The notes beneath the pieces are model-generated. The model saw only the letters and a list, made by a program, of their open reading frames with translations. It ran no database searches and was not told where the DNA came from. This document shows positions 1 through 27,857 of a stretch of DNA of 27,857 nucleotides, one piece after another. The position numbers and the translations under genes are program-made. Positions within the stretch are counted from its first letter, which is position 1. Each line of letters starts with the position of its first letter. The DNA lies in the NCBI GenBank assembly GCA_023132105.1, contig JAGLYS010000191.1, positions 1-27,857 on the forward strand, in the 5' to 3' direction. This DNA is from a candidate division WOR-3 bacterium (lineage in GTDB: Bacteria > Hydrothermota > 32-111 > QNBC01).

Positions 1-577
1 AATATCATTCAATGTAATCTTTATCTCCTGTAAATTCCTTTTCCCCTGTATAAATCTTTCTGAAACATAAGCACTTAAAGCCCCAACCATAAAAAAAAGA
101 TAAAGAATATGTATATGACCTAATAAATATAACTTCACTGGGAATAGAGGATGAAAATATCAAAAAAGATTCAGGAACAAACATTCTGAATTTAGACCTT
201 AAGAATACAGTTGTTACAAATAACCCAATACTAATTGCCGAAACTATAAAACTACCTTTGGCAAACAAAAATATGGAACTGACAATTATATTGATAAAAT
301 AGAGGATAAAATAGGGACTCTCGATACCTCCGGTAAGATAAAGAATTGCTGACGATAATATTATATCAAGAACAAATTGTGTATATAGAGAAATTTCCTC
401 TTTTACTTTAAGCAAAATATAACCGATTATGGAAATCAATATAGCCGCAAGTATCACAGATATAAGAATTAAGACATCACTGCTTTTTAAATTCCCGAGA
501 AAAACAAATTCAACTCCTACAAGTAACATAATAGCTATCGGTCTATTCAACAGAAGGTATAGATAATTTCTTTTCAT
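1..577 (-). CDS. pilS: PilS-like membrane sensor histidine kinase, N-terminal membrane region; frameshifted at an A8 run (91-98) and running off the window
   Basis: Multi-TM ORF with a TGGIESPYFILYFINII motif typical of PilS-type sensors, directly downstream of pilC. The called ORF stops at 5. Removing one T from the minus-strand T8 run gives the open frame SFFMVGALSAYVSERFIQGKRNLQEIKITLNDI to the window edge. The kinase domain is not in the window. Confidence 0.65.
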
Positions 578-749
578 TGTAATAGTCTATTCCTTTTTTA
601 TGAAAATCCTATTAAATAATTTAGATTAAATAGCAAAAAATCGAGAGACTCCATTCGAATCAATAATTATTTTCACTTTAATATATATATTCCATTCTCC
701 AATATCTCCCCTTGATACAAATTCGGAATAAAAGCGATAAAACTCAGAG

Positions 750-1961
750 TTACATAATATGCTGAATCATCTGGAATTGAGGCATATACATAGCTATAAC
801 AATATAACCTACGGTAATACCCATAACAATCATAATTATAGGTTCGAGAGCAGTAGTAAGATTGCTTACAGCAGTATCCACTTCTTCATCATAAAAATCC
901 GCAACCCTGTTTAACATATCATCAAGCTGTCCTGTTTTTTCCCCTATTCTGATCATTTGAGTAACCATTGGAGGAAAAAGATTACTTTTTTCCAGTGGCT
1001 CCGAAATCGATTCACCCTCCTTTATACTGTTCTTTGCATCTAAAATCGCATCTTCAAGTATCTTGTTTCCCGATGTATTCGCAGTTACCGTAAGAGCATC
1101 GATTATCGGAACACCCGAAGATTGTAAGGTGGCAAGTGTTCTTGTAAATCTTGCAATTGCTTGCTTAAGCATAAGATCTCCAAACACAGGATATTTTAGA
1201 GCCATTCTGTCAAAGAAATATAATCCCGGTTTTGTCTTCTTCGCGAATCTTATCCCCTGCCAGATCCCTACTCCAATAAGGATAAGCAACCACCAAAAAT
1301 TTTGAATAAATTTACTAAGCATTAATACCGATTTGGTTATCGCCGGAAGTTCAGCTCCGAACCCCTTAAATAATTGCTCGAATATAGGCACGACAAAAAG
1401 CATTAAAATTACAATAGCTACAACAAGAACAATACCTATTACAAGAGGATATATCATTGCACCCTTTATCTTTGCTTTTAGAGCCATATCCTTTTCAAGA
1501 TAAGTGGCTAATCTTGGTAAAGTCGTATCAAGCGCACCACCTTTTTCTCCGGCCTTTACCATATTAACATACAATTCTCCGAATACATTCTTATGATGTG
1601 CCATTGCCTCTCCGAGTTGAGAACCGCCTTCCATATCGCTGATAATACCTGTTAACAAATTTTTCATCCCCTTGGTTGTCACCTGTTTTTTCTGAATTTT
1701 CAATCCCTCCATCATATTAAGTCCTGCGGATAACATTGTAGAGAATTGCCTTGTGAATAATGCCAAATCTCTCATTGTTACTTTTGGCTTTCCAAATGAT
1801 ATTTCACCTGAAAAAAAGCTTTTGGGTTTTTCTTTCAGCGAAAGAGGAATCAAATCCATTGCTCTAACTTTTATAGATGCTTCGGTTTCGTTAACTGCCT
1901 CTATTTCCCCGGAATTAATTTGCCCGTCTCTTGTTCTGGCTTTCCATACATAAGTAGTCAT
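750..1961 (-). CDS. pilC: Type IV pilus inner-membrane platform protein PilC (T2SS GspF family)
   Basis: Motifs FTRQFSTMLSAGL, LYVNMVKAGEKGGAL, KIKGAMIYP, QMIRIGEKTGQLDDML and LEPIIMIVMG; follows pilT. Confidence 0.95.
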   Translation of the reverse strand: MTTYVWKARTRDGQINSGEIEAVNETEASIKVRAMDLIPLSLKEKPKSFFSGEISFGKPKVTMRDLALFTRQFSTMLSAGLNMMEGLKIQKKQVTTKGMKNLLTGIISDMEGGSQLGEAMAHHKNVFGELYVNMVKAGEKGGALDTTLPRLATYLEKDMALKAKIKGAMIYPLVIGIVLVVAIVILMLFVVPIFEQLFKGFGAELPAITKSVLMLSKFIQNFWWLLILIGVGIWQGIRFAKKTKPGLYFFDRMALKYPVFGDLMLKQAIARFTRTLATLQSSGVPIIDALTVTANTSGNKILEDAILDAKNSIKEGESISEPLEKSNLFPPMVTQMIRIGEKTGQLDDMLNRVADFYDEEVDTAVSNLTTALEPIIMIVMGITVGYIVIAMYMPQFQMIQHIM

Positions 1962-1974
1962 TATGACCCCCTTC

Positions 1975-3093
1975 CTATGCTCTGGAATGATCGGATATCA
2001 TATGTTCAAGTTCTTCAACATTTCTTGAAAATGTTAATGCATTTTCAAGTGATATCTGTCTTGTAGTATAAAGATCATATAGTGATTGATTCAATGTTTG
2101 CATACCAAATTTCCTTCCTGCCTGAATTAAGCTATATATCTGATGTATTTTGTCATCTCTTATCAAAGCTTTTATAGCTGGTGTTGCCGTCATAATCTCA
2201 ACAGCCAATACTCGTCCTCCTCTTATTTTCGGTATTAATGATTGTGTTACTACTGCAATTAAAACAAATGCCAATTGTGCTCTTACCTGAGATTGCCTAT
2301 TCGCCGGATGTGCATCGACTATACGGGTAATTGCCTCGGCAGCTGAATTAGTATGCAATGTTGCGAATGTTAAATGTCCTGTTTCTGCAATAGTAAGTGC
2401 GGCATCGATTGTCTCCAGATCTCTCATCTCTCCTATCAATACAATATCAGGATCCTGTCTCAATACATATTTAAGAGCATTATTGAAACTTTTTGTGTCG
2501 CTTCCAACCTGTCTTTGATTAACAATGCACTTCTTGTGTCTATATAAATATTCTATAGGATCTTCCACTGTAACGATATGAGAGCGTCTATCCCCATTCA
2601 ACTTGTCAATCATAGTAGCCAGTGTTGTCGATTTACCACTCCCGGTAGGTCCTGTTACCAGTACTAAACCCTTTGGTGTTTTGCATAAATCATCGATGAC
2701 TGCAGGCAAGCCCAATTCTTTAAATGATCTAATTTCATATGGGATAACTCTTATTGCCATTGCGACAGCTCCTCTCTGCATAAAAACATTTCCTCTGAAT
2801 CGAGAAAGTTTTGGAATTCCAAATGACAAATCAAGTTCATGTTCGATTTCAAAATGCTTTTTTTGCTGATCATTAAGCACACTATATGCAAGTTTCTTTG
2901 TAAGCTCCGCAGTCATTCTTGGATAATTAGAAGCAGATAAAAGATCCCCGTCAATTCTAAACATAGGATATGAACCTGTCGTAATATGTAAATCTGATCC
3001 ACCTCTTGCAATAAGCTCGGATAATAAGTTATTTATTGTTAACTTATCCTCTTCCTTTTCTGAAATATTATAATTAGAATCATCTACACCCAT
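1975..3093 (-). CDS. pilT: Type IV pilus retraction ATPase PilT
   Basis: GSDLHIT, Walker A GPTGSGKSTT, EDPIE, LRQDPD/GEMRD, TGHLTFATLHT, AIRNLIRE-like AIKALIRDDK and GMQTL; SD AGGAGG upstream. Confidence 0.95.
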   Translation of the reverse strand: MGVDDSNYNISEKEEDKLTINNLLSELIARGGSDLHITTGSYPMFRIDGDLLSASNYPRMTAELTKKLAYSVLNDQQKKHFEIEHELDLSFGIPKLSRFRGNVFMQRGAVAMAIRVIPYEIRSFKELGLPAVIDDLCKTPKGLVLVTGPTGSGKSTTLATMIDKLNGDRRSHIVTVEDPIEYLYRHKKCIVNQRQVGSDTKSFNNALKYVLRQDPDIVLIGEMRDLETIDAALTIAETGHLTFATLHTNSAAEAITRIVDAHPANRQSQVRAQLAFVLIAVVTQSLIPKIRGGRVLAVEIMTATPAIKALIRDDKIHQIYSLIQAGRKFGMQTLNQSLYDLYTTRQISLENALTFSRNVEELEHMISDHSRA

Positions 3094-3107
3094 TATTCCT
3101 CCTATAA

Positions 3108-4841
3108 TTATGATTCTTCTATGCCTGTTTCTCTTATTATTTCTTCAACCGTTGTTAACCCATTTGAAATTTTCACTAATCCATCTTCTTTTAATGTTTT
3201 AAAACCGCTTTTCTTCGCTTCTTTTTTAATATCTTCGGTAGGGGCACTTTTTAAAATCAATTCTCTCATTTTTGCATCTATTTCCAATACTTCTGTAATA
3301 GCTACTCTTCCTTTATAGCCCGTACCTCCGCAAACACCACAACCCGTTCCTTTGTAGATAGGTTTATCCTTAAATACTTCAGGATCTATATTTGCTTCTT
3401 TTAATAAATCTTTGTCAATTTTTACCTCCGCCTTACAATTAGAACAAATTCTTCTTACAAGTCTTTGTGCCTGTATAAGGTTAAGTGCTGCTGCCAATAA
3501 GAACGGTTGGATCCCCATATCGGCTAATCTGTTTATCGTACTCGGAGCATCATTGGTATGTATCGTACTAAGTACAAGATGCCCTGTTAATGCAGCTCTA
3601 ATAGCTGTTTGAACAGTTTCCGAATCACGAATTTCTCCAACCATTACAATATCAGGTCCCTGTCGCAAAAACGCTTTCATCGCTTCGGCAAAAGTAAATC
3701 CTATTTCCGGATTTACCTGAACTTGATTAATCCCATATAAATTATACTCCACAGGGTCCTCTGCTGTCAATATCTGTACATCAGGTGTATTTAATCTACT
3801 CATTGCAGAGTAAAGTGTTGTTGATTTACCACTTCCAGTAGGTCCTGTTACCAGTACTATGCCATAAGGTTGCCCGATTGCATTATTAAATTTCTTCAGA
3901 TTATCAGGTTCGAAACCAAGGGATGTCATATCGAGCATGAGACTCGATTGGTCAAGAATACGAAGGACGATTTTTTCACCATTTATAACAGGAATAGAAG
4001 ATACTCGCAAATCTATAGGATTTTTATCAACACTTACCCTAATTCTTCCGTCTTGTGTATGTCTTCTATCGGTAATGTCAAGTGCAGCCATCGTTTTTAT
4101 TCTTGTAATTATAGAGTATTTTTTTGTTGAATCAGGTTTTAAAACCTCTCTTAAAACACCATCGATTCTATATCTAATCCTAAATAAATTTTCATATATT
4201 TCAACATGAATATCACTTGCACCTTTTCTAACGGCATCGGCAATCATAAAGTTAACATAATTAACAATAGGTTTACTATTGGAATCGATTCTGCCAATGT
4301 CAACATCCAATTCGGAAGATATTAATTGCAAATCACCCTCTTCGAACCCCTCTCCAAGAAGATCATCTCCGATATCAATATCCTCTTCATCTATTGTCTG
4401 GATATCCGTTACTATCTCTTCATAATAATCCATTATAGCTTGTTCAATATCATCAGCAGTTGCAATTACGGGATTAACCTGACATCCTGTGGCGAATTTT
4501 ACTTCTTCAATAGCATCTATGTCTTCAGGATTAGCCATAGCCAGTGTTAGAACCTTTCCAATCTTCTTGATTGGGAATATTTGGTGTCTATATACTAATT
4601 CCTTAGGTAATATTTTTAAAATATTGCCATCAACAACAATTGCTCTAAGGTCAACAGATGCAATATGAAACTGATTACTTAGAAAATCCAAAAGCTCCGA
4701 TCTCGTTATAAAACCAAGCCCTGCAAGGATCCCGCCTAATTTCCTACCTGTTTCCTCCTGAATTTCAAGAGATTTTTTTAGTTGTTCCTCATTTATTAAT
4801 CCTGCTTTTAACAACAACAAACCAATTTTTGCCTTTTTCAT
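3108..4841 (-). CDS. pilB: Type IV pilus extension ATPase PilB, downstream paralog
   Basis: MshEN-like N-terminus, ASDIHVE, QDGRI, GPTGSGKSTT, TAEDPVEY, GEIRD, TGHLVLSTIHTN, Zn motifs CSNC and CGVC, GYKGR. The start overlaps the upstream stop (TAATG at 4843-4839). Confidence 0.92.
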   Translation of the reverse strand: MKKAKIGLLLLKAGLINEEQLKKSLEIQEETGRKLGGILAGLGFITRSELLDFLSNQFHIASVDLRAIVVDGNILKILPKELVYRHQIFPIKKIGKVLTLAMANPEDIDAIEEVKFATGCQVNPVIATADDIEQAIMDYYEEIVTDIQTIDEEDIDIGDDLLGEGFEEGDLQLISSELDVDIGRIDSNSKPIVNYVNFMIADAVRKGASDIHVEIYENLFRIRYRIDGVLREVLKPDSTKKYSIITRIKTMAALDITDRRHTQDGRIRVSVDKNPIDLRVSSIPVINGEKIVLRILDQSSLMLDMTSLGFEPDNLKKFNNAIGQPYGIVLVTGPTGSGKSTTLYSAMSRLNTPDVQILTAEDPVEYNLYGINQVQVNPEIGFTFAEAMKAFLRQGPDIVMVGEIRDSETVQTAIRAALTGHLVLSTIHTNDAPSTINRLADMGIQPFLLAAALNLIQAQRLVRRICSNCKAEVKIDKDLLKEANIDPEVFKDKPIYKGTGCGVCGGTGYKGRVAITEVLEIDAKMRELILKSAPTEDIKKEAKKSGFKTLKEDGLVKISNGLTTVEEIIRETGIEES

Positions 4842-6544
4842 TATCTTGTGGTTGTTTCCTTCAAAACATTTTCCAAATCGGTAACGCCTTCTTTCAGCAA
4901 ATCAATCGCAGCATCCCTGAGAGTAATCATCCCCTCCTTAATAGCTAATTCGCTTAACTCAGCTGTTGATATTCTACTAAGTATCCCATGTCTAATTTTC
5001 GGTGTAACACTAAGCATTTCAAATGCCCCCACCATTCCTTTATAACCGGTATTCATACACTCTTTGCATCCGGATCCTTTATATAGTTTTGAATTTTTCA
5101 ATAGATTAGGGGCAATCATCGCTGATTTTAAAATGCTTACATCCGGCTCAACTTCATACCTGCAATTCTTACATACTTTCTTCATAAGCCGTTGCGATAT
5201 AATGAGATTTAATGTCGAAGCAACAAGAAAAGGTTCAACACCCATATTTACAATTCTCGTTATAGTTGAGGAAGCATTATTCGTATGCATTGTACTTAAG
5301 ACAAGATGACCCGTTAATGATGCTCTAATTGCTATTTCCGCTGTTTCCTTATCACGAATTTCTCCGACCATTATTACATTCGGATCCTGTCTTAAATAAG
5401 CTCTTAGAGCTTTGGCAAATGTCAATCCAATTGTTTCGTTTACCTGTAACTGATTAATGCCTTCTATTGTATACTCTACCGGGTCTTCTGCTGTTGTGAT
5501 ATTTATTCCAATATCATTTATTTCATTTAACATTGCATAAAGAGTTGTTGTTTTACCTGATCCTGTAGGACCCGTGACAAGAATTATACCATGAGGATTA
5601 TGAATATTTTTTCTGGTAATTTTTATCATACTTTTACTAAAACCCAACTTACTTAAATCAAATGAAACCGCTTGTCTATCAAGTATACGGACAGCTACTT
5701 TTTCACCATACATTGTCGGGACTACCGAAACACGAAAATCAATAGGTCTTCCCTTGAAATTCAAACGAATTCTCCCATCCTGAGGTCTTCTTTTTTCCGT
5801 GATATCCATTACTGATAATATTTTAATCCTCTGCACAACACCTTTATGTAAACTTTTTCTCGGTTTATCAATTTCATGCAAAATACCATCTATCCTATAC
5901 CTTATTCTCATTTCTTTTTCATAAGGTTCGATATGTATGTCAGCAGCTTTCTTATCAATTGCAGTCATTAAAATTTTATTAACAAGTTTAACCACAGGAG
6001 CGGATTCACTTGCAGCAGTTAATTCGAATTCATTTTCTTCTTCACCTTCTTCAATAACCTGAACATCCTCCACCCCGATATCAATATCATCTTCATTAGA
6101 AATTTGAGCAATTTGACTTGCACTCTTATAATAAACATTGACTTTTTCTTCAAGATCCGATTCGATACCGACAAATGGTTCGATTTCAAAACTCGTAGTG
6201 AATTTTAAATTATCTATCAAACTATAATTTAGCGGATCCAACATTGCTACACTAAGAATATTACCGCTCCTTCTTATAGGTATAACAATATATTTAATTG
6301 CAATATCGGGAGGAACCAAATTTAATACTGCATCATCTATATCAGCGGTTGTAATATCAATAAATTTTATATTCATTACTTTGCTCAGATATCTACCTAA
6401 TGTCTTTCTGTCGGCATACCCCAAATTTAGAAGTATACTTGCAAGCATGCCTCCTTTCTCTTTCTGAATCTGAAGAGCTTCATCAATTTGCCCTTTGGTG
6501 ACCAGGCCTTTATCAACTAATAATTCTCCTAATCTTTTAGTCAT
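4841..6544 (-). CDS. pilB: Type IV pilus extension ATPase PilB, upstream paralog (start revised to 6544, MTKRLGELL)
   Basis: RLGELLVDKGLV MshEN motif, AADIHIEP, QDGRI, GPTGSGKTTT, TAEDPVEY, GEIRD, TGHLVLSTMHTN, CKNC and CKEC. The ORF-track TTG start at 6586 coincides with the -35 box. Confidence 0.92.
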   Translation of the reverse strand: MTKRLGELLVDKGLVTKGQIDEALQIQKEKGGMLASILLNLGYADRKTLGRYLSKVMNIKFIDITTADIDDAVLNLVPPDIAIKYIVIPIRRSGNILSVAMLDPLNYSLIDNLKFTTSFEIEPFVGIESDLEEKVNVYYKSASQIAQISNEDDIDIGVEDVQVIEEGEEENEFELTAASESAPVVKLVNKILMTAIDKKAADIHIEPYEKEMRIRYRIDGILHEIDKPRKSLHKGVVQRIKILSVMDITEKRRPQDGRIRLNFKGRPIDFRVSVVPTMYGEKVAVRILDRQAVSFDLSKLGFSKSMIKITRKNIHNPHGIILVTGPTGSGKTTTLYAMLNEINDIGINITTAEDPVEYTIEGINQLQVNETIGLTFAKALRAYLRQDPNVIMVGEIRDKETAEIAIRASLTGHLVLSTMHTNNASSTITRIVNMGVEPFLVASTLNLIISQRLMKKVCKNCRYEVEPDVSILKSAMIAPNLLKNSKLYKGSGCKECMNTGYKGMVGAFEMLSVTPKIRHGILSRISTAELSELAIKEGMITLRDAAIDLLKEGVTDLENVLKETTTR

Positions 6545-6557
6545 AATCTTACTTTTA

Positions 6558-6586
6558 ATTTTAACAGAATTAAAAATCACTGTCAA
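6558..6586 (-). promoter_or_regulatory. Sigma70-type promoter of the pil operon
   Basis: Minus strand TTGACA (6586-6581), 17 nt spacer, TAAAAT (6563-6558); ATG follows 13 nt later. Confidence 0.7.
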
Positions 6587-6636
6587 GATTTTGTTTATCT
6601 ATTTTGCAAATAGTTACAGACATATAATTTCAACTC

Positions 6637-6665
6637 TTGACACATAATTTATAAAATAATATAAT
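6637..6665 (+). promoter_or_regulatory. Consensus sigma70 promoter of the def-dapF operon
   Basis: TTGACA (6637-6642), 17 nt spacer, TATAAT (6660-6665); SD GGAGG at 6675-6679. Confidence 0.85.
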
Positions 6666-6684
6666 TTATTAAACGGAGGTAATA

Positions 6685-7182
6685 ATGTCATTATTAAAAA
6701 TCAGATACTATCCTGATCCAATCTTAAAAGAGAAAATTCCACCCACGGATATAGGTAAGCCGGAAATTAGCAATTATTTGAAAATGATAAGCAATATAAT
6801 GTATGTAAATAATGGTGTGGGACTTGCAGCACCTCAGGTTGGTTTAAAAGAAAGAATTATTACACTGGATATTGGAGATGGTCTTATTTATATAATAAAT
6901 CCGGAAATTATATTAAATTCCAAAGATAAGAATAAAGACGAAGAAGGCTGTCTTAGCTTACCGGGTGTATATCTTGAAATAGAAAGGAATGATAAAATTA
7001 CTTTAAAATATCACAATGAATATAATAAAGAGGTTAAAAAAGTATTTAAGGATTTGGCAGCCAGAGCGGTTCAACATGAAATTGATCATCTTGATGGAAT
7101 ATTGATTATTGATAGAATAGACAGGAAGCAACGATTAAAAACTGAAATGAACTATATGGATAATCTCAAAAAGAGGTACTGA
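6685..7182 (+). CDS. def: Peptide deformylase
   Basis: Three signature motifs GVGLAAPQVG, EGCLS and QHEIDHLDG. Confidence 0.97.
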   Translation: MSLLKIRYYPDPILKEKIPPTDIGKPEISNYLKMISNIMYVNNGVGLAAPQVGLKERIITLDIGDGLIYIINPEIILNSKDKNKDEEGCLSLPGVYLEIERNDKITLKYHNEYNKEVKKVFKDLAARAVQHEIDHLDGILIIDRIDRKQRLKTEMNYMDNLKKRY

Positions 7183-7242
7183 TGAAGGGGAAATATATTC
7201 GAACAAACCTAAAATCCTCTTATTGCAATTGATACAATTGCA

Positions 7243-8058
7243 ATGAAAACATTTATTGAATTCACAAAAATATCTGCTCTTGGGAATGATTTTATTTTAA
7301 TCAATGATATAAATAACACGATCAAAAAATATTTGAATTCATCAATGATTTACAATTTATGTTCATTTCATACAGGAATTGGAGCGGATGGATTAATAAT
7401 TATTTCGCCTGACAGTGAGTATGATTTCAGAATGTTCTATTTCAATTCCGATGGGAATGAAGCTATGATGTGTGGTAACGGGGCTAGATCTGCAGCTTAT
7501 TTCGCTTATCTTGAACATATTTCATCGGCATCAGGCAGATTCAGAGCATCCGATGGTTTACATCAATTCACTATAAGCGATAGTGTTATTAATGTAAGTT
7601 TGAATGTAACTGATTCCCGCTCCATTATAGACAAAGAAATAGAGAATAAAAAGGTATATTTTATAAATACCGGAGTACCACACGGTATATTATTTGTAAA
7701 AGATATTAAAAACATTGAAGTGGATATAATTGGAAAAAAATTAAGAGATTATAAAGGTTTTGATAAAAAGGGTGCAAATATCAATTTTGTGCAGATTATA
7801 GACAAACATAACATATTAATCAGAACATTTGAAAGAGGTATCGAAGGTGAAACACTTTCCTGCGGAACCGGCTCAACCGCTGCTGCAATTGTATCATACT
7901 GTAAATCCTTTACAAATCCACCAATAAATGCTATAAATAAATCAAATGAAATTCTAAAGATAGACTTTAAATATATTAACAATGATGTGAAGGATGTAAC
8001 GCTAGAGGGTAATGTAAAAGTAACATTTAAAGGAATTTTTGATTTATATGAATACTAA
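7243..8058 (+). CDS. dapF: Diaminopimelate epimerase
   Basis: ALGNDF, GIGADG, FNSDG, MCGNGAR, NTGVPH, GANINF, RTFERG and TLSCGTG; both catalytic Cys are present. Confidence 0.95.
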   Translation: MKTFIEFTKISALGNDFILINDINNTIKKYLNSSMIYNLCSFHTGIGADGLIIISPDSEYDFRMFYFNSDGNEAMMCGNGARSAAYFAYLEHISSASGRFRASDGLHQFTISDSVINVSLNVTDSRSIIDKEIENKKVYFINTGVPHGILFVKDIKNIEVDIIGKKLRDYKGFDKKGANINFVQIIDKHNILIRTFERGIEGETLSCGTGSTAAAIVSYCKSFTNPPINAINKSNEILKIDFKYINNDVKDVTLEGNVKVTFKGIFDLYEY

Positions 8059-10153
8059 AATAAACACCTATGTCATATTTCTTTTAATTATATTTATATC
8101 TTTCCCCTTATTCTCCGACAAATTGTTAATCGATGATTATATTAAATCGACAATATTAAAGGAAAAGGCATTTTATGCGGATTCTTCATTTCTTGAAGTT
8201 TTAGAAGGAGAAAAATATTTTTCTCTTATTGATTCGTCATTAGTAGAATATAATATAAGAAATTTTATTTACCAAAATCACGAAAACCCATTTGGATATT
8301 ATATACTTGGTGAATTCTTTAGAATTTCAGGATCAAACAAATTATTTAGTATATATTATGATTCATCTCTGATGCTTGCTGCTAAATCTTACGGGTCAAA
8401 TTTAATCCTTTATAGATATTTTAAAATTAGGGGAAATTCATTATATGCATTAAAAACACTGAATTCCATATATGATGTAAGTTTGAATAAGGGGATAATT
8501 GCACATCCACTTTTATGTGCTTATTTTAAGTATAAATCAATTGAAAGTATTAGATCAGGCAATTTGATAGAAGCAACACATTATGATAATATCGCTATAA
8601 AATTAAATTCATCCGATTTGGAATCATATTCGATTCAAAGTATTATTCATCAAAAAACAGACCCACTAAATAGTCTTAAAGACATAGCTCTGTTTATAAT
8701 AAATGCTTTTTCTGATTTCAGAAATAAAATCTTTGTATATTCATCCCTTATAAGAATTGCCTATTTTGGGTTATTTTATGCATCATTTTTCTTTCTTACC
8801 GTTCTTTATATTACAAATTTGGATTTTCTCACAAAAAAGATATCCAAACTAATAAAAAGTGAAAACAGATTTTTCTATGGAGTCCTATATATATTATTAT
8901 TAATTTCTCCTTTCATATGGTTCGATAATATTGTTTACATTTATATTGTTTTTCTTGTTTATAATACATATATCTGTCTTGCAAAAAGAAAAAGAGAATT
9001 TGTTTTTATCGCTTTAGTCCTGATTATAATGATAATACCGACAATAGGAGATTCTATTAATTTTAAAATATATTCTCCTGATTCCGAGATTAGCGCGGTA
9101 CTAAATTTAAATGTTAATCCGGGCAACAATGATGCAAGAGAATATATCAATAATTTGAGGGGCAGAGACAAGAGTAATACATTTATATACAATTATCTTT
9201 TAGGATTTACATTTAAGAAAAATGGTATTTTAGACTCTGCTAAAACATATTATAAAACAGCATTTAAATATAAGCCATCAGATGTTTCTCTGATAAATAA
9301 TATTGGAAATATTTTCTTTTTAGAAAAACAGTATGACAGCGCGTTTATATATTATAATAAAGGAATTAAAATCGATTCGAATAGTGCATCACTACATTAT
9401 AATTTAGCTCAATATTATCAAATGAAATTACAGTTAAATAAATCATCCGAAGAAATTGAAAAAGCATATTCATTGGATTTTGACAAAATTAGCAATTTTT
9501 CAAAAAACAGCACAAATCATTATAACAGAATTCTAATAGATGACAATATTCCAGAATACTATATGAACAAATTGCTTAGTAAGTATGTCTTTAAAGATAT
9601 TCACTTATATAACTATTTCTTAAAAGTTAATGTTTTACCGATTGCTGTAATTGCTCTCTTATATATTATTATACTTTCTATTCTGGCAAATAAACAAAAG
9701 AAATTATTCCCGTATAAAAGATGTTCTGTATGTGGTCATTGGGAATATGAAAAAGAACTGGATTATTTCGAAAATACCCAATTATGCAGAGAATGCAATT
9801 CAAGGATAGTAAATGTATCGAATGATACGGTAAAAGCTAAAATAATCGAAAGTTTAAAGATTAGATACTTTATCCGAAAAAAAACAATCGGATTTTTTAT
9901 AAATCTTATTATTCCAGGCGGTGGTCTAATCTATTTGGGAAAACAGGGTAGAGGATTACTATATCTGTTTCAATTTATTATTTATTTTATGATTGCAACA
10001 AGTTCGAATTATCTAATAACGAATATATTTGCCACCCCGCTTATGATAAAGGGGATTATTTATTATGTGTTTATCGGATTAACTGTTTTTATCTATGTTC
10101 TTGTACAATTAATTTATTTATCATTAAAAGAATCGGAGTTCCATCATGCTTAA
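8048..10153 (+). CDS. Multi-pass membrane protein with TPR repeats and a CxxC...CxxC putative zinc ribbon
   Basis: Signal-like N-terminus, several hydrophobic segments, TPR-like repeats (e.g. AKTYYKTAFKYKPSDVSLINNIGNIFF, ASLHYNLAQYY), CSVC...CREC, and C-terminal NLIIPGGGLIYLGK plus TM helices. Start moved to the ATG at 8048. Confidence 0.7.
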   Translation: MNTKINTYVIFLLIIFISFPLFSDKLLIDDYIKSTILKEKAFYADSSFLEVLEGEKYFSLIDSSLVEYNIRNFIYQNHENPFGYYILGEFFRISGSNKLFSIYYDSSLMLAAKSYGSNLILYRYFKIRGNSLYALKTLNSIYDVSLNKGIIAHPLLCAYFKYKSIESIRSGNLIEATHYDNIAIKLNSSDLESYSIQSIIHQKTDPLNSLKDIALFIINAFSDFRNKIFVYSSLIRIAYFGLFYASFFFLTVLYITNLDFLTKKISKLIKSENRFFYGVLYILLLISPFIWFDNIVYIYIVFLVYNTYICLAKRKREFVFIALVLIIMIIPTIGDSINFKIYSPDSEISAVLNLNVNPGNNDAREYINNLRGRDKSNTFIYNYLLGFTFKKNGILDSAKTYYKTAFKYKPSDVSLINNIGNIFFLEKQYDSAFIYYNKGIKIDSNSASLHYNLAQYYQMKLQLNKSSEEIEKAYSLDFDKISNFSKNSTNHYNRILIDDNIPEYYMNKLLSKYVFKDIHLYNYFLKVNVLPIAVIALLYIIILSILANKQKKLFPYKRCSVCGHWEYEKELDYFENTQLCRECNSRIVNVSNDTVKAKIIESLKIRYFIRKKTIGFFINLIIPGGGLIYLGKQGRGLLYLFQFIIYFMIATSSNYLITNIFATPLMIKGIIYYVFIGLTVFIYVLVQLIYLSLKESEFHHA

Positions 10154-11183
10154 AGGAAGTTTAAGAGAATTTAAAACACCTGACATTCTTCAGCTTATAG
10201 CCTCACAAGCAAAAACAGGTGTTTTGACAATTGAACACTTCAATGAAACAATTTCAATAGGATTTAAAAAGGGATTTATAGTAGCTGCTCTCAAAAACAA
10301 AAACAATGAAGCTGAAAAAATAAATTCATACATCTTAGCTTCTCAAAAAATAGATAGAGAAACATATGATAATATAATCGAAGAACACAAAGTAAGTGGT
10401 ATAGACATATATGAGCTTTTAATAAAAGAAAAAATATTATCTGAAAATGACATAAGAGACATTATACAATTTAAAATTCAGGAAATAATGGACAATTCAA
10501 TGCAATGGCAAGAAGGTACATACAACTTCCAACCTCATGTTGCCATTTACACCGATAGTAAAATAAAGGTTTCTATCAATACTCAGGGATTAATTCTTGA
10601 AAGTATTCGTCGTATCGATGAATGGCCTCGGATAAATAAGGAATTCCCTGATTCAAGGATCGTATTAAAAAAGGTAATCTATACAATCAACACTGATGAG
10701 GTAGGTCCGGAAGAAAATATTATTTTCAATCTAATAGATAACAACCGTTCTATCGAGGATTTGATAAGATTAAGCGGTTTAGGTAGGTTTAAAACATTTA
10801 GTGCAATCTATAACCTTTATTTTATGAATTTAATTGACAAATTACCAAGGATAAAGAGAAAAAATAAAGCAAAATTATCTTTTGATTTTTCAATTTTACT
10901 TAATATCGTAAAAGCATCGATTATTATCATTATCGTTATTCTTGTTGATCTTGGTATCAGGTCTATAACATCATCTTCAATAAAAAGTATCTCCTTCTAC
11001 GATTCTCCTCATACCTATTCCTATAGAAAAAGAATTATTGAAAATTCCTTGAAGATATATTTCATCGATCATGAAGAATATCCCAATAATTTAGAAAAGC
11101 TCGCTAAATCCAATCTTCTTAACAAAACAATCATCAAAGATTTTATTTACAAGTGTAATAAAACAGATTATATATTGGAATAA
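10146..11183 (+). CDS. DUF4388 (PatA_N-like) domain protein with one TM helix and a short pilin-like C-terminal domain
   Basis: N-terminal LKGSLREFKTPDILQLIASQAKTGVL, WQEGTYNF and GLILESIRRIDEW are the DUF4388 pattern; TM near residues 250-270; C-terminal SLKIYFIDHEEYPNNLEKL. Confidence 0.75.
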   Translation: MLKGSLREFKTPDILQLIASQAKTGVLTIEHFNETISIGFKKGFIVAALKNKNNEAEKINSYILASQKIDRETYDNIIEEHKVSGIDIYELLIKEKILSENDIRDIIQFKIQEIMDNSMQWQEGTYNFQPHVAIYTDSKIKVSINTQGLILESIRRIDEWPRINKEFPDSRIVLKKVIYTINTDEVGPEENIIFNLIDNNRSIEDLIRLSGLGRFKTFSAIYNLYFMNLIDKLPRIKRKNKAKLSFDFSILLNIVKASIIIIIVILVDLGIRSITSSSIKSISFYDSPHTYSYRKRIIENSLKIYFIDHEEYPNNLEKLAKSNLLNKTIIKDFIYKCNKTDYILE

Positions 11184-12470
11184 TTAATCTTTTTTTATCT
11201 CTTCATTTATTAAAAATTCAGCTTCTTTCAGTGATTTATCAGGATCAACATTGCCTCTCATAGCTGGTTCTAAACCATTTCTGTTAAGAATAGTCCTGCC
11301 AATAAACCATGATGGAGATTTTGGTTCTATATCTGCATTTTCAATCTGCATAAATGTTTCATATAATCCCGGGAACTTTTTGAATTTTTCAACCATTATA
11401 CTATCTTTAAAGCTACTCCTTCTTATTGGAAGATAATTTGTTCCATTAGACCATATAGCTTGAACCTCCGATGACATAAAATATTTAATAAATTTCCACG
11501 CAGCCTTTTTCTTACCTTCGGAAACATCATTGAAAATTGCAATATTGGTTCCCGATACAATCACTTTTTCTGTCTTCCCATGAGGAATAGGATTTATCCT
11601 TAATGTAAACGATGGATTTGCAATAAACATAAATGGTAATGATACTATAGAACCTGAAACAGTAAGAACCCTTCCTGTAAGGAAATCATCCTGATTCTGA
11701 AAGCCTGTTGTCAGATATGCTACTTTATGCTTCTTTATAAGATCTACCCAATACCTGAGTGCATCTATACTCTCCTTGCTCCCGACAAGACATTTAGTGC
11801 CATCATCCGAAAATATCTTTCCCCCATTTTGCACCAACATACATTCATAAAGCCACATATTTATTGAAAACGCAGTTCCCCAAACATCAGGATAATCATC
11901 TCCGGTTGTATCCTTTGTGGCTTTTTTCAATAAAATGAGTAGTGAATCCCATGTTTTAGGAAATTCATTATAACCAAGTTCATGCAACTTCTCTTCATTA
12001 TAGTAATATGCCGGAACACTTTTATTGAAAGGGAGGGTGGCCAGTTGCCCGTTAAATGTATTATCATATATTAGTATTGGGAAAATATCATTTACTTCTG
12101 CTGTATCTATACCTATCTCTGGATCATCAATGTACTGTTGAATAGGTACAATTGCTCCTACTTCCAAAAATTGAGATGTCCATGATTCATATACTTGAGC
12201 AATAACAGGGGGTTTTTTCCCTGTTATCGATGCCATTAGTTTTTGAGAAAGAGCACTATAACTACCTACTGAAATCGGAATTATTTTTATATCAGTATTT
12301 TGCTTATTAAAATCATTTACTATATTATCAAGTGTTTTTTTAAGAGGTCCACCCATAACATGCCAGAATGTCACATTCGTAACATTGCCTTTATCTGCCG
12401 ATTCTTTACCTTTCTTGCAGGAAGAGAAAAACATAATAATAACAAGCAAAACAAATACTACTTTCTTCAT
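11184..12470 (-). CDS. ABC transporter solute-binding lipoprotein (CUT1/UgpB-like family 1)
   Basis: Lipobox FFSSC, VTFWH, LPFNKSVPAYYYN, PKTWD, SGTNIAIF and AAWKFIKY. Confidence 0.85.
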   Translation of the reverse strand: MKKVVFVLLVIIMFFSSCKKGKESADKGNVTNVTFWHVMGGPLKKTLDNIVNDFNKQNTDIKIIPISVGSYSALSQKLMASITGKKPPVIAQVYESWTSQFLEVGAIVPIQQYIDDPEIGIDTAEVNDIFPILIYDNTFNGQLATLPFNKSVPAYYYNEEKLHELGYNEFPKTWDSLLILLKKATKDTTGDDYPDVWGTAFSINMWLYECMLVQNGGKIFSDDGTKCLVGSKESIDALRYWVDLIKKHKVAYLTTGFQNQDDFLTGRVLTVSGSIVSLPFMFIANPSFTLRINPIPHGKTEKVIVSGTNIAIFNDVSEGKKKAAWKFIKYFMSSEVQAIWSNGTNYLPIRRSSFKDSIMVEKFKKFPGLYETFMQIENADIEPKSPSWFIGRTILNRNGLEPAMRGNVDPDKSLKEAEFLINEEIKKD

Positions 12471-12476
12471 AGAGGA

Positions 12477-12505
12477 ATTATACCATTTTATATGTATCTT
12501 TTCAA
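12477..12505 (-). promoter_or_regulatory. Sigma70 promoter, probably giving a leaderless mRNA for the solute-binding protein
   Basis: Minus strand TTGAAA (12505-12500), 17 nt spacer, TATAAT (12482-12477), 6 nt, ATG (12470); no SD. Confidence 0.7.
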
Positions 12506-12523
12506 GATAAATATAAATTCAAC

Positions 12524-12551
12524 TTGAATTTTTAAATAAAACAAGTATAAT
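12524..12551 (+). promoter_or_regulatory. Sigma70 promoter, probably giving a leaderless mRNA for queD
   Basis: TTGAAT (12524-12529), 16 nt spacer, TATAAT (12546-12551), 6 nt, ATG (12558); no SD. Confidence 0.65.
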
Positions 12552-12557
12552 GCAAAT

Positions 12558-12926
12558 ATGTTTATTATTAGAGTTGAAACACACTTTTCCGGAGCTCATT
12601 TTCTTAATGGATATATTGGTAAATGCTCGGATATGCATGGGCACAATTGGAAGGCTATTGTTGAGGTAAAAGGTAATAAGTTAAATAAATCCGGTATGCT
12701 TATTGATTTTAAAGAATTAAAGAAAATCGCAAATGAAATTTCAGACAAATTTGACCATAAAGTTTTAAATGAAATCGATTACTTCAACGATAAAAATCCT
12801 ACCGCTGAAAATATTGCAATATACTTTTCATTTGAACTTAAAAAAAGATTACCTGAATTGGAAATTAATCTTATACAGGTGTTTGAAACAGACGATTATG
12901 CTGCAACATATATTCCAGATAAATGA
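12558..12926 (+). CDS. queD: 6-carboxy-5,6,7,8-tetrahydropterin synthase
   Basis: FSGAHFL, CSDMHGHNW, DFKELK, DHKVLNE, NPTAENIA and VFET. Confidence 0.93.
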   Translation: MFIIRVETHFSGAHFLNGYIGKCSDMHGHNWKAIVEVKGNKLNKSGMLIDFKELKKIANEISDKFDHKVLNEIDYFNDKNPTAENIAIYFSFELKKRLPELEINLIQVFETDDYAATYIPDK

Positions 12927-13548
12927 AATTTTCGAATCGATTGAAGGAGAAACAACATTTTCAGGTTTTCCATCACTTTTTATCAGATTTACAGGATGTA
13001 ATCTGAGATGTAATTATTGCGATACGAAGTATGCATATAGTGAAGGTAAATTTTATTCAACCGAGCAAATAATAGAATTGATTAAAGGATCTAATAAAAA
13101 ATATATCATAATTACAGGTGGAGAACCGTTGATTCAAAAAGGGATAGAACATTTAATTATGGAAATTGGAAAGACAGATAAAATAATTATAATTGAAACA
13201 AATGGTTCAATGCCCATTGATAATATTCTTGGCAATTCGACAATAGTTATGATGGATATCAAAACCCCATCAAGCAATATGGCTAAGTTTAATAATTTGG
13301 AAAATATTAGAAAACTTCGTTCCTTTGACGAAGTAAAATTCACAATCTTAAACTATGATGATTTTATTTGGAGTGTCGATATTGTTAGAAATATAATAGA
13401 TAATAGATGTAAGGTAAATTTTTCGCCTGTTAACAATATACTCAAACCCTCACTCCTGGCAAAATGGATATTGGATTCAGATGAAAATATCAGATTGAAT
13501 CTCCAATTACACAAGATTATTTGGAAAAACAAAGAGCGAGGAATATGA
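12898..13548 (+). CDS. queE: 7-carboxy-7-deazaguanine synthase (radical SAM); start revised to 12898
   Basis: INEIFESIEGE, FIRFTGCNLRCNYCDTKY, ITGGEPL, ETNGS and LNLQLHK; operon context. Confidence 0.92.
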   Translation: MLQHIFQINEIFESIEGETTFSGFPSLFIRFTGCNLRCNYCDTKYAYSEGKFYSTEQIIELIKGSNKKYIIITGGEPLIQKGIEHLIMEIGKTDKIIIIETNGSMPIDNILGNSTIVMMDIKTPSSNMAKFNNLENIRKLRSFDEVKFTILNYDDFIWSVDIVRNIIDNRCKVNFSPVNNILKPSLLAKWILDSDENIRLNLQLHKIIWKNKERGI

Positions 13549-14315
13549 AAGATATACAAAACGAAAACGATTTACGCAAAATAGCCATAAACAAAGTTGG
13601 TGTTACAAGTGTAAAATATCCGATAACATTATTGGATAGAGATAGTTCATCACAACATACAATATGTGATATTGACCTCTGTGTTGACCTGCCTCATGAT
13701 TTCAGAGGTGCTCATATGAGCAGGTTTATTGAAATAATTCACAATTATAAGTCCTCAATAAACATCGATGCCATTCCGGATATACTTGAGAATGTTAGAA
13801 ATTCACTCAATGCGGAATCAGCACATATAAAAATCACATTCCCCTATTTTATGACAAAAAGTGCCCCCATTTCACATATTTCTTCATTAATGCCATATAA
13901 AGTTACATTTATTGGCACAAAAAACAGTAATATAACTGATATAGTTATAAATGTTGAAATACCCGTCACAACATTGTGTCCCTGTTCAAAAGAGATAAGC
14001 AATCACGGAGCTCATAATCAACGATCATTCCTTTCAATATCCGTTAGAACTAAAAAATTCATGTGGATTGAGGAATTGATAGAGATAGCTGAAAGTTGTG
14101 CAAGTTCTCAGATTTATCCTCTTTTAAAAAGAGAAGATGAAAAATATGTAACAGAACACGCATATAATAATCCGAGATTTGCAGAAGACATTGTAAGAGA
14201 AGCCGTATTGAAATTGAAAAAAAATGGAAAAATCACCTGGCTAAAGGTAGAATCATTAAATCTTGAAAGTATACACCTTCACAATACCTATGCTTGTGTT
14301 GAAATGGAAATATGA
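13545..14315 (+). CDS. folE2: GTP cyclohydrolase type IB; start revised to 13545
   Basis: INKVGV, GAHMSRF, TTLCPCSKEIS, GAHNQRS, NPRFAED and ESIHLHN; ATGA overlap with queE. Confidence 0.92.
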   Translation: MKDIQNENDLRKIAINKVGVTSVKYPITLLDRDSSSQHTICDIDLCVDLPHDFRGAHMSRFIEIIHNYKSSINIDAIPDILENVRNSLNAESAHIKITFPYFMTKSAPISHISSLMPYKVTFIGTKNSNITDIVINVEIPVTTLCPCSKEISNHGAHNQRSFLSISVRTKKFMWIEELIEIAESCASSQIYPLLKREDEKYVTEHAYNNPRFAEDIVREAVLKLKKNGKITWLKVESLNLESIHLHNTYACVEMEI

Positions 14316-15298
14316 ATAGAGTTATCGGTATAACATCTACGATACCTTCTGAAGTAATATATGCTGCCGGTTATAAATTATGTGATTTAAATAACCTCTA
14401 TATAAAATCCAGATTACCTATGGATTATTATGAAAAAGCTGAAATTGCAGGATTTCCCGGAACTTATTGTGGCTGGATAAAAGGTCTTTACAGTGCAGCT
14501 TTAGATAATGATATAAGAACAGTTATTGCTGTTACCGAAGGGGATTGTAGTAATACTCATGCTTTAATGGAACTATACACTTATGAGAATGTAAACACTA
14601 TACCTTTTGCATATCCGTTTATTCATGATAGAGAACATATATCTTTCGAAATTAGCAGTTTAATGAAAAGATTTAATGTTGTTAAAGTTGATTTAGATAT
14701 AGTACGAGAAAAATTCTATAAAATAAGGCAATTGCTTCATAAATTTGATGAAAATACATATTCCGAATCTAAAATATCAGGTAAGGAAAATCATATTTGG
14801 CTTATTTCTTCTAGCGATTTTAATGGAAATCCCGATAAATTTTATACTAATTTAAAAACAAGAATAAATGAAATAGACAAAAAAACCTCCATTTATAATG
14901 ATTACATAAGACTGGGATATGCGGGTGTTCCTCCTATATTCACCGATTTTTATGAGACAGTTGAGAATCTTGGAGGACATATCGTCTTCAATGAATTGCA
15001 AAGACAGTTTGCTATGCCATCATACCAAAAGGATATAGTGAGTCAATATCTTGATTATACATATCCGTACAGTATATTTTTAAGGATAGAAGATATTAAG
15101 ACAGAAATTAAAAAGAGGAAAATAAAAGGTCTTATTCACTATGTTCAATCATTCTGTTATAGAACCCTCGAAGATGTTATTTTACGAAAAGAATTAAATA
15201 TTCCTATCTTGACAATAGAAGGAGACAAACCAGAAAAAACAGGCGTTAGAACCAGAATTAGAATTGAAGCATTCATTGAAATGTTGAGGAAATTATGA
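14312..15298 (+). CDS. 2-hydroxyacyl-CoA dehydratase (HGD-D) family Fe-S protein, single subunit; substrate unknown
   Basis: IPSEVIYAAG N-terminus, Cys motifs TYCGW (C53), GDCSN (C79) and SFCYR (C282), IPILTIEGD, and a C-terminal TRIRIEAFIEML signature; adjacent to an activase. Confidence 0.85.
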   Translation: MNRVIGITSTIPSEVIYAAGYKLCDLNNLYIKSRLPMDYYEKAEIAGFPGTYCGWIKGLYSAALDNDIRTVIAVTEGDCSNTHALMELYTYENVNTIPFAYPFIHDREHISFEISSLMKRFNVVKVDLDIVREKFYKIRQLLHKFDENTYSESKISGKENHIWLISSSDFNGNPDKFYTNLKTRINEIDKKTSIYNDYIRLGYAGVPPIFTDFYETVENLGGHIVFNELQRQFAMPSYQKDIVSQYLDYTYPYSIFLRIEDIKTEIKKRKIKGLIHYVQSFCYRTLEDVILRKELNIPILTIEGDKPEKTGVRTRIRIEAFIEMLRKL

Positions 15299-16044
15299 AA
15301 GCTGGAATTGACATAGGCAGTAGAAGTATAAAAATCTATTTTGAAATTAACGGAGATCCTATTAGAAAGAAAATTGATACAATATCCTTTTTTAAAAACT
15401 ATTTATCTTCGGATAATGATATGTTAAAGATTGAAAATAATGATTTATTCAACGGATATCATCCGGATGAAATAATTGCTACCGGTTATGGAAAACTTGC
15501 AACTAACATTAAAACTACGAAAACAATCTCTGAAATAATAGCCCACGCAGTAGGAGCTATGGAATCTACGGGAGAAAAAAACTTTATTCTCGTTGATATC
15601 GGAGGACAGGATACCAAGGTAATAAAAATATCCGATTGTAATGTTGTTGATTTTCAAATGAATAACAAATGTGCGGCGGGAAGTGGCAGATACATTGAGA
15701 ATATGGCACAAATACTCGGTTTATCGATTAATGATATTTCAAGCAGGGTGAAAAATCCCATAAGAATCGATTCGACATGTACCACATTTGGGGAATCGGA
15801 AGTATTGGGAAAATTCTTTGAAGATAATAGCATTGAAAATATTGCAGCTGGTATTAATGAAGCTGTTGCCAGGAGATTGATTCCTATGATACGGAAATAT
15901 AATAGTAATACTATATTTGTTTCCGGTGGTGTGGCAAATAACAGTGCTGTAATCAGTTTTTTATCTACTGGTTTAAGTTTAGATGTAAAACGAATAGATT
16001 TTCCGGATTTTAACGGTGCATACGGGTGTTATAAATATGAATAA
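15295..16044 (+). CDS. ATP-dependent acyl-CoA dehydratase activase (HgdC/HadI; BadF/BcrA/BcrD ASKHA ATPase with a [4Fe-4S] cluster)
   Basis: GIDIGSRSIK, ATGYG, SEIIAHAVG, VDIGGQDTK, MNNKCAAGSG, STCTTFGESE, SGGVANN and GAYG. Confidence 0.92.
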   Translation: MKAGIDIGSRSIKIYFEINGDPIRKKIDTISFFKNYLSSDNDMLKIENNDLFNGYHPDEIIATGYGKLATNIKTTKTISEIIAHAVGAMESTGEKNFILVDIGGQDTKVIKISDCNVVDFQMNNKCAAGSGRYIENMAQILGLSINDISSRVKNPIRIDSTCTTFGESEVLGKFFEDNSIENIAAGINEAVARRLIPMIRKYNSNTIFVSGGVANNSAVISFLSTGLSLDVKRIDFPDFNGAYGCYKYE

Positions 16045-16717
16045 AAAAGCTGTTGTATTGCTAAGCGGTGGTCTGGATTCAACAACAACATTGGTTTATG
16101 CTTTGAATAAGGGCTATATTGTTTCTGCGATTACATTTGATTATGGTCAAAGACACAATATTGAAATTAAAAAGTCTATTTTAACAACAAAGAAATATAA
16201 TATTAAACATTTAATCTTTCCCATTCCATTGGATTTAATAGGGGGATCTGCTCTTACTGACAATATAGATGTTCCGGAACATAGCCTTGAAAATATTGGT
16301 AATGCTATCCCTATAACATATGTTCCTGCTCGAAATATAATTTTCCTGTCAATTGCTTCGGCATGGGCAGAAGTACAAAATATAGAAAATATATTTATCG
16401 GTGTTAATATGCTTGATTATAGCGGATATCCTGATTGTAGGAACATATTTATCAAATCTATGGAAAAATCTTTAACACTTGGAACAAAATTGGTAGATTT
16501 AAATAGAAAAATCAAGATTCATACACCACTTTCCGATTTAAAAAAATTTGAAATTATTCGACTCGGCATTGATCTTGATGTTGACTATTCGCTCACTTCA
16601 AGCTGTTATAATCCTGATAAGAAAGGAAGAGCTTGTGGAAAATGTGATAGTTGTAAACTTAGATTGCAAGGATTTAAAGCAATAGATATTTCTGATCCTG
16701 TTCCATATATAATATAA
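16037..16717 (+). CDS. queC: 7-cyano-7-deazaguanine synthase; start revised to 16037
   Basis: VLLSGGLDS, FDYGQRH, TYVPARN, GYPDCR, SCY and CGKCDSCKLR. Confidence 0.96.
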   Translation: MNKKAVVLLSGGLDSTTTLVYALNKGYIVSAITFDYGQRHNIEIKKSILTTKKYNIKHLIFPIPLDLIGGSALTDNIDVPEHSLENIGNAIPITYVPARNIIFLSIASAWAEVQNIENIFIGVNMLDYSGYPDCRNIFIKSMEKSLTLGTKLVDLNRKIKIHTPLSDLKKFEIIRLGIDLDVDYSLTSSCYNPDKKGRACGKCDSCKLRLQGFKAIDISDPVPYII

Positions 16718-16739
16718 CATATTTTTTATTCTGCTTATA

Positions 16740-16775
16740 AAGAAAGACAGGATATCAATTTATCCTGTCTTTCTT
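16740..16775. terminator. Probable bidirectional intrinsic terminator
   Basis: Perfect 15-bp inverted repeat AAGAAAGACAGGATA-tcaatt-TATCCTGTCTTTCTT between the convergent queC and oxidoreductase genes. Confidence 0.8.
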
Positions 16776-16785
16776 CTATATGAAA

Positions 16786-18132
16786 TTATAGTTTAGCAAT
16801 ATTCTGTGCAGCAGTAATTATTGGATAGATTGTTGGTGCAGCAGTTAACTTCGGATGAGTAGCAATTTGAAGCATTGCTATTTCATTTGCAGTCATTCTT
16901 TTCTGAATAGCAACAGCTATCACATTAATTAATTCGCCTACTGAGATCCCACCTCTTAACTGTCCACCAAGAAGAACTTTTGTATTTTTACTAAATATAA
17001 GTTTAACAACAATTTTTTCTGTTCCCTTAATAGCTCCCGGATGTTTATCAGGTGCTTCGGAAGTTGCAACAACAATATCGAATTTTTCATCCTTTGCAGT
17101 ATTTTCGGTAAGACCTGCTGATCCCAATGCTAACCTGTTTATATATGTTGAAAATGCTGCAATCGTTCCGGGATTTGTTCTTATTGCTTTAATACCGTAT
17201 AGATTTGCTCCGGCGATTCTTGCTTCTGCTGTTGCTGTCGAAGCAAGCATTACGGGTGAATGATCCCTTGTAAAAAAATCTCTTTTCTCGGCACAATCAC
17301 CTACAGCAAATATATTTCTATCTGTTGTTCTCATATAATCATTAACCCAAATACCACCACCTCTTCCAATTCGAAGATCACATTTTTTAATACATTCTAT
17401 ATTCTGTATTGCTCCAATACCGAGAATTACCATGTCAGCCGGCAATTCAGTGCCATCTTCCAATTTTACTGCTGTGGCTTTATCTGCTCCAACAATTTCA
17501 ACAACTTTACTATTCAAATGAAGTTTAATACCTTTTTCTATTAATTTATCTGCAGCTGCTTCACAAAATTCATCATCAAAGGCATTAAGTAAAACATTAG
17601 GAAGCATTTCAACTATTGCAACATTTTTATCTTCAAGAGAGGCAACCTCATCGGCCATTTCTATACCAATAAATCCACCACCAATGACAACAATATTTTT
17701 TACAGCTTTTGCCTTCTCTACCATTTTCTTGAGGTAGATTAAATCCTTTTTAATCGGATATACCCCGATTTTATCAATCCCCTCTATTGGTGGTACAATG
17801 GGTTTCGAACCGGTAGCGATTACGAGTTTTTCATATTGATATTCATTTCCGGATTTTGTTTTCACAATCCTATCTATTTTATCTACATCTATTGCCTCAT
17901 CAATAACTACTTTAATGCCCTTTGATTCAATACCGGTTGTTTTTAATGCATTTTTATCCGGGTCATCAAGTGTAGCAAACATATAAGGAATACCACATGG
18001 TATTACACCGGCATCTACGCTTTTCATAACTGTAATATCTTTCTCCGGATAATATCCTTTAGCTGTCATAGCTGTAATAATCCCTGCCGGACCTCCACCA
18101 AGTATTAAAATATCTGTTTTATTCATCTTCAT
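16786..18132 (-). CDS. FAD-dependent pyridine nucleotide-disulfide oxidoreductase (CoA-disulfide reductase/NADH oxidase family)
   Basis: ILGGGPAG, redox Cys in PCGIPY, ATGS, VIGGGFIG and IFAVGDCA; SD AGGAGG. Confidence 0.88.
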   Translation of the reverse strand: MKMNKTDILILGGGPAGIITAMTAKGYYPEKDITVMKSVDAGVIPCGIPYMFATLDDPDKNALKTTGIESKGIKVVIDEAIDVDKIDRIVKTKSGNEYQYEKLVIATGSKPIVPPIEGIDKIGVYPIKKDLIYLKKMVEKAKAVKNIVVIGGGFIGIEMADEVASLEDKNVAIVEMLPNVLLNAFDDEFCEAAADKLIEKGIKLHLNSKVVEIVGADKATAVKLEDGTELPADMVILGIGAIQNIECIKKCDLRIGRGGGIWVNDYMRTTDRNIFAVGDCAEKRDFFTRDHSPVMLASTATAEARIAGANLYGIKAIRTNPGTIAAFSTYINRLALGSAGLTENTAKDEKFDIVVATSEAPDKHPGAIKGTEKIVVKLIFSKNTKVLLGGQLRGGISVGELINVIAVAIQKRMTANEIAMLQIATHPKLTAAPTIYPIITAAQNIAKL

Positions 18133-18154
18133 ACCTCCTGTTATATGTGATTGA

Positions 18155-18182
18155 AATATATCACTATCCTATCTTTTGTCAA
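18155..18182 (-). promoter_or_regulatory. Putative sigma70 promoter of the oxidoreductase
   Basis: Minus strand TTGACA (18182-18177), 16 nt spacer, TATATT (18160-18155). Confidence 0.5.
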
Positions 18183-18282
18183 GAAGAATACTGGAAGGAA
18201 TGGATTTAATCCTCTATTCTCTCCTTAAACTGGTTAATATGTGACATTTTAGCATTGTAACATCAATGAAGTCATATTGGTG

Positions 18283-18311
18283 TTGACATACAATAAAAAA
18301 TATTATATATT
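18283..18311 (+). promoter_or_regulatory. Sigma70 promoter of tRNA-Ala
   Basis: TTGACA (18283-18288), 17 nt spacer, TATATT (18306-18311). Confidence 0.65.
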
Positions 18312-18328
18312 TTTTAAATAAATTCAGA

Positions 18329-18401
18329 GGGGCTATGGCGCAGCTGGGAGCGCGTTTGACTGGCAGTCAAAAGGCCACGGGTTCGAATCCCGTTAGCTCC
18401 A
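18329..18401 (+). tRNA. tRNA-Ala (anticodon GGC), CCA not encoded
   Basis: Acceptor stem GGGGCTA/TAGCTCC with the G3:U70 Ala identity pair, D arm GCGC/GCGC, anticodon stem TTTGA/TCAAA with loop CTGGCAG, T arm ACGGG-TTCGAAT-CCCGT, discriminator A. Confidence 0.97.
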
Positions 18402-18425
18402 CTTTTTGTTAATATAGGAGGTAAG

Positions 18426-18926
18426 ATGAAAATAAACAAGAAATATCTCATATTGTTATTCGCAGTTTTGGTTCTAATAGGATGTACAAAATACGATAAT
18501 TTTAGCGACAGAGCTAAAATCAAGCAAGCAGAAAGAAACTTATCAAATGTTAAAAATAATTTGGAAAGGTATTATCTCGATAATATAACTTTCCCACCTG
18601 ATGGAGCTGATTTAAAACAATATATCGGTGAATTTTTTACAACAACAGATACAGCCGGCAATACAGTTGATAAATGGAACACTGATGTAGTTAATGCTTT
18701 TCATAATAAAAAAATCCATTATGAAACACCTGATTCCTTAAAAACCTATTACATTTGGGTACAGGCAAATGACAAATCACATACTATGTTATCCGAGGGA
18801 ACAAAATCCTTCAAAGATCCGATCAAGACAAAGGAATTGAGAGATAAGGACAAAATAGCCCTTGAAGAAGCTATTAGAAAGAATAAATTAAAAGCAGAAA
18901 AAGCTGCAAGAAGAAAAAGGAAATAG
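18426..18926 (+). CDS. Lipoprotein with a GspG/pilin-like helical domain
   Basis: Lipobox LIGC, then RAKIKQAERNLSNVKNNLERYYLDNITFP, which resembles the GspG alpha1-C segment ending Y-x-x-D-N-x-x-[YF]-P; SD AGGAGG. Confidence 0.6.
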   Translation: MKINKKYLILLFAVLVLIGCTKYDNFSDRAKIKQAERNLSNVKNNLERYYLDNITFPPDGADLKQYIGEFFTTTDTAGNTVDKWNTDVVNAFHNKKIHYETPDSLKTYYIWVQANDKSHTMLSEGTKSFKDPIKTKELRDKDKIALEEAIRKNKLKAEKAARRKRK

Positions 18927-18935
18927 GAGGGTTCT

Positions 18936-20093
18936 ATGAAAATAATCCTATTAATAATTCTGACTTTCTCAATTTTGTATATAGGTTGTGCAACAACTGA
19001 GGGAAACAAAGGCACTAATGATATTACATTTGAGGATACACTTGAAACAGGTATAGGAATTGGTACGGTTGAAGATACCGGACACAGAAACCCAAATGAA
19101 TCGTATGATATAGGATGTACAAGCTATATAAACAAAGATTACCAACATGCTGAAATAATGTTAAAAAAGGCTATTGAAGATAGCATCAAATTTATCGATG
19201 CTTATATATTATTATCTCATGTATATTTTGATATGGGATTGAATGATGCTTCCGAACAGACCATTTTAAATGCAATGAAAATATCCCCTAATAACACCAA
19301 ACTTTATTATTCATTAGGAAGATTTTATACCAATATTTGCAATTATGACAAAGCGAATAGTATGTATTATAAAGCTTTGAAAATAGATCCTAATTATGCT
19401 TATGCATATCTCGGACTTGGTTTCAATTGCGAAAAATGTGAAAAGATACGGGAATCATTAAGTTTCTATAAAAAAGCTTATGAATTAAAACCAAAAGAGG
19501 AAGAATTCGCAATTGCATATAGCAAAGCATGTATTCAAGTTAATGAATATGAAAAAGCTTTACCTATACTTGAATGGCTATCTGTACAACACCCTAATGA
19601 TATAAAAATAAAATTGGATTTAGGTGATGCTTATATCGAAGCGAAACAATACAATAAAGCAATTGAAGTATTTAAAATAGTTTCGGAAAAATCTCCTAAC
19701 TTTGCCCCTATATATACACGAATTGCACAAGCTTATGAACATTTAAGAAAATACAATACTGCTAAATCATATTTCGAAAAAGCAATTAAGGTAAACCCAA
19801 AAAGCGAACCTGCATATACCCTTTATGCACAGATGTATATATATAAACTGAAAAAATATCGAGAAGCTCGCACAGTGCTTGACAGAGCATACAAAATTAA
19901 TCCGAACAGTGCTGCTGTCTTGGCTTTGAAGGGAGAAACATATCTCCATACGAAAAATTGGAATACTGCTATATCATATTATAGAAAAGCACTTACAAAG
20001 AACGATCCGAACTGGAATGCTTTTTCGAATAAAAGAATTAAATACGCAAATGAAAGGAAGGATGAAGAAAGAAAGCAAAAGGAAGGATGGTGA
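18936..20093 (+). CDS. TPR-repeat lipoprotein
   Basis: Lipobox YIGC; many 34-aa TPR-like repeats (e.g. ALKIDPNYAYAYLGLG, AIKVNPKSEPAY); SD AGGAGG. Confidence 0.85.
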   Translation: MKIILLIILTFSILYIGCATTEGNKGTNDITFEDTLETGIGIGTVEDTGHRNPNESYDIGCTSYINKDYQHAEIMLKKAIEDSIKFIDAYILLSHVYFDMGLNDASEQTILNAMKISPNNTKLYYSLGRFYTNICNYDKANSMYYKALKIDPNYAYAYLGLGFNCEKCEKIRESLSFYKKAYELKPKEEEFAIAYSKACIQVNEYEKALPILEWLSVQHPNDIKIKLDLGDAYIEAKQYNKAIEVFKIVSEKSPNFAPIYTRIAQAYEHLRKYNTAKSYFEKAIKVNPKSEPAYTLYAQMYIYKLKKYREARTVLDRAYKINPNSAAVLALKGETYLHTKNWNTAISYYRKALTKNDPNWNAFSNKRIKYANERKDEERKQKEGW

Positions 20094-20101
20094 TCTGAAT
20101 A

Positions 20102-20452
20102 ATGAAATTCTTCTGGACACTAATAACAATTTCAATAATTGCACTTATAATATATACTTGTATTTTATTTATAGGAATAAGGGTAAAGCGTGCAGATTTA
20201 AAAGATCGTATTGGTACGGAATTGACATATGAAGGTACTGCCGCTACAGAGGAAAAATTAAGGGATAAAATAAACACTTTTCTTGATGAAAAAAATATAA
20301 ATATTCCCTATGATAATGTACAGATAAATGCAGATTGGACAAAATTAACTGTAAAAATCACATACCCAGATAGTATTATTCTTTTCAATAAATTTAAAAT
20401 ATATAAAATTATATTTACAGTTGAAGATACTGTATATTTTAATAATCAGTAG
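20102..20452 (+). CDS. Small single-TM protein, possibly DUF4845-like or pilin-like
   Basis: N-terminal hydrophobic helix, amphipathic helices, then alternating beta strands (VKITYPDSIILF). The family call is tentative. Confidence 0.5.
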   Translation: MKFFWTLITISIIALIIYTCILFIGIRVKRADLKDRIGTELTYEGTAATEEKLRDKINTFLDEKNINIPYDNVQINADWTKLTVKITYPDSIILFNKFKIYKIIFTVEDTVYFNNQ

Positions 20453-21746
20453 CAGTCTGTTCCTTACGGACTGCTCTTCCCCCTTGAGAAAATATTATCT
20501 AAGAAATGTCAAATGCAATACGGAATTATTGTATCACTATTTTGAAAAAGCAAAAAGCAAAAATATATCTTTGAAAGAAGTATCTCATATATCTCAAACA
20601 ATCATCAATGATTACAATGACCATGGATTTCCATTCGCAAAAATTACAATAGAAAATAATATTCGGTTCGATACTTTAGATATTCTTGTTAACATTGAAA
20701 AAGGGGAACATATGATTGTTAATGATATTGTTTCCAATGATATAGGATCTATTAACTATGTTAGACATTGGAAAAAGGATATAATTGATAAGTCATATAA
20801 TCAATCATCGATTGAAATTCTTCTTTATAAAATAGAAAATATATCTTTTGTTGTATCAGTGGAAAGTCTTGTGATTTTCAAGAAAGAAAAAATATTTAAC
20901 ATTTATATTCCTATAAAATCAAATTTCAAATCAACATTAAAAGGTAATTTGAATTACTCTGTTAATAACCTAACAGGTAATATACAATTTCATACAAATA
21001 ATCTATTTAAAAGATCTGCATATTTAATTGCTGATTATTATTCTTCGAGACATATTATGAATATAACTATTAATACCATATTGAAAAATATAAACTATTC
21101 TGATTATGGAATATCTTCTCTGATAAAATACGAAAGAAGAGATACAAGCGAATATTTGTATGATTTGAATTTATCTTTAATGTATCAATCCTCTTCATCA
21201 TATAGCACAGGTCTTGGTTTTGGTTTCATTAGTATTGGTGGTATGAATAATATATTTAAAAAATATATTATATATTCACAATTATTAAGTATAGGATATT
21301 CTAATTTGCGATTTTATATATATGGGTATGATAACAATCGCGATTATTATTTGTCAATAAACGCTTTTATAAACTCAGAATTGCTTTTAAATAATATTCT
21401 ATTTAGAAACGAAAATTTTACTATATATAATTACCCGAATATAGAATTTGTTGATATAGAAAAACACAATATCTCAGGATTTTGGGGAATAAGAAGCTAT
21501 AAATCTCATCATTTACTGGAAAACAATTTTATTCTAATGAGAAATGATATTAGTTATCTTATAACAAAACAATTCTCCGTTGGAGTACTTTTTGACTGTG
21601 CATATTTTGGGAATTTTGTATATGGAATAGGACCAATTTTTAACTTAAATAATTCCAATTATACTCTATCAATGTCTATAGCTACTTCTTCGTTGAGTAA
21701 TATCGCAAGTTCTATTATTTCAGGAGCGATTTCCTACGATTTCTAA
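20421..21746 (+). CDS. Divergent Omp85 (BamA/TamA-like) outer-membrane protein
   Basis: Signal peptide with possible lipobox (LTDC), POTRA-like YNDHGFPFAKI...NIEKGE, barrel-start TNNLF, loop-6-like GIRSY and a terminal aromatic residue (YDF). Confidence 0.55.
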   Translation: MKILYILIISSSLFLTDCSSPLRKYYLRNVKCNTELLYHYFEKAKSKNISLKEVSHISQTIINDYNDHGFPFAKITIENNIRFDTLDILVNIEKGEHMIVNDIVSNDIGSINYVRHWKKDIIDKSYNQSSIEILLYKIENISFVVSVESLVIFKKEKIFNIYIPIKSNFKSTLKGNLNYSVNNLTGNIQFHTNNLFKRSAYLIADYYSSRHIMNITINTILKNINYSDYGISSLIKYERRDTSEYLYDLNLSLMYQSSSSYSTGLGFGFISIGGMNNIFKKYIIYSQLLSIGYSNLRFYIYGYDNNRDYYLSINAFINSELLLNNILFRNENFTIYNYPNIEFVDIEKHNISGFWGIRSYKSHHLLENNFILMRNDISYLITKQFSVGVLFDCAYFGNFVYGIGPIFNLNNSNYTLSMSIATSSLSNIASSIISGAISYDF

Positions 21747-22686
21747 CAATTCTAATCTTCTTATTGTGTTCTTTCAGACTTAGTGAAAACAGGTGATGAC
21801 CATCGACATCAGCAACAAAATACAGATAATTTGTTTGTGCCGGATATAATGCTGCTCTAATTGCCATTCTCCCCGGATTGCAGATAGGTCCCGGGGGAAG
21901 TCCGTAATATATGTATGTATTATAAGGAGATTTATATTTTAAATCTTTATATGTAAGTCGTTCCTTATGATATCCCATAGCATAAATTACTGTCGGGTCA
22001 CACTCAAGGCGATATCCTTTCTTAAGTCTATTGTAGTAAACACTGGCAATCATTGGCATTTCAGATGTAAATTTTGCTTCTGCCTGAATTAGTGATGCCA
22101 TAGTAATTATATTCATTCGGGTATTATTTTTTCTATATACATATCTTGCTGATTCCTCTTCATAAACCTCATTAAAATGATTAATTAAAACCTTTACAAT
22201 TTCATCCAAATTTGAAAATCTACTGAAGTTATATGTATCCGGGAATAAGAATCCTTCAAGCGATTCCCCTTTAATCCCATATTTCTTTAATACTGTTTTG
22301 TCATAAGCATAATTAATAAATATTGATTTTTTAATGTTTAAATACTTCTCAATAAGCTTCGTTATATTTCTAATATTGTATCCTTCGGGTATCGTGATTT
22401 TTATCTGTTCTGTTTCTCCTTCTAAAAGCATTTCAATCACCTTAAATACAGACATATTCCTTTTAAATTTGTATGTTCCTGATTTTATACTCTTCTCTTT
22501 TCCTTTTAATTTTACTATGATTTTAAATGTATTTTCACTCGAAATCACATTCTTTGTTTTCAATCTATGTGCAATTGAAGAGATATTTGCACCCTTAGGA
22601 ATAGTTACATAAACTATTTTTTCTTTTCTACTACAACCAATTTGCAGTATCAAAATAGCAATACTATATATCAATAGTCTTTTCAT
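21715..22686 (-). CDS. mltG: Endolytic transglycosylase MltG (YceG)
   Basis: TIPEGY, LEGFLFPDTY, MASLIQAE, ASVYYNRL, DPTVIY, SPYNTY, GLPPGPICNPG and YLYFVA. Confidence 0.95.
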   Translation of the reverse strand: MKRLLIYSIAILILQIGCSRKEKIVYVTIPKGANISSIAHRLKTKNVISSENTFKIIVKLKGKEKSIKSGTYKFKRNMSVFKVIEMLLEGETEQIKITIPEGYNIRNITKLIEKYLNIKKSIFINYAYDKTVLKKYGIKGESLEGFLFPDTYNFSRFSNLDEIVKVLINHFNEVYEEESARYVYRKNNTRMNIITMASLIQAEAKFTSEMPMIASVYYNRLKKGYRLECDPTVIYAMGYHKERLTYKDLKYKSPYNTYIYYGLPPGPICNPGRMAIRAALYPAQTNYLYFVADVDGHHLFSLSLKEHNKKIRIVRNRRKSLLK

Positions 22687-23080
22687 TATCAATAAATCTT
22701 TTTAATATAACATAGGCGGATATAGAATCCATATCATAATGTTTTTTACCTGGCGTTTTCTCTAATAATTCCTTTGCATCTTCGGTTGAATAACGTTCGT
22801 CTATTCCTTTTACAATTACATTACATTCCTTTTTTATTAATTTGGCAAATTTGATTACCTCAATATAACGAAACCCTTTGCTGCCATCAACATTAAAAGG
22901 AAGACCAATCAATACAAGTACGATTTCTCTCTCCTTGACAACTGAAGATATAAAGTTTAGAGCCTGATTTCGCCTTACGGTTTTATATGGGAATGGGATT
23001 TTACCGGATATATCCGTAATGGCTGTTCCGACACTTTTTCTTCCTTCATCTATTGCTAATATGTAATTTTTTTTCAACAA
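22664..23080 (-). CDS. ruvX: YqgF/RuvX family pre-16S rRNA nuclease
   Basis: LAIDEG, IGLPFNVDGS, DERYST and DSISAYVIL; the ruvX-mltG pairing is a familiar arrangement. A TTG start near 23080 is inferred. Confidence 0.85.
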   Translation of the reverse strand: MLKKNYILAIDEGRKSVGTAITDISGKIPFPYKTVRRNQALNFISSVVKEREIVLVLIGLPFNVDGSKGFRYIEVIKFAKLIKKECNVIVKGIDERYSTEDAKELLEKTPGKKHYDMDSISAYVILKRFIDNEKTIDI

Positions 23081-23810
23081 AATTAATGCCCTCTGTATAA
23101 ACAAATATTAATATAAATATTATTAATGTATACCTAACCGCGTAATATATCCCTACTATTCCACTTTTTTCTATCACATTAAGCAAAGGTAAAAATGGGG
23201 GAAGTATTTTTATTACCGAACTCATTATTCCTCTAATAATTACAGGAATATCATATTTAGTTGTGTAATTATACATAAATGGGAGTAGTAAAGACCCCAG
23301 ATAAAACACCCAACTAAAAAAATAGAGAAATCCTTTTGATAAAAAATTCGCAAGCAATCCTATCAGTGATGTTATCATTAAAATCATCAATAATATAGAA
23401 ATAAGGAGTATAAAAACATTACTATCATAACCAAACTTATTTGTTTCAAGAGTAATAAGATACATAGCAATATAAGGGATAAGAGATACAATTGCTATAA
23501 GCACTATTGCGACTATTTTCATTACCTCCTCAAGAAATTTCCTCTCATACTTTATATACCTGTCTTTTAATATGGATGAAGAAATTCCAATGAGGTATCC
23601 TGCTGTGAAAAACGAAATAATATTAATTGAAAAAGCCTGAAAATTAAGATAGGAATTCTTCTGTATAGCTGACGAATTTATTATAACAATATTTGTTTTA
23701 ATAAAAAGATTAAATATTAAAGCATATATAGGAATTCCTATAAGATAAAAATAGGTAAAACAAGATTTCAATATTTTTCTTATATAATATTTAAAATATA
23801 CTTTTATCAT
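23046..23810 (-). CDS. Multi-pass membrane protein, ABC-2 permease-like topology
   Basis: About six hydrophobic segments; the start abuts the upstream stop (TAAATG). No family motif recognised. Confidence 0.55.
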   Translation of the reverse strand: MIKVYFKYYIRKILKSCFTYFYLIGIPIYALIFNLFIKTNIVIINSSAIQKNSYLNFQAFSINIISFFTAGYLIGISSSILKDRYIKYERKFLEEVMKIVAIVLIAIVSLIPYIAMYLITLETNKFGYDSNVFILLISILLMILMITSLIGLLANFLSKGFLYFFSWVFYLGSLLLPFMYNYTTKYDIPVIIRGIMSSVIKILPPFLPLLNVIEKSGIVGIYYAVRYTLIIFILIFVYTEGINFVEKKLHISNR

Positions 23811-24920
23811 TTAATTTTCTTTTAACTTTAATATTTTATTGCTGATAGAATCGTTATTGGTGTAAAAATCTATTCGCCTTATTTCTGCAAATGGAATAAA
23901 TGTTTTACAACATGTTCCTGTTTGAATAATGAGTGGCTTTTGTTTTCTATCTATTAAATTATACATTTTCATATTTTTATCATATATAACACTCTTATGT
24001 GTATGTCCACATAAGATAAAATCAATACTATGCTTTTCTGCTATAGTGAGAATAGCATCGTTATTTCTTTGATTGAGTTCGGTATGGTCTACGGGAGGTC
24101 CATGCATAACAAAAGCTTTATAAGGATAATTATCACTTGCTAATAAATTATCAGCCCATTTTATATCTACGGATGAGGGACCTTTACACCTGGACGGAAG
24201 AAAATAATTATCGCTTCTTGTATCAAAAAGGTAAATGCTCAGTGGAAATATTGCTTCATGAAAGTGATCCTTCTCATTTATTCTGTCTTTGAATGTTCTA
24301 TTGCCAATAGACATTTTTAGAAAATTATGATGTTCATGGTTTCCTGAAATCATCAAAAATGGACATTTTATATTTTCTGTTATTTTCATAAACTCTTCGA
24401 GATAATTAGAATTATTATACTCAATATTATCCCCGCCAAAAATTACGATATCAGGATTCTCTTTATTTATTATATCAACCCATTTTACCAATTTCTCTGC
24501 TGTATGTCTAAATCCTATATGACAGTCAGTAATAAAAATTACTCTTATGAAATCCTTGAAATTATTATTATCTTTGATTGAAATACAATGTTTTTCAATC
24601 ACGGTTTTCTCTCCGATTATGGAAGTAATATTGTATATTCCTTCTTTTATATTACTGAATTCTATTTTATATATTTTAAATGTATCCGGTTTGTACCATT
24701 TTGATGAAATTGAATTATTGCATATCTTAAAACTATCGGGAACTTCCTTGAAATGCACTGAAATTGTGTCTGTCGATTTCCTGCATGCATTTATACCGAA
24801 CTTCGGATATCTAATTATTGATTCCTCCCCTAAAACCTTATTATACAGACAGATTATAATGATAATAAGTAGGAAACAAGCTTTGAAACATCTTTTATAT
24901 TTAATAAAGGAATCTTCCAT
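23811..24920 (-). CDS. Exported calcineurin-like metallophosphoesterase
   Basis: Motifs TDCHIG, GGDN, GNHE, MHGP and GHTH; hydrophobic signal-like N-terminus; SD AGGAG. Confidence 0.85.
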   Translation of the reverse strand: MEDSFIKYKRCFKACFLLIIIIICLYNKVLGEESIIRYPKFGINACRKSTDTISVHFKEVPDSFKICNNSISSKWYKPDTFKIYKIEFSNIKEGIYNITSIIGEKTVIEKHCISIKDNNNFKDFIRVIFITDCHIGFRHTAEKLVKWVDIINKENPDIVIFGGDNIEYNNSNYLEEFMKITENIKCPFLMISGNHEHHNFLKMSIGNRTFKDRINEKDHFHEAIFPLSIYLFDTRSDNYFLPSRCKGPSSVDIKWADNLLASDNYPYKAFVMHGPPVDHTELNQRNNDAILTIAEKHSIDFILCGHTHKSVIYDKNMKMYNLIDRKQKPLIIQTGTCCKTFIPFAEIRRIDFYTNNDSISNKILKLKEN

Positions 24921-25312
24921 TTTGTATTTTCTCCTTTTACTACTGCTACAATTTCTTCTCTGTTTATATCATCATCAACATTGCCAATCCATATTTTTTT
25001 AATTCCCTTTATGTTCTTTCCCCCTTCTATAAGGACATAATCCATATCTTCATAGTATAATAGTAATTCGGATATATCATAATTGCTTTCGATATGATAG
25101 TTTATAAATCCATCTTTACCTAAAAATGATACGGAATCAATACCTGCATTCAAGAATCTTGTTGTATCCTTAAGAACTTCTCTTTTAATATAATTATCCG
25201 AATGCTTTATTATGGCAATTTTATAATTCATATCTCTTAATTTTTTAGCGATTTCAATAATTAATGTTGTTTTTCCACTATTTGAATAACCAACAAATGA
25301 AAAACATTTCAT
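24854..25312 (-). CDS. mobB: Molybdopterin-guanine dinucleotide biosynthesis protein B
   Basis: VGYSNSGKTTLI P-loop, IKH, DTTRFLNAG and VLIEGGK. Confidence 0.85.
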   Translation of the reverse strand: MKCFSFVGYSNSGKTTLIIEIAKKLRDMNYKIAIIKHSDNYIKREVLKDTTRFLNAGIDSVSFLGKDGFINYHIESNYDISELLLYYEDMDYVLIEGGKNIKGIKKIWIGNVDDDINREEIVAVVKGENTKWKIPLLNIKDVSKLVSYLLSL

Positions 25313-25317
25313 TCATA

Positions 25318-25346
25318 CTTATATAATAAATTATTGAATATTGCAA
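25318..25346 (-). promoter_or_regulatory. Putative promoter, possibly giving a leaderless mobB mRNA
   Basis: Minus strand TTGCAA (25346-25341), 17 nt spacer, TATAAG (25323-25318), 5 nt, ATG (25312); no SD. Confidence 0.45.
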
Positions 25347-25433
25347 TATAAAAGAGAAGAATGGAAATAATAAATATGTCAATTGCCAACCATTAAGGGA
25401 GGACAGGAAAAATAAGGTAAACTTTTATATCTA

Positions 25434-25462
25434 TTGACAAAATCCCCAATCCGATTTATTGT
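25434..25462 (+). promoter_or_regulatory. Putative sigma70 promoter of the cNMP-binding protein
   Basis: TTGACA (25434-25439), 17 nt spacer, TATTGT (25457-25462); SD GGAGG at 25483-25487. Confidence 0.55.
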
Positions 25463-25493
25463 TTTATATAGTATTTTACAATGGAGGTAAGTT

Positions 25494-26015
25494 GTGGATA
25501 TTTCTCAAATTCTTTTATTTAAATATCTTAGTCCCAAAGAAATTGTAAAATTAAGTGAACACCTGACTAAAAACACTGCTCCTAAAGGAACTGAAATCTT
25601 TAAAGAAGGTGACGAAGGGGAGAAAATGTATATTATATTAAGTGGTAAAGTTCAAGTTAGTATACTTGATAAAAGCAGTAAATTGGTATTAGCTACACTT
25701 AAAGAGGGTGCTTTCTTCGGAGAGATGTCTTTACTTTCATCAATAAAGCGTTCGGCAACTATAAGAGCAGAAGAAAAATCAATATTTTATACAATTTCAA
25801 GAGAGAATTTGAAAGATATTATGAAAAATCATCCCTCTATTGCTGTCAAAATCCTATATGTAATAGCTTCTGAACTTTCCAATAGAATTTCAAAAACTGA
25901 TAAAATACTTGCTGATTATTTTGAGAGAAATAAAGAAATCGTTAATAACCAGTTATTTAAAGAGTTATATATTTATACATTGGGTGGTTCTGGCAACGAA
26001 GAGAGTTTTCTCTAA
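25494..26015 (+). CDS. Stand-alone cyclic nucleotide-binding domain protein (no HTH)
   Basis: FKEGDEGEKMYIILSGKVQV and phosphate-binding cassette FFGEMSLL...RSATIRA; GTG start. Confidence 0.88.
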   Translation: MDISQILLFKYLSPKEIVKLSEHLTKNTAPKGTEIFKEGDEGEKMYIILSGKVQVSILDKSSKLVLATLKEGAFFGEMSLLSSIKRSATIRAEEKSIFYTISRENLKDIMKNHPSIAVKILYVIASELSNRISKTDKILADYFERNKEIVNNQLFKELYIYTLGGSGNEESFL

Positions 26016-26569
26016 GCTCTCTCGACATATTCACCAGTTCTCGTGTCTATCTTAAGATTATCTCCGATATTTATAAAAAGAGGAACATTCACTTTAGCAC
26101 CAGTAATTAATGTAGCAGGTTTTGTTCCACCTTGAACAGTATTTCCCTTTATGCCCGTATCGGTTTCCTTAACCTCCAAAACCACAAAGAATGGCAATTC
26201 AATACCCATAAACTTTTCATCGGCAAATAGCCCTACGACATCATAACCTTCAATAAGGTATAATCTTTCATATTTAACTACATCATTATCTATCAAATAT
26301 TGATCATATGTTTTATTATCCATAAAATAACTATGGTTCTCATCGCTATAGAGATATTGCACTTCTCTCTTTTCTACACGCACAATATCTACATCTAATC
26401 CTGATTTGAGTGTCATATCGATTACCTGGCCAGTCTCAATATTTTTCAATTTCATTCTTACAAAAGCATTTCCTTTCCCTGGTTTTACATGTTGGAATTC
26501 AACAACAAAGTATATTTTTTCATTAATTTTAATAGCAGTACCTTTTCTCACATCAGATGTTGTCGCCAT
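26012..26569 (-). CDS. efp: Translation elongation factor P
   Basis: HVKPGKGNAFVR loop, KPATLITG, VPLFI and DTRTGEYVERA. Confidence 0.97.
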   Translation of the reverse strand: MATTSDVRKGTAIKINEKIYFVVEFQHVKPGKGNAFVRMKLKNIETGQVIDMTLKSGLDVDIVRVEKREVQYLYSDENHSYFMDNKTYDQYLIDNDVVKYERLYLIEGYDVVGLFADEKFMGIELPFFVVLEVKETDTGIKGNTVQGGTKPATLITGAKVNVPLFINIGDNLKIDTRTGEYVERA

Positions 26570-26579
26570 AAATCCTCCG

Positions 26580-27632
26580 TTATAATCCTTTTAACCAATC
26601 TTTAAATTTATTCACTTCTTTCTTATCAACCTTATCTCTATTTTCTTCATGATTTACTTTATCTATTATTTTCTCTTTTTTATCCTCGTTGCTCTTTTTA
26701 ATAGCATTTTTATTTAAAGATTCAAATAATTCACTCAATTTCATTGCTTTTTCATTAACAGAAGGAGTTATTTCTTCTTTTTCATCCCTGTTTGAAATCT
26801 GTTGACTTTCTTCATTAATTATATTATCTACTTGAGCAATTAAAGAGTTTACTTTATCATCAAATGGATTTTCTTTTTTAATGTTCAATAAAATCTCTTT
26901 TGCCTTTTTATACTGTTTTTGACTAATACAAACCTGAGCCATTGTTAATGTATTAAACTCATTCAGATCTTTGTCGACATTTTCAACCTCTTTATTCTTT
27001 TCAATTATCTCTTTATTCTCCGTAGATTTATTTGCAATATCCACATCCAAAGAATCTAATGTCAATTCCCTTATTCCACTAACATTTTTTAAAGGTCCAT
27101 CCATATCCTCTTCTGTCTTGAATTGATTTTCATCTTCTTTATTTTCTTCAATGATTTCCGTATCTTTGGTTTCCTCCTTTTTAATCTCCTTTTCCGTTTC
27201 CCTTTGTTCTTCTTCTAACTTCTTTAGTATATTTTCCAAATCAGAAATATATTTGTTCGTTTCTTCTCTATCCGCCGGGCTTAAAATCAATAGTTCATTA
27301 AACTTCCCTAAAGCTCTTTTATAATCACGCCTATTGTATAATAACTCAGCTAGCATTTTCATAGCACTTATATTATCTCTGTCATATTGTAAAGTTTCTT
27401 CCAATTTTTGAATTGCATCATCTTGCCATCCCAGTTCCTCATAACATTTTGCTAATATAAAATGAGCTGTTGCATAATTCTTATGGTAATCCAAACCCCT
27501 TTTTAATACATTAACCGCATCTTCATACTCTTTATTCTGTCTGAGCATATCTCCTAGTTTCGCAAAAAGAATTGAAGATGGATCTCCTTCTACTCTTTCT
27601 CTTAAATTTTGAATAAATTCTTTATCAATCAT
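26580..27632 (-). CDS. Cytoplasmic TPR protein with a long acidic linker
   Basis: N-terminal DPSSILFAKLGDMLR...ATAHFILAKCYEELG TPRs, an E/K-rich linker, a second TPR-like block (NTLTMAQVCISQKQY) and C-terminal FKDWL. Confidence 0.8.
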   Translation of the reverse strand: MIDKEFIQNLRERVEGDPSSILFAKLGDMLRQNKEYEDAVNVLKRGLDYHKNYATAHFILAKCYEELGWQDDAIQKLEETLQYDRDNISAMKMLAELLYNRRDYKRALGKFNELLILSPADREETNKYISDLENILKKLEEEQRETEKEIKKEETKDTEIIEENKEDENQFKTEEDMDGPLKNVSGIRELTLDSLDVDIANKSTENKEIIEKNKEVENVDKDLNEFNTLTMAQVCISQKQYKKAKEILLNIKKENPFDDKVNSLIAQVDNIINEESQQISNRDEKEEITPSVNEKAMKLSELFESLNKNAIKKSNEDKKEKIIDKVNHEENRDKVDKKEVNKFKDWLKGL

Positions 27633-27649
27633 AACTACTTCCTTATTTG

Positions 27650-27677
27650 ATTATATTTTATTATTCCAAACTGTCAA
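27650..27677 (-). promoter_or_regulatory. Sigma70 promoter of the TPR-efp operon
   Basis: Minus strand TTGACA (27677-27672), 16 nt spacer, TATAAT (27655-27650). Confidence 0.7.
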
Positions 27678-27717
27678 GTGCCAATTCCCTATTATAGTAG
27701 ATAGGTGTGGACATATA

Positions 27718-27774
27718 CCAGTTGCAAGTATCAAGTGGCAAGTTACAAGTTCATAAATCGAAAATTGTAAATTC
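27718..27774. repeat. Degenerate heptamer tandem repeats
   Basis: ccagttg-caagtat-caagtgg-caagtta-caagttc (27718-27752), then taaatcg-aaaattg-taaattc (27754-27774). Confidence 0.65.
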
Positions 27775-27781
27775 GGGAAAT

Positions 27782-27816
27782 TGTCATTGCGAGGAGTGGA
27801 ACGACAAAGCAATCCC
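27782..27816. repeat. REP-like palindromic element
   Basis: TGTCATTGCGAGGAGTGGAACGACAAAGCAATCCC with ATTGC/GCAAT arms; GC-rich against an AT-rich background; resembles the GTCATTGCGAG...GCAATC repeat type as I recall it. Confidence 0.55.
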
Positions 27817-27857
27817 ACAATAAGGGGCAAGAGACCCTGAAACAATACTGAATCAAG

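What the first reader, a model, noticed from the sequence alone, without database searches (positions are those of the whole stretch)
12558..16717. preQ0 (7-deazaguanine) operon with an embedded ATP-dependent Fe-S dehydratase/activase pair: candidate new step in Q/preQ0 chemistry
Seen: queD-queE-folE2-X-Y-queC, with every junction overlapping (12898/12926; ATGA at 13545, 14312 and 15295; 16037/16044), one promoter in front and one terminator behind. X is an HGD-D family protein and Y its ASKHA activase. Established: FolE2, QueD, QueE and QueC suffice for GTP to preQ0 and need no such pair. HgdC/HadI-type activases use ATP to push one low-potential electron into their partner. No queF, queG, queH, tgt or dpdA is in the window. 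Inference: X/Y work in 7-deazaguanine metabolism. Two testable options: (a) ATP-driven reduction of the preQ0 nitrile to preQ1, replacing QueF; (b) epoxyqueuosine deoxygenation, replacing QueG/QueH, by analogy to IspG/IspH 3-Cys [4Fe-4S] chemistry. Lesser options are supplying electrons to QueE or making a new preQ0 derivative. I know of no described role for this family in this pathway, but cannot check the literature.
Basis: partly seen in the sequence, partly recalled or inferred. Interest (0 to 1): 0.9.

Follow-up and report, generated by a model that had tools for sequence, protein, structure and literature searches.

The report
Likely iron-sulfur replacement for QueF
Two extra genes inside this operon for the tRNA-queuosine precursor preQ0, an iron-sulfur protein and its ATP-driven activator, occur in just those bacteria that make preQ0 and queuosine but lack QueF, so they are probably an undescribed second kind of nitrile reductase.

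Summary
Window 12558-16717 (+) is one overlapping six-gene operon, queD-queE-folE2-X-Y-queC, with a promoter-like site in front and a strong hairpin behind. X (328 aa) has the HGD-D fold and three invariant cysteines. Y is a HadI/HgdC-type activase.

The window's genome has tgt, queA and queH but no queF. QueF was found in 0 of 44 other X-carrying genomes, while 43 have QueA and 41 have QueH or QueG.

In two phylum-wide samples (352 genomes) X and QueF never co-occur. Of 114 QueC-positive genomes, 79 have QueF, 32 have X, none has both, and 3 have neither; those 3 are 62-78% complete.

X-Y sits next to que genes in at least four phyla, once directly behind the preQ0/preQ1 transporter gene, and occurs as X-Y fusion proteins.

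Best reading (about 0.75): X/Y replaces QueF and reduces preQ0 to preQ1 with ATP-driven low-potential electrons.

No paper in the held library describes this; a November 2026 review calls QueF the only known nitrile reductase family. No experiment supports it yet. This scan reached the same reading earlier on at least six other genomes.

The parts
12524..12551 (+). Promoter-like site (TTGAAT, 16 nt, TATAAT) 6 nt upstream of the queD start. It leaves almost no leader, so there is no room for a riboswitch.
   Evidence: 10 of 12 matches; two searches found no preQ1 riboswitch in the window.
12558..12926 (+). queD, 6-carboxytetrahydropterin synthase (122 aa).
   Evidence: PF01242 E 3.5e-38; TIGR03367 100 bits, cut-off 89.
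12898..13548 (+). queE, radical-SAM 7-carboxy-7-deazaguanine synthase (216 aa from the ATG at 12898; overlaps queD by 29 nt).
   Evidence: PF04055; best NCBIfam hits TIGR04349 and TIGR03963 (QueE), below their strict cut-offs.
13545..14315 (+). folE2, GTP cyclohydrolase IB (256 aa; ATGA overlap with queE).
   Evidence: PF02649 E 4.9e-91; NF010200 265 bits, cut-off 215.
14312..15298 (+). X: single-subunit HGD-D-fold Fe-S protein (328 aa) with invariant C53, C79 and C282. Proposed catalytic component of an ATP-dependent preQ0 reductase.
   Evidence: phyletic pattern.
15295..16044 (+). Y: HadI/HgdC-type ATP-dependent activase (249 aa, ASKHA fold). The two cluster-ligand cysteine motifs align with those of HadI.
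   Evidence: 4EHT E 7.5e-35; TIGR00241 above cut-off. X-Y fusion proteins.
16037..16717 (+). queC, 7-cyano-7-deazaguanine (preQ0) synthase (226 aa; 8-nt overlap with Y).
   Evidence: PF06508 E 1.2e-73; TIGR00364 199 bits, cut-off 150.
16736..16780 (.). 15-bp hairpin between the convergent queC and a CoA-disulfide-reductase-like gene (16786-18132, minus strand). Likely a bidirectional terminator.
   Evidence: -23.3 kcal/mol, z = -6.97, 0 of 200 shuffles fold as well.

Best explanation
X and Y together do the job of QueF: they convert preQ0 (7-cyano-7-deazaguanine, made by FolE2, QueD, QueE and QueC from the same operon) into preQ1 (7-aminomethyl-7-deazaguanine). Tgt then inserts preQ1 into tRNA, and QueA and QueH (both encoded elsewhere in this genome) finish queuosine.

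Shown here by computation: the operon structure; the HGD-D fold of X with three invariant cysteines; the identity of Y as an activase; the mutual exclusion of X and QueF; and the clustering of X-Y with que genes and with the preQ0/preQ1 transporter gene.

Inferred mechanism, by analogy with HadBC, DCCP and class I benzoyl-CoA reductase: Y, a homodimer bridged by a [4Fe-4S] cluster, is reduced by ferredoxin or flavodoxin. It uses ATP hydrolysis to push single low-potential electrons into a 3-Cys [4Fe-4S] cluster in X. The nitrile of preQ0 binds at or near the non-cysteine-ligated iron and is reduced in four one-electron/proton steps through an imine to the amine. ATP would therefore be consumed stoichiometrically, as in DCCP and benzoyl-CoA reductase, not catalytically as in the dehydratases.
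For: (1) Own genome (88% complete): Tgt and QueA and QueH are present; QueF and QueG were not found.

(2) 44 other X-carrying genomes from about ten phyla: QueF above cut-off in 0 of 44, QueA in 43 of 44, strong QueC matches in about 37 of 44, QueH in 40 and QueG in 1.

(3) Phylum of G013, 151 genomes: 38 have X, 32 have QueF, overlap 0 (Fisher P = 2.5e-5). The 44 QueC-positive genomes split into 29 with X and 15 with QueF, with none carrying both or neither.

(4) Own phylum, 201 genomes: the 70 QueC-positive genomes split into 64 with QueF, 3 with X (all in the window's family) and 3 with neither. Those 3 are 62-78% complete and belong to a genus in which 13 of 15 genomes have QueF.

(5) X-Y lies next to que genes in the window's family, in Clostridia/Bacillota (L091, L092, and L095 from Caminicella sporogenes), in Actinomycetota (L034, L071, L082) and in Armatimonadota (L055). 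This needs 6 separate gains or losses on the X tree.

(6) In G277 (QueA present, QueC absent) the order is QPTR/YhhQ-X-Y with overlapping junctions. Four of 5 genomes with X but without QueC have QPTR.

(7) X-Y fusion proteins occur in at least 11 of the best 150 representative clusters, one of them seen in independent samples.

(8) The X family is tight: 54% mean column identity, with C53, C79 and C282 invariant. It is a distinct branch 16-22% identical to DCCP, HadBC and BzdN/MbdN.

(9) Outside que operons, X-Y sits among housekeeping genes and never beside CoA-transferase or acyl-CoA genes.
Against: There is no experimental evidence of any kind. Most X loci (about 70 of 80) are not linked to que genes. 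Many genomes are incomplete MAGs. The genome counts are not phylogenetically independent, and no kinship information was available for the second phylum. NADPH suffices for QueF, so it is unclear why ATP-coupled reduction would be needed. Four-electron nitrile reduction has not been shown for any member of this superfamily. No above-threshold preQ1 riboswitch was found upstream of X-Y here; the only hit is a 16-bit one in Caminicella.
Confidence: 0.75

Rival explanations
1. Same net function but a different substrate: X/Y reduce preQ0 after Tgt has inserted it into tRNA (preQ0-tRNA to preQ1-tRNA), not the free base.
For: The phyletic pattern fits this equally well. From general knowledge, bacterial Tgt can insert preQ0.
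Against: X is a compact 328-aa protein with no recognisable RNA-binding domain. Its relatives all act on small molecules. The QPTR-X-Y operon suggests that an imported free base is processed directly.
Confidence: 0.1
2. X/Y make or use another 7-deazaguanine derivative. Examples are a new preQ0-derived base, or reduction of the QueC intermediates CDG or ADG. The absence of QueF would then have a separate cause, such as preQ1 salvage.
For: X-Y is linked to queC, queD and queE. Four of 5 X genomes without QueC have a QPTR transporter that could also import preQ1.
Against: Every QueC-positive genome of the second phylum has either X or QueF. QueA, which needs the aminomethyl group of preQ1, is present in 43 of 44 X genomes. 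No tailoring enzyme for another product is conserved next to X-Y.
Confidence: 0.06
3. X/Y replace the epoxyqueuosine reductase QueG/QueH.
For: By analogy only: 3-Cys [4Fe-4S] reductive chemistry.
Against: The window's genome has QueH. 40 of 44 X genomes have QueH and one has QueG.
Confidence: 0.01
4. X/Y are an ordinary dehydratase or reductase of unrelated metabolism, or an electron supply for QueE. Their exclusion from QueF genomes would then be a by-product of ecology (strict anaerobes) and shared ancestry.
For: Most X loci are not que-linked. All carriers are anaerobes. The genome counts are not corrected for relatedness.
Against: Among QueC-positive genomes in two phyla the split is 79 QueF, 32 X, none with both, and 3 with neither; those 3 are 62-78% complete. 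Que linkage arose repeatedly. There is a transporter-X-Y operon in a genome without QueC. Only one HGD-D subunit is present and there are no CoA genes nearby. If X were unrelated, these Q makers would still lack a preQ0 reductase.
Confidence: 0.06

Closest known systems
QueF (NADPH-dependent 7-cyano-7-deazaguanine reductase, EC 1.7.1.13; T-fold, PF14489)
   Same: The proposed reaction and pathway position are the same (preQ0 to preQ1). X occupies QueF's place in queCDE(F)-type operons, and the two show complementary distribution.
   Different: There is no sequence or fold relationship. QueF uses NADPH and a covalent thioimide on a catalytic cysteine. X has an HGD-D fold with a presumed 3-Cys [4Fe-4S] cluster and needs an ATP-hydrolysing activase. 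It would be oxygen-sensitive and driven by ferredoxin or flavodoxin.
Double-cubane cluster protein DCCP with its ATPase DCCP-R (Carboxydothermus hydrogenoformans; PDB 6ENO, 7YYL, 7YZM)
   Same: It is the best match by sequence and by fold (E 1.8e-15; TM 0.81-0.83). It has a single type of catalytic subunit plus a dedicated activase. By depositor titles and general knowledge, it performs ATP-dependent, electron-consuming reduction of small unsaturated molecules.
   Different: X is about 95 aa shorter and 21% identical. It scores 43 bits against the NF040772 cut-off of 350. It keeps only 3 of the cluster cysteines, so a single [4Fe-4S] is expected and not [8Fe-9S]. The physiological substrate of DCCP is unknown, whereas X has a specific pathway context.
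2-Hydroxyacyl-CoA dehydratases (HadBC/HadI, HgdAB/HgdC; PDB 3O3M, 4EHT, 1HUX)
   Same: The fold of X is the same (TM about 0.8). Y is closest to HadI and HgdC (E 7.5e-35 and 1e-33). These enzymes carry a 3-Cys [4Fe-4S] cluster with an open iron site.
   Different: The dehydratases are alpha-beta heterodimers acting on CoA thioesters. They recycle one electron and sit beside CoA-transferase and dehydrogenase genes. X is a lone subunit with no CoA genes nearby, and its proposed reaction consumes four electrons.
Class I benzoyl-CoA reductases (BzdNOPQ, MbdONPQ; PDB 8S02, 9GAI)
   Same: ATP-coupled, stoichiometric electron transfer to an HGD-D-fold catalytic module. Fold match at TM 0.78-0.83.
   Different: These are four-subunit enzymes with aromatic CoA-ester substrates, 16-18% identical to X.

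Membership tests
HGD-D superfamily (PF06050: dehydratase, BCR and DCCP catalytic subunits) | HGD-D fold and a Pfam match above the gathering score | tested here: met
   PF06050 110 bits against a cut-off of 28. The AF2 model has pLDDT 94.7. Foldseek TM is 0.78-0.83 to 6ENO, 3O3M, 9GAI and 8S02.
2-hydroxyacyl-CoA dehydratase (HgdAB/HadBC type) | Two paralogous HGD-D subunits (alpha and beta) encoded together | tested here: not met
   There is only one HGD-D gene in the operon. tblastn found a single X match per locus across the 80 related loci.
2-hydroxyacyl-CoA dehydratase (HgdAB/HadBC type) | Genomic association with CoA-transferase, 2-hydroxyacid dehydrogenase or acyl-CoA metabolism | tested here: not met
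   No such genes are in the window or among the conserved neighbours in other loci.
Double-cubane cluster protein (DCCP) | Six cysteines ligating an [8Fe-9S] cluster, and a match to NF040772 above cut-off | tested here: not met
   Only C53, C79 and C282 are invariant. They align with three DCCP cysteines, and the other DCCP cysteine positions are not Cys in X. NF040772 scores 43 bits against a cut-off of 350.
Class I benzoyl-CoA reductase | Heterotetramer of two HGD-D-like and two activase-like subunits | tested here: not met
   The operon has one X and one Y. The BCR equivalog models score far below their cut-offs.
HgdC/HadI-type activase (Y) | ASKHA ATPase matching TIGR00241 above cut-off, with the two cysteine motifs that bridge a [4Fe-4S] cluster in the dimer | tested here: met
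   TIGR00241 scores 160 bits against a cut-off of 125. HadI 4EHT matches at E 7.5e-35, with the KCAAG(S/T)G and STCT(T/V)F motifs aligned. Cluster binding itself was not tested.
QueF family | T-fold, PF14489/QueF motif, NADPH-dependent | tested here: not met
   X and Y have no PF14489 match. X is proposed as a functional analogue only, not as a family member.
Functional role: preQ0 reductase (works like QueF) | Present where QueF is missing in genomes that have QueC and QueA, and never together with QueF | tested here: met
Functional role: preQ0 reductase (works like QueF) | Catalyses preQ0 to preQ1 | not testable with these tools
   This needs anaerobic complementation or a biochemical assay.

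The most novel reading that the evidence does not exclude
X/Y is a second, evolutionarily unrelated biological nitrile reductase: an ATP-driven [4Fe-4S] enzyme of the dehydratase/BCR/DCCP superfamily that performs the four-electron reduction of preQ0 to preQ1. It is widespread in strict anaerobes (Deferribacterota, Negativicutes, Clostridia, Cloacimonadota, anammox Planctomycetota and others). It would fill an unrecognised gap in their queuosine pathway and give the first physiological substrate for a DCCP-like reductase.
Probability: 0.7. Interest if true: 0.9.

Novelty: new variant of a known kind. Interest (0 to 1): 0.82.

Why it matters
QueF is described as the only known enzyme family that reduces a nitrile directly to an amine (PMC13740343, November 2026). 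It is assumed in all reconstructions of queuosine synthesis (for example PMC11130926).

If X/Y does this step, three things follow:
- Many anaerobes now scored as lacking de novo queuosine synthesis, or as salvagers, are in fact complete Q makers. Among them is the gut bacterium Mucispirillum schaedleri.
- The ATP-dependent Fe-S reductase superfamily gains a new reaction type, nitrile reduction, and a defined housekeeping substrate.
- Biocatalysis gains a mechanistically different nitrile-reducing scaffold.

The hypothesis is directly testable with existing queF mutants and assays.

Tried and rejected
1. Selenocysteine in X: the '1 TGA' flags are only the stop codons of slightly shorter orthologues. 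The same holds for the TGA flags in QueF of one genus.

2. preQ1 riboswitch as independent support:
- None was found in the window.
- None was found in 45 genomes with RF00522 under strict filters.
- None was found in 14 X loci, nor upstream of the QPTR-X-Y operon.
- The only hit is a sub-threshold preQ1-I-like match (16.4 bits, gathering score 39) upstream of X in Caminicella, L095:5796-5842. This is inconclusive.

3. Conserved neighbours beyond Y: there are none. The neighbours are lineage-specific housekeeping genes such as murI, rph and rdgB.

4. N- or C-terminal extensions of long X homologues: no que-related domains. The long forms are X-Y fusions only.

5. The ESM Atlas gave only generic family names.

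6. The host phylum could not be named, because the handles are anonymous and the L004 record is an 'uncultured bacterium'.

7. Literature searches on preQ0/queuosine with activase, dehydratase or double-cubane, and on missing QueF, found no description of this role.


Full report
**Observation**

Window 12558-16717 (+) holds six genes with overlapping junctions:
- queD, 12558-12926
- queE, 12898-13548
- folE2, 13545-14315
- X, 14312-15298
- Y, 15295-16044
- queC, 16037-16717

A promoter-like TTGAAT-16-TATAAT ends 6 nt before the queD ATG. A 15-bp hairpin (-23.3 kcal/mol, z = -7) follows queC.

The rest of the window is ordinary chromosome: type IV pilus genes, def, dapF, TPR proteins, a sugar-binding protein, a CoA-disulfide-reductase-like gene, a tRNA, mltG, ruvX and efp. 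It contains no queF, queG, queH, tgt or dpdA.

**What X and Y are**

X (328 aa) matches Pfam HGD-D. It reaches only 43 bits on the double-cubane equivalog, whose cut-off is 350.
- An alignment of 50 homologues from many phyla has 54% mean column identity. C53, C79 and C282 are invariant; C24 is not conserved.
- A profile search of the PDB finds DCCP (6ENO/7YYL, E 1.8e-15), then HadC (3O3M_B) and BzdN.
- The AlphaFold model is confident (pLDDT 94.7).
- Foldseek gives TM 0.78-0.83 to DCCP, HadBC, MbdN and BzdN at 16-22% identity.

X is therefore a separate, shorter, single-subunit branch of the ATP-dependent Fe-S dehydratase/reductase superfamily. It has the cysteine set expected for one [4Fe-4S] cluster.

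Y is a typical HadI/HgdC-type activase. TIGR00241 is above cut-off. 4EHT matches at E 7.5e-35 with both cluster-cysteine motifs aligned.

X-Y fusion proteins exist in at least 11 of the best 150 representative clusters. One of them is seen in independent metagenomes. Where Y is not adjacent to X, an activase is encoded elsewhere (5 of 5 genomes).

**The pathway gap**

The window's genome is a MAG of 371 contigs, 88% complete. It has tgt and queA (adjacent) and queH. QueG and QueF were not found. Every step from GTP to queuosine is therefore encoded except preQ0 to preQ1.

**Phyletic test**

1. *Carriers of X.* search for related loci gave 80 X loci (40-92% identity) in Deferribacterota (including Mucispirillum schaedleri and Deferribacter), Negativicutes, Clostridia, Cloacimonadota, Brocadiia and other Planctomycetota, Actinomycetota, Armatimonadota and others. 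In 44 of these genomes:
   - QueF above cut-off: 0 of 44
   - QueA: 43 of 44
   - QueC with strong matches: about 37 of 44
   - QueH: 40 of 44; QueG: 1 of 44

2. *Phylum of G013, 151 genomes.* X is in 38 and QueF in 32, with overlap 0 (Fisher P = 2.5e-5). The 44 QueC-positive genomes split into 29 with X and 15 with QueF. None has both and none has neither.

3. *Own phylum, 201 genomes.* X is in 4, of which three are in the window's own family. QueF is in 99, with no overlap. The 70 QueC-positive genomes split into 64 with QueF, 3 with X and 3 with neither. Those last three are 62-78% complete and belong to a genus where 13 of 15 genomes have QueF.

4. *Within the window's family.* X, Y and queC come and go together. 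G113 (97% complete) lacks X, QueC and QueF but keeps QueA.

These counts are not corrected for relatedness. The exclusion nevertheless recurs in two phyla and across about ten phyla of carriers.

**Gene clustering**

Most X-Y pairs stand alone among housekeeping genes. X-Y lies directly beside que genes in these cases:
- the window's family (L004, L093)
- two genomes of the G013 phylum (L091: X-Y-queD-queE-...-queC; L092: X-Y-queC-queD-queE)
- Caminicella sporogenes (L095: X-Y-queD-queE-queC)
- three Actinomycetota MAGs (L034, L071, L082)
- one Armatimonadota MAG (L055)

On an X tree the linked rows need six changes.

In G277, which has QueA but no QueC, the preQ0/preQ1 transporter gene (Vut_1/QPTR) overlaps the start of X, giving QPTR-X-Y. 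Four of five genomes with X but without QueC carry QPTR. This matches the known preQ0-salvage logic in which the imported base still needs reduction.

**Mechanism (inferred)**

By analogy with its structural relatives, ATP-bound Y would inject low-potential electrons into the 3-Cys cluster of X. preQ0 would bind with its nitrile at or near the open iron site and be reduced by four electrons and four protons to preQ1. Unlike the dehydratases, electrons would be consumed, as in DCCP and benzoyl-CoA reductase.

Two points remain open. It is unknown whether the substrate is free preQ0 or preQ0-tRNA. It is also unexplained why ATP coupling would be needed when NADPH suffices for QueF.

**Alternatives**

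- Replacement of QueG/QueH is refuted.
- Electron supply to QueE does not explain the exclusion from QueF genomes or the transporter-X-Y operon.
- A classical 2-hydroxyacyl-CoA dehydratase is unlikely: there is one subunit and no CoA genes nearby.
- An unrelated function would leave all these Q makers without a preQ0 reductase.

**Literature and earlier notes**

Full-text searches found no paper linking this family to queuosine. [quoted passage not shown]

The scan's own earlier AI notes reached the same reading on at least six other genomes. I had stated my reading before seeing them, and I treat them as leads, not as evidence. Their riboswitch lead could not be reproduced above threshold here.

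**Verdict**

X/Y is most likely (about 0.75) an undescribed ATP-dependent Fe-S preQ0 reductase that replaces QueF in many anaerobes. It is a new functional branch of a known enzyme superfamily. It has not been tested experimentally.

Noticed in passing
L108:3465-5924 (G277:C4): A tight three-gene operon QPTR/YhhQ (Vut_1)-X-Y with overlapping junctions, in a genome that has QueA but no QueC. It looks like a preQ0-salvage version of the module.
   Followed up: partly
P0123, P0128, P0148, P0150, P0152, P0156, P0168, P0188, P0191, P0194, P0196: X-Y fusion proteins of about 590-640 aa, with HGD-D at the N-terminus and the activase at the C-terminus, in many separate 50%-identity clusters. P0156 is seen in independent metagenomes.
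   Followed up: partly
G001-G044: Carriers of X use the Fe-S epoxyqueuosine reductase QueH almost exclusively (40 of 44) and not the B12-dependent QueG (1 of 44). This points to an all-Fe-S, anaerobic version of the late queuosine pathway.
   Followed up: no
L095:5796-5842 (Caminicella sporogenes, upstream of X-Y-queD-queE-queC): A sub-threshold preQ1-I riboswitch-like element (16.4 bits, gathering score 39) with a 5-bp P1 stem and an A-rich tail. It may be a divergent preQ1 riboswitch controlling the X-Y operon.
   Followed up: partly
window 750-6586 (-): A type IV pilus or type II secretion cluster with two tandem MshEN-domain PilB-like ATPases (3108-4841, 4841-6586), a PilT-like ATPase (1975-3093) and PilC (750-1961).
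   Followed up: no
window 12524-12558: The -10 box of the promoter-like site ends 6 nt before the queD ATG, so the operon mRNA may be leaderless or nearly so.
   Followed up: no
own phylum sample: The window's class-mates (family f2, 14 genomes) lack QueC, and all but one lack a QueF match above cut-off. Only part of family f1 carries the whole queD-queE-folE2-X-Y-queC block. This suggests that a complete preQ1 pathway was acquired horizontally by a salvaging lineage.
   Followed up: partly
window 8039-11183 (+): A 704-aa TPR protein overlaps the start of a DUF4388 protein (10146-11183). The function of this pair is unknown.
   Followed up: no

Follow-up and report, generated by a model that had tools for sequence, protein, structure and literature searches.

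Within a 27,857-nucleotide contig of a candidate division WOR-3 bacterium (analysed over its full length and called here the window), we found a gene pair, encoding a HGD-D-family Fe-S protein (HGDD) and an activase, that is embedded in a preQ0 operon of a bacterium without a detectable QueF, and which for this reason probably carries out the missing conversion of preQ0 to preQ1. We propose that HGDD and the activase constitute an ATP-driven [4Fe-4S] reductase acting in place of QueF, and assign this reading a probability of roughly two in three. The gene order, the overlapping gene junctions, the fold and Cys pattern of HGDD, the failure to detect QueF and a distribution complementary to that of QueF are direct observations; operon context and complementary distribution lend indirect support to the proposed preQ0-to-preQ1 conversion by HGDD. 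A full-text search, limited to the literature searched, found no paper linking the HGDD family to queuosine.

Table 1. Features of the preQ0 operon and of the region preceding it (coordinates refer to the window)
Feature	Coordinates	Strand	Remarks
Promoter-like site TTGAAT-16-TATAAT	12524..12551	+	Consensus scan only; situated in the 88-nt gap that precedes queD, with the -10 hexamer ending 7 nt upstream of the queD ATG
queD, 6-carboxytetrahydropterin synthase, 122 aa	12558..12926	+	Pfam PTPS 3.5e-38; TIGR03367 QueD 100 bits (cut-off 89)
queE, 7-carboxy-7-deazaguanine synthase, radical SAM	12898..13548	+	QueE-type models TIGR04349/TIGR03963, matches beginning at residue 49-50 of the long ORF; ORF opens at 12769, likely start ATG 12898, overlapping the queD end
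folE2, GTP cyclohydrolase IB	13545..14315	+	Pfam GCHY-1 4.9e-91; NF010200 FolE2 265 bits (cut-off 215); likely start ATG 13545, ATGA overlap with the queE stop
HGD-D-family Fe-S protein (HGDD), 328 aa, invariant Cys 53, 79, 282	14312..15298	+	Candidate preQ0 reductase catalytic component; ATGA overlap with the folE2 stop
HgdC/HadI-type ATPase (activase/archerase), 249 aa	15295..16044	+	TIGR00241 160 bits (cut-off 125); PDB 4EHT, 1HUX; ATGA overlap with the HGDD stop
queC, 7-cyano-7-deazaguanine synthase	16037..16717	+	Pfam QueC 1.2e-73; TIGR00364 199 bits (cut-off 150); likely start ATG 16037, overlapping the final 8 nt of the activase gene

The six genes lie on a single strand in the order queD-queE-folE2-HGDD-activase-queC, with an ATGA or longer overlap at each junction, and no terminator was found inside the operon (Table 1). 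The HGDD and activase genes are translationally coupled inside this operon, and two relatives from the same family keep the order HGDD-activase-queC. A first-pass annotation of the window had remarked that no CoA-transferase or acyl-CoA dehydrogenase gene is nearby, and this holds, the neighbours all being que genes; the same gene context speaks for its suggestion that the substrate is not a CoA compound. The queuosine setting of HGDD and the activase, absent from that annotation, points to preQ0 as the likely substrate.

The genome is a MAG of 1.92 Mb in 371 contigs, 87.8% complete, which contains tgt, queA and queH (QueH 215 bits) and in which QueG was not found. Searches of this assembly with PF14489, TIGR03139 and a QueF query from the same phylum did not find queF, its absence being not proven because of the incompleteness and the number of contigs. 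The weak matches to TIGR03139 and to the QueF protein fall on FolE, a known T-fold homologue, and a hidden QueF was rejected as far as an incomplete MAG permits. A QueT transporter is encoded as well, so the organism may salvage a queuosine precursor; no RNA family match was found upstream of this queT.

In 30 HGDD carriers spread over several phyla, among them Sporomusa silvacetica with its complete genome, QueA is present in 29, a true QueC in 28 and QueG or QueH in 29, whereas QueF exceeds its cut-off in two. Besides S. silvacetica, the cultured carriers include Desulfofundulus thermobenzoicus and Heliophilum fasciatum. In the organism's own phylum the seven QueC-positive genomes among the 31 analysed are divided into three that possess HGDD without QueF and four that possess QueF without HGDD, and none of the 24 QueC-negative genomes carries HGDD. 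The same complementarity is seen across 201 genomes of the Desulfuromonas phylum (HGDD only in 60, QueF only in 98, both in two, neither in 41) and among the 135 of them that have QueC (49, 68, one and 17, respectively). For the anticorrelation over the 201 genomes the nominal Fisher P is ~5e-21, which overstates the evidence because the genomes are related. QueF co-occurs with HGDD in four carriers, and 12 carriers of the Desulfuromonas phylum are devoid of QueC.

These QueC-less carriers, together with the fact that operon and riboswitch-like links prove pathway association only, would be compatible with a role of the pair in 7-deazaguanine metabolism other than that of a simple preQ0-to-preQ1 reductase, e.g. 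in forming another deazaguanine derivative, or in repairing or activating QueE, QueC or QueH. We consider such a role unlikely, although it is the best of the alternatives. In the 30 carriers every step but that of QueF has an assigned gene, and it is QueF in particular with which HGDD is mutually exclusive; moreover, preQ0 salvage would account equally well for carriers lacking QueC, since genomes with QueF and without QueC also exist (30 of the 66 QueC-negative genomes).

The HGDD ortholog group is single-copy, exhibits ~50% identity across phyla and occurs in at least 588 species genomes. Genes of the que set neighbour it at 16 of 161 loci, which show five gene orders and belong to three separate clades of the protein tree. 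At about 90% of the loci no que gene is nearby and HGDD is typically accompanied by murI, gerM, fumarase, rph, rdgB and ksgA, and in Bacillota HGDD resides in a housekeeping neighborhood extending from murI to rph and rdgB. No riboswitch was found within the window, neither the window nor any of 40 loci yielded a canonical preQ1 riboswitch at the gathering score of Rfam, and a looser search of three whole loci found none either. A divergent preQ1-I-like element was recovered solely by short-region searches and a motif scan, in five copies across all loci examined and always on the coding strand. It is located upstream of HGDD in four metagenomic loci and upstream of queD in one, and in the locus L176 the same element precedes both the HGDD gene and queD. 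The element is sub-threshold (22.3 and 17.6 bits versus 39 for Rfam), and 40 other loci are without it.

The prevalence of loci without que genes, and a protein tree that mostly tracks organismal groups, could alternatively suggest an unrelated low-potential reductase with a housekeeping role in strict anaerobes and some other small substrate, for which the que and QueF patterns would merely mirror shared ecology and phylogeny. This explanation appears to us somewhat less probable still. A que neighbour at 16 of 161 loci is far above the ~0.5% expected for a random gene, and the association recurs in distinct gene orders and clades. In addition, HGDD in the organism's own phylum is confined to genomes in which QueC is present and QueF absent, and in L176 one type of RNA element stands before both HGDD and queD.

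Several points nevertheless count against the reductase reading itself. QueF is not oxygen-dependent, so an ATP-costly substitute in anaerobes lacks an explanation. The presence of QueT, the roughly 90% of loci with no que link, the sub-threshold score of the riboswitch-like element, the carriers that also have QueF, the 12 carriers without QueC and, in the 201-genome sample, the 17 QueC-positive genomes with neither enzyme have to be added to this list.

An Fe-S reductase in a queuosine context, in a genome where QueG was not found, might also be regarded as a third type of epoxyqueuosine reductase replacing QueG or QueH. We reject this very improbable role because QueH is encoded in the genome and QueH or QueG in 29 of the 30 carriers.

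The first-pass annotation had described HGDD as a protein of 328 aa with Cys residues only at positions 24, 53, 79 and 282, which agrees exactly with the sequence; in an alignment of 21 orthologs Cys53, Cys79 and Cys282 are invariant and Cys24 is variable. HGDD matches the Pfam HGD-D profile (PF06050) over the full length (residues 9-325 on profile positions 2-342) with 110.4 bits against a cut-off of 28.4. Its AF2 model (pLDDT 90.6, pTM 0.88) has the two-domain fold of HadB/C, DCCP and BzdN/O, with Foldseek matches to 6ENO, 3O3N_B, 9GAI_B and 8S02_B (E 5e-15 to 5e-13, TM 0.78-0.82). Nonetheless, the protein belongs to a distinct subfamily, as had been suggested: with the family profile orthologs score at least 360 bits versus 54 for DCCP and 28 for HadC, and HGDD does not group with HadB/HadC or with benzoyl-CoA reductase subunits. 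The reported single HGD-D gene adjoining the activase gene is likewise the only one in the 1.92-Mb, 87.8%-complete assembly. An encoded partner subunit was sought in the genome and none was found, the sole other weak HGD-D match, rejected as a candidate, being Lon protease; exactly one match per genome was obtained in 62 of 62 carriers. The database annotation as an ordinary 2-hydroxyacyl-CoA dehydratase or benzoyl-CoA reductase subunit ("2-hydroxyacyl-CoA dehydratase", "BcrC/BadD/HgdB"), which follows the Pfam match, is scarcely credible for a family with one subunit gene per genome instead of two paralogous ones, no CoA-transferase, acyl-CoA or fermentation context, a score of 16.3 bits against the cut-off of 700 for the HadC equivalog NF052456, and a length 45-100 residues below that of the solved subunits.

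The three invariant Cys residues are consistent with a single 3-Cys [4Fe-4S] cluster that leaves an Fe free, as known from HadBC, but not with the six-Cys double cubane of DCCP. Judging from the single gene, HGDD is probably a homodimer, and we infer an open Fe site. The interpretation offered in the first-pass annotation is, as a whole, partly supported. The activase is the only BcrAD_BadFG ATPase of the genome, and its gene adjoins that of HGDD in 43/80 and 52/80 related loci.

For the preferred preQ0 reductase function, the following sequence of events can be envisaged. FolE2, QueD, QueE and QueC, encoded by the flanking genes, make preQ0 (7-cyano-7-deazaguanine), the nitrile of which would be converted by the HGDD/activase pair into the aminomethyl group of preQ1, and preQ1 would then be carried to queuosine in tRNA by TGT, QueA and QueH. 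The activase dimer would be reduced by ferredoxin or flavodoxin, and ATP hydrolysis would drive low-potential electrons, one each time, into the putative 3-Cys [4Fe-4S] cluster of HGDD. The nitrile may bind at or near the free Fe of the cluster, with four electrons and four protons delivered per nitrile; the substrate could be either the free preQ0 base or preQ0 already inserted in tRNA. The enzyme would thus operate in the reductase mode of DCCP and benzoyl-CoA reductase, as opposed to the electron-recycling mode of the dehydratases. By analogy this chemistry is plausible, as the closest solved relative, DCCP/DCCP-R, reduces small unsaturated molecules in an ATP-dependent and cyanide-inhibited manner.

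To our knowledge, no enzyme other than QueF is dedicated to turning a nitrile into a primary amine, and QueF is under development as a biocatalyst; the reactions we know of in the archerase family so far are ketyl-radical dehydrations, Birch-type ring reductions and unphysiological reductions of small molecules. It is likely, if slightly less so than the function proposed for the pair in this operon, that the widespread 3-Cys HGD-D family with its activase represents a second, evolutionarily unrelated biological nitrile reductase acting on preQ0. If true, this would be a mechanistically unrelated solution based on Fe-S and ATP-energised electrons, i.e. new archerase chemistry, and an undescribed enzyme for a known reaction, present in many anaerobes. 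It would close the QueF gap in the queuosine pathway for a large share of strict anaerobes, including ~30% of the sampled Desulfuromonas-phylum genomes, many Bacillota, Nitrospirota and others, and would give the non-CoA, DCCP-like archerase branch its first physiological substrate. It would also correct the mis-annotation of thousands of proteins tagged "2-hydroxyacyl-CoA dehydratase" or "BcrC/BadD/HgdB", alter pathway reconstructions in which anaerobes without QueF count as auxotrophs for preQ1, and bear on modelling how queuosine precursors are shared within anaerobic communities and in the gut.

Among the known systems, the best match in both sequence and fold is DCCP with DCCP-R from Carboxydothermus hydrogenoformans (PDB 6ENO, 7YZM), with E 1.3e-13 for the HGDD family profile against DCCP and a Foldseek TM of 0.79-0.81 on the query. 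Like the HGDD pair, it combines a single catalytic gene with a single HgdC-type ATPase, and its net reaction, driven by ATP, is the reduction of small unsaturated molecules (PMC7317905). However, DCCP is ~420 aa long and holds its [8Fe-9S] cluster on six Cys of a 7-Cys motif, whereas members of the HGDD family have ~325-338 aa and three invariant Cys, and HGDD does not contain the 7-Cys motif as defined in PMC7317905. Cys53, Cys79 and Cys282 align with Cys114, Cys144 and Cys374 of DCCP (counted by hand on the alignment), while the remaining DCCP Cys positions fall in insertions or opposite the invariant Y251-P252-Y253 of HGDD, which scores 43 bits against the cut-off of 350 for the NCBIfam double_cubane model NF040772. 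Together with N227-E228-x-Q230-R231, the Y251-P252-Y253 motif may conceivably line a nucleobase pocket at the place of the second cubane in DCCP.

HadBC/HadI and HgdAB/HgdC share the fold of HGDD (3O3M/3O3N chain B, TM 0.78-0.79), and every subunit of HadBC and HgdAB binds a [4Fe-4S] cluster through three Cys, which leaves one Fe free (PMC7317905). The closest matches of the activase are HadI (4EHT, 7.5e-35) and HgdC (1HUX, 1e-33), with both cluster Cys (126 and 162) retained and the KCAAG and STCT motifs aligned. In contrast to these dehydratases, which are heterodimers of two paralogous subunits that act on CoA thioesters, belong to fermentation clusters and recycle the electron, HGDD is encoded by a single subunit gene outside any CoA context and is predicted to catalyse a net reduction by four electrons. 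Class I benzoyl-CoA reductases (BzdNOPQ, MbdONPQ, BcrABCD) share the fold of the catalytic subunit (8S02_B, 9GAI_B, TM 0.78-0.82; the HGDD family profile matches BzdN weakly, E 5e-4) and couple electron injection stoichiometrically to ATP for net reduction, as proposed for HGDD, but they comprise four different subunits and act on an aromatic CoA ester, whereas here there is one gene of each type.

With QueF (PF14489, EC 1.7.1.13) the pair would share the reaction from preQ0 to preQ1 and shares the association with queC, queD and queE, the two being mutually exclusive in occurrence. HGDD shows no homology to QueF and has no T-fold, and would therefore be an analogue, not a member of that family. 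QueF is described as working with NADPH through a catalytic Cys thioimide and as requiring neither a metal cluster nor ATP (PMC5372742, PMC13740343); the HGDD pair would rely instead on a putative Fe-S cluster, an ATPase and, presumably, ferredoxin.

The HGD-D gene and the activase gene are the fourth and fifth members of a six-gene cluster encoded on a single strand, whose other members are queD, queE, folE2 and queC. All junctions of the cluster overlap, three of them in the ATGA manner, with 29 nt shared by queD and queE and 8 nt by the activase gene and queC. A promoter-like site was found only upstream of queD, and no internal plus-strand terminator was detected within the cluster except a weak 5-bp hairpin. 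The pair is thus built into an operon for preQ0 synthesis, a context that the first-pass annotation overlooked. In the promoter-like site, the only good one, the -10 hexamer ends 7 nt before the queD ATG, so the mRNA may be leaderless or nearly so, leaving no room for a riboswitch. The genome encodes both types of GTP cyclohydrolase I, IA (FolE) and IB (FolE2). A tRNA gene lies between the genes for a pyridine nucleotide-disulfide oxidoreductase and for lipoprotein/TPR proteins.

Coordinates of the features discussed (positions are those of the window or of the locus named)
Feature	Location	Coordinates	Strand	Evidence
promoter-like site up to and including the queD ATG	window	12524-12560		
queD	window	12558-12926	+	domain/family profile match
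queE	window	likely 12898-13548	+	domain/family profile match
folE2 (IB)	window	likely 13545-14315	+	domain/family profile match
HGD-D gene	window	14312-15298	+	328 residues; Pfam HGD-D match over whole length, 110 bits
HgdC/HadI-type ATPase (activase)	window	15295-16044	+	TIGR00241, 160 bits
queC	window	likely 16037-16717	+	domain/family profile match
tRNA gene	window	18329-18401		68.9 bits
folE (IA)	L002, contig C15 of the genome	7520-7855		
DUF3307 gene and queT	L182, contig C261 of the genome (3300-5300)	ORFs 454-1206, 1206-1670		
HcyMT/MTHFR-like insertion	L030	459-2232		
HcyMT/MTHFR-like insertion	L081	1401-3153		
preQ1-I-like element	L108	192-228	coding	motif scan
preQ1-I-like element	L117	5554-5593	coding	motif scan
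preQ1-I-like element	L137	5846-5883	coding	motif scan
preQ1-I-like element	L176	5885-5921; 10474-10510	coding	motif scan

Outside the window the genome encodes TGT and QueA (contig C255) and QueH (contig C54). Neither QueG nor QueF was found in this 87.8%-complete genome, the latter with PF14489, TIGR03139 or a QueF protein from the same phylum as query; the weak matches of the QueF searches correspond to FolE, a known T-fold homolog of QueF. Since tgt, queA and queH are present and QueF was not found, the conversion of preQ0 to preQ1 appears, from the gene content of an incomplete MAG, to be the sole step without a gene. We propose, with a probability of about two-thirds, that the HGD-D protein and the activase form a two-component Fe-S preQ0 reductase that replaces QueF. 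Salvage of precursors by this organism is possible, because the genome encodes the QueT transporter; YhhQ was not found in it. Translational coupling links queT to a DUF3307 gene upstream of it, whose product may be a partner in queuosine salvage; the region upstream of queT matches no RNA family.

The ORF confirms the first-pass description of a 328-aa protein with Cys only at positions 24, 53, 79 and 282, encoded by a lone HGD-D gene beside an activase gene. No second HGD-D gene was found in the assembly (1.92 Mb, 371 contigs), in which the only other HGD-D match, a weak one, is a Lon protease, and the adjacent activase is its only BcrAD_BadFG-family ATPase. The activase has HadI (4EHT, 7.5e-35) and HgdC (1HUX) as its top PDB matches, and its C126 and C162 align with both cluster-binding Cys residues of these proteins. 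Domain searches of the window also bore out the reported lack of CoA-transferase and acyl-CoA dehydrogenase genes near the HGD-D gene.

More than 4,700 database proteins match the HGD-D protein. The best 120 of these all have 324-342 aa, score at least 360 bits and show ~50% identity across phyla (Bacillota, Thermodesulfobacteriota, Nitrospirota, Planctomycetota, Latescibacterota, Coatesbacteria, Armatimonadota and others). The family is a large, tight orthologous group, present in at least 588 species-level genomes, with exactly one copy in each of 62 carriers checked. The family profile matches solved structures of DCCP (6ENO/7YYL, E 1.3e-13), HadC (3O3M_B, E 7.5e-6) and BzdN (E 5e-4), and the AlphaFold model (pLDDT 90.6, pTM 0.88) superposes with DCCP, HadC, MbdN and BzdN at TM 0.78-0.82. 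The NCBIfam double_cubane and HadC models score only 43 and 16 bits on the protein, against cut-offs of 350 and 700, and NCBIfam has no model for this family. Among the Cys residues only C53, C79 and C282 are invariant across 21 aligned orthologs. Three Cys of DCCP align with this triad, whereas the others fall in insertions or opposite the invariant Y251-P252-Y253 of the family (counted manually on the profile alignment). The [8Fe-9S] cluster of DCCP requires six Cys from a 7-Cys motif, while in HadB and HadC three Cys of each subunit hold a [4Fe-4S] cluster that has a free Fe (PMC7317905). A single 3-Cys cubane is therefore the likeliest cluster for the family. The earlier proposal is partly supported: the evidence favors a distinct subfamily with a single subunit, three cluster Cys and a non-CoA substrate, while the homodimer and the open Fe site are predicted features.

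Analysis of 80 genome loci shows the activase gene next to the ortholog in 43 and que genes in only two, both in the order queD-HcyMT-MTHFR-queE-HGDD. In these two (L030, L081; an Armatimonadota MAG and a relative), genes for homocysteine S-methyltransferase and an MTHFR-like protein are inserted between queD and queE, before the ortholog. Common neighbors in the 80 loci are murI, gerM, fumarase, rph, rdgB, metallophosphoesterase and ksgA; in many Bacillota (among L007-L086, e.g. L062, L071, L086, L015) the ortholog and the activase lie inside a conserved gerM-murI-...-fumarase-rph-rdgB-metallophosphoesterase neighborhood, which may reflect co-regulation with tRNA/nucleotide housekeeping genes or mere synteny. 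A metagenome scan centered on a Clostridia member yielded 13 que-linked loci among 80, in the orders HGDD-activase-queC-queD-queE (once followed by folE2), HGDD-activase-queD-queE-queC and queD-queE-HGDD; QueF was found in none of the 80. A tree built from 161 orthologs places the que-linked loci in three separate clades: one Clostridia-like, one containing Armatimonadota, and the long branch of the window itself.

The distribution of the ortholog complements that of QueF in three samples. Among 30 carriers reached through their loci (including the closed Sporomusa silvacetica genome and isolates of Heliophilum, Desulfofundulus, Ammonifex, Desulfosporosinus and Desulfuromonas), 29 have QueA, 28 true QueC and 29 QueH or QueG (QueH 24, QueG over cut-off 6), with QueF over cut-off in only two. 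In 31 genomes of the window's own phylum, 30 with QueA, the ortholog is confined to the window's family (3/5 genomes); the seven QueC-positive genomes comprise three with the ortholog and no QueF and four with QueF and no ortholog, and none of the 24 QueC-negative genomes has the ortholog. In one 97%-complete member of the family QueC, the ortholog and QueF are all missing, which is the salvage-only state. Among 201 evenly drawn genomes of the Desulfuromonas phylum (search set to at least 90% completeness), 60 have only the ortholog, 98 only QueF, 2 both and 41 neither (49, 68, 1 and 17 in the 135 QueC-positive genomes). Chance alone would give ~31 genomes with both; the nominal Fisher P of ~5e-21 is inflated by relatedness of the genomes, and in both exceptions the QueF matches score unusually low (62-64 bits). 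The 12 QueC-less carriers (G069, G089, G103, G110, G125, G139, G145, G170, G176, G206, G231, G236), many with small genomes (1.5-2.5 Mb), include most of the top-scoring orthologs; they may salvage preQ0 or represent a lineage whose QueC is divergent.

Neither the window nor any of 40 loci searched has a preQ1 riboswitch at the Rfam gathering score. A motif scan across every retrieved locus revealed GACAGTTC...CCATCCTGTCTATAAnnAAAACTAGG five times, each time on the coding strand. Four of these copies lie 80-410 nt upstream of the ortholog; L176 has a further copy upstream of queD and thus carries the element on both transcription units. The element aligns end to end with RF00522 (PreQ1-I), but its scores of 22.3 and 17.6 bits fall below the gathering score of 39, and it has a 4-nt insertion separating the stem from the A-rich tail. 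We regard it as weak riboswitch evidence, a lead only, because two of the five copies themselves served to define the pattern and the stretches to be searched were chosen post hoc. Standard Rfam annotation may systematically miss this divergent element.

Full-text searches of the accessible literature turned up no paper that ties the family to queuosine. A gut-microbiome reconstruction demanded QueF as a signature gene before scoring the pathway as complete and took QueF-less variants as preQ1 salvagers (PMC6593275). For the proposed reductase, the analysis found that the ATPase is of the HgdC type and retains both cluster Cys, that the putative catalytic component has an HGD-D fold bearing a Cys triad and is encoded by a single gene, and that operon context and phyletic distribution tie the pair to the QueF step. 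By analogy with the chemistry of related enzymes (PMC7317905, PMC9351452), the reduced activase dimer would hydrolyze ATP, driving electrons into the 3-Cys cluster of the HGD-D protein, which is probably a homodimer. The nitrile of preQ0, as free base or preQ0-tRNA, would bind at the free Fe or close to it, and uptake of four electrons and four protons would yield preQ1; the invariant N227, E228, Q230, R231, Y251, P252 and Y253, in place of the extra Cys of DCCP, are a purely conjectural candidate for the nucleobase pocket. QueF is oxygen-independent, and the Fe-S reductase would be an ATP-costly substitute for it. The pair would be a new functional variant within a known kind of enzyme, carrying out a net reduction like DCCP and benzoyl-CoA reductase and not the cycle of the dehydratases, in which the electron is recycled.
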